From Octopus sinensis (lineage: Eukaryota): a stretch of 64,000 nt of DNA. The stretch covers positions 23,746,001-23,810,000 of the forward strand of contig NC_043018.1 in the NCBI RefSeq assembly GCF_006345805.1, read 5' to 3'. Positions 1 through 64,000 of the stretch are shown piece after piece (position 1 is the stretch's first letter; each line of letters opens with the position of its first letter). The translations under genes and the position numbers were made by a program. A model generated the notes under the pieces. The model saw only the letters and a list, made by a program, of their open reading frames with translations. It was not told the origin of the DNA and made no database searches.

Positions 1-653
1 TTTTTTTTACTTTCTCTCTCAATTTCATCTTGTATTCAATCTTGAATATGTTCCCTTATCTGTTGTAAATACTCACTCTATACTCTTTGATTCATATTTT
101 CTGTTCTACACACTGGTGCTCCCATGTTTTTTCCAGTGATTCAACCCCTTGCTTTTCTCATTGCATATACCATCCCAATCTTTCCCTTGTTAGCTTACAT
201 CATCTATCGTCCATATTTTATAAACAAATACCAATTTTCAAATGAGATGATAAATAATTGCATTTATGTGCATGCATTAAATGATAGGTAATAGAAAAAA
301 ATTATATAAATTTTAAAAAACTACACTTTTCACTATTTGCTCACCACTTCCAACACCATCACCACCATTATAGTTTTCAGTAACAATGCTCAGTCTAAAT
401 TGTTTACCAACCAAGATTATTTCATTTCATTTCAGTTCAATTTATATCTTCTTTTCTTGCTGTCAATACAAAGTTTGAATTATAAATTTTAAGAAAATAA
501 CATCCACAGTTATTTTGCTAAGTTATTTCACTTTCATTGAAAAATCTATCTTCCTGTCTATGATGAATTTATTACCATATCTAATGTAAGCCTTCCTTTT
601 TCCATCCAGCCATTGACGTATTTGTCAATGTAGATAAATAGATCAACAGATTG

Positions 654-830
654 TATTGGCATCCTTTCTGTCTCGGGAGACAATGGAGTTGCGCATGAAG
701 TAGTCTAGTCCGGCTTTTATATTTCATGTCCTGATACATTTCCTGCTGTGGCTGTGTAGTCCTATCCTGGACAAACACTCCCTCTGGCAGGTACCGCAAA
801 TGTAGCGAAGACTGTTCCTGGCTGGTTGTA
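654..830 (-). mobile_element. RTE LINE extreme 3' end with target-site duplication
   Basis: Frame LRYICGTCQRECLSRIGLHSHSRKC* is the RTE C-terminal zinc-finger motif, followed by a short 3'UTR. Exact 12-bp TSD atcaacagattg at 642-653 and 831-842. Confidence 0.85.
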
Positions 831-954
831 ATCAACAGATTGAAGATATAAAAACATCAAATATTAAAGTGTTATAAAGTGATATAAAAACATCAAATAT
901 TAAAGTGTTATTTTCTTGTCAACCACAATAATATATGATGTATAAAATTTCCTT

Positions 955-1475
955 CTGCTAAGCAATTTATATTTCTCTCTACTTCTAACTTCAACAAACA
1001 TTTTAACCATGTCATTCCCCTCTTCACCTCATTATCACTTCTCTCTTTTACTTCCACTGAGAACATGACAGCTTCATGCATCAGCTGATGCCCATAATGC
1101 CCTCTGCTAAATATTGTATTTCTAACTCTCTTTCTCTGTATCACTCCCTTCAACTAACTTTTAACTATAAGTATTACATCCCCCCTACCTCACATCTCTT
1201 TACCTTTCCCTTCCACTAATCATGTGACATTTCAGTCGAAGCAATTTATAGATACTCTCTCCATTTACCTTTCTTTAACCTCACTCCTCTGCTAAAAAGT
1301 CTATTTCTCACTCTCTTTATATCACTCACTTCAACTAACTTTTTAATTATGTTGTAACTATTACCTACTCTCTACCTCACATTGTCAACACTTCCCTCTC
1401 GCGTTTCACCTTTCCCTTCAACTAATCCTGTAACAGCATATAGCATTTCGGCCGTAGCATATTAATGTATAGATT
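955..1475. repeat. Degenerate ~185-bp pyrimidine-rich tandem repeat (2-3 units)
   Basis: ctctgctaaa..tatttct..tatcactc.cttcaactaactttt..tacctcacat..cctttcccttc.actaatc recurs at ~1100-1250 and ~1286-1460. Confidence 0.7.
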
Positions 1476-1984
1476 CTTTTTACTATAGACACAAGGTCTG
1501 AAATTTGAGGGAGGGTTTAGTCAATTACCTCAACTCAAGTGCTCAACTGGTACTTATTTCATCAACCCTGAAAGGATGAAAAACGAAGTCAACCCCCCCT
1601 TGGGGGTTAATGTAATTGATTTTTCCCTCCCCTCAAAATTGCTGACCAAACTTAGAAAGAATATTACTCAGAAACAAGTAGGACCTGAGTGATATTTGGG
1701 GCCTTTTCCCTATGATGTTAGTAATATAACAAATTGTTCCAACTTAAAATTGAGGCCAGGTCCTGTAGTCAACTTATCAAGGAGCTCACCACTGCAATCC
1801 AGTGTCTGTCAACAGGAATGTAGTTTCTGATTAAAGAATATATATATTTCTTTTGTAACTACCACTCTCAATAAACTGAAAGACAAACTACTTATCTGAA
1901 AGGGAAGTAATTCTTCAAATAAATTCTGATACAGGGTTCAGGTGAAGTCTTCTGTAGCAGCACATATCATCAGTCAGTACAAAC

Positions 1985-2915
1985 CTTTGTCCTCTTCCTC
2001 CATGAGATGCAACATTTTCAGGTCACCCTTCATCACAAGTTCTCCTTGGTTCCACTCTTCTGCAGGTTCCACTAACTTGGCATGCCTGGCACTTTTGTAT
2101 GCTGCAGTCATCCTCCATACACATCAAATGCCTGTACTAGAACAGCCTCTTCTCTTGCATAATACACCAGATTCTTTTTATACCCTGTTTTTCTCTCAAC
2201 TCATTTGTGATCTAGCATACACATCCACTGGAGCATGTAAACTTCATTTTCCACTCACCTTCTGCATTCAAGGCCCAGGTCTTGCTACCATGCAGCTTTG
2301 CAATTCTAACACAGGCATCCTACAATCTGCCCTTCACTCTGAATGAAAAAGAAAAAACCTTTGTTGCCAGCAGTGGTCACAGCTCCCTGGATTTTTTCCA
2401 ACACATTCTTACCGTAGCTACTATACTTTCAGAGCAGCCACCACTTAATCATGTTTCCTAAGTAAAAGAAGCTACTAACTACTCATAATGAGCCATCTGG
2501 GCATTTAAAAGATCCATTTCCACTGTCCATATGAACAGAAGGCTGAGAACTAACCCTTGATGGATCCCTATCTTCACCCTAAATTGGTTACTGAGATCAC
2601 TGACTCTTACTTTACATACTGAATCTTTGTATCTGGTTTGCACAGCCCTCACAACCCATTTATCTAAACCTAGATTCCTCAGTAACCACCAAATGCTTTC
2701 TCCAAGTCAACAAATACCAGGAATAGAAGTTTATTCTTAATCAAGTATTTCTCTTGCAGTTGCCTCACTAAGAAGATTGTATCTGTTGTATCTCTTTCAG
2801 GCACAAAGCCAAACTGCATTTCATTTGTGCTTATGGATCAATTGTGCTATAACTCTCTCCATAACCGTCATAACCTAATCTAGCAGCTTAATGCCTCAAC
2901 AATGTCCTCTTCCTA
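1985..2915 (-). mobile_element. Old RTE-clade LINE fragment with internal deletions
   Basis: Minus strand reads GIKLLD*VMTVMERVIAQLI, EMQFGFVPERDTTDTIFLVRQLQEKYL and VFVDLEKAF; homologous to the 59870 element. Confidence 0.8.
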
Positions 2916-3959
2916 AGAGGCTGTTTTGTTGATCGGACCAACTAGAACCCATGTCGTCGTAAATGACAGTGCCAGTTAAACACACACACACACACACTTG
3001 TGTATCATGCTTAAAGCAGACACATTATTGAAAGCCTAATGAGCTGCAGTATTCATCTTAAGATAACATCTCCAATAGACATACAGTGTTAAAAAAACAG
3101 AAATACAGCAGTAAACACTATGTCTATAAGTGATGCTGTCTCAGGATAAATACAGTTGATTAGGCTTTCAATAATGTATTAATGTATCTGCTTTGAATAT
3201 GATACAAAGATTGCTGTTTTAAACTAATACTCCTCTGTTGCATACAACATACCTACATACATATAATTGTTTGTTTTCATGTTCAGTTATAATAAAACCA
3301 ATTTTACATTAATCTGAAGGGTTACTCTATATTTGTGTAGAGTATAAATTTATTATTTTGATACAAGAATGTTGTTGACAGTGACTTCAAAGTTTCAGTC
3401 AGCTAAGCCATCAGCCAATGATTGCTTAGCTGACTGAAACCTCAAAGTCACTGTCAACAATATTCTTGCATAAGAATAATAAATATGCATATATATTTTA
3501 CAAATTTCAATATTTCAGGCTTTGGCCATGCTATGACACCATCTCTAAGGATATAACCAGTTATGTAAGCTCCAGAAATATGACTGGTACTTATCTTATC
3601 AAATCTATAAACTCAACATTAATGTCCATTCCTCCTCCTTTGGCTGCTAACTTCTCACCTTCTCCATCTCATACAAAACACATCTTTTTCCATCCAGTCC
3701 TTCCTCCCAGATCAGCAATCCTCAAAGTCTGGAATCCTCACGCTATCAAACTTTTTCCTGCAAACATCCATTTACAGATGTCCTAGCTACCTAAATGTCA
3801 GATTATGCTCGTCCCACTCCAATCTTGGAGAACATGCAACGACCACCAATACTGGCCTTCCAACAAATTCAGGAAAAAGAAAGAAAGATGCATAGCCTGG
3901 GGATCAGGGAGTCCCAGCAGGTCAAGCTGTTACTTCTCTGCATTGAGAGGTCGCAGCTC

Positions 3960-4095
3960 CAGTACTAAGGACCTACAGACATGTGTTTAGAATGTTGCAG
4001 GAAAGAATCATGAGATGGATTCTTCAAGCTGAGCTAACCAGTAGGAGACCTAGGGTTAGACCAAGAATAAAATGGTTGGATAATATCCATAGTCT
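3960..4095 (+). mobile_element. Short RTE-like LINE C-terminal fragment, tail-to-tail with the 4095-4480 element
   Basis: HVFRMLQERIMRWILQAELTSRRPRVRPRIKWLDNI resembles the G.RPRGRPR.RW.D motif. Confidence 0.6.
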
Positions 4096-4480
4096 ATCAT
4101 CATTGTTCGACCATGGTCGAGACAATGGAATTTACCATGCTACGCCAGACTTCACGGTCCATCATAGCATTATGGAGATCCTGTTGCTGGATGCCTGTAT
4201 CCCTGGAGATTACATCAGGGTAGGAGAGTGTGTGCCCTCTGGTATTGTGAGTAGATGGCTTCCAGAGGAGAAGAGTAGAAATTGCCTCGTTTTCAGCTCT
4301 ACAACAATGTCCAGCAAACTGGACTCTACTACCTTTCACAAGAGATGATACAGGTGGTAGTTTCCCATATATTTGCATTTTGGTTAGATGACGCTTCCAC
4401 GAGAGATTATGAGCTCTCACAAGGAGGCGAGTGTAGGTTCCATCCAACCGCCTCTCAAGCTTCTTTGATAGGTCGCACTT
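4095..4480 (-). mobile_element. LINE (RTE/RTEX-like) 3' fragment
   Basis: ORF 4100..4591: LERRLDGTYTRLL..NLSWKRH..QFAGHC.R..LLLWKP..AMMDREVWR, the typical post-RT C-terminus. Confidence 0.8.
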
Positions 4481-5449
4481 GAGAATCCTGCTGGAAAACC
4501 TAGTCATGCTTTGCTTTTGATAAGACCCTATTGAGGAGGTACCTGAAAACTCTACTTCCACAACCCTCCAACGAATAGTCGGAGAAAACAACAGATGGAT
4601 GAATTAAAAGAACCAGAACAGCTGGTAAAGGGGCCAAAAAGTTTTTAAAAAAAAGGTTTTTTGACAGTTTAAAAACAAAACAACAACAGCAGCAGCAACA
4701 GCCAATATATACATATAGTTTTATATAGAGATATTAATTTTTATAAACTTATTTCCTTGAACATTAAAAAAAAAATCAGGAAGTTAGTATTACATTTTTG
4801 TTGTAACAATGGAGTCTAAAATATATAAAAAGAAAAATCTCTTAAACATAAACAAGCAGAACACCGAATGTACATATTTACAATAATAATAATAATAATA
4901 ATAGTAATAATAATAATAATAATGATAAAATTTCAAAAGAAAAAAATAAATTGAAAATACAATCCTAGATATTTAACAGGTCAGTGATCTGCTTTCCAAA
5001 ACAGTAAATGGTGTTCTAGCTGTATTTACAATTATATACACATATATTTATGTATGTATATTGTATGTGTGTGTATACAAAGTAAATGCTAATTTCATGT
5101 TACTGCTTCAAAACAAGTTTAAGAACAACAACAAAACATTTACTGATAGAGAAACTCAATATTGAAAATTGAGTTAGATCTGTTGTAAAACTTGTTTAGT
5201 GTGGGACTTTTCAGCCAGACAGATTATTCAACCAACTCAAGGTGAATAAGCTGTCAGGCTAAACTTAAAAGTCCTTGTGAAAAAAAAAAATTGTATGATA
5301 TATAAGTATTATATATGTATATATATATATCTTCATTTTTGTGTTTGTTTTGTAAGATTCTTGATGTTAATTAATGTATTCAAACAAATCCTGTTGTGTC
5401 TTGGAAGAGCCATTACACCAATAATGATAATAATAATAATCCTTTCTAC

Positions 5450-5978
5450 TGAAAGGCACAAAGCCTGAAATTTTGGGGGAGGAGACTAGTTGATTACACT
5501 GACCCCCACTCTTTCATTGGTACTTAATTTATTGACCCCGAAAGGCTGAAAGGCCTCAGTGGAATTTGAATTCATAATTGCAATGGGCGAAATACCTATT
5601 TCTTTACTACCCACAGACAAACGGATTAAGTAGATTATATTGACCCCAGTGCGTAACTGGTACTTAATTTATCGACCCCCAAAAGGATGAAAGGCAAAGT
5701 TGACCTCAGTGGAATTTGAACTCATAATTGCAATGGGCAAAATACCTATTTCTTTACTACCCACAAGGGGCTAAACACAGAGAGGACAAACAAGGACAGA
5801 CAAACGGATTAAGTAGATTATATTGACTCCAGTGCGTAACTGGTACTTAATTTATCGACCCCGAAAGGCTGAAAGGCAAAGTCGACCTCGGTGGAATTTG
5901 AACTCACAATGTAACGGCAGACAAAATACAGCTAAGCATTTTGCCCGGCGTGCTAACATTTCTGCCAGCTCGCTGCCT
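5450..5978 (-). mobile_element. tRNA-derived SINE family B, full copy (5746-5978) with tandem partial copies
   Basis: Minus-strand head ggcagcgagctggcagaa..gagttcaaattcc; core gcctttcggggtcgataaattaagtaccag. Other copies at ~6680-6892, ~7185-7330, ~13564-13791, ~23910-24110, ~24515-24695 and ~54900-55080, usually beside (AAT)n. Confidence 0.85.
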
Positions 5979-7138
5979 TAATGATAATAATAGTAATAAT
6001 AAAGACACATACACTGGCTCCATATTACTTCTTTGTTGTTAATTGATTGGTTAGCTGTCTAACCAACTACATACCATATTTTAACATATATAAGGAACCC
6101 TTTTTTGTCAAAAATTAGGTTAAAAATATATGGGAGTTTCTTATACATGGATAGTATTATAATCCCTTACAAAACCTTTTTTCCAAATTTTAAGCCCCCA
6201 AAATTAGGGGATTCCTTATACACATTAAAATACGATAATCAATTGTTTGTGTTGCTGCAACCTCATCAATGATGTACCTCCTCTCTATTATTATTGGCGT
6301 AATTGACCCTTCCAGGACAAACCAAGATAGAATATATGTATTATATATGTATATAAATATATATAAAGAGACAGAAGTTTTTAAGTTGTCGTTTTCACTT
6401 ACCACAGCTAGAAATGTACAGAAAAAGAAACATAATTTCTTACTTTAGCATAAAGTCACATTTTTTTTTTTGGAGAAGATTGTAGTCATTAATAAAACTG
6501 ACTCCAGTTCTTTGGCTTTCATCCTTCCAAGTTAAAAAAAAGTTGAGTTGCCCATGCTGGAATTTGAGCTTAATACATAACGAAATACCCAAAGGCGGTT
6601 TGTCTGATGCTCTACAAATTCTGACAATTCAATACCCTTAATACTACTACTACTAGTAATAATAATAATAGTAGTAGCAGTTTCAAATTTTGGCACAAGG
6701 CCAGCAATTTTGGAGGAGGGAGTAAGTTGATTACATGAACCCTAGTATTTAACTGGTACTTATTTTATCAACCCCAAATGGATGAAAGGCAAAGTCAGTC
6801 TCAGCTGAATATGAACTCAGAACAGAAAGACAGACAGAATGCTTTTAAGTACCTTGCCCAACGTGTCAATGATACTGCCAGCTCACTGCCTTAAAATAAT
6901 AATAATAATAATAATAATCATAATAATAATAATAATAATTTTGGAACAAGGCCAATAACTTTTTGGAGGGAAAGGAGAAAGTTAATTATATCATTTCCAG
7001 TGCTCAAATGGTAATTATTTTATTGATATTGAAATTATGAATGGCCAAGTCCACCTTGACAGTAACTGAACTCAGAATGTAAAGAGCTGGAAGAAATGCA
7101 GCTAAACATTTTGTCCAACATGTTAACAATTCTGCCAT

Positions 7139-7184
<46 letters not shown>

Positions 7185-7331
7185 GTTTCAAATTTTGCCA
7201 CAAGAGCAGCAATTTGGGGGGGGGGTACTAGTCAATTACATGAACCCCAGTACATAACTGGTACTTAATTTATCAACTCTGAAAGGATGAAAGGCAAAGT
7301 TGACCTTGGCGGAATTTGAACTCAGAATGTA

Positions 7332-7362
<31 letters not shown>

Positions 7363-8207
7363 GTAATTTCTAACATATGCACAAAGGTAAAAAAAATTTG
7401 GTGGGAGAGATAAGAGTTGGCTTTGGCAACATTTGAATTCAAAACATAAAAGATATAAGTATTGCAAGACATTCTTGTCTGCCACACAAACCAATTCTGC
7501 CTAACTGCTACTCATTCTACAACGATAGTTTTTCTGCATCTCCAACCCAACTCCTCACTACAACTCCACAAGAATTTAAACATGGAAATTGACTCAATGT
7601 GTTCAGCTAAAAGAAACCCAGTTATATTAATCCAGCTCTGAGTCTCATCAACACTGATATGTGTGTGTGTGTGTTTGTGTGTGTATGTGAGTGAAACCTT
7701 ATAATAATGCATTTGTTTTTCAGGTTTACAATATACAGCTGCTATGAAAAAGTTGACAGAAACAGAAAAAAATAATAATAATAATCATTTGGTAGTTTTA
7801 TTATAAATAATTACAAATAAAATTTAAATATAAAAAAAAAAAAAGATCACAAACCAATAAGGGAGCATCTATATGGTCAGTTGACCTTGCTAGAAATAGA
7901 AGCCAAATGTCTTTGCAATTATACTTTACCATATATATATATATGTGTGTGTGTGGTGTGTGTGTGTGTGTGTGTGTGTGCGCGTGTGTAACAAAAATAC
8001 GCATGGAGAAAATCGCATCTTTAATTGTTGAATTCGCCTTACAAAACCAACAATTGTTTCTATTGAGTTAACATATTTAGACATAGAAAATATCATTGAA
8101 ATTGATATTTCTGAAAATACATGTTAACATGTTTTCAAGATGATCCAAAATTAGTTAAATTCAAAGTGATATATGCCTCAATTTTTTAATCCCTTTTTTT
8201 TTCTTAT

Positions 8208-8587
8208 TATATATATATTTATATATACATACAAATACATATATATATATATATATATTTATACATACATACATACAAATATATATTTATACATACATAC
8301 AAATATATATATATTTATACATACATATATATATATATTTTACATACATACATACATACAATATATATATATATTTATACATACATATATATATATATAT
8401 ATATTTATACATACATACATACATATATATTATATATATATATTTATACATACATACATATATATATATATATTTATACATACATACATATATATATATA
8501 TTTATACATACATACATATATATATATATTTATACATACATACATATATATATATATTTATACATACATACATATATATATATATTT

Positions 8588-8621
<34 letters not shown>

Positions 8622-8668
8622 TTATACATACATACATACATAAATATATACATACATATATATATATA
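8208..8668. repeat. Compound (TA)n/(TACA)n micro/minisatellite
   Basis: Repeating unit of about 24-28 bp, tttatacatacatacatatatatata. Confidence 0.95.
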
Positions 8669-9163
8669 GGAAAGTTACAATGGATAATGTTGTCTGCAAT
8701 AAACTCTATTGATGAAGAGCCTGTTCAATCAGGGGCTGAGCAGGTACTAAACAATAACAACAATACAATTTAATTAGTGAGGAAATCCTTTTTACATTTT
8801 TTTTTTTTTACTTATAAAAAAAAAAAAGATCTTTTTAGTTTTTTGGTTTTTATTGTTATGTATTTTTCTTTCTTCCAAAGAACTGGAAAGGATATAAAGA
8901 TGGGTGAGAAGATATAACAAAGGAACAAAAGAAAAAAAAGCCAATCAGACATGATTGTGGGATTAAGACATTTGCTCTGCAATGTGCTTCTACTTATAGC
9001 CTTTGCTTGACCGATTCCTTTCTAGTAAAACTTGGTAGACAGAAACAGAGCAGAAATCTATTACATGTGTGTGAGTGGGCGGAGGTGAGGGTGTCGCTTT
9101 TGTCAATAATTTTTATCTTTTATGCATTTCAATAATTAGATTGTGACCATGCGAGGTTTAGTG

Positions 9164-9514
9164 TTGGAATTCTCAACCATTTTTTATCTATGGACCCCTT
9201 TGATTATTATTTTATTCTGGTGGCCCTTGAAGTCATTCAACGTTTAAAGACTAGTTTTATAGAAACTCCTTCCAAAATTCCTATTTTGTTTCCCACACAT
9301 TCCCTTGTTTAGGTTGAACTATGTAAAATGTTAGAGAAAGAAACCCAGCTGTTTCTTGCAATACATAACCAATACATACATCTGAAGCAAAATTTTTCAG
9401 GGGCCCTTAAATTACTATTGTGGATTCCCAAATAACTGTTTTGTTACTTGGACCCCACTCCCCAGTCTTATATGGCCCCTGAGTGTCCATATAGATCCCG
9501 GCTGAGAACGACTG
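9164..9514. mobile_element. hAT-type MITE
   Basis: Degenerate TIRs ttggaattctcaacc / ggctgagaacgactg; 8-bp flanks gtttagtg / gtttaggg. Confidence 0.6.
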
Positions 9515-10175
9515 GTTTAGGGAACAAATCACTCCCAGTATTTAAGCTTGGGACACGTTTTAGCATTCTCTTCTGCCAAACTGCTCAGTAATGGGGATGT
9601 AAGTAAACCAACACTGGTAATCGAGTGGTGGGGCCTGAGGTTGACAAACACACACACACACATGCAATTACAATAAGCTTCAGTACAGTTTCTGTCTACC
9701 AAATTCACTCACAGGGCGCCAATCAACTCCAGATTGCAGAGCTATAGTAGAAGACCATAGAGGGTGCCATGCATTGGGACTGAACCCAAAATATAGAACA
9801 TAGTTGCAAAGCAAGCTTCCTAACCACTCAACCATACCTGTACCTATACTAACAAAAGATTTACAAGTCAGCGAAATGACAGATAAACCAGTGTTTTGAT
9901 AAAAATAAAAAATACTGTCTGATATTGACTTCACCCAAGTTCCATGGACACTCCCTTGCAACATCTGCCCTCAGATATACAGAGAAACAGCATGACTGCT
10001 CCATTCAAGACCTCCAACCCCAACAATGTTTATTATTGTTTACAAAATGCATGATATAAAAAATAATGTAATTTATTTGCTACAAAAATAATAACAGCAG
10101 TAGCAGCAACATTAATTGCCAGTGATGAGGAAATGTAACATAAAAATAAGGATGTTATAGTAAGCAGTAACATAT

Positions 10176-10565
10176 AGGTGCAGGAGTGGCTGTGGGTAAG
10201 TAGCTTGCTTGCCAACCACATGGTTCTGGGTTCAGTCCCACTGCGTGACACCTTGGACAAGTGTCTTCTACTATAGCCTCGGGCTGACCAAAGCCTTGTG
10301 AGTGGATTTGGCAGGTAGAAACTGAAAGAAGCCCATCGTATATGTGTGTGTGTGTGTATGTGTATGTGCATATATGTTTGTTCCCCCCACTATCGCTTGA
10401 CAACCGATGCCAGTGTGTTTATGTCCCCATAACTTAGCAGTTCGACAAAAAGGTATGATAGAATAAGTACTAGGTTCACAAAGAATAAGTCCTGGGATCG
10501 ATAGGTTTGACTAAAGGCAGTGCTCCATCATGGCCAGTCAAATGCCTGAAACAAGTAAAAGAATA
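10176..10565 (+). mobile_element. SINE family A copy
   Basis: Same head, body and tail as the other family A copies. Confidence 0.88.
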
Positions 10566-13500
10566 TCTTTTACTCCCTCAGCAAATATTTCAATATCCAT
10601 TTTTCGAGAGTTTGTAGTGGAGACGATCATCATCACCATCATTTAGTGTCTGCTTTCCATACTGGCATGGGTTGAATGGTTTGACAGAATCTGGTGATCT
10701 ACAGGGTTGTACTGAGCTCCAGGGTCAGCGCTTTGGCACGTTATTTTTATGGTCGGATTCCCTTCCTAATGCCCGTTGCTTTGCAGAGGGTACCGGGTGC
10801 TTTTTCATGCCACTAGCACTAGTGAGCTTGCCAAGTAACTTGCGAGGTGAAAAAGAACAGGAAAAGGAAAACCCCCATCATATAAGCGAGAGTATTTGAG
10901 GGTGAGGTGAGGTTTAAAGCCAGAAGTTGAAGGGCTGAGGTAGGGTAGCATGACAAGCACAGGTGTCTAGCTATAGAAAAGATACATGGCTATTCCATAC
11001 CATATACAGATGGGTGGGAGTATCTGGAAAGAAGGTAGAGACGGTGGGGATGAGCTGTCAGAATCTTTACTGGTATGGGGCATTTGATAGAGTGCTAAAT
11101 GTGGGGCACAGGCCCCACTGGTAGGGCCTGGGAAAATTGTGGTGGAGTGGGGTTCTGTACTTGCCAAGCACAAGGTTCTCATTAAAGTCGTTCATTTGTT
11201 TTCTTAGTCGATATTTTTTTTTCTTTTTTGGTACTCAGTACTTAATAAAAGAGATACTGGTAGATTATTTTGAATTAAGTAGTTGATAGAATATTAAAAA
11301 TAAAGTTGTTTTTTCCAAACACCGATGGGACATACATTCTTCGGGAAAGTTATAGTGGGGCCTGATGGTGGGGAATAGATTGGAAAACCCTGGTTTACAC
11401 CATAATTATCATGCTAATGCTCCCTTCCCAGCTGAAATGGATTTTGTAATACATGTTACTTGGTGATCCTGTTAGTGCAGGTACCACATGAAAAGCACCC
11501 AGTACACTGGGTAAAGTGACTGGCAATAGAAGGGTATCCAACCATAGAAACCAAGCTGAAACACACGGCTGGAACTTTGTGCAGCTGTCTAGTTTGCCAG
11601 CTGTAGCCAAAGCGTCCAACCCATGCCGGCATGGAAAACAGATGTTAAATGGCAATGACGATGATTCACTCTATATTTATTGTAACACAAGTTTGAACGA
11701 TGCGAGAGAGAGAGTGGGACTATCTCTGTGTAAACGAAGTCCATTATGATAATTATTCATCATGCATGTTCTTCAGCAAACCAAGACACCATCACACTTT
11801 CTTGAAAGATCTAGTGCTGATAAGGAAAGAAGTAAAGGGAACAGGTAGACAACGCCATTGAAAGTCTTCATCTTTGACCCTTCACAAGGATGGCTACAAA
11901 TGTGATGATAATTTTCCACAGACCTGGGGTAGATGCTGACTTCCTACCCACCTAAGGATATAATAAAATACTAAACTAGAAACAATAAGGGGTTATGTTT
12001 TGCTGAACGCTCAATCATCGAAATGATGAGGGAGTCCACCATTTATTGTGATGTTTGTTATTAACAGTTTTACAAAGCAAATTCTCTTCTGGAGTTCTGT
12101 GATTTGTAATTTGTCCTTTCTATTACAAAAATACACTTAATTTGAATGTTCAGCACACACACAATACTGTCAAAGTTACACGATAAGAATAAGAGTTTTC
12201 ACAGTTTAAATACTTTGAGTTGTGACCTTCATCCTTTTACAATAAAATGCATTTATAGAATCATCGTGAAACATAACCAAAATGATAACAAAGATGTTAT
12301 CTCTATATAGACGTAAAAAAAAAAAAGAGGTGGGATCAATCTCATTAGCTTCTACTCTCCTGGGGCCTTCAAAAGATAAAGATTATCCAACTTGTATCCA
12401 TAGAAAGATTAGTAGTTTATAGTTTATACTTATCATCCTCACTATCAACCCCACCAGGACATTACTGCCTTGGGCCTGGGAGCCATAGGGGCAGCTACCT
12501 GGTTTCCATGGCATATAAATGACTGAGATCACAGCATTTCCTTTGAATGGGATGCCAGTGTGTCACAGGGAGACCCATTTACAGCCGAGTGGACTGCAGC
12601 AATGTAAAATGAAGTGTTTTGCTCAAGAACATAATGCACTGCCCAGTCTGTGAATTGAAACCACAATCTTGGAATCAGGAGTGCAACACAGACAGGACCA
12701 TGAGCCTTCACTATCATCTACCAGCTTCTAATATAGCTATATATGGTGTATACCAATGGGGACTTGGTTAAACTAGTCAGACTGGTTTGTAGTAATTGCT
12801 GTGGGTTTTCTTTTTTTATAACCATGTTGGCTTTGAATTCAGTCTCCCTGTACGGCACATTGGTTAAGTATCTTCTGCTATAACCCTGAGCCAATCAATG
12901 CCTTGTAAGGCAATTGGTGTGTGTATGTATGTGTGTAAATGTATTTGTGTATGTTTACAACCTTTGGCGAGCTGTGGCTACAAACAGCGGTGTCACCATT
13001 TGTGGCTGGGCTGCTGCAAGTGGTGACATTTGTTGACATTCCTTGTCAACAAATCGTCTGTAAGCTCTGCACTTTTTAATTCCACTGATATTGAAAATTC
13101 CCTTCCTTGGAAACAGATATGGGCTCACAACAATGGAGAACTTATGGCCATAATAACCCGGCTTCAGATATCTCTCCATCTAACCCTTACTAAGATGGAA
13201 AAACAGATATTAAATGAAAGAACAAATAAATGACTGTATGCAGTAACAACATGGATTAATTACACCTATGCTGTAGCTACTTTGTTACTGTTGATGGTAA
13301 GGTTAAAATTGTATATTTATAAAAGAACAATACATACCCTTTAGGCATGGTCATATGGTACCTTGGGCAAGAGTCTTTTGCTATAGCCCTGAGCAAGCCA
13401 AAGTCATGTGAGCGGATTTGGTAGATAGAAACTGGAAGAAGCCCATAGTGTGTGTGTGTGTGTGTTTGTACATTTGTGTTTTCTTGTCTTGGCATTGTGT

Positions 13501-16500
13501 AATAGTTGTAAATGAGTGTCACTGTCATTCTGCAAAAACATATTTGCCAATGGGGAAATATTACCTATTTCTTTAATACCCACAAGGGGCTAAACATAGA
13601 GGGGACAAACATGGACAGACATAGGTATTAAGTCGACTACATCGACCCCAGTGCGTAACTGGTATTTAATTTATCGACCCCGAAAGGATGAAAGGCAAAG
13701 TCGACCTCGGCGGAATTTGAACTTACAATGTAACGGCAGCTGAAATACCGCTAAGCATTTCGTCCGACGTGCCAACGATTCTGCCAGCTCACCTGGGGAA
13801 AATATTACCTTGCTGGGAAACAGTTAAGTGTTGATGACAGGAAGGGCGGCCAGCTGTAAAAAAATCTACCTTAATAAACTCATCCGACCCATGAAAGCAT
13901 GGAAAAGTCGATATTAAAATGATGATCCTCGCCATCGTTTTCATTTCAAATTATCCAAAAATTGTGTAGAATATTATGTGTTAATTAACTCAGTATCCTG
14001 TTAGATTATGTCCTCAAACAGAAGAAACTGTTTGTACTGAAGTAAAGTAAACTGTTCTATTAGGTTTTGTAAAGTCTTGCTGCTTCTGTTCACTGGTTTC
14101 TTTCTCTATATTCAATTAAATCTCACATTTTATGGAATTCTTGCAGAATTACTAACAAAATGACTGACGAGCCAGAAGTTGGTATATGATACTTTTGAAA
14201 TTTGTGCTTCGGGGATTGACAGAAGCCTCATCAAACTCAGCACTGTCCTTTTGAAGCTAAAAAGACATCAGATTCAGCATGAAAGAACTTGAATTATGGA
14301 TATCTTGTGTGATGTTAGCACACATTAAAATACATTCCTAAAGTGTAGCATTTAGCAGGAAAGTAAACCAAAGATTATTTACATTAACAAAAGAGAAGTC
14401 TTTTTACTGAGTCTCAGACAAACTCTATGAATTGAGACTGAGCTTAATAGTCAATCCTCTTCAGTAGACTTATTATCAGGCTTAATATCTTTCAAAGCTA
14501 GTATCTGAGGTCACTGCTCCACACTCTTAGTTAAGACAGTGCTAGATAGAGTGGAAGCGGACTGTACAAAGAAATAAATGGCACTAAATCAATCAGACCC
14601 TTGCTAGAATGGGGTCACCATGAAATATACTGGTTCACTCAGTTCTTGAGTCCAAGCTTGTCTACTTAACCAAGCAAGAAGTTACAAAAACAGAAGCAAA
14701 AACATGAATGAAGCAAGAGAAACACATCAAGTTTTAACCCTTTTGATACCAACCTGCCAATACTGCCCCTGAACCCTTGATACAAACTTCCTGTTTTATG
14801 GCGATCTAAATTAAAACTGTCCATTAAAATTTCATGCTAATTTATGCTTGAAATCCCAGCTTAGAAATGACAGAGTTATTTTATTAAATTCTTCATTAAT
14901 TTCCAAATTAATTGAAACAAAAGCAGTGCAATTCAATAGGGATTTTTGTAACAAAAGAAACAACATGTTAACCACCATGGCCTGTTACTGGAACTCACTT
15001 GTTACACCACATATTTTGCGTAGTTACACTGCATGCTGTTTGATTACAAATGTAATTTTTTTTTTGTATTTTTACAATATTTCATAAATAAACTTTAATA
15101 ATTAACACTCATGTTGTTATCTTCAAAACCATGTCAAAGATACAGAACAAAATATTTTCTCAAATTATGAAAATGTACCACCGGTGGTGTATATGGCGGT
15201 TGTGTGAAGTTTGTGACAAACTGCTGATGGTACAAGTGGTAGTTAACGTGTTAAAGAACTATGTAGACTTTATATTTTGGAGAAAGTCTACAATGTGGCG
15301 AAAGTTATATGAGAATTGTTAATGACAATGATCAATTAATTAGTTGAAGATGATTGTTTGGTATCCAATCAATTTATATTCAAAGACTTTGATACGCTCT
15401 TTTTTGTCTAACAGTAGAATGCTGTGTGGAGACTAGCATGCCAAAGAATAGACCCAACATTTCCTCTGCTTGTCATAAAAAGAGACTTAAAAAAAGTTGA
15501 GGTAGCATTTGCACTTTGACCTCATAAAACCCTCACCAGCAATGACTACCCAAACAGATCTAACAAGTCCTCTCCCCTGGAGAAGTACCGTGATCACCTA
15601 TAAAGCATATTGTATGAAATGGTTGGGGCACAGACACCAAGACACCCATCCACCTAATGGGGAAAGCTCTGGAGGACAGATTGGGTTGGAGGGTTGTAGC
15701 CTGGGTGGTGGAAAGGTGTCATCCACCAGGAGTAGGGAATCTCAGTTCGTGGGAGCCTGTACAACAAGGATCATTTTTTGCTAATAGAAACTTACTTTAA
15801 CCCTTTTCATGCTAACATGCTAGAGATCACACCTGGTTCCTTGATACAAACATCTTGTTTTACAATGATCTAAATTCAAACCTTACATCAAAATTTCATG
15901 TTAATTCAAGTTCCAAACACCAACTTAATAACAACAAAATTGTCATTTCCCTAAATCCTTCATTATTTTCAAATTTAATTGAAACAAAGGCCATATACAT
16001 CAACAAAAATATGGTAACAAAAGGGTCGAAGCACTGTAATTAACAAGATTATCCCAGTCTTGTTTTTGTATCTTCTCATTTGAATTAAGAAGTTCACTCA
16101 GATACTTCTTAGTAAATTAATTATAAAATTAACAAAATGTCGATGTAAAACATTGTTAGAATTTAAGTTGATTCACTGGTCATTCTTATTTGTTTTTCAT
16201 TTCTCAAACTGACCAATGATATTCTGCAAGGTTTCATTATAACAATATATTTGTACTGATACTGCATCTGCTACTGTCTTAATACCAGATTCCAAAGAAA
16301 AACCGAAACACTTTGCATAAAATTGAACCTGAGCACTTTGTAGTGCACCTGAGCATTGTATACAATAAGTTCATTATTCTCAGTTTAGCATTTCACATTA
16401 GTAAATTCAGATAAAATATTAAGAGGAAGGGGAAAAATGGTTCTTTGCAAACATCCTGAGAAGAATGATAATAAAATAATAAATCAACCAGACCCACACC

Positions 16501-17849
16501 CCTAAGAAAACCTTCACAATATCTTCCTAAAATAATTCTAAATATTTTACAGTTAAATGTTAGCTATCTTCATTCTCTAATTAATCACTGTTCATAACAC
16601 ACACACACACAATTAATTCTTTATTTTGAGACATGTTTCTAGAAATTCTTCTTCATTTTGACTATTTTTATTTTTCTAGATATTTCTTCTTTGAACACAC
16701 CAAAAGAAAATAAAAATTGCAGAATGGAATTCAATCCAGCATTTACACCACAAATATTAGTATTTCGTGTTTTACAATATATTATCATTATTGTTTTATA
16801 ATACATTTCTTCCAAATATTTACACAAATATTAGAATATATCCTTAATTTTTAGATTTTACAGGGAGCATAAGAAAGACGACTATCATTTCCTATTAAAA
16901 AAAAAGAAAGAAAAAGGAGCGGTGTTTGTGTGTGTGTGCACTATCTGCAAAAGTGCCATGACTACAAAACATTTTATAACAAACAAGACATAGAATAAAA
17001 ATATAAGTGAAATACAAAAGAATTGTTTTTCAATGCAAGTCATGATCTGGTTTGGGGATCTTCTCTCTCTCCCTAATTTATTACCCACTTTAAAGCAGCT
17101 TTTTTGTTTAACTGATTTTCTTCGTTTATTTAAATTTTTTTTTTTTTTTTTTTGGTGAGGGGGAGCAGCAATTTTGTTATTACAATTTCTACATTTTCAG
17201 AAACAGTGATAAGAAAAAAAAAGGGGGGGGGGGAAAGTTCCAGTTATATGCAATAGCAGCAGACTTTAGATACAGACTTTGGAAATAAAGATTTGAAGGA
17301 AAATATCAAACAGAACATCAAATTTGAGGATTACAGGAGGTGAGGAGGGGGGGGGGTTAAAAATAAAAATAAAAAGAACTTGACTTTAGATGGGTTTTTA
17401 TAAAGTCATTTCAACAAGTTTTTGCAGAAATGGACAACTACATCCTCCAAGACACCAAACTCAGTTCTAAACACTGGTGGAATGTCGGAGGCAGATATAC
17501 ATACATTATATATAAAATCACAAACATATATTTGTACACATACATATCATAGGGAGAGAAGAGAGAGCAGGTATAAACTGGTTGTTTTGTTATTTATTAT
17601 ATCTAATTATCACAGATTAACATCAATAGAGTTACTATAATTGTAGGAACACAAGAGCTGGACAATTTTAGAGCAACAAAAAAAATAATTTTTTTTTTAA
17701 AAAAAAAAGAGAGAGAGAAAATATGAAACTTTCAAATTTCCATCACCATCTGAAGAGGATGAGTAGGTCGGAAACCTTGGGGCGTTTGTTTCAGCAAAAA
17801 CATTATGCAGGATTTTCAAGAGTTCAACAAAAACAGAGTTTCCAGGGTT

Positions 17850-17857
17850 TCATGGAG
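17850..17857 (-). CDS. Candidate alternative last exon of the TAB2-like gene (adds A-P-stop), followed by 3'UTR-like sequence
   Basis: Strong acceptor (T13)gtatttgaccattcttacag|CT CCA TGA, phase-compatible with the donor AAG|gtagag after 32968. Followed by about 1.5 kb of U-rich, repeat-poor sequence with AATAAA (minus) at 16620-16625. No transcript evidence. Confidence 0.4.
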
Positions 17858-20800
17858 CTGTAAGAATGGTCAAATACAAAAAAAAAAAAAGAAACATTTA
17901 ACAAATTACAATTTTTGAAGAATTATTTTTTTAAAAAAGACGCTTTATAAAAAAAAAAAGTTTGACTCCAATATGCATTGGTATACCACTGTGCATATTA
18001 CATGAGTTTTGAGGGTGTTTTTGATAAAACTATTTTACTGTTACATTTCTTGTTATTTTTGTTTTTCACACCAAAATCAAAATCAACACCTTAGAACAGG
18101 TGATTTATTTTTCATCTTTTACTTGTCACTAGACAGTGACCATGCCAGGGCACTGCCTTGAAGGGTTTAGTCGAATAAATTCATCTTAGTACTTGGTTTT
18201 TAAGCCTGGTACTCATTCTGTTGGTCTCTTTTGCCAAACCACTAAGTTAAAGAGGCGAACCTGGAACCATGTAGTTGGGAAGCCAACTACTTGCCACACA
18301 ACCATCGTTTGAGAAAATGCAGGGGGAGATAAACTATATCCACTTACTTAGCATTATCTCCCTTTGTTAAATTTTTTTTTGTTTTGTTTTTTGAAGGTGC
18401 AATGTCAATTTTTTGGCGATTGAATAGACATCTTTCTCAATAAATTTCTCGAGAGGGGATAAAATGATCCAGAACACAGAGACACTCAACTAGACTTTCG
18501 TAAGATCTGTCATGGCAAACAGTCCTGCTTTGGCGTTAAACTTCATTTCCTCCAAATTCGTTCCACTTTGAGCTTTATACAGAAACATTATGAAGTTGTC
18601 ATTTAACCCCAGCTCAGTTCTAATCGATCAAACCTATGATCAAAAGCGTTTCCACCATGGCCATCTCACCTATATTTTCATTTATGAGGGTTTTATGAGT
18701 ACTTTAGTCAATGCATTCTTTTTGTTAAGACAGCAGGTGAGATTTGTTGAAACCCAGCTCATCTAAGCGATCAAACTTATGATCAAAACATTCCTGTCAT
18801 GACCATCTATCTTGTATTTTAATACACAGTGTATTTAGGAGTACTTTTATCAATGCATTCCTTCAAGACAGTAGGGTGTGATTGGGGGAGGGATTTAGGC
18901 TACTATTTTAAGCAAGTCTTGTACCTATGTAAGAGGTTTCTTACATACGCAGTGTAGCTTTGCAAAATAACGGATTTAAACCTAGTCTAAGGTAAATTGT
19001 TATTAGAAAACAATTCACTGCTGCAAAAAGCTTGAAATACAGGCAAACAATAGTTCAATATTGATGTAATATTAACTCTAAACTACATCAGTAGTGGTGG
19101 GTTGACATGGAAACGTATGAATGATTTCATTTAGTCTACTCATTACATAACTGTATTTCTTAGGTGTCATAAATAGCTTTTAGATACACCTGTCTTTACA
19201 ATACCTGTAGGGTTTAAGGGTGAAAGGGTCCTGAAACACCATTAAAGGTCGGCAGGATACAGAGAGAAGAGGTAAAAATGCATTAAATTATACATATAAA
19301 ACAAGAATTCCTGCCATGAACCAATTTTTAAAAAGTTAAATTGATGAATTACAATGATTGAAAAGTATCAGCCATTTTATAAAGTTTGTTAAAAAGTACA
19401 AAAATAAAATGTAAAAAAACAAAAACAACAACATTAAAGAAGGATTAGACTCAAAGGATTCAAAGCATTTGTCCAAGTGGTTATTTATTAGCTGCGGTAA
19501 ACATTCCAAAATACACATCACATGGTAGTTTTTTTGTTTTTTTTAACAGGTGAGGCAGAAATATGTTAGGAATAAAACAAAATACAAGGGCTGATTAGTA
19601 GGTTTTTATGAAATAAAGGTGTCCTTAGAATGGTGACAATTACAAATACACTTTGGTTTATTTTCTTACAATTTTCAGGTAACTTACCATTCAACACCTG
19701 CTTATCCGTGTTTGCATGTATCATTCAGAGAAAACTTGCCGAGGCAGACTCTGTACGGCCAGATGCCTTTCCTGTTGCCAACCCTTACCTATTTCCAAGC
19801 AAGGTAATCTCTCCCCATGGTCTGACATGCTTTTCAGAGAAAACTGGAAACAAACATCATTTGTATGATGATGCTCATTTACAACCATCATGGATTTGTT
19901 AGGCAGAAACTGAAAGAAGCCTCTCTGTGTGTGTGTGTGTGTGTGTGTTCTCCTCTTGACATTGCATAATAGTTGTTGAACATATTAGTGTCACTGTCAT
20001 ACAAGCAATGTCATTCACTTCACTTCCAATATTCTGCAAAAACATGTCTGACCCTGGGGGAATATTACCTTGCTTGGAAACAGGTAAGAATTGGCAACAG
20101 AAACGACATCTGTCAGTAGAAAATCTGCCTCAATAAACTGTGTCCAAGAGTGTCAGACAACCATTAGCTGATGGACTTATTGTTTGAAAACAACCATTGG
20201 CACTATTCAATATTGCATTCCTGACAAATTCTCTTATGTACTTGGACTAGATGTTCTTACTGCAAACGGTGACGCAAGTAGCAGTACAACACACAGCTGC
20301 AAAGACTGGGAGCAGTGGCATCTGCCAAAATATTTCATTATTTATTTGTAATGTTGCATTAACTTGAGACTTAGAACTAATAGAAATGGTCATATCACAC
20401 TTTCATGGCGGTGGAGTTCTATCTCAATAAAATCTATCACCAAATAAGAACATAAGAGAATTGAATTTTTCTCCAGAAATGACTTTAGTTGAAAACACAC
20501 ACGATTTGGTAGACGGAAACTGAAAGAAGCCTGTCGTATATATGTATGTATATATATATATATATGTGTGTGTGTGTTTGTGTGTCTGTATTTGTCCCCC
20601 TAGCATTGCTTGACAACTGATGCTGGTGTGTTTACGTCCCCGTCACTTAGCGGTTCGGCAAAAGAGACCGATAGAATAAGTACTGGGCTTACAAAGAATA
20701 AGTCCCGGGGGTCGATTTGCTCGACTAAAAGGTGGTGCTCCAGCATGGCCGCAGTCAAATGACTGAAACAAGTAAAAGAGAGTAAAAGAGAATGAAAGAG

Positions 20801-21029
20801 AGATTAGATATATTAACAGAATTAGAAAGGAAAACACACACAAACAAAAACGAATTAAAAGGTGGTTTAGTATGTGTGTGTGTGCGCGTGTGTTATTTTA
20901 ATGATTTTATCAATGGACAGGTAGGGACATACGTGCCCCTTCAAAAATGAACCTTTTTTTAGAAAGTCTTCTTGTAATATCTCTATGTAACCATTTACTG
21001 GTTGCATATCCCCCTCTCTCTCTCTATGT

Positions 21030-21125
21030 ACATATATATATACATACACACACATAAATATACATACATATATATACACATATTATACACACACATATAT
21101 ATACACAAACATACATATTATATAT

Positions 21126-21156
<31 letters not shown>

Positions 21157-21179
21157 CATATATATATACATATATATAT

Positions 21180-21211
<32 letters not shown>

Positions 21212-21682
21212 TACACACACATATATATATATATATACATACACACATACATACACATATATATATATATATACATACACACACCACACATATATATATA
21301 TATACATACACACACACACACATACACACACATATATAATATATATATATATATATACATACACACACACACATATATATATATGCTTATCCTCTGAATA
21401 TATTTAGTTATACATATCTATCTATCTATATATATGTGTGTGTGTGTGTGTATCAAACCTAATCATGTTTTTCTATTTCTCATATATATATATATACATA
21501 TATATATACATACACACACACATATATATATATGCTTATCCTCTGAATATATTTAGTTATACATATCTATCTATCTATATATATGTGTGTGTGTGTGTAT
21601 CAAACCTAATCATGTTTTTCTATTTCTCATATATATATATATATATAATATATATATATATATTATATATATATATATATAT
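21030..21682. repeat. (TA)n/(CA)n field containing a ~150-bp tandem duplication
   Basis: atatgcttatcctctgaatat..caaacctaatcatgtttttctatttctc occurs at ~21381-21481 and ~21530-21628. Confidence 0.9.
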
Positions 21683-21874
21683 TCACTTACTTGTTTCAGT
21701 CATTTGACTGTGGTCATGCCAGAACCTTAGTCTAACAAATCAACCCCAAGGACTTATTCTTTGTAAACCTAGTACGTATTCTACTGGTCTCATTTGCCGA
21801 ACCACTAAGTTACAGGGACATAAACACACCAACATTGGTTATCAAGCAATGGTGGGTAGGTGGGGGGTGACAAG

Positions 21875-21905
<31 letters not shown>

Positions 21906-22708
21906 ATGGGCTTCTTTCAGTTTCCGCCTACCAAATTCACTCACAAGGCTTTGGTTGGTCAGAGGACATAGTAGAAGACACTTGCCCAAGGTGCCATGCA
22001 GTGGAACTGAACCGAGAACCATGTGGTTGGGAAGCAAGCTTCTTACTACACTGTGCCTATATATATATATATATATGTAGACAGAAACATAATACTTGAT
22101 TATGTTATAACACAGATATATTACTACTAATATACATACAATCATAAGCCATAGAATAAGAAATATTACAACAGCCATTTGGTTGGTTTGTTGATGAATG
22201 TTTATTCATAATTACTGACATAATTGCAGTGTCCAGCTTTATTAAATTCAATTCACCCTCATCATTCAATGTCTACTTTTCAAATAGAATTTGTTGAGAG
22301 ATTTTCTACAGCTGAATGCCCTTCCTGTTACCAACCCTTATCCGGTTCTAAGCATGGTAGTATTTCTCCCATAGCCAGACATGGTTTTCATGGAAGACTG
22401 CAAACACCATCATTTGTATAACACTGATGATTATTTATAACCATTACATGACGTCAAGACAAAAGTGTATACACAATGTGTGCATATATATATTTTTTTA
22501 TTACCAGTGTATATTGTCAAGCAATGCAAACATTGTCAAGAAAAACTGATAAACAGATGTTTTTGAACAGAAACAAACACCCTGAGTAGTATTCTACTCA
22601 AGTTGCACCGATTCTCCTCAATTATTCTCATCCAAAGAAACACAGTAAACCAGTAACTAGAACTAATGAAGCTAATCTAAACAAAATGCGATAAAAAAAA
22701 AATGTACA

Positions 22709-23121
22709 CAGGAGTGGCAGTGTGGTAAGTAGCTTGCTTACCAACCACATGGTTCCGGGTTCAGTCCCACTGCGTGGCACCTTGGGCAAGTGTCTTCTAC
22801 TATAGCCTCGGGCCGACCAAAGCCTTGTGAGTGGATTTGGTAGACAGAAACTGAAAGAAGCCCGTCGTATATATGTATATATATATATGTGTGTGTGTAT
22901 GTGCGTGTGTGTTTGTGTGTCTGTGTTTGTCCCCCAAGCATTGCTTGACAACCGATGCTGGTGTGTTTATGTCCCCGTCACTTAGCAGTTCGGCAAAAGA
23001 GACCGATAGAATAAGTACTGGGCTTACAAAGAATAAGTCCCAGGGTCAAGTTGCTCGACTAAAGGTGGTGCTCCAGTATGGCCGCAGTCAACTGACTGAA
23101 ACAAGTAAAAGAGTAAAGAGT
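22709..23121 (+). mobile_element. SINE family A copy
   Basis: Near-identical to the reverse complement of 36424-36849. Confidence 0.9.
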
Positions 23122-23880
23122 AAACCAAAAATAGTTACGAGTGAGACAGAGTATCATACCAAAAAAAAAAAAAGTATTTATTTTTTTTGTGCACAGAGGA
23201 CCTGATCAACTCTTTGCACTTCCTTCTGCCAGCTAGTATCCTGCTATTAAGAGCAATCATCTGATTCACCTGGTCACTTGCTTAGCTCTTCACTATTTAG
23301 ATTACTCTATCAAATGCAATGCTTATTTAATTACACTGTTTTTAATTAATCATACATTATCTCAGCTTTAAGATTTTGACAATGTGATTGCTTATTTTTA
23401 GAATGGCGTTGTATCATAGACCAGATCTGGCTGGTTTGAACAGGTAGAATATTTGGGCCAGATACGGCTGGTTTAAATGACTTTCAAAGCCCATCACTAT
23501 TTTTAACAGGTCCTGAAGGGCTCATTTCTTTCTGAGACATGATTTGATTTCAGAAGAGTTGAAACAGATACTGATATGTATCTATTGCAAAGCATTTCAT
23601 CTGGTGCCCTAAGATTCAGCCCATCCACTGACCGGGATCAGTACATTATTTATCGACCCTGAAAAGAGGAAGGGTAAAGTTGACCAAGGTGGGATTTGAA
23701 CTCAAAGCATAAAGAGTTAGAAGTAACACTGGAAGGCATTTTTATCTGAGGCTCAAATGACCCTCTCCATTTGACACTAATGTAAGTAACAATTAGAATA
23801 TTGTTGGCCATCAACTATTATACACAAAATTAGGCAATGGCAACAAACACATTTCAGGTTATATATTATAACTAGATAAA

Positions 23881-23912
<32 letters not shown>

Positions 23913-25360
23913 GGCAGTGAGTAGGCAGAATCATTAGCATGCTGGGATAAATGCTTAGTAGCATTTTGTCCGTCTGCATGCCCTCAGTTCAAATTCCACC
24001 AAGTCAACTTATCCTTTTGGGATTGATAAAATGAGTTCCCTGTTGATGTCATTCTAATCGACTAGTCTCCTCCCCACAAATTCCAGGTTTTGTGCCTGTA
24101 GTAGAAAGTATTATTGTTGTTATTGTTATTGTTATTATTATTATTATTAAGGCAGTGCACTGGCAGAAATGCTAAAGCATTGGACAAAATGCCAGCAACA
24201 TTTCTTTTATCTGTTTACTCACTGAGTTCAAATTCTGAGGTCAACTTTGCCTTTCATCTTTTCAAGGTTCTTAAAATAAAAACCCAGCTAAGTTCTGAGG
24301 TTGAGGTAATTGACTAACTCCACAGTACTTGAATAGTACTTTATTTTATCAAATCCTGAAAGATTGAAGTAGTTAACCTCAGCAGGATTTGTACTTAGAA
24401 CATTAAAAAAAAAAAAAAAAACAAATCCAGAACAAATCACTTATTTTGACAACGCTAACAATTACACCAATCCTGCAAATGACTGACTTTGTTGGTCACA
24501 AAAGCATAAGACACCAGTTTCAAATTTTGATCCAAGGCCAGTAATTTCAGTCGATTATATAAAACCCAGTGCTCAACCCGAAAGGATGAAAGGCAAAGTT
24601 GATCTCGGCAGAATTTGAACTCAGAGTGTAATGACAGACAAAATGCTGCTAAGCATTTGCCCCATATGCTAACGATTCTGCCAGCTTGCCGCCTTCACAA
24701 AGGCCCAAGATATTAAGGAGAGTACAAGAACAAAATATATATATAAAAAAAAAAATTTTTACTTAAAATAAAAGATGAATAAAACCCACAAATATGGAGA
24801 GGAGGAACATAGTCAATCCAATGTTTAAAACAATAATTATTTTATTGACCCCCCACCAACCCCTAAGGAAAGGATATGCAGGATGAAAAGCAAAGCCAAC
24901 TTTGGTGGGGTTTCAATATATAAAAGGGACAAAGCAACTGAACACTACAAGGCATAATAATCTCTAATAGTTTTCTGTTACAGTCTACAAAACACTTCAA
25001 CAACAGGACAAAACTGAAAGACACAATCCATTATACAAACAACACATATTATTCATAAGACTGGTAAACTATGGAATGAAACTGAAGACATAATCTACTG
25101 GAGACATAATATTTATTCATAAAATAATTGATAAAGTAAGGAAGGTAATTGAAGACATAATCTAGTGTACATACAATATTTATATTATTCACTTTATTTA
25201 TGAGACAAACGTCAGGAAAATGAATATTTTAAATATTTTAATTGTGATATCTTTTTCCTTTTCTAAATCTTTTTGTTTCAATCTTTGTACTATGGCTATG
25301 CTGGGGCACTGCCTTGAAATGTTTAGTCGAACAAATTGACCACAGAGCCTATATCTTTAA

Positions 25361-25571
25361 CCCTTTAGCATTTAAACCGGCCAAAAGTATTCTGCCTGTT
25401 TTATGTTCAAACTGGCTAGATCTGGTCTCTTACACCAACCCTACAATATCATTTTAAAAATTAACAGCTACCTCATCAAAATCTCATAACTACAAGATAA
25501 TGCCTGATTAGTTCAAAACAATGTGGATAAAAAAGGATTAATTTTGGCAGAATAATGTGAACACTAAAGGG
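25361..25571. mobile_element. piggyBac-like MITE inserted in a SINE
   Basis: TTAA|ccctttag ... ctaaaggg|TTAA. Related copies at ~27600-27898 and ~45443-45661; a similar family at ~14739-14955, ~15801-16025, ~42206-42801 and ~44695-44926. Confidence 0.75.
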
Positions 25572-27653
25572 TTAAGCTTTGTACTTATTCTATTAGTTAC
25601 TTCTGCTGAACCACTAAGTTACAGGGACATAAACAAATTAATGCTGATTGTCAAGTCATATGTTGGGGACAAACACAAGCACACATATATACAACAGGCT
25701 TCTTTCAGTTTCCGTCTACCAAATCCACTCACAAGGCTTTGGTAAGCCTGAAGATATAGCAGCAGACACTTGCCCAATGTTCTACGGAGTGGGACTGAAC
25801 CCAGAACTGTGTTTGGTAAACTTCTTATAACACAGCCATGCCTAGCTTTGTTTTTTTTTTTAGAATCAACACGGAGATATTTATTGTACTTGAATCTAAG
25901 GGCTAAAGGTTCAAGTCCAGCCCTATGTACATTTCTCTGATGCGAAACTAAGGTTGTAGTACAGTGCTTTAAGAATTAGTTTAAGCTTTGCCAAAATAAT
26001 AATATAATGTCTTCGATTTTGTTCCATACTTAAGATGATTCAAAGCATTTGCTTTATACATATTCTTTCAATAAACTTTAATATTAATAATATAGTCACA
26101 ATGGGAAGGTGGAGAGAAATTAAACAATATTTTCTCTGCAGCATGTTCACACCCTGCCATAAAAAAATATGGATAACAACACTATAATAAAATATAATGG
26201 ATAACAATGGAATAAAGAGGTGACAAGTGCATAACAAAGAATATAGTTTTCAAAGATGCTCCCTCCTAAAACAACACATTCAGTACCACCTCTGTGGACT
26301 TGACACTGTTTCAAGAACCAAAAAGCTTCAAATAAAAAAAAAAAAAAGATTTCAAAAAGAAATCATGTATTTCACTGTGCTCTATAAACTTTGAACCATC
26401 AAATAGTTTTTCCAAACAACCGCAGAATTTCCACCGGTACTGCTAGAACTAGCAATTACTCAATACAAACAATTGTCGCAGGAAGCAAGCAAACAAGAAC
26501 AATTATGTCAAAGAGTTTTTGAAAAATTAAATAACATTAGAAAAGGAATTTTTATTTTCTGTTTTTTTTTTTTTGGTTCTTTCACTGGTTCCATTCACTC
26601 AGCATTTTGGCCATGCTGGGGCACAGCTTTCAAGGGTTTTAGTCAATTACATCAAACCCAGTACATAGTCAGGCACTCTTGTTTTATTATTATTTATTTT
26701 AGCAAATGGCTGAGTTTACATCAAGTTATAAGTTTTTAAGGAGTTATCTCCACTTTGGGAGCAAATACCACAAGGGAGTTACACCAACTGACACAAGTGC
26801 ACACAAATAATAGTATATACACACACACACACACACGCATATACATACAGAGCATAGAAATGCATGCATGGCTGTGTGGTCAAGAAGTTAATTCTTCAAC
26901 CACATGGGTTCAGGTTCAATCCCACAGCACAGAACCTTGGGCAAGTGTTTTATATCAAAATCCACTGCTCTGGTTGAATTTGGTAGATGGAATCTGTAGG
27001 GAGCTTGTCATATGCATGTGAATGTGTTCGTATGTATGAATATGTCTATCCTCATCAATTTTTGAACAAAGCAGTACAGCAGTTTTCATTCCTTATTACC
27101 ATCCAACCCATGCTAGCATGGAGAACGGATGTTAAACGATGATGATGATCATCATCATCGTTTAACGTCCGCTTTCCATGCTAGCATGGGTTGGACGGTT
27201 CAACTGGGGTCTGGCAAGCCCGAAGGCTGCACCAGGCCAGTCAGATCTGGCAGTTGATTAATATTGCATCCAGTTGGTCTGCACTTTCTAAGACCTGCGG
27301 AACCGAAAAATCACCAACTTGAGAATCAGGTGAAGGCTGTTAACAGGAAGAACATCCACTGTCTTCCACACAATTTCCATCTACCAAATTTCCTCTTGTA
27401 TGGTGTTGGTCAACATGAGGCAATGATAGAAGAATCTATCTGAAAGGCACCATTTGGTGCTAATGAACCTAGAACATGATTAAAAAGTAAACTTTACAGT
27501 ACATTTATAATTGAGCTCAATTATGATTAAAACCATTACATAATTAAAATACTAACACTGAAAGTATAGTGAAGAATACAGAGTTTTGTGTCATCTTAAC
27601 CCTTTAGTATTGAAGTTGACCAGATCCAGCCCAAATATTTTAACTGCTTTAAA

Positions 27654-27698
<45 letters not shown>

Positions 27699-28573
27699 CA
27701 TTGTGTATAGTGCTCAGGTGCACTGCTCAAACAGACCAGATACAGCCTCTCACACCTATCCTACACTAACAATGTCATTCTAAAAATAAACAATTATATC
27801 ACTGAAATCTTGAAGCTATGTGACAATGCATGATTAATTCAAAACAATGTGAATAAATAAGCAATACATTTCACAGAGTTCTCTGAATGCTGTAGGGTTA
27901 GACACAAATGGAAAGTAAAAATAGATAAACCTGCACTGTTGTGGTGCTGTTTGTTATAATAACAAGAAATATAAACAACAGGAGGGAAAAAATATTTAGA
28001 GCAACAGGAGAAAATTAATTTGGAAGATGGCCTGCAAAATGGACTTAGCCAGTAGTGATTGCTTGTAAAGAAGTAACCAAAAATAAAGTAAACAGGCCAA
28101 GTGACTTTTTTCTAAGTCATGTTGACATAGACGAATTGTTAAATTGAGAACTGAAGTATGTTTGTTGATATGACGATGAGATTAACGATAAGTGGGGAGT
28201 AAAGAAAACTAATATTAATTAATATGTATGTGTGGCAGTCTCTTGTAGAAGGAAAGGGTGTGTGTGTGTGTGTGTGTGTGGTTTCATCGTCCATGGATAG
28301 ATAACTGAAAAACATTAATGATCCAAGGATTAAGGAAACCATTCACACAAGGAAAGGCTCAATACATTTGAATGTAAAATAGAACATTTATTAATTGCAG
28401 AGTATCCAACAATTGTATGAAAGTTTTAAAGCTGGTAAGCCAGAGCTTAACGATCTCTTTTCAGAGATTTAGGAAATACTGCTATGCCCTGACAATCTGC
28501 AGATACCCTGTATTATATATATAGATCTATATATATAGAGAGAGATCTATATATGTGTATGTGTATATATGTA

Positions 28574-28604
<31 letters not shown>

Positions 28605-30296
28605 ATGCATGCTCTATAATTCCAAAAAACTATTAAACTTAAAGAAATAACCGATCAGTTAAATGCTTTGTGTGTGTGCATGTGTGTGTGATTCTTAATT
28701 GTTAAAAAATAGTTGGCAAATATTTTAATCAAAAAATATATATATCAGGAAAAAAAAAATCAAATGAATTAGCAATTGTATATCATTTGCCATTCTAAAA
28801 TGGTATTTTGATGCAGCAAAGGTTTCACACACACACACACATATATATAACAAAAGAAAATAGTAAGTAGGTTAAAAAAAAAAACATTACATATTCATTT
28901 CACAAATTTAAAAGACAATACAGTAATAAGGTGTGACCATTTATTTATTATTAAATATTTGTATAATGTGTGATCAACTACCTGCACTGGTAGAAATGGA
29001 AGACTGGAATTGAGTTTCAGAATATTTTGTAATCATATCTTGGGAATAACTGAGAAAATAAAATTATTTTACGAGCTAAATCAGATACAAATCTTCTTCT
29101 GAGGCTGTGAAGGACACAGACACACACAATTACACACATATGTTCTGTATTGCAGTCACTCAATAGATTTACAAACAATTAGGCTCAACTAAAGAGAAAT
29201 TTTAATTGCAACAAGAGTACAATAAATTTCTTAATACTTTTATAGGGAGAAAACTATTGTTAATCTGTAAATACAGTTTCAGTCAAAATAATTTTGCTTT
29301 TAAAATTAGTTTGTTCAAGAAGCTGTAAAAAGTCAATAAAATTTTATTCAAGCTCAACAAAAAAAAAAAATGCTGATTTTTTTTTTTTTTAAGGTGACAA
29401 AATATTTACAGAACAGTGTTGATTGAAGTAACATTTTGTTTTAAACATTTTCAGTGATTATTATTATTATTATTATTATTATTTCTTGCTTCTTCTTACC
29501 ACTATAACATGGGTAGATAGTTTAGCATGAATTGTGGGGTAGGTGTTTTTATTTGATTCACCTTTCATTTACTCAAATGCAGTTGTTCGCTGCTACATTA
29601 TTGCCCTATATGAATTACAGCAGAGACCTCCCATATAAAAGAGAGAGCGGATAAGGAAGATCTGTTGCTTTCCCAAGAATGCTAAAGAAGCAAAAGCCGA
29701 TTTATTCCTTCTTCCTGTTCAACAATAACTAGTAAAGTGTGCTTGTCTTGCATCTGCCATTCTTCATTTACCATTTATAATTGTTAAAGACTGTAAAAGA
29801 CATTAACAACTATAAAGCCTTGTGGAATTAAGATAAATTTACTTTATTACTTTTCCTCCACACAGTCAGCAATATACCATTACCAGACTATCCCCAGATT
29901 ATTGTGAGACAGCTAAAGACAATTCTGACCGGTTGTACACTTGACCACTTTGTTACAATATTTTAATATCTGTTGCTTTCTTCCACTTCCTCATTATCCC
30001 TTGCTTTCAGAGATAAACGTCTCCAATTTATGAACTTCAGTCCTCACTAGAAATCAACATCGGTCTTCAAACCATCCCCCCCCCCCACCTAAATAACCAT
30101 GAACAGGTGTGCACAATGGAATATCTCGACATCTCAATCTTGTAATTAAATATTCTAATAGAGCTCCTGATTAATTTCATTTGTCTCTTCTTTCATCTGA
30201 CTGACACTCTTCTTTTATTATGTATATTCACAATAGCCATCTTGAAGTATTATAGAATTCACAATGCATAATTGCCCATATCAGTCCATCTGTCTG

Positions 30297-30335
<39 letters not shown>

Positions 30336-32893
30336 TGCATGCAGAATCCAATCCTTATACACCTTCTCCTAATCCAATGTTTTAATGGACATTTTCTACA
30401 GGTCATGGATTGGATAAAATTGCCCCATCCCCCACCCCACCTAAAACCTATTACCACTAGCCTCTGTTTCCCATCAACTTATTAATTTATCAGTGAACAA
30501 ATTGTGGACAGAGACCATATCTGCAATAATTGAGTGGTTAAGAAGTTCCTTTTGCAGTCATGAAGTTTCCAGTTGAATCCAAGCATGACACATCTTTTGA
30601 ATGAACCCAAATTTTGTGAGTGAAATTGAGATGGAAATTTCGTAAAAGCCCTTTGGGTGGAGTTAACTTCTAACATGCCACATTGTGTCATGATGATTCA
30701 ACCCAAGAGTTTTCATAAGGATACAGGTGTCTGTGGAATACTCAACCACTTACACATTAATGAGTGGGATTAAAACAACTGAATGCTCCTCATCAAAACC
30801 AAGAGAAGACAGATCCATTAAATTGTCCATTGGATACATAGTGAGCTCTCTCTCTCTCTCTCTCTCTCTTTCCATATATATATATTCTTTTATTTGTTTC
30901 AGTCATTTGACTTCGGCCATGCTGGAGCACTGCCTTTAGTCAAACAAACCAACCCCAGGACTTATTCTTTGTAAGGCTAGTACTTATTCTATCGCTCTCT
31001 TTTACATATATGTATATAAGTAATGCCTAGGGTACAGATGCATTCATTAAGATGACACACTTTATACTATTTCAATGCCTCAAGTCTCAAACCAAACAAG
31101 GAGCTAAATAGCAGTAATATATTGGGGTCCAGTTGGATCTCTTTATTCCATTTCCACCTTCTCAGAAGCCATTTCTACAATTCTCAGTTGAAATGGTTTG
31201 ACACAGAGTTAATGTTCCAAGAAAAGACATACTAGATACACCATCAAGTACTACTCTCCTGAAATGACTAAAGCCCCATTGATGTTGAAATCAAAGAGAT
31301 TGTTATGTATGCATTTCATTCATTCCTAATTAATCTATTCAGCATCTCAGCTTCTCTCTCCATCACCTTATTTCTGCTTCTGTTTATGGTTGAAATAAAG
31401 GTGGGAGGAGATGTGCAAGTTTGCCTTAATAAAAGTGTCCACTGCAGACATTACTCAGAGAAATTATGAGGAAAGAAATAAAATAATTTAACAGTATCTC
31501 CAGGATGGGGTACTGGTTAATGCTTTGCCCTTGATGTTTCTCATCAAGTAATTTATACCTCATGATGATGTAGATGTGATTGTTTAAGATAACTCAGTAA
31601 CACATGTACTAGATGGTTGTAGACCATTTCCACAGTTAACTGACAGATTCTTACTACTATGAATCACTCAGCTGTGTAGTTAGCGAACCGTTTGTCCCCT
31701 AACTACCAAGGCGCACTCATCTGTGAAAACAGAGGACTGTTGGATACAACGGTAGATCACTCAATGCGAAGTAGCAGTTTGTTTGGCTCTGTCTGCTGTG
31801 GTACACCTAATTGTGAAATAGGAGACTGCTTGATCCCCTACATCCATTTGTGAAATAGGTTATTTGACCCTTATTGAAGAACATCCAGACAAATAAGTGT
31901 ATGACGTGACTTGATCAGTGACACAACACCATGGCTGGGGTAATTGTAGCAATAAAATTTAATAGTCCGCTATCATAACTCCATAACCATTGTGTGTTTC
32001 AGTGTTGGTCTTATTAATTTACAACTGTTAATTATCTGAATTTAACAATTTTTCTGTCTGTCTTCCTCTTTTTTTTAATTTTTTTTTTGGGGGGGGGGGG
32101 GTTGGTTCTGTGAGAAACATTAGAAAGAACAGGGAGGAATTTAAGCAAGGATAGTTTTTCAGTGTCTGTTTAACAAGTTCTTTCTGTCACAAAGAACAGT
32201 GTATGAGGTTCTAAAAACCAACAATCTTAAGTTAGTTTGTAGTTACATGTATTTAGTTGAACATCATTAAGTTTAATAATTAGTAAGAGGAGGAAGAGAG
32301 GAGGGAAAAAAAAAGCAAAAAAATATTCTGTTAATTTGTTAATGAGTTGTTTAAGGTTGTGAAACACTGGGTAAAGTGGAATTGGTAACTGGGATAACAA
32401 ACAGGGTCAAGTTAGTAAAGTTAGTGTACTTGAAACACAGAAAGTACCCAGACTGATGCAGTTATATAGAGCAAGTACATATGTATGTACATGTGGTGTT
32501 TTATGTGAGAGAGAGAGAGTGTGTTTGCTTGTGTGTGAGGGAGAGAGAGCAAGCATAAGAAAGGAAGAAACAGATAGCAAGCAGGAGGACAAGGGAAAAA
32601 TTTAAAAAAAAAAACAGCATTTAGATAAAAGATTTATCATTATATATTTCTTCCATTTTTTTGTTTTGTTTTGTTTTGTTTTGCTTTTCACAAACCAAAC
32701 ATTAACAAAAAAAAATTAAAACAAAAACAAAAAAAAAATAATAATAATAATGTTCCGTCAGCAAACAACGTCAGTATTTCAAAGTTTCCAAATACTTCTT
32801 TTTTTCTTTGTTTTTTTTTTTTTCCCTCTTCCTCCCCCGAGTGAAAAACATTGTAGAAGAGGGGAGTTAGTTTAGCAGTAGAGTTGAGGTTTT

Positions 32894-33126
32894 TTACCGA
32901 TCATGGCAATAACAGAGTTCATGGTTACACCGAGAGTGGGGGATATATGTAGTATTGTTTACTCTACCTTTGGAATTACGAGGGAACTCGCACTCCTCAC
33001 ACTTCTCCAAAGCCGGGTGGTTGAGAAATGTGCAGGCAGCACAGTTCCAGTGTTCTCCTTCAAAGTCATTCATTGGTAGTGACGGAGGTGTTTCAGGGTG
33101 GCGTGGTGGTAGAGGAGGGGGGGTCA
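32894..33126 (-). CDS. TAB2: TAB2/TAB3-like NZF (RanBP2-type zinc finger) exon, to the read-through stop
   Basis: Acceptor ttttccattgcag| at 33126 (phase 1). Encodes (L)[76 protein letters not shown]. [24 protein letters not shown] (33049-32978) is the diagnostic TAB2/3 NZF. The 3' boundary could instead be an internal donor after 32968. Confidence 0.93.
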
Positions 33127-33911
33127 CTGCAATGGAAAATAGATAATGTATATATATATATATGTGACAATACACACAAACACATGCATACATTAAGATA
33201 TAAATACACACAGATGTGCACATCTATACATACGTATATATAGATATATATATACACATACATGTGTATATCTATACATACATATATACACATTTATTCA
33301 TGCACATGTGCAATCTGCAATGGACAAGGAATAGTAAATGTATGCAACATATATGAATATATATATACACACACACGCACATACATATATAAACCTTCAC
33401 ATATATCCCCATATATACATATACGTACAGGCTGTGATCACAGAATGATAAGAATGGTAAGAAACTCTAAATCAATATGCAATGGCAAAATAGGACACAA
33501 GTGACCTCCCGACTATGTAATCACATAGCCTGCTCGACACAGTAGCCAATTCCCTTGCAAACGCTTTTGTGGCTAAATCTTATGAAATAATCTTTAATCT
33601 TAATGACTTGTAGTGATGCGGTATTTCGTTATGCAACCATAATACACTATGAAGTATATTAAATGATTTTTTTTTATAAATCAATACCATGTTCTACTGT
33701 GTTAGCAGTGCACATTACATCGCTGAGATATCGGTATAGGTAACCATAGCAAAATCTTTTATCTATCTTTTACTTATTTCAGCAAATGGACTGCAACCAT
33801 GTTGTGGCAGTGCTCTGAAGGGTATCAATCAAGCTAACTGACCCCAGTACTAATTTTTAAAAAATCTAGTTCTTATTCTATTGAAACATAATGCTAAGTT
33901 AAAGCACTTAC

Positions 33912-34001
33912 ATTCGCGAGCAAATAAGGATCCGCTCTGACCAGTGTTCATATTCTTATAAAAGTTCTGTTGTTCTGAAGGATCAAGTACTCCGATGGGT
34001 G
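33912..34001 (-). CDS. TAB2: TAB2/TAB3-like exon (90 nt)
   Basis: Acceptor tttcttttaacag|, donor AAT|gtaagt; phase 1 to phase 1. Encodes (T)PIGVLDPSEQQNFYKNMNTGQSGSLFARE(L); NFYxN is a TAB2/3 motif. Contained in ORF 33850..34035. Confidence 0.92.
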
Positions 34002-34067
34002 CTGTTAAAAGAAACAGAGTGTGAGTGTTAATCACATCAGGAGTATTTCGAAAGTTACATAGATATT

Positions 34068-34380
34068 TACAAAGTAAGAAAACAGCACAGCTCCCATGAC
34101 TTCAGGAAACATTTTTTCACGCTGAGAGTTGCTGAAGCATGGAACAAACTGCCGGCATCGGTTGTTAGTTGTCGGAGCACTGCATCCTTCAAAACTTCCA
34201 TGCTTCCTGAGATTTGCCAACACTACACCTAATTTTCTCCCCTCCATACACACACAAGCATGTATCTGACTCATACACTGTTCACTTTCCAGACTGCATG
34301 TACTTTATATGCACTTTCTGACAAGTTGTGGTGCACCTGAGCACTGTATACAATAATTTCATTATATTATATTATATTAT
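34068..34380 (+). mobile_element. CR1-like LINE 3' end
   Basis: Open frame YKVRKQHSSHDFRKHFFTLRVAEAWNKLPASVVSCRSTASFK..* (FF..RV...WN.LP motif), then 3'UTR and (ATTAT)n tail. The 3' tip recurs at ~16330-16380 and ~27698-27725. Confidence 0.8.
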
Positions 34381-34824
34381 ATGCACAAGCAACTATAATA
34401 GGTAATAACTATACCAAAACTGTAACTAAACAATCAGTCAATTGTTAATTAGATAAGTTGTTTACTACAATCAATGTAATTGCCAAGTTTATATTTGAGA
34501 TCAATACATTTGCCATATGGAGCATCTTAACAGAAGAAACAGCCACAGAATTCAAAATGTATCTGACCATCATAATTCCTTGGCATTAAAGAACAGATAA
34601 AGAAATAAACATGCATACACACAACCACATCATCATAATCATCATTATTCTAATGTCCTCGTTTCCATACTTTTGCATGGCTCAAATGGAGTTTATTGAG
34701 GTAGATTTTCTATGGTCAGATCTCCTTCCTGTCAGCAACTCCCACCCGTTTCCAAAAGCAAGGTAATATTTTCCCATGGTCAAACACGGTTCTGTAGAAT
34801 ATTCAAAATGAATATTGCAAACGA

Positions 34825-35225
34825 ACGAGAACAACTGTGTAAAGAAGTGCTGATCTCTAACTGCGGAGGGAAACTGTGGAACAGGTAGACACAGGAAGAA
34901 TTGGGATGAGGTGCTGAAGCAGGATCTTCAAACGTTGGGCCTCACAGAGGAAATGACAAGTGACCGAGACCCTCAGTGATATGCCATGCTTGAGAAGACC
35001 CATGAAGCCAAGTGTAATCGTAATCATGACCGATGCCACTGTCACGTAACTGGCACATAAAATGCACCCAGTACACTCTTGGAGTGGTTGGCATTAGGAA
35101 AGGCATCCAGGTGTAGAAACCATGTCAAATCAGATTGGAACCTGGTGCAGCCCTCCCTCCAGCTTACCTGTTTCAGTCAAGCCGTCTAACCCATGCCAGC
35201 ATGGAAAGCAGATAACAATGATGAA
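34825..35225 (+). mobile_element. RTE-clade LINE 3' fragment
   Basis: Aligns with 61090-61320 (gggcctcacagagg..gagaagaccc..aagccaagtg) and continues into the shared 3'UTR and GAT tail. Confidence 0.75.
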
Positions 35226-35702
35226 TGATACTGCTTGTATCACAACAACACTAACAACTATTATATGATGTCAAGATAAGAAAGCCCAGGCACACACACA
35301 CACACATACATATATATATACATACATACATACATACATACATACATGTGAACAATGAGAAAAAATGGACAACAGGACAAGAAAGCACAGAGAAATGACC
35401 CTTCATCAGTTGTTGGCAGTCTGTCTCCTCCTCATTTCAAGCATTCAATGACAAGATAAGCCTTCAAAGACAGTTTCTCCCATAAATTCTAAAATAAAAT
35501 TTAGGATTTATGGAGGGTCAAAGTTGGGAAAAAAAACACGAGTGGAGACATACAAGGAGAATGAACAAAAACAAACATCGAGGGTCGTTAGACCAGAATG
35601 AGAGGAAAATAGTGAAAGCTAGGAGAAACATTTCTTTGAAAAAAAAAAAAAAGGTAGAAGAGAAAGAGAAAAAAAAACATGTCTGCACTTTTTATGTATG
35701 TA

Positions 35703-35745
<43 letters not shown>

Positions 35746-36423
35746 AATGGGCTTCTTCCAGTTTCCATCTACCAAATCTATTCACAAGGCTTTGGTTGAC
35801 CTGCTGAGGCTATAGTAGAAGCTGCTCAAGGTGCCATACAGTGGGCCTGAACCCAAGACCACAACCTTGGGAAGCAAGCTTCTCAACCACATCATTATGT
35901 GCCTTAAAACATCTCAAGAAGTTGTCATAAACATTCATGAACTGCATATGATAAGAAATTAATCTCTTCAGGAAGCTGAACTTCAGAAATATTTATCTAT
36001 GTAACGTCTGACGACAGAATTCAGACTACAAGTTTGATTATACAACGCTTCTCTGTAAACAATATTTCCAGTTAATCCTATGTTATTATTTATACCACAG
36101 GACAATCAACACACATACACACTTTGCTATAACCAGTTAGAAACAGGATGTATAACCTGACGTACGTACACACAGCTTTCACTGTTATTTTGAAATATTT
36201 GTGGTATATTTCAAGGTTGTTCTCGCATTCAGTTGTCCACAAAAGAAGCAGTATATAATAGATCGGTTTTGATGTTTCTCAATAAATATGACAAAAATCA
36301 GGCCTGGTAGGATATATTTGTCTTCAGAAATGATAGAGAATGAGGACATTTCCCTACTCCCTACTGGTGACATGTAAAAGCACCCACTTCACTCTTGGAG
36401 TAGTTGGCATTAGGAACCATGTC

Positions 36424-36631
36424 TCTTTTACTCTTTTACTTGTTTCAGTCATTTGACTGCGGCCATGCTGGATCACCACCTTTAGTCGAGCAAATCGACC
36501 CCGGGACTTATTCTTTGTAAGCCCAGTACTTATTCTATCGGTCTCTTTTGACGAACCGCTAAGTGACGGGGACGTAAACACACCAGCATCGGTTGTCAAG
36601 CAATGCTAGGGGACAAACACAGACACACAAC

Positions 36632-36677
<46 letters not shown>

Positions 36678-36849
36678 CATATATACGACAGGCTTCTTTC
36701 AGTTTCCGTCTACCAAATCCACTCACAAGGCATTGGTCGGCCCGGGGCTATAGCAGAAGACACTTGCCCAAGATGCCACGCAGTGGGACTGAACCCGGAA
36801 CCATGTGGTTGGTTAGCAAGCTACTTACCACACAGCCACTCCTGCGCCT
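36424..36849 (-). mobile_element. tRNA-derived SINE family A (internal TA/TG microsatellite, GTAAAAGA tail), full length
   Basis: Head aggcgcaggagtggctgtgtggtaag..gggttcagtccc has A/B-box-like motifs. Many near-identical copies in the window. Confidence 0.9.
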
Positions 36850-37062
36850 ATGTCGATGTGTATAAATCATTGAAACATGGCTTACAAGTGCTTTGAGTGA
36901 AACGTATCTTCTGGTTTTTATTTAATTTGAGTTGCATAGAAACCCCCTTATTACTCTAGCCCAGTGGTTCTCAACCAGGATCCATATGGCCCTTAGTGGG
37001 GGGAGCCCATATAAAATTCTGATGTCAAAAAATTTATTTGCAATGAATTAGTAATATCTCTA

Positions 37063-37502
37063 TAGTTGTATACTGTCAACTTAATGTGACAGTCCCATGA
37101 AAGGAATAATACTACTGCTATTTAGCCCTAGGAAGCGGCAACGCTTCCTGTTGGCTTTGACGCAGTTCCTGTGTCCTTATGTTTGCAACGCGGAGATAAG
37201 CATCTCCACCCAGCTAAGCCTGCATCCAGAGACTAGTTTCTGAGTCTTGCTCATCATCAGTCTGGAGTAGCATGGCCTGCTAGTTGGAGATGCCTGTCTA
37301 GCCTTTGAAAATATATAAGATTTCTAGTGAAATACATTCACTGATTACGAAAACAGAAATAATCCTAGGGTAAATAGCAGTAGTATGATTCTCTTCATGG
37401 GACTGTCACATTAAGTTGACAGTATACAACTACTTTATTGTACCGTTACTGCATAAATCTCTCTGAGATATTTAGAAATGTATTATTTCTATTTTCATAA
37501 TC
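37063..37502. mobile_element. Penelope-like-element-derived fold-back insertion carrying the hammerhead
   Basis: About 70-bp inverted repeat (37063-37133 vs 37363-37432) and a second inverted pair (37341-37363 vs 37482-37504). Flanked by a near-duplicated 13-mer agtaatatctcta (37050-37062) / agtaatatttcta (37503-37515). Inverted terminal segments plus a minimal hammerhead are typical of PLEs; no coding sequence is present. Confidence 0.6.
37200..37293 (-). ncRNA. Minimal type I hammerhead ribozyme (Penelope-like-element type)
   Basis: Minus strand 37266->37225 reads UCCAGA-CUGAUGA-UGAG caaga CUCA-GAAA-CUAG-UC^-UCUGGA: 6-bp stem I, intact CUGANGA and GAAA core, 4-bp stem II, palindromic minimal stem III (ACUAGU) and a GUC cleavage triplet. 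Stem I extends through bulges to the pair 37200-37214 / 37279-37293 (13/15 complementary). Confidence 0.8.
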
Positions 37503-37700
37503 AGTAATATTTCTACAATACACAAAGTATTTTAAAACTTTCTGTTTATACAAGTCCTAATATTTAATTGTCAAAATATACGATTTTTTAAACATCGAAT
37601 GGTTAGGAGGGTCCATCTGAGTAAAATGGGAATCAAAAGGGTACACAGAAATGGTTGAGAAACACTACTGTAGCCATTGAGAACCCTATAAAACTATGTG

Positions 37701-37765
<65 letters not shown>

Positions 37766-37767
<2 letters not shown>

Positions 37768-38672
37768 GAATAAGAATAGGCTGGGCAAAGTTCAGAGAGC
37801 TCCTATCTCTGCTGGTAACAAAGAGCCTCTCTCTCAGAGTGAAAGGCAGATTGTATGATATGTGTGAACAGCCATGCTACATGGCAGTGAAATATAGGCT
37901 GTGGCTCAAGGACATGCATAGGCTTGTAAGAAATGAAGCTTATATGCTCAGCTCTGCTGGATGTGTAATGTCAGTGTGCATGCATGACAGTGTAAGTGCC
38001 CTGAGAGACGACTGCGCTGGTATGGTCATGTGATGTGTATGGACGAGGAACAGCTGTGTGAAGAAGTGTTGCACTTTAATGGTGGAAGGAACCCAAGACA
38101 TGGGACGAGGTGTTGAAGCATTATCTTTGAATGTTGGGCCTATTATAGGCAATAATAAATGGCCGAGACCTTTGGCAATATGTCGGGCTTGAGAAGACCC
38201 ATCAAGTCAAGTGAGATCATAGTCATGACCACTGCCAGTGACGCATAACTGGCACGTAAAAAGCACCCTTTAAATGCCAGACGATATGCTGTGCCTGAGA
38301 AGACTTGTCAAGCCAAGTGAAATCATAGTCGCGGCCAATGCCAGTGGCATGTAAAAAGCACCGTTTGAGCATTGGACCTCATGGAGGCAATGACAAGTGA
38401 CCAAGACCTTTGGCGATATACTGTGCTTGTGCAGACCTGTCATTGATGTGACCATGGTCATGGCCGATGCCGGTGTCACATCAATGGCACCTGTGCCATG
38501 GCAGGTTAAAGGCATCCACTACACTCTTGGAGTGGTTGGCATTAGGAGGGGCTTCCAGCCATAGAAACCTTGCCAAATCATATTGGAACCTGGTGCAGCT
38601 CCCTGGCTTACCAGTTTACAGTCAAAATATCCAACCCATGCCAGCTTGGAAAGTAGACGTTAAACAATGATG
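37766..38672 (+). mobile_element. 3' fragment of the same RTE-clade LINE including the 3'UTR and (GAT)n tail
   Basis: RIRIGWAKFRELLSLLVTKSLSLRVKGRLY, homologous to 60775-60870; ends ..gacgttaaacaatgatga. Confidence 0.85.
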
Positions 38673-39009
38673 ACGTGTCTCTTTTACACAGACACACACA
38701 TACAGAGAGACATAGAGAGATAGTTTCATTTTTATGAGATCGCTAAATTGCACAGTTTTGGGTTTGACAAAATTTTTTAATTTAAAGAAGAAGAAAAAAC
38801 AATAACAACACAATATTTCAGCATTATATAATAACCAATGTGAATGACTGTACACTCAGAGATAACTAAATGTCAGCTCTGTGAGTTCAACCAGTAAGTG
38901 AAGAACAGATAAAAACACACACACACGCATGCACACACACGTGCACACACGCGCACGCACGCACACACACACACAATTATATTTATATAAATTTAAAGAA
39001 ATGACCTAC

Positions 39010-39085
39010 TTTGTCCATTGTTGTGAGCGTCAAGTTCCTTCAGCATACCTCCTATTTCAGCTTGTATTTTATAAAAGTCAGCAGG
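39010..39085 (-). CDS. TAB2: TAB2/TAB3-like exon (76 nt), end of the TAK1-binding coiled coil
   Basis: Acceptor ttttgtatttaccag|, donor CAAA|gtaggt; phase 0 to phase 1. Encodes PADFYKIQAEIGGMLKELDAHNNGQ(T), resembling TAB2 'LQIDIDCLTKEIDL'. Confidence 0.88.
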
Positions 39086-39573
39086 CTGGTAAATACAAAA
39101 GTTGTGAGAAACTAGATTAAATTTTCACATATTTGCAAGTTTATATCAAAGATTCTCAAAGCTGACTTTAGGCAACTAATGTTTCTCAGAAACTTGGTTT
39201 GGAAAAGTTCTTTCACATTCTGCTATAAGGTATTTATTTCACTATCACAAGAAATGTCAGCTTATTTTTTACTGTTTGGGGCACATAGAGGGCAAGAAAC
39301 TTAATAATGCATATTGTCCCTTATATAGAGATATAAACAAAATAAAATGTACTTAATACATGTAGTAAAGTTCATTCTGTGTGAGTGAGTGTGTGTGTGT
39401 GTGTGTGTGTGTATGCTGGTATGGGTATGTGGTTAAGAGGCTCACTTTCCAACCATGGAGTTTCAGTTCAGTCCCACACCACAGCACCTTGCACAATTGC
39501 CTTGTACTATAAACCCAGGATGACTAACGCCTTGCAAGCAAATTTGATAAATGGAAACTGTGTGGAAGTCTGT

Positions 39574-39605
<32 letters not shown>

Positions 39606-40274
39606 CGTTTGTCCCCATCTCACTGCTTGACAAGCAGTGTTGGTTTCTCATCATCATCATCATCACCATTTAGCGTCCGCTTTCCATGCTAGCATGGGTT
39701 GGACGGTTCAACTGGGGTCTGTGAAGCCAGAAGGCTGCATCAGGCCCAGTCTGATCTGGCAGTGTTTCTACGGCTGGATGCCCTTCCTAACGCCAACCAC
39801 TCCGTGAGTGTAGTGGGTGCCTTTTAGGTGCCAGACAGAGCTGGCAAACGGCCACGAATGGATGGTGCTTTTACGTGCCACTGGCACGGGGGCCAGGCGA
39901 GGCTGGCAACGGACACAAGCGGATGGTACTGTAGTTAGTAATTCAGCAAGAGAGACCCATATAATAAGTACCAGACTTAAATAAAATAAGGGGGCTGATT
40001 TGTTCAAAATATATATACATACATACACACACATCATTTTGTTCAAGAGATTTGAAATTTAAACAAACCAGAATTCTCTGATATAGATGATATTTATCTA
40101 TTATATATATAATTACAAACAGACAGATATAGCTCGATTTAAGTCGGTTTTCAAAAATAATATATGGAAAAATAAAAATCAAGTTATATCATTCTACTTG
40201 ACTTTACATCTGTCCACCACAAATATTGGAATTGTAAAATCACTAGAAATCCATTAAAAGCACATAAAATCAAT

Positions 40275-40410
40275 TCATGAATGATTTTAAGGGGTTTGAT
40301 AATGTTGCCATCAACAAAATGTTAGTGACTACGAGCGAAGAACTAGAAATGGATTTGGAGGAGGAGGAGGATTTCACAGACAAACGAGGATTTGATAGAC
40401 CTTCACAAGA
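40275..40410 (+). mobile_element. Possible Tigger/pogo transposase C-terminal remnant
   Basis: Reads NDFKGFDNVAINKMLVTTSEELEMDLEEEEDFT, then in another frame TNEDLIDL. Confidence 0.4.
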
Positions 40411-41689
40411 ATAAGAATGGAGAGAATCCCATCTTTAATTGGTGAGTATACCATACATTAGTGATGATGGCTTCTATTGTGCCAACACGTTTAGATACAG
40501 AAAAGGGTATAAAATACCAGTCAAATTAATGTATCTGAATATATATGTGAACACAATGTTATCAAGGCAATCCAAAATGGGTTAAATTCATAAAGAAAAA
40601 GAACTTTTAGGAGAAATAAAATATTCTAAATAAGCCATTTTAGCATTTATCTTTTGATGACGTCAATAGATAAGGAAAGAATAAGAAATAAATACAGGAA
40701 TTCTACGTCTCAACAATTAGAAATAGAAATTCTGCATCACAACAATTAGTTCATATGCTTAAAAATTTTTTTTTTTTAATTATGCATATTAGATTATAAT
40801 TAATGGGTTATTTGGTATTGAAACAACCTTCTAATACATTTCCTATGTATTATATAATTACTTCTAAATTAGTATTATTGAATTGTAAAGGTAATTTTAC
40901 ATTGAAATGTTCTAACAAATATAGAAGAACATTTAAATATTTCAATACTAAATAATCCATTAATTATAATTGCTTTTCCTATAATCTAATATATACTGGT
41001 GCCCCAGTATGGTGGCAGTCTAATGACTGAAACAAGTAAAAGATAAAAGACATCTCTTTATTCTACTAACCAGCTGTGAAATAAGAAGTTGAGTCATTTG
41101 TATGTTGCTGTTGTTTAGAGTCAGTCAATCCTCGTCAAGCAGACCAACAATCACTAGGTATTCAAGCTCTTACTATCTAGTCGTTTATTCAACTTTTAAA
41201 ATGGCTATGATTATATTATTATCCATTGTATCATTTGTTTTATTTTAAATGCAATATAGTGTGGTCTGAGGACGATTTAGTTGCTACTTCTAGCAAATCA
41301 AAACAACCACATGGAGGCTCCTTTGAACAAGTCTTAATTATTCAGTGAGGCACACTCTAATAGGCAGAGTTAGCTCCCTTCCCGAAACACAACTTGACAC
41401 CCATTCACCCTCACCACCCACAATTAACAAATCAAGAAAGCTTCTATTATTAGTCATGCGAAAACTGCAGTCCATGGGACTTTGTGAGTGGCACATCAAA
41501 TTTCACAAGGAAAACAGCATTTATTAAAATTTTTCTGTAATACAGTCTGCCTGATAATGAATCATGTTTCATACAGCCTGTTTCTCGAAAAGGCTGCCCA
41601 TGATTAATCTATATAGTCAATCAACCTGCTAGAAATGGCAGCCAAACCTCGCTCACATCTTTAAAAAATGTAAAGGCTGCTATATCTGA

Positions 41690-41945
41690 GTGGTTAGCAG
41701 TCACCCAGTTATGACCATGTGGTGACTTGCTATAACCATGTGATCAGCAGTCACCAAATTAGAACCATGTGGTCAGCAGTCAACCAGCCATGACCATGTG
41801 ATCAGTAGTCCAGCACCTATGAACATGTAGTCAATAATCCAACCATGGTTATGAGGTCAACAGCCCTTTACTATGACCAAGTGGTCAACAGTCCAACATG
41901 ACCAGGTGGCCAACAATCCAGCATCCATGACCACATGGTCAGTTG
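41690..41945. repeat. Degenerate minisatellite, ~10 units of 21-29 bp
   Basis: Consensus atgaccatgtggtcagcagtc plus a short variable tail. Confidence 0.85.
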
Positions 41946-43539
41946 TCCCTCACATTATTTCTCACAACCGTTGGGCTAAATGTGCTTGTGTCAACAGAAA
42001 CAATAAGTGTTAATACAGGTGAGTGATATCTCTATAGATTTTATAAGAATTTCTTGATTAGTAGAGTAACAGGTTAAGATTGGTTAGGATGAGTAACCTG
42101 AAGTCATTAAATTAATCAGCATCAACAAGGCTTGAACACGTGACCTGACTCTATTGTCATTATTAGAATACCTCTAAAAAAACAATATTGGATCTACTAT
42201 ATTAACCCTTTTGTAACCAAATTTCTCTTGAAATATACCGCCTTTGTTTCATCTAATTTTGAAAATCTTTCACTTGTTTCAGTCAAACTGTAGTCATGCT
42301 GGAGCACCGTCTTGAAGAGTTTATAGTTGAACGAATCAATCCCAGTGCTTAATATTTCTAAAGCTTAGTACTTATTCTATCAGTCTCTTTTGCTGAACTG
42401 CTAGGTTATGGGGATGTAAACAAACCAACACTGATTGTCAAGCAGTGGTGGGAGACAAGCACAGACGCAAAAACACAAAGAGCTTTTTCCAGTTTGTCTA
42501 CAAAAGCCACTCACAAGACTTAGATCAGCCCAAGACTGTTGCTCAAGGTACCATGCAGTGGAACTGAACCTAGTACCATGTGCTTCGGAAGTAAACTTCT
42601 TACCACACAGCCATGCCTGCTCCTACAGAAAGGCACACCCGAAGAATTTAGAAAAATAACTTTGTCGCCCTGAAGCTGGTTTTTGGAACATAATTTAATA
42701 TGACATTTTGATGGCAGTTTTTATTTTAGATCACTTTAAACCAGGAAGTCTACATCAAAGGACCAAGGATAGTCTGTCCCAGGTCATCTGGTATCAAAGG
42801 GTTAGATGTGGTTGAGGGAGGGGAACGTAACATCACTTGTGATACATGTTCAATAGTTCAGTAATTGAATCATAAATTACTATCACTACAGAACTGGGGA
42901 AGGGGGGGTAGTAGTAGTAGCAGACAATGAACATAGAGAGCATAGTATAGTAGAAGGAAATGGAAAGGAGAGAGGAAGAAGAAATGTGAGAGGGAAAGAG
43001 AGAGAGAGAGAAGAAAAGGGAGAGAGGGGGAGAAAGAGGAAAGAGACAGAGAGAAACGAGGAAAGGTGAGAGATAAAGAGACGCAATGTTAAAGAGTACA
43101 CCACCTGGAAAATATCTGAGTTTTGAGCTAAAAATAAAAAGGTAGGATTAGATAATTAGACCAAACTGTTTGACTGTTTATCATTGTGAACAGTTATATA
43201 GCTATATCTAGTTACACCACTAAACATGAATCTGAACACTGGTTTAACCCCGAGCCAGCAAGGAAACCTCAATGTGGTAAAAATAGCAGCCAAATCTCTT
43301 TTGTATCACAAACTACTGTCTTAAAAAAGAAAACAAAGCAAAAGGATAGTACACGTTGCATAATGTAGTCCTAAATGGACTTATGTCTGAGAGGGAAAAA
43401 CAAAAAAGAGGATGGCTACAGTTGGGATGCCTTTGATCATAGGCTTGCTTAATCAGGGATTTACATCCACTTTCCATGTTGACATGGGTTAGAAGAGCCA
43501 TCACAGCCCCCAGTCAGTTCTCATTCAGAGTCATTGTCC

Positions 43540-43810
43540 TCCTAAATGGTTGGAGGACCACACATCGCTCAGGTCTTTCATGATACTGGTAAGATCAATG
43601 CAGTTAATGTTCTTGAAGCACTGCAATTCAACACCTACCGAAAGACATAAGCAGAGAGGAATTTCTAAGGAGCAAACATTCTGAGCAGTATGGACTGAAT
43701 GTGGTAATTAGTGTGGAACCTGAATGATGAGAGGAAGGGAGACAAGGAAGTCAGGAATGCCTGAGTAGAAAGGATAAGAGCCCAGCCAGTTCCAAGGAAC
43801 ATAAGCCATT
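43540..43810 (-). mobile_element. Highly decayed Jockey/L2-like LINE 3' remnant
   Basis: Broken minus-strand translation including ..LSAYVF..LQCFKNINCIDL resembles the C-terminus of these clades. Weak. Confidence 0.35.
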
Positions 43811-46100
43811 GTAGTCATCACTGACATCCTCATCATTTCATGTCTACTTTTCCATGCTTGCATGGATCAGTTAGAATTCATTGAGGCAGATTCTCTATGG
43901 CCAGATGCCCTTCCTGTTGCCAACCCTTACCTGTTTCTGAAGCAAAGAGATATTTCCTCATGATCAGCCATGTTATTCATAGAAGACTAAAGATAAAGAA
44001 CCTCACGTGTATGATAATGATGCTCATTTACAACCATCATATAATGTCTAGACACACACACAATGACAAGTTCCCTTTGGTTTTCAGTCACAAAATCTAC
44101 TCACAAGGCTTGGTCAGCCCAGGGCAATAGTAGACACTTGGCCAGAGTGCTACAGTGGGACTGAAACCAAAACCACATGAGTGAAAAGAATTCTTCTTAA
44201 CCACACTTGTAGTAGGGGTGGGAAAGGATGTGTTTACAACATTAGGGATAACTGGGGGATTAAATAACAACTGGACATTAAACTAACAAAACAGGGAGCC
44301 TCTATGCAAGTAGATCAATCTACAATAAACAGCAGAGAAATATCCCTCAAATCACATTCTACAGTGCCAGAAAGTGGAAAGACATATCAGATATGCAGTT
44401 CTAGATAGATGCACCATCCCTGAAATAAAAGATATGATGGTCATGGCTGGAACATCTTTGATTATAGACCTGCAGCTTCAAGGGTTTATGACTTGGGTTT
44501 ATTTACTGCTTAAAATATTTATCAAATATTTTCACTGACAGCCCATGGAATACAAACAGTTCCAAATTAGACAACTCCTCACACGTACTATTTCTAATAT
44601 CATCCACCAGGATTCAACATTCTAACAAAATGGACAGGCAATTTATCTCTATCCCTCTCTTTCTTCTCTCAAGCTTTTGAAAAGGAGTATTTAACCCAAA
44701 ATATTAAGTCTAATATAATATTTCATATGTCTAATACAATATTTCATCCCCCTTGGTTCCACAATAAACTTCCTGTTTTAAAGTAATCTAAATTAAAACC
44801 TATCAAAATCTCATGTTAATTTATATACAAAACCCCAGCTTAATAATGACAAAGCTATTTTGCTGTATCATTTATTAATTTCAAAATTAATTGAAACAAA
44901 GGCAAAAGAAATATGATAACAAAAGGGTTAATGCTCAATTTGCATTGCTATCATCTTCTACAACATACAGGCTTCCTATATACTCCACAATTCTTTAATC
45001 AAATTACGTCACTCATCTACACTATCTCACATTTCAATAAAATTCTTTAAAATATATATATTTAGAATTTAGGGAAAAAAATAAATATAAAAATACCATT
45101 TCCAGTTAGCATAGAGTTTTGGACGAGGGAAAGATTTCAATTATAATTTTATAAAGGCGATCTGTGTAAGCTGGCGAGTCGGTAGAATCATTAGCATGCC
45201 GGGCAAAATGCTTAGCAGCATTTTGTCCATCTTTACACAAGGCCAGGAATTTATGGAGGGAGTATCTGTTGGTTAAATCAACCCTAGTACTTTATTGGTA
45301 CTTTATTTTATTGATCCTGGCCTCCACCCTTACTCACCTACCATCACCACCATATGGTTGAAAGGTAAACTTGGGAGGATTTAATCTCAAAATATGAAGA
45401 ATCATAACCAAAAATCACAAGACATTTCATCTGATAATCTAACCCTTTAGTGTTCTGATTATTCTATCAAACATAATGCTTATTGATTCACATTGATTTG
45501 AATTAATCATGCATTATGTCATATCTTCAAGATCTTGATGGTGTAATTACTTAATGTAGAATAACATTGTAGGGTAGGTGTGAGAGCCTGGATCTGGTCA
45601 GTTTGAACATAAAACAGATGAAATATTTTGGCCGGATATGGCTGGTTTAAATACTAAAGGGTTAATGCAATACTTCACAAAGCAGGAGCACATGCCCTAC
45701 CAGCAAGGCATGGCAATATTTTGGTGGGTCGTAGGACTTCAAAATGGGAGTTCAGAATGCAACAAAGCTTTAATTAAAACTCCTTTTAAATACACAAACA
45801 CAATGGGCTTCTTTCAGTTACTGTTTCCTGAATCCACTCAAGTTTTTGGTTGACTTGAGGCTATAATAGAAGACACTTGCCTAAAGTGTTACATAATGAG
45901 AACTTCATTCATTCATGTTGGGATGCACAGTATAAAGATGATTGCTCTGAGTCTACCAATCCATGTCATTTATATAAACAATAGTATATCAAGAAGGAAC
46001 TTCTGCATTCATCACAGCAAGCTGAAGTGTATAGTATGATCCTCAACTTAGTGGAAGTCCGATGATGTAAGTGGGACACAGCTAGTGGTTCAACCATCTA

Positions 46101-47346
46101 TTAGGTTGTCCAGAAAGCTCTGAGCGTTTTTAAGCTAAATCTTTTAACACTTCATTGAACACACCTGAAACGTAACACAGTGAAAACTTTGGTGTTGCTT
46201 GAAGTGGTAGTGCAACTCTTCTTTGTTCCTGACTAAAAATGGATTTATCTTTCATTCCGGTTTCCCCTTATTGACATTTGAAATGGATAACCCAAAAATT
46301 TCATATTTGTGCTGTAATGCTTTTCTTTTTTAAAGGAGAAAATGTTGCAAAGACTTGCAAAAACATTTGTGGAGTTTATGGTGATGATGATGCTGTAGGT
46401 GAATCAACTGTTCGAATTTGGTTTGCAAAATTTGAAGATGGAGAGTTTAGCTTGGAAGATGACAGTCAAAGTGGAAGACCTTCAAAATTGGATGGAGATG
46501 TTTCAAAGGGAAAAACTGAAGAAAACTCAAATATCACGACCAGAGGACTTGCAGAGGAGTTGGAAGTTTCTAAAAGTATGGCTCATGAACACCTAGTGAA
46601 GCTAGGATACATTTCTCACAATAATGTATGGGTTCCTCACAAACTCTCTGAAAAGAATTGCTTAGACTGGTATTCCATTTGTGATATGCTGTTGAAACAG
46701 AATGAAAGCATGCCTTTTTTTAAACAACTTGTGACTGGAGATGAAAAATGGATTTAGGGTAAAAAATATCCTGGAGCTTGCATAAGGATGCTCCAAAACA
46801 GCAACCAAAGACGAATATCCATGCCAAAAAAACTATGCTTTGAGTTTGGTGGGATCATAAAGACATTATTATGAGCTTCTCCCACAAAACCAGACCCTTA
46901 ATTCTGATGTGTACTGTTGTCAGCTGGCTAATTTGAACCAAAATATCGAAGAATTGAGGCCAGAGATTGCCAACAGGAAAGGGGTAGTGTTCCAACAAGA
47001 CACTGCCTGACCACGTGTCTTTGGCTACCCAAACAAAGTTACATGAACTTGGCTGGGATCTCTTCCACCATATTCTCCTGATATTGTGTCATCCAACTAT
47101 CACCTGTTTTTGTCTCTACAGAACTCATTGCAAGGAAAAACATTTCATTTAGATGGAGTCAAAATGCATCTAGATTACTATTTTTCTTCAAAACCAGTCA
47201 AATTTTATGCCAATGGAATATTTAAATTGCCTGGTAGATAAGCAAAGGTCATTAGTAGTAATGGAAATTTTTCATTATTGAAAGGTCAGTTATTTATATC
47301 CCTTTTTGCATATTTAAAAACGCTCAGAACTTTCCAGACAATATAA
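46101..47346 (+). mobile_element. Mariner DNA transposon, full length (~1.25 kb), decayed
   Basis: Starts after TA with TIR ttaggttgtccagaaagctctgagcgtttttaa; right TIR ttaaaaacgctcagaactttccagacaatataa. Transposase motifs lie inside. Confidence 0.93.
46278..47270 (+). pseudogene. Mariner transposase pseudogene
   Basis: ORF 46278..46757 contains the HTH region, SGRPS, WVPHKL and VTGDEKW, then a stop. Downstream broken frames give GVVFQQDTA* and YSPDIVSSNYHLFLSL (decayed YSPDLAPSDY). End coordinate approximate. Confidence 0.9.
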
Positions 47347-47565
47347 GTGTACCAGAAGACTGTTTGATCAGAACTGATCCGGGATTACACCACAACGAGG
47401 AAGCCACTATGTGCTTGCTTCTTGCAAGAAATAGCTGCGAAACTTGAATTTACATTCAGACTATCATCTTGAAAGGAAAAAGACAAAACAAAATGGATAT
47501 CCAAAAGGATGTAGTGATCATAGCTGGAATACCTTTGACCGTAGGTCTGACAGATGAAGGTTGAC

Positions 47566-48714
47566 CAAGGTCAGATTTAGACCTAGTGGGAGCCCCTGGT
47601 CCAATAGGTTTTAGGAGTCCCTACAATTTTGCAAATGTAAATTTTCAACTGTTTAGATGTAAACAATATGAATGTGCATTGTAAAAAGAAATATAATGTT
47701 GTAAATAATCTAAATACAAAGAACATTTTTAATTTCATATCAGTTTTGTATTTTCCTAAAAGTCTTTTTTTTGCATATTCCATATAATTTCAATGGCAAT
47801 CAGCACTTTGAAAGCTTTTGACATATTGCTGTTGCCTTGTTTGTTTGTTTGCATAATGCATTGCTGTGGATTGGAATGCCCTCTTTATTATATAAGAAAA
47901 CATATGTTCAAAATATTTTTAAAAAGGCACAACCTAAAAAAAAGAGCTAATTCAAAACACAAGACAAAAAAAAGGGGGTTCCATTCAATTTAGGGACCCC
48001 AAACAGTTTAATGAGGCCCTAAAACTTAAAAGGGTCTCAGTAGCTTCAGAGGGATTCCATTAAATTTAATTATATCTTATATCTAAATGGGCCCAATAAA
48101 TTAAAAGGGAGCTTCATAATTAAAAAAAAAAACTCAATTGGATAAAAAAAATTTAAACAAATTATCTATTTGACTGCTGTAAATATATTTCTTAATCATT
48201 AACTCCAAGCTCTAGGTTTTTCTGAGTTAAAGGGGTTTTGGGGCCATAACCTATATTGGCTCATACATAAATCTGGTGCTGTGGGGGGGGGTTAGACCTA
48301 TGGTTAAATAACAGCATAATATATTGCTGTAGATTGCACTCTTTATTATATGAGAAGAAAACATATGCTCTGAGTATTTTTAAAAAGGTGCTACCTAAAA
48401 AGGAGCTAATTCAAAACACCATAAAGAGGGCACCAGACAGTTTAACGAAATGCCAAAACCCAAAGTTTCAGTAGCTTCAGAGGAACTCCATTAAATTTAA
48501 TGATTTTAAAAATCTAAATGAGTCCAATAAATCACAAGAGAGCTTGATAATTAAAAAAAAAACTTTCTTCAATTAAAAAAATTTAAAGAAATCATCTATT
48601 TGCTTGCTTTAAATACATTTCTTAATCTTTAACTCCAAGCTCTAGGCTTCTCTGAGTTAAAGGGGTTATTGGGTCATGACCTATAATGGCCAGCTCATAT
48701 ATAAATCTGGCCCT
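47566..48714. mobile_element. hAT-type MITE (47566-48281) plus a diverged second copy of its right ~400 bp (48323-48714)
   Basis: Left end caaggtcagattta; right ends taaatctggtgctg and taaatctggcccta. 47861-48281 and 48323-48714 align along their length (e.g. aactccaagctctagg..tctgagttaaagggg in both). Confidence 0.6.
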
Positions 48715-48766
48715 AGGGTAGGCCGAGGGTTAAACAACAGTAACACTAATAAACAGAGTAACTTAC

Positions 48767-48900
48767 AGTTGGTATATTCTGTTCTGTCTTGTTTCTCTGA
48801 ATTGCATCAATTTCAGAACTTAATTCTTGAGTTGTCTTTATTAGATTATTGTAGTCTTCTGATAGTTTCTCATATCTCTGACGCTGGTGGTTTAATAAAG
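48767..48900 (-). CDS. TAB2: TAB2/TAB3-like coiled-coil exon (134 nt)
   Basis: Acceptor tttttttttggcag|, donor ACT|gtaagt; phase 1 to phase 0. Encodes (A)LLNHQRQRYEKLSEDYNNLIKTTQELSSEIDAIQRNKTEQNIPT with no stop. Not in the ORF track. Confidence 0.92.
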
Positions 48901-51900
48901 CTGCCAAAAAAAAATTTTTTTTTAATTAAAAATGCCATAATTTTTTATTTCATTTTTCATTCTGCCATAATTTTTTATTTCATTTTTCATTCTGCCATAT
49001 TTTAACAACAGTAGCATCAACAATTTTTCATCACCAACATAACCTTCAATATTATCATTATTTTAATCATCACCACCATCATCATCATCATCATACCCAT
49101 CAGCAACATCATCATCATAACCATCAACACAATCACTATCATAACCATCAAAACAATCATCATCATAACCATCATCATCAGTTTCTTCTTCTTGACCAGC
49201 TACGCAGTTGCCAGACCTGCTAGAAATATCACCTAAATCTCTTTACCGCGTATTACATCATTTTAGGTCTTACAGGCCTATTAAGCTGGAGTTTATCACA
49301 GTTTCCATTGTGTATAAACAACCAGACATACAATAATACTCCCTCCTGAAAATAGGGATGCCAGTTTGCTGCAGGGTTAACCCCAAGCTGTTGCTGATAT
49401 TCATGTTTAACCAAACTCACTGCAACAATGAGAAATGAAGAGTTTTGCTCAATAGCACAATTCTCTGCGCTTGGTTTGGGAATCGAAACCACAACCACAT
49501 GACAGACAGCAAGTTTGACACTGTATCAGGCAACATGTCATCACATATTACACCATACTGCCTTTAGCATTTAAAACAGTTGTATCTGACCAAATACTCT
49601 ATTTGTTTTATGTTCAAACTGGCCGGATCTGGCCCCTCACACCTCCCCTACACTGTCACTCTACAGATAAACAATCACATCATCAAAATCCCAAGTTACA
49701 AGATAATGTAAAAAGCACCCACTACACTCACGGAGTGGTTGGCGTTAGGAAGGGCATCCAACCGTAGAAACATTGCCAGATCAGACTGGGCCTGGTGCAG
49801 CCTTCTGGCTTCCCAGATCCCAGTTGAACCGTCCAACCCATGCTAGCATGGAAAGCGGACGCTAAACGATGATGAATGTGAGTAAATAAGCATTTCATTT
49901 GACAGAGTAATCAGAGGGCTAACGAGTTAAAAAAGAAACAGAAAAGAAAGGCCTCATTAGACAATGATTACAGATATGCAAAGACAGAATGGTCACAACA
50001 GAAATGCTTCTGGTTGACCATAAGTTTGTTCAATCAGAGCTGGCCTTCACCTGGGGTTAAATATCATCATAACCATCAACAATACTGTTATCAGCATCAC
50101 TATTATTACAACAACCAATGCACTAATTTCTGCAGGTAACAGACTGGTATATTCTTTCATTAGAGCCACCCAGATGAAAAGCTAGGGTAAGATTTGAACT
50201 CAGAATGTTAAAAAATGAAAGTGAATATGTAAATAAGATAATGCCAAGATGAGAAAACAGCATAGCTCCACTCCCTAATTAAGCCCCAATTAGATACACT
50301 TCTCTGCCACATATTTTATTGGCTCTGGATAGATGAAAGGTAAAGGGGACCTGAGTGAGATTTGAAATCAGAATATAAAAGGAGGTAACTAAATACACAA
50401 AGGCAAAGTCGTACCACCTGACTGACTCCCATGCCAGTGGCACATAAAAAGTACCCATTACACTCTCGGAAGGGTTGGCATTAGGAATGGCATCCAGCAG
50501 TAGAAGCATTGCCAGATCAGACTGGAGCCTGGTGCGACATCCCAGCTTGCCATTCTGCAGTCAAACCATCCAACCCATGCCAGCATGGAAAACAGATGTT
50601 AAATGATGATGATGAAGAATTTCAGCAACATTTCAATTCAGAACATACAGATGGACAAAATGCCTGGTGGCATTTTGTCAGATGTGCTAACAATTCTGCC
50701 AGTTCACTGCCTTCATCATCATCATCATCATCATCGTTTAACGTCCGTTCTCCATGCTAGCATGGGTTGGACGGTTCGACCGGGGATCTGGGAAGCCAGA
50801 AGGCTGCACCAGGCTCCAGTCTTATCTGGCAATGTTTCTACAGCTGCATGCCCTTCCTAACGCCAACCACTCCATGAGTGTAGTGGGTGCTTTTTACGTG
50901 CCACCTGCACTGGTGCCAGGCGAGGCTGGCATCGGCCACGGTCGGATTGGTGCATTTTATGGAAGCCAGTCGAGGCGGCACTGGCTTCGGCTACAATTCG
51001 GATGGTGCTTTTTACGTGCCACCAATAATAACAATCCTTTCTCCTAAAGGCACAAGGTCTGAAATTTTGGGAAGGGGGTGAGTCAATGACATCAACCCCA
51101 GTATTTCACTGGTAATTAATTTATCAACCCCAAAAGGACTGTAATGGTTCACTGTCATAATAATAACAATAATAATAATAATAATCATTGCCCTGATGCC
51201 AGTACCAGGCAGTGGCTCTCATGGCTTCTAATCTTAACTGATTGGAATTGTTCTTACGTACATTGTTTTGTCTTGGTATAAAAGATGGACTACAGCAAAT
51301 ATTCTGCTCAATACCACAGATTTGCTTGTCAGTTGTTTGACCGTAACCAGTTGAGCATGTCCCTTGGTGGCTGACAATATGTGCATCTCTGATCATGAGC
51401 AGAAGTAGTGGGGGAGCATCATAGCCATGTGTTGAGAGGAATTCTCTGGAGTTTGGTAAATTCCCCTCTGGAAACATGGGTGTTCTGTTCATCATCCTTA
51501 AATAACCCTCATTCAGAGACTTTTTAAGCGAGATGGGCTACTCGACATGAAGAAAGCTTTAACTGGGCCCCATGTGAAAGGTCATGCGTTGTTCATCTTG
51601 ATATCACTATGTCACGCACATATGGTTGTGATGCATAAGTCTGGTGTACCCTTATCAGACAAGTAGCCATGATGGGTATATAGGGATTCGTATGTTTGTA
51701 CCCCAGTGTCACTTTGATAGCATGCATTACTCTCTCACTCCATAGAAATCAGTGAGTGGGGAATACTGAACATATTATAACAAGTGGAAAACAATAGTTT
51801 AGAAATAAATAAAAGCAATATCATGATAAGCTTTGTTTTAATTTACACTTGCCGCTTAATGAAAGTATGAATATAACAATTCAGGCAAGTACCATCAATT

Positions 51901-52006
51901 GTGTACCAGGAAAGATTAAATGTAACTTGTAAGCCAAAAATTCTATGGAATTTTGACATGAAGATAGACAGAACAATTGAACACCAGATATTATATGCAA
52001 TATTAA

Positions 52007-52031
52007 AGAGGGAGAGAGAGAGAGAGGGAGA

Positions 52032-52065
<34 letters not shown>

Positions 52066-52098
52066 CAGAGAGAGAGAGAGACAGAGAGAGAGAGAGAG
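52007..52098. repeat. (GA)n microsatellite
   Basis: Directly visible. Confidence 0.95.
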
Positions 52099-54115
52099 AA
52101 TGCCTTATAAAAGACAGTGTAATTATTCCTACAGGCCAAACACTGCAGGTATGGAATTTGGAAAAGATTCTGAACTATATCGATTTAAAAATAGAGATAT
52201 CAAGAATGGAGAGATGCCCAGCAGCAAAAGTGAATGTTGTATCAGTTATCATCAGAGCAGTAAAGTCTATCATATCACCTGAGGTAGTTGCACAATAAGA
52301 CAGGTAGTATAGAAGTGCTCCCCAGGTCATTAACTTACAAAGGTACTTTCTATTAAAGGATTTTCAAAGTACCCCCCCCCAAAAAAAAACCCCCAGTATT
52401 TTATATTGATAAATAGTAATGTCCAAATATAAGCACAAAGCCAAGAATTTGAGAGGAGGGGTTAGCTGATTTTTATCTTTACTTGTCTCAGTTGTGGGAC
52501 TGTGGCCATGCTGGGGCATCACCTTGAAGGATTTTTAGTTAAACAAATTAAGCCAGCACTTACTTTATACAGTTTGGTACTTATTCTATCAGTTTCTTTT
52601 GCCAAACTGCAAAGTTATGGGGGCTATAAACAAACCAACACACACATATACATGCACATTTATATATATATACATGTACACACACATGATGAACTTTCAG
52701 TTTCCATCTACCAAATCTATTCACAAGGCTTTGGTTGATCTGGGACTATAATCAAAGAAACTTGCCCAAGGTGCCAACCAGTGCGTGGGACTGAACCCAA
52801 AACCATGTTGTTGGGAAGCAAACTTCTTCCCACACAGCCACACCTACACTTATCAGTACATTATTTTATCAACCCTGGAAGGATGAAAGGCCAAGTTGAT
52901 CTTGGTGGAACTTGAAAGCAGAACATAAAGAACTGGAACTATTGCTATGGTGCCTACTGTATGACATCCAAATGATTCTGCTAATCCTATCATCTCATGA
53001 TTTGTAACCTAGACACAAGGTCACAAATTTGAGGGGAGGGGTAGTTGATTAAAATGAACTCCATATTAGACAGGTGCTTTACTTTATTGACCTTGGGAGG
53101 ATGAAAGATAAATGTGGCCTTAGTGGGATTTGAACTCAGAACATAAAAGGCCATTACTAAATAACTAAGGTAATTTTTCCTACACTAACAATTCTGTCAT
53201 TCCACCATACTGATGATGATAATGTTAATAGTGATGATTTCTAACATAGCCAGCACAGGACCAAAAGTTTGAGGGTTTGTCAATTAACCCTTAAGCATTC
53301 AGTTTGTTTTATCAAATGTAATTCTTATTTAATCAGACTGTTTTGAATTAATCATGCATTATCCCATGGCTTCAAAATTTTGATGATGAGATTCTATGTT
53401 TTTAGAATGACACAGTGCTCAACTGGTACTTACAATAGCTTACTTGTTTTTCTTTAATGTCCAAAACTGACCTCGCCTGTGTTGGTGCCATGTAAAAAGC
53501 ACTCAATCCACTCTGCAGGGTGGATGACAGGAAGAGCATCCAGCCATGAAAATCTTATCAAAACAGACACAGAAGTCTGGTGCATCCTTCTGCCTGGCCA
53601 GCTCCTGCCTAACTGTCCAACCCATGCCAGCATGGAAGGTGGACGTTAAACGATGATGATGATGATGATGTCCACTTCTCATGCTAGCATGGCTAAGAGG
53701 GAAGGAAACTGAGGCAGAATTTTTACAGCTGAATGCACTTCCTGTAGCCAACCCTTACCTATTTTCATTATTCCTAAGGAACTTAAAAGTGCAGAGCTAG
53801 CAGGCAATTTGTTAACAAGAAATGTAAATGAGGGTCACCAGTTGTAGCCCAACCACAAAAAGTGACATCACTGATTGCACTTGAGCTGCAAATGGTAATG
53901 CCATGCTTTGAAGAGAAACAGTTTTGTAAACATTTGTGTGCGCACACACGCACACTGCCTTCTGCGTAAAAATTCCTTTAAAACCATTAACAGAATTTGG
54001 TGTGTGTGTGTGGTGTGTGAGTATTTTGTATTCATATAGAGTCTGATGAGCTGCCCACAAGGGACAGCTTTGTGCATGCAAAACCTTGGGTAACTCTTTA
54101 TAAAATTTTGTTATA

Positions 54116-54148
<33 letters not shown>

Positions 54149-54174
54149 ATATATGTATATGTGTGTGTGTGTGT

Positions 54175-54597
54175 GTCAAAATCGAAATCGATCAACATCA
54201 ATGGAAATTGCAGCTGTGATACCAGTGCCGATGGCACGTAAGAGAACCATCTGAACGTGGCTGTTGACAGCACCGCTCCAACTGGCCTCCGTGCCGGTGG
54301 CACGTAAAATGCACCATCCAATTATGACCTTTGCCAGCCTCGCCTGGCCCCCATGCCGGTGGCACGTAAAAAGCACCATCCGACCGTGGCCGTTTGCCAG
54401 CCCTGTCTGGCACCTGTGCTGGTGGCACGTAAAAAACACCCACTACACTCACAGAGTGGTTGGCGTGAGGAAGGGCATCCAGCCGTAGAAACATTGCCAG
54501 ATTAGACTGGGCCTGGTGCAGCATTCTGGCTTCCCAGACCCCAGTTGAACCGTCCAACCCATGCTAGCATGGAAAGCGGACGCTAAATGATGATGAT
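54175..54597 (+). mobile_element. Family C repeat (RTE LINE 3'UTR-related, GAT tail) with internal tandem ggcacgtaaaa units
   Basis: Ends ccatgctagcatggaaagcggacgctaaatgatgatga. Copies at ~39650-39930 (-), ~49708-49875 (+), ~50715-51022 (-), ~55369-55505 (-), ~59520-59708 (+) and ~61573-61720 (-). Confidence 0.8.
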
Positions 54598-54860
54598 ATG
54601 TGTGTGTGTAGATAGATGTGATTGATTCCATTACTTTACACACATATACAGAACATTATGGTAGCAAGCTAGAAGAATCATTCAAAAGGTCAAGCAGCAT
54701 TTCTTCCATCTTTACATTCAGAGTTCAAATTCTGCAGAGGTTGACTTAGCCTTTCATCTTTTTAAGATTAATGAAATAAGTATCACTAGAAAATGGGGGT
54801 TGATATAACTGACTAACCCTCTCTCCCAAAATTACATGATTTGTACCTATGGTAGAAAGG

Positions 54861-54901
<41 letters not shown>

Positions 54902-55537
54902 AAAGGCCACAAACTGGCACAATCATTAATACATCATCATCATCGGATGAAATGCTACTAAGCATTTTGTCCTTCTTAGCGTTCTGAGTTCAAACTTTGG
55001 TGAGGTCGGTTTTGCCTTTCATCCTTTTGGGGGGGGGGGGGTCAATAAAATAAGTACCAGTTGAATACTGGGGTCAATAGTGACACATGTGTCAACCCAA
55101 GTGTTCAAGTGGTACTTACTTTATTGACCCTGAAAGAATGAAAAGCAAAGTCAACCTCGATAGAATTTAAATTAAGAACATCAAGAGCCAGAAGATAAGC
55201 CATTAAACATTTTATCTGGTGTGCTAATTAATTAGTTTGCCAGTTCACTGCCTTAATGATGATGATAATGATTTGTAACCTTGAGACAGCTAACAAATTT
55301 TGAGGACAGGCAGTGAATATAATTGATTCCAGTAATTAACACATATACGTAACACTAATAGACAAGTACATCATCATCATCGTTTAACGTCCGCTTTCCA
55401 TGCTAGCATGGGTTGGACGGTTCAACTGGGGTCTGGGGAGCCCGAAGGCTGCACCAGGCCAGTCAGATCTGGCAGTGTTTCTACAGCTGGATGCCCTTCC
55501 TAACATATATGCTGCATATGGGAAGGATGTGTGTGTA

Positions 55538-55583
<46 letters not shown>

Positions 55584-55689
55584 GTTTTTTGCTGCTTAAA
55601 ATAAAGCATATTACTCTACCACTGGTATCTGAGTACTCTTTTTTCCACCTTGTTTCACATTTATGTGTTTACTCCGGTATATATATATA

Positions 55690-56050
55690 CAGGCGCAGGA
55701 GTGGCTGTGTGGTAAGTAGCTTGCTTACCAACCACATGGTTCCAGGTTCAGCCCACTGCATGGCACCATGGGCAAGTGTCTTCATTATAGCCTTGGGCTG
55801 ACCAAAGCCTTGTGAGTGGATTTGGTAGATGGAAACTGAAAGAAGCCCGTCGTATTTATATATGTATGTGTGTGTGTCTGTGTTTCTCCCTCACACCATC
55901 ACTTGACAACTGATGCTGGTGTGTTGACGTCCCCATAATTTAGTGGTTTGGCAAAAGGGACCGATAGAATAAGTACTAAACTTACAAAAAATAAGTCCTG
56001 GACAGTGCTCCAGCATGGCTGCAGTCAAATGACTGGAACATATAAAAGAG
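55690..56050 (+). mobile_element. SINE family A copy
   Basis: Same family, with a small internal deletion near the 3' end. Confidence 0.85.
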
Positions 56051-56462
56051 TGTGTGTGTATAGATAGATAGAGAGAGAGAAGGAGGGAGACAGACTAGAT
56101 TCCAATTGCATAAGACTATATATTACACCCCTAGGTATTGGTTTACTATGTGGTTTGTTGCCTGATATCCACTAAAGGACCTTTTTTGTGAGTACCACAG
56201 GATTATATATATATATATATCATGGGATCACATGACTGACCAGACCATTAGATGTTAGCATTGTTTTAGCCTTCGAATGACGCCATCCCGCTGGCTAAGT
56301 GAGCAGGCCAACAGAAGAAAGAGTGGTGAAAGAGTACAGCAGGGATCACCACCCCCTGCCGGAGCCCCGTGGAGCTTTTTTTAGGTGTTTTCACTCAATA
56401 AACACTCACAACGCCCGGTCTGGGAATCGAAACTGCGAGTCCGCTGCCCTAACCACTGGGCC

Positions 56463-56504
<42 letters not shown>

Positions 56505-56523
56505 TATATATATATACATACAT

Positions 56524-56556
<33 letters not shown>

Positions 56557-56878
56557 CAAACATATACATGTGTGTATTTAATTGATTAATGAAAGAGACG
56601 GAAGATGGAAGATACAAGAACGTTTATTGATCACTACAATTGTTTTGATCCATCCAGCATCAATCCCTCATGGGTGGATACTGAACAACTGGGTCAAAAC
56701 AATTGCAGCAATCGATAAACGTCCTCATATCTTCTTCCTTCTGTCTCTCTCAATAATCAGATATCCAACAAACACTGAAAGTGAACCTGCTTTACTAGTA
56801 AGCTACCAGGTGTATACCATATGATTTATTATCTAAATATACATATATATATATATATATATATATCCTTATTTTATA

Positions 56879-56919
<41 letters not shown>

Positions 56920-56935
<16 letters not shown>

Positions 56936-57210
56936 TTTTATTTTAATATATATTCTTATATATATATATATATTTTTTTTTTTAATATATATTCTTATAT
57001 ATATATTTTTTTTTTTATTTTAATATATATCTTATATATATATTTTTTTTTATTTTAATATATATTCTTATATATATATATTTTTTTTTAAATTTTAATA
57101 TATATTCTTATATATATATATTTTTTTAAAATTTCAATATATATTCTTATATATATATATATATATATATTTTATTTTAATATATTCTTATATATATATA
57201 TTCTTATTTG
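56920..57210. repeat. AT-only minisatellite (~35-45 bp unit)
   Basis: About 7 copies of ttttaatatatattcttatatatata. Confidence 0.9.
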
Positions 57211-57384
57211 CATATATATATTGATAGAAATAGTAAGACAACAAAATAATGAAAGAGACCTCAATATTATGTAAATAGAGGAATTTATCTGTAAATGTAA
57301 TGTAACACAATTATTCGGTAGCCATGGCTACCGAATAATTGTCACATATTACATTTACAGAGATATATATATATATATATATCT

Positions 57385-58233
57385 TTCTCTCTTTTACTTG
57401 TTTCAGTCATTTGACTGCGGCCATGCTGGAGCACCGCCTTTAGTCGAGCAAATCGACCTCGGGACTTATTCATTGTAAGCCCAGTACTTATTCTATCAGT
57501 CTCTTTTGCCGAACCGCTAAGTGACGGGGACGTAAACACACCAGCATCGGTTGTCAAGCAATGCTAGGGGGACAAACACAGACACACAAACATATATATA
57601 CATATATACGATAGGCTTCTTTCAGTTTCCATCTACCAAATTCACTCACAAAGCATTGGTCGGTCCGAGGCTATAGCAGAAGACACTTGCCCAAGATGCC
57701 ACGCAGTGGGACTGAACCTGGAACCATGTGGTTGGTAAGCAAGCTACTTACCACACAGCCAATATATTATATATTCTTATTTTATTTTATTATTTTTATT
57801 TCTTTTTTTATATTTTATCAGTTTCAGCTGAGAGATTTGAATGATGTGGTTGCTCACTTTTAGAATAACATTGTATGGTAGGTGGGAGAGGCTGGATGTG
57901 GCCAGTATGAACATAAAACAGAATATTGTAGCTGAATATGATCGGATTAGATGCTGAAGGATTAAATCATGGGGATGATGATGACATCTTTCATATGCAT
58001 CATAGAGCTGTACCAGAGTCTTCTCTCTTGTACACTACAGCTGATTTACACTTGTATATTATTTTATACTCTTTTACTTGTTTCAGTCATTTGACTGTGG
58101 CCATGCTGGAGCACCGCCTTATTCTTTGTAAGCCTAGTACTTATTCTATGGGTCTCTTTTGCCGAACCGCTAAGTTACGGGGACGTAAACACATCACCAT
58201 TGGTTGTCAAGCGATGTTGGGGGGGACATACAT

Positions 58234-58264
<31 letters not shown>

Positions 58265-58506
58265 CACATATACACGACAGGCTTCTTTCAGTTTCTGTCT
58301 ACCAAATCCACTCACAAGGCTTTGGTCGGCCCGAGGCTATAGTAGAAGACACTTGCCCAAGGTGCCACGCAGTGGGACTGAACCCGGAACCATGTGGTTG
58401 GTAAACAAGCTACTTACCACACAGCCACTCCTGCGCCTAGGTCGATAGTTTATGATGTCAAGCTGAAATCTTAAGCCTTCACTCTTAAGAATCCTCATAA
58501 CAAAAT

Positions 58507-58540
<34 letters not shown>

Positions 58541-59327
58541 AGGGCACGCACACACACACACATTTGAAGCCAAGTGAAATTATAGTCATGGTCGTTGTCA
58601 GTTTCATGTAAATGACACCTGTGCTGGTGGCACATGAAAAGCACTCACCACACCCTTAGATGGTTGGGGATCAGGAAGGGCATCCAGGCATAGAAACCAT
58701 GCTGAATGAGATTGGAACCTGGTGCAGCCCTCCAGCTTACCAGTTCCAGTCAAACAGTCTAACCCATGCCGGCATGGAAAGTGGATGTTAAATGATGAAG
58801 ATAATAATGATAATATATGCATGAATCTGTGCACATGTGTGTGTGTGTGTGTGTGGTGTGTGTGTGTGTGCGTGCACAGTCAAACGTTCCAAATAGATTG
58901 GTGTCAGTCTTGATCAGCAAAACTTGTTATTACTCTTTACTCTTTTACTTGTTTCGGTCAGTTGACTGCGGCCATGCTGGAGCACCGCCTTTAATCGAGC
59001 AACACGACCCGGTGACTTATTCTTTGTAAGCCCAGTACTTATTCTATCGGTCTCTTTTGCCGAACCGTTAAGTGACAGGAACATAAACACGCCAGCATCA
59101 GTTCTCAAGCGATGTTGGATGGGACAAACAAAGACACACAAACAAACACACACACATATATATATATATATATGACGGGCTTCTTTCAGTTTCCGTCTAC
59201 CAAATCCACTTACAAGGCTTTGGTCGGCCCGTAGAAGACACTTGCCCAAGGTGCCACGCAGTGGGACTGAACCCGGAACCATGTGGTTGGTAAACAAGCT
59301 ACTTACCACACAGCCACTCCTGCGCCT
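57385..59327 (-). mobile_element. Cluster of three SINE family A copies (57385-57761, 58066-58438, 58930-59327)
   Basis: Three same-orientation, near full-length copies. Further copies or fragments at ~20503-20790 (+), ~21686-22057 (-), ~42268-42620 (-) and ~52475-52845 (-). Confidence 0.88.
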
Positions 59328-59869
59328 TGTAAAAATCAACAAAAACCGTGAGCTTGTCATGGAAAGTGGAAAATCCATTGTTTCAAAACAGAGTCCTCCT
59401 TCAGAGAAAAGTTGACAGGAAAGAAATTAAATGTCCTTTGAGGACAACTATCTGAAATGTTGGATTTTCCACCTCCTACACTTACCTCACTGTTCTCATT
59501 TTGTCAGTTTTACAACCTTGTGCTAGTGGCACGTAAAAAGCACCCACTACACTCACAGAGTGCTTGGTGTTAGGAAGGGCATCAAGCTGTAGAAACACTG
59601 CCAGAACAGACTGGAGCCTGGTGCAGCCTCCTGGTTTGCTAGACCCCGGTCGGACCATCCAACCCATGCTAGCATGGAAAACAGACGTTAAACAATGATG
59701 ATGATGATATGCTTGACCACTAGTTTATTCTTTATTCTCTCTCTGCTTATTTTCTCATTCCTTTCTATTGAAGAGCTTGGCTCAATACGTAAAATCCTTT
59801 ATCATTTTCCCCAACCATCAGACTAATATACCTGTTGTTCATAACACACACACAAAGGTTACACATAAG

Positions 59870-61390
59870 ATAGGAATAATTACAGAGGTATCAAATTGTT
59901 GGATCAGGTAATGAAAGTCAGAGAGAGAGTCATAGCCCAACTTAGGGCAACAGTTAGTTTAGATGAGTTTGGGTTTGTGTCATGTAAAAGCACCACTGAT
60001 GCTATATTTCTGGTAACACAGCTGTAGGAGAAATTCCTAGCCAAAGATAAACCTTTCTACTTGGCTTTTGTTGACACGGAGAAAGCCTTTAATAGGGTCG
60101 CCAAGCCCTTATCTGGTGGTCAATGCAGAAACTAGGGATGAGTGGTTAGTAACAGCTGTACAAGCCAAGTACAGGGATGCTGTCAGTAAGGTGAGGGCTG
60201 GCAACAAGTATAGTGAAACATTCCAGGTAGGAGTAGGGGTCTATCAAGGATCAGTCCTCAGCCCCCTCTTATTCATCATAGTCCTCCAAGCAATAACAAT
60301 GGAATTCAAGACAGGATGCTCCTGGGAGCTCCTCTATGCTGATGACCTTGTTCTAATAGCTATGTTACTACCAGAACTAGAGGATAAGTTTCAGGTGTGG
60401 AAGCAAGGTCCAGAATGGAAGGGCCTTAGAATCAATCTAGCAAAATCCAAAGTCTTAGTAAGTAGGAAGGCAGACAAATTACAAATCCCTTCAGAAAGAT
60501 GGCCCTACTCAATATGTAGGAAAGGCATAGGTAGAAACTCTATAAGATGTATCCGGTGTAGGCTACAGACACGTAAGAGGTGCAGCAATATCAAAGGACG
60601 GTTAACTGGGATGATAGTTTTTGTGTGCAGCAGATGCACAGGAGTAATAAACACAGTAAATGTGCAGAAAACTGATTCCATCACATGCCAGGGGGAAAAC
60701 TTGAAGTAGTTGATAGCTTCCAGTACTTAGATGACCAAGTCAGTAGTGGAAGTAGAGACTGAGAGCGTAGCTGTTAGAATACGAATAGCCAGGGCAAAGT
60801 TCAGAAAGATCCTACCTCTGTTAGTAACAAAGGGCCTTTCACTCAGAGTGAAAGGTAGACTGTATGTGTGCAAACAGCCATGCTACACAGCAGTGAAACA
60901 TGGGCTGTGACTGCTCAGAACATACGTAGGCTTGAAAGAAACGAAACTAGTATGCTCTTTTGGATGTGTAATGTCAGTGTGCATACACAACAGAGTGCAA
61001 GTGCCCTGAGAGAAAAGTTGGACATAAGAAGCATCAGGTGTGGTATGCAAGAGAGACAATTGTGCTGGGATCGTCATGTGTTTCGTATGGATGAGGACAG
61101 CTGTGTGAAGAAGTTCCACACCCTAACAGTGGGGGGGAACTTGTAAGTGGTAGACCCAGGAAGACCTGGGATGAGGTGGTGAAGCACGACCTTCGAACAT
61201 TGGGCCTCACAGAGGCAATAACAAGCAACCGAGACCTTTGGAGATATGCTGTACTTGAGAAGACCCAGCAAGCCAAGTGAAATTGTAACTGTGGCTTGTG
61301 CCAGTGTCACATAACCGGTCCATTTAAGAGTTTCCTTCAACTGTTGGGCAACGTGCTGTGCATGAGAAGACGTGTTGAGTCAAGTGAAAT
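59870..61390 (+). mobile_element. RTE-clade LINE, 5'-truncated and decayed
   Basis: Broken frames give YRGIKLLDQVMK, FGFV..KSTTDAIFLV, AFVDTEKAF. ORF 60068..60709 has QGSVLSPLLF, YADDLVL and a Cys-rich segment; ORF 60868..61146 has SETW..RRLERNE. Confidence 0.92.
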
Positions 61391-61723
61391 CGTGTATACT
61401 AATACACTTGCTTGTTGTTCATACACCTGTCTTCATCTTTTGTTTTTCTATAAATTTCAACATCATCATCATCAGCGCTTAGCGTCCGTTTTCTCTGAGA
61501 GAGAGGCTCTTTGTTACCAGCAGAGATAGGAGCTCTCTGAACTTTGCCCAGCCTATTCTTATTCTATATATATCATCATCATCATCATCATCATTTAGCG
61601 TCCGTTTTCCATGCTAGCATGGGTTGGACGGGTCTACTGGGGTCTGTGAAGCCAGAAGGCTTCATCAGGCCCAGTCAAATCTGGCAGTGTTTCTACGGCT
61701 GGATGCCCTTCCTAACGCCAGTG

Positions 61724-61756
<33 letters not shown>

Positions 61757-62704
61757 GACCCCCTTTGTTCATGAATGACCATGGGATTGCACCTAGAAAG
61801 TTACCCTCTGAGGCACAAGTCTGGGCAAGGTTGTTTATGGAAGGCCAGCAGTCTCCCACGTATACCAGCCTCCCCTCTCCACGCTACCGATGTTATCCAA
61901 GAGAAAGGCAAAGGCCAATACAGCTTGGCACCAGTGACGTCACAGCTCATTTATTAATGTGCAAGTGGCTGAGCACTCCACAGACATGTGTACCCTTAAC
62001 GTAGTTCTTGGGGAGATTCAGCGTGACACAGAGTGTGACAAGACCGGCCCTTTGAAATACAGGTACAACAGGAACAAGAAGAAAGAGTGAGAGAAAGCTG
62101 TGGTGAAAGAGTACAGCAGAGTTCACCACCACCCCTTGCCGGAGCCTCGTGGAGCTTTAGATGTATTGCTCAATAAACACTCACAATGCCTGGTCTGGGA
62201 ATAGAAATCATGATCCTATGACTGCGAGTCTGCTGCCCTAACCACTGGGCCATTGCGCCTCCACATATATATACATGCATTTATATGCATACACACATGC
62301 ATGTGTGTTTGTCATGACATTTTGCATCATTCATTTCCAATATTGTGCAGGAACATGTCTGGCCATGAGAAATTATTACCTTTGACCATGGAAAATCCAT
62401 TTTAATAAACTCCCTTCAACCCATCAAGCATGGAAAAGTGGAAATTAGATTTATAATGAGAGTGCTCCACTTATTGCATGTCTTCTACTGACCTTATGAA
62501 CAGAGTTTTTTTGTTTTCTTTCAATTTAATAGGAATACCACAAAGACGAGTGGTTGGTTAGTTAGTTCGCTTTGCAATCACATGAGCTCAAGTTCAGTTC
62601 CACTGTCTGGCATCTTCAGCAAACATGTATAATAGCCTTGGAATGACTAATGCACACAAGTGAAATTGGGCAACGAAAACTGCATGAACATGTGCACATG
62701 TATG

Positions 62705-62739
<35 letters not shown>

Positions 62740-63299
62740 ATATGTAGGAACATATATAGATGTGACAAAACGGTTACTGAAACAAGTCCCCATTTTAAGT
62801 GTAAATAATGGAATCAACATGGTCAACTAAAAACTCTTCAGGGTGGTGCTTCGGCAAGGCTACGGTCCAGGGACAGCAATAATCTAAAGAGCAAAGAGCA
62901 GTTACAACAATATCTTACAATAACCTTGAATCAAGAATAAAAATAGAAATAAAATTCATTCTAGAAGTTGTGTCATACGATCAACTACAGATTTCACATA
63001 TTAAGTACTACCTGTGGATTACTGAATAAAAGGTTGGCTTAGAAATTGTTATAATATTCAGAAAAAGGGAATAAAATACTCTCCAAAATATAAAAATAAA
63101 ATATTCATTTCAAAGCACAAGGCCAGCAATTTCAGGGAAGGGGGCAAGTCGATTGCATTGACCCCTGAGTTCACCTGGTGCTTAATTTTATCGATTCCAA
63201 AAGAATGAAAGACAAAGTCAACATTGGTGGAGAATGTGAGGATGGATGAAATGCCAAAAACATCTTGCCTGGCATGCAAACAATTTTGTAAACTCATGG

Positions 63300-63685
63300 A
63301 TGGAAGCACTCTGTCGGTTACGACGACAAGGGTTCCGGTTGATCCGAATCAACGGAACAGCCTGCTCGTGAAATTAACGTGTAAGTGGCTGAGCACTCCA
63401 CAGACATGTGTACCCTTAACGTAGTTCTCGGGGATATTCAACGTGACACAGAGAGTGACAAGGCTGGCCCTTTGAAATACAGGTACAACAGAAACAGGAA
63501 GTAAGAATGAGAGAAAGTTGTGGTGAAAGAGTACAGCAGGGATCACCACCATCCCCTGCCGGAGCCTCGTGGAGCTTTAGGTGTTTTCACTCAATAAACA
63601 CTCACAACGCCCGGTCTGGGAATCGAAACCGCGATCCTATGACCGCGAGTCCGCTGCCCTAACCACTGGGCCATTGCGCCTCCAC
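63300..63685 (-). mobile_element. tRNA-derived SINE family D, full length
   Basis: Head ggaggcgcaatggcccagtggttagggcagcggactcgcgg..ggtttcgattccc. Other copies at ~61950-62263 and ~56300-56466. Confidence 0.85.
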
Positions 63686-63842
63686 TTTGTAAACTCAATA
63701 CCTTAATAAAATGAAAATATTAATTTTAAAAATTGCATGAAATCATGTTTGAGAAGAAAAACAATCAATCATGAGAATATTGCATTTGTAAAAACAAAAA
63801 TCACAATAAAAATAGTTTTAAAAAAATTAAACAAAGACACAC

Positions 63843-64000
63843 CTTTAGTGTAAGCTTGATCATCTTGCGAAGTTCCAATAGGGTACACTAAGTTTTCAGA
63901 TTGAGATGGCAAACCAGACACATTTGGGTTAACAGAATGAACATAGGTGTTCTTAGTTGGTCTGTAGTGTAAGGCTGTTTTACTGTTTATTGCAATAGGA
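63843..64000 (-). CDS. TAB2: TAB2/TAB3-like gene, 3' part of an upstream coding exon (runs off the window)
   Basis: Minus strand is open from the window edge: PIAINSKTALHYRPTKNTYVHSVNPNVSGLPSQSENLVYPIGTSQDDQAYTK+G, then donor AAG|gtgtgt (phase 1). Joined to the next exon it gives DDQAYTKALLNHQ, matching the TAB2/3 motif DDAAYTQALLVHQ as I recall it. Confidence 0.9.

Follow-up and report, generated by a model that had tools for sequence, protein, structure and literature searches.

Metazoan non-LTR retrozymes are described (PMC7229834) as small non-coding units of 350-390 bp in mussel, 330 and 350 bp in axolotl and 225-245 bp in coral. They carry one type I hammerhead, have a GC content below 50% and target duplications longer than 4 bp, and are predicted to form highly paired circles. 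Penelope-like elements (PLEs) are reported to insert with an inverted truncated copy and a tail on one end (PMC8557442, PMC3846280), and their reverse transcriptase uses two internal start sites in vitro (PMC11167929). The minimal hammerhead of PLEs is given a helix II of 7-8 bp, a helix I of 4-5 bp and one unpaired base before the G10.1-C11.1 pair (PMC4209133). For newt satellite 2, a hammerhead repeat, an snRNA-type Pol II promoter has been reported (Coats 1994, cited in PMC2220036). Among LINEs, some Tx1 elements have other transposons or snRNA genes as their targets (PMC4494074, PMC8869645), including Tx1L in Tx1D, Tx1-Mar in Mariner-N4 and Keno in U2 (PMC4494074), and HAL1 elements are known ORF1-only LINE derivatives (PMC5753468).

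The window considered here is a stretch of 64 kb of octopus DNA with a hammerhead in an intron of a TAB2-like gene (Table 1). No paper was found on hammerheads in octopus genomes. The feature belongs to a known class and is ordinary within it. With a probability of roughly 0.8, the 351-nt repeat of which it is part is a non-LTR retrozyme that a Penelope-like reverse transcriptase mobilises in trans, and the copy in the window is a weakly cleaving passenger. The family is of greater interest than this copy, since it has a promoter box and LINEs aimed at it; the proposed role in TAB2 regulation is to be dropped.

Table 1. Positions of the features in the window and, for the LINEs, in other loci (L) of the genome
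Feature	Position	Strand	Remarks
Type I hammerhead, whole, with palindromic ACUAGU stem III and GUC	37225-37266	minus	
Stem I strands UCCAGA and UCUGGA	37266-37261 and 37230-37225	minus	sequence
CUGAUGA core	37260-37254	minus	sequence
Stem II UGAG/CUCA around CAAGA loop	37253-37241	minus	U-A and 3 bp
GAAA core, then CUAG, UC	37240-37237 (GAAA)	minus	sequence
Long bulged stem I extension (predicted)	37197-37300	minus	folding
PSE-like box	37325-37348	minus	score 13.3; background 99th percentile 6.4
Sense arm, u218-u351 then u1-u168, to fixed end A	37063-37363	minus	94% to family majority
Inverted arm, u98-u241, to fixed end B (with tail)	37364-37505	plus	
Target-site duplication, left	37046-37062		17 bp, 2 mismatches against the right one
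Target-site duplication, right	37499-37515		
Exon upstream of the intron	39010-39085	minus	TAB2-like, its frame continuing into the NZF exon
Exon downstream of the intron	33912-34001	minus	AG/GT ends, frame
Last coding exon, NZF zinc finger	32894-33126	minus	best matches TAB2/TAB3
ORF1-only (zinc-knuckle, HAL1-like) elements, often tandem	L177:6214-7908; L175:6385-7883; L186-L275		
Complete young L1/Tx1-like LINE, ~5.4 kb	L312:1110 through L314 to L288:745; L335-L354		

The hammerhead motif

Every hammerhead element that the earlier note had read on the minus strand is present at its position in the sequence, with the cut predicted between 37231 and 37230, and the observation is confirmed. The type I core C3 U4 G5 A6 N7 G8 A9 / G12 A13 A14 A15.1 / U16.1 H17 lies between three helices; the G10.1-C11.1 pair at the base of stem II is absent, U-A standing in its place. 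Folding also predicts the bulged extension of stem I beyond the core that had been proposed, and the 5' arm of this extension starts near the predicted transcription start site. The predicted folding energy of the 106-nt hammerhead region is -49 kcal/mol (z -4.8); none of 200 shuffles did as well. Taken by itself, the core motif stays within chance in the window, with three matches at two sites against a shuffled mean of 1.46 and 21 of 100 shuffles reaching three. A second core-like motif (17750-17778, plus strand) has no evident stems and is within chance.

No Rfam family reaches its gathering score anywhere in the window, and the covariance-model check put forward in the earlier note was negative, the Rfam hammerhead models giving no match up to E 10 around 37225-37266. 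The hammerhead is taken as real because of its stems and its family. Genome-wide, the exact core is matched 766 times, against once for a reversed control pattern. Stem covariation among copies, another of the proposed checks, is present: across 15 family representatives, two-sided changes are seen at 11 of 12 pairs, among them the switch from C3-G8 to U3-A8, with a score of 0.76 against 0.34 when shuffled, an upper and inflated view in that the rows were chosen among copies with pairing stems and kin share changes.

Helix I has 6 bp and an internal loop, and helix II has 3-4 bp, with an extra base on both sides. These are the helix sizes of the canonical metazoan retrozyme hammerhead, which has a 6-bp helix I with internal loop and a short helix II. 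The PLE minimal hammerhead is ruled out for this motif by its helix II, which should measure 7-8 bp. The type I assignment, the palindromic dimer-type stem III and the link to PLEs claimed earlier are borne out, and the minimal architecture is not. Stem III consists of 1 bp and a palindromic tetraloop, as in HHR_Amex1, and the mismatch at the base of stem II recalls HHR_Amex2 (both in PMC7229834).

The U-A pair at the base of stem II had been listed as a weakness of this copy. The pair is there, but it is no private defect: the position is unpaired in 9 of the 15 representatives and G-C in 2, and A-U, U.U, C.A, U-A or G-C occur across the lineage. The odd first pair is thus a lineage trait. 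As to CpG decay at U10.1, C is replaced at this position in 12 of 30 young copies, above the CpG average of 18%, and the older subfamily has U.

Among 29 young copies picked by similarity, shared variants occupy 0 of 348 cells in 12 core positions, compared with 3.3% elsewhere, and singletons amount to 0.6% in the core and 1.6% elsewhere (p 0.18). Because shared core variants are lacking and singletons are not significantly depleted, selection is placed at the level of the source elements, which kept the ribozyme core. Single copies give no clear sign of selection after insertion, their decay being indistinguishable from neutral. The lineage keeps its catalytic core, yet accepts a mismatch in the stem II base pair that is otherwise nearly always fixed.

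The search turned up no fewer than seven related families. In one aligned pair of families homology lies 3' of the cut (score 86, shuffled maximum 33.5). A hand count in family 2, covering the 100 matches listed of 275, gave 48 U3-A8, 45 C3-G8, 7 U3.G8 and 0 C3.A8; this split of core haplotypes may be a single lineage event. A sister retrozyme family (L036:1835-2170, L151-L170) has 3091 candidates that are 93-97% alike. Its core haplotypes are linked, C3-G8 with C.A and U3-A8 with G-C, and many of its copies have U4C.

The retrozyme family and its insertions

The genome-wide copy search suggested in the earlier note finds the repeat in hundreds of copies. A first-look DNA search of the octopus genome itself gave 2649 candidates, 40 of them scored, and unit homology was present at 26 of the first 30 core-pattern loci. 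The unit, taken from a natural tandem, is 351 nt long with 41% GC, a longest ORF of 52 aa and one hammerhead; folded as a circle it has z -10.2. It is numbered from the first base 3' of the cut (u1). The mapping covered 111 loci, 30 taken from the similarity search and 81 from the pattern search (58 of these hand-chosen among the matches listed), after three overlapping loci were dropped; six loci had no match.

The retrozyme call fits in unit size (150-450 bp), non-coding content, GC below 50%, single hammerhead and duplications longer than 4 bp, and the highly paired predicted circle is a further likeness to the metazoan units of PMC7229834. In contrast to these, the octopus family consists mostly of scattered monomers and head-to-head inversions, not of arrays, is variable at the base of stem II, has a PSE-like box and is known here from its sequence alone. 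Two or more consecutive hammerhead units, the mark of an 'active' retrozyme, occur as direct tandem cores at 1 of 111 loci; the window copy, like most others, is a monomer. Sister families show tandems of 360 and 470 bp.

The window insertion is composed of a sense and an inverted arm, the last 7 bases of the latter lying within the target duplication. Duplications at other unique sites are about 11-17 bp, and no LTR is present. The 3' ends of arms cluster at two sites, ~u170 and ~u229. Two arms stand head to head at 65 of 111 loci, and the inverted arm is missing at the other 46. Where both ends of a two-armed locus could be classified (45 loci, leaving out 20 with an unclassifiable end), one end lay at each fixed site in 41, against an expected 0.5 (p 5e-9); the pattern-picked loci alone gave 27 of 30. 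AT-rich or microsatellite targets were seen at 48 of 162 ends. Because the inverted arm and the single-end tail recur in 41 of 45 classifiable two-armed copies, the insertions are regarded as PLE-mobilised.

The likeness to PLE pseudo-LTRs (pLTRs; PMC4209133, PMC11167929, PMC8557442, PMC3846280) comprises the inverted 5'-truncated arm, the tail on a single end, two fixed reverse-transcription start sites 3' of the hammerhead, the frequent AT-rich or microsatellite targets and, in sister families, the U3-A8 core variant of PLE hammerheads. Unlike pLTRs, the octopus unit has no RT/GIY-YIG ORF, its tail is ~58 nt rather than 30-40, and its helices are of canonical and not minimal size.

Cleavage leaves no genomic footprint at the 5' ends of arms: 9 of 188 arms begin in u341-u10, compared with ~5.4 per 10-nt bin, which is no enrichment at the cut site. 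Arm lengths of one unit, a possible sign of a circular template, were not evident by eye, the counts at 320-340 and 340-360 nt being similar. A two-armed insertion at L114:1143-1212 includes ~70 nt resembling the 3' end of the ORF1-only element described below, which suggests that a chimeric RNA was reverse-transcribed by the PLE enzyme.

Two other readings of the repeat were weighed against the retrozyme. The unit could be the solo pLTR of an autonomous PLE, all copies being 5'-truncated PLE insertions with no self-standing retrozyme. The PLE-type anatomy would follow, animal retrozymes reportedly derive from pLTRs (bioRxiv 10.64898/2026.07.22.740005) and PLE copies are numerous in the genome (16374 candidates). 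However, arms longer than one unit run into the next unit and not into an ORF (2.35 units at L020), the sole common upstream sequence at the examined free 5' ends (u280-325) is an ORF1-only LINE derivative, and the unit is unlike the ends of the one PLE family examined; this reading is improbable. Far less credit still, in fact almost none, is due to a MITE covering the 370 bp of 37063-37432, with terminal inverted repeats of 65 bp and a captured hammerhead. It would account for the 65 nt on either side of the ribozyme in which the two arms pair, being 94% complementary. It is refuted by the variable junctions: the inverted arm runs on to 37505 in the window, is absent from 46 of 111 loci and differs in length and content between copies; moreover, the unit also occurs in direct tandem and the target duplication lies outside 37432.

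As to the partner of the retrozyme, an autonomous PLE with ends matching the unit was not found in the one abundant RT-GIY-YIG family examined, nor an ORF with RT and GIY-YIG continuous with the unit at the mapped loci. A GIY-YIG fragment beside one retrozyme locus (L016) belongs to a large PLE family, which was rejected as the autonomous partner because its ends do not match the unit. Six matches to a longer core pattern had neither unit homology nor an upstream PLE ORF. The very abundant young PLE family with RT and GIY-YIG (L171:2104-4515, L121-L150), to which the candidates counted above refer, was found to have no hammerhead near its 3' end.

The promoter box

A box at -56 to -58 is common to nine U1 loci (15 were fetched, one duplicate was dropped and five had no box at that place). 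The matrix built from these nine has its maximum at -57 to -61 in 20 of 20 U2 loci, and because the offset is the same in both gene types, the U1 box is taken by position as the PSE. Applied to the unit, the U1 matrix has one clear peak at u236 (9.8, the next best being -3.8), and in the window it peaks at 37345. A matrix from U2 only finds the same position but with low scores, 0.7 in the unit and 2.9 in the window. An snRNA-type start is accordingly predicted near u293, or ~37288 in the window, ~58 nt before the cut, and the box would act as an snRNA-type promoter. Newt satellite 2, a hammerhead repeat of similar size, offers a precedent, whereas in octopus the promoter is deduced from motif position alone. 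Such a promoter within the unit would be a concrete answer to the question of how animal retrozymes get transcribed.

LINEs inserted in retrozyme relatives

Several retrozyme copies begin at u294-305 behind a common AATAAA-tailed sequence. This is an insert of 1.5-1.8 kb with a zinc-knuckle ORF1 only, and it lies directly in front of hammerheads from many retrozyme families. The rest of the retrozyme was found on its far side in 6 of 11 long fetches, with duplications of 10-22 bp. A hammerhead core on the same strand lies 22-45 nt downstream of 55 of 85 distinct ORF1-only ends, where chance would give 1.8%; the 55 include two query loci and one likely chance match, and the queries came from retrozyme-linked copies, so that other subfamilies may differ. 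(The 85 ends derive from 90 loci, three having no end and two being duplicates.) In the pattern-picked subset the hammerhead-adjacent ends are 17 of 30. The remaining 30 ends, judged by eye, are about half followed by a duplication and the next copy or by a damaged retrozyme, and about ten lie elsewhere. The inserts are 94-96% alike in retrozyme hosts that are only 45-72% alike, and one truncated insert (L217) keeps its duplication, from which it follows that the insertions are independent.

Hammerheads also follow LINEs with a zf-RVT domain. Among 20 ends hand-picked from the 150 listed, 6 precede hammerheads (two recognised by eye), 1 precedes U1 at +1, 3 apparently precede tandem copies and 10 other sequence. 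The complete LINE of Table 1 has APE, RT and zf-RVT in ORF2, and its ORF1 is 30% identical to the ORF1-only protein (E 6e-34). Its host is a young retrozyme of 360 bp whose core has U3-A8, and the duplication of the LINE begins 57 nt past the PSE-like box. The 20 further copies examined are all at the same site, 19 of them ahead of a hammerhead (in one case with a single base missing from GAAA) and the twentieth ahead of another copy. The type of junction tracks the host haplotype, and these copies may be two or three insertions amplified together with the host. A close relative, with 93% identity over the end of ORF2, is followed by a full U1 snRNA sequence starting at +1 (L284:739). Its 5' junction was looked for at that locus and not found, and the U1 sequence could be a retrocopy.

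The order APE-RT-zf-RVT in ORF2, the CCHC ORF1 and the presence of one target in more than 20% of flanks agree with a target-specific element of Tx1 type; the label Tx1-like is a provisional one, taken from domains and behaviour. Further features in common with the Tx1 clade (PMC4494074) are the AATAAA tail, duplications of 10-22 bp, tandem re-insertion and a mobile element as target, and ORF1-only derivatives are shared with HAL1 (PMC5753468). In contrast to Tx1-clade LINEs, the octopus target is a hammerhead retrozyme, and one ORF1-only family enters hosts 45-72% alike at a near-fixed distance from the promoter box instead of one sequence. In the papers searched no report was found of a LINE targeting a hammerhead or retrozyme, while Repbase and Kojima and Fujiwara 2004 may hold these families. 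The pattern is one of LINEs aimed at ribozyme retroelements, which they enter at the predicted start site although the hosts differ in sequence.

In two further LINE lineages the 3' end lies 70-90 nt before other hammerheads, one at L285, L286 and L293 (a 470-bp tandem) and the other at L287, L289 and L313. At L277 and L283, LINE 3' ends are followed by a related short repeated sequence that looks structured and has no Rfam match; it is possibly another small RNA or ribozyme repeat.

Target recognition and proposed life cycle

Promoter-factor-guided integration is known from Ty3 and TRE5-A. A three-tier system of this kind can be proposed for the octopus elements, as a tentative account that is rather less probable than its negation. 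In it, Penelope-like enzymes would move promoter-bearing retrozymes; machinery bound to the PSE, and not the target sequence, would guide the LINEs and their ORF1-only derivatives to the start site; and the LINEs would take the promoter, obtain a ribozyme-cut 3' end ~60 nt downstream and ride along in retrozyme copying. If true, it would be an animal counterpart of promoter-factor-guided integration, directly testable and bearing on how LINEs choose safe sites.

Guidance by the promoter is favoured by the offset of the best PSE box, which is -55 to -57 in 5 or 6 (depending on the matrix) of 13 ORF1-only retrozyme targets and -57 for the complete LINE, and by the related LINE at U1 +1. Against it stand the shifted offsets of the family-2 group (-64 to -67) and of two copies that carry local indels (-49 and -73), the low box scores of family 6 and the single nature of the U1 case. 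In addition, the matrix finds no box near -57 at two other LINE targets (L293 and L313), nor at 6 off-target ORF1-only insertions, and none of 20 copies of the complete LINE (L288 family) is at U1 or U2 genes. Family-specific endonucleases that co-evolve with each retrozyme are at least as likely.

The life cycle of the retrozyme might then be as follows. Transcription would start near u293 from the box at u236, 58 nt upstream of the cut. In tandem or paired transcripts, by analogy with the literature, two hammerheads would share the palindromic stem III and cleave, and cleavage may free a highly paired 351-nt circle. Insertion anatomy suggests that a GIY-YIG endonuclease makes staggered nicks, giving the duplications of ~11-17 bp at unique sites, that each nick primes reverse transcription at one of the two fixed sites (~u170 or ~u229), and that both cDNAs are then joined in head-to-head orientation. 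With the promoter upstream of the start, read-through or a circular template is required to regenerate it; the window sense arm, which holds the box and crosses the cut site, fits such a template. The L1/Tx1-like LINEs and their ORF1-only derivatives insert at or just after the predicted start, a pattern seen in relatives and not in the window copy, and likely borrow the retrozyme promoter.

The host gene

The three exons of Table 1 have AG/GT ends, one joined frame and consistent intron phases, and TAB2/TAB3 NZF structures are the top match of the last one (E 4e-13). The name TAB2-like, given after the NZF finger, is to be read with this in mind. From the exon anatomy, the minus strand would be transcribed and spliced; with the gene strand read in this way, the position of the hammerhead in sense to the intron, as first described, holds.

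Retrozymes in introns are ordinary, and 42-44% of copies are reported to be intronic in Xenopus (bioRxiv 10.64898/2026.07.22.740005). The earlier note had envisaged that self-cleavage could uncouple the coiled coil of TAB2 from its NZF finger, a proposal that is unsupported. For it to hold, the intronic copy would have to cleave the TAB2-like pre-mRNA, alone or in trans, and the host would use the cut to remove the NZF exon. The copy is indeed in sense to the putative transcript and has an intact core, folding in context predicts both stem I and stem II, and in newt long helix I extensions permit some monomer cleavage (PMC6155905). It is, however, one of hundreds of copies, ~5% away from the family majority (94% identical) like its sisters, from which it differs neither in age nor in decay. 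No second hammerhead in cis was found by insertion mapping or by a core-motif search of the 64-kb window. The monomer core is predicted to mispair (P 0.7-0.9), the fold with a free core being 1.8 kcal/mol worse than the best fold, and in Xenopus one of nine dimers cleaved in vitro (bioRxiv 10.64898/2026.07.22.740005). Host use of the cut is thus very unlikely. The lone window copy is predicted to cleave only weakly, and an axolotl hammerhead with a similar 1-bp stem III reached 6% monomer cleavage in 1 h (PMC7229834).

The window copy is likely a passenger, inert towards TAB2. Amniote intronic hammerheads and CPEB3 occupy conserved host loci. What the octopus hammerhead has in common with them (PMC6765202) is an intronic self-cleaving motif in sense to the gene; unlike such host-kept ribozymes, it is a repeat copy whose decay is indistinguishable from neutral.

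Common SINE-like repeats are present in the same intron (36500-36850 and 38120-38650), and a LINE RT fragment lies further upstream (60041-60706). Cephalopods are known for heavy RNA editing. In the pre-mRNA, 37063-37127 and 37368-37432 would pair as a duplex of 65 bp around the ribozyme, a possible substrate for A-to-I editing.
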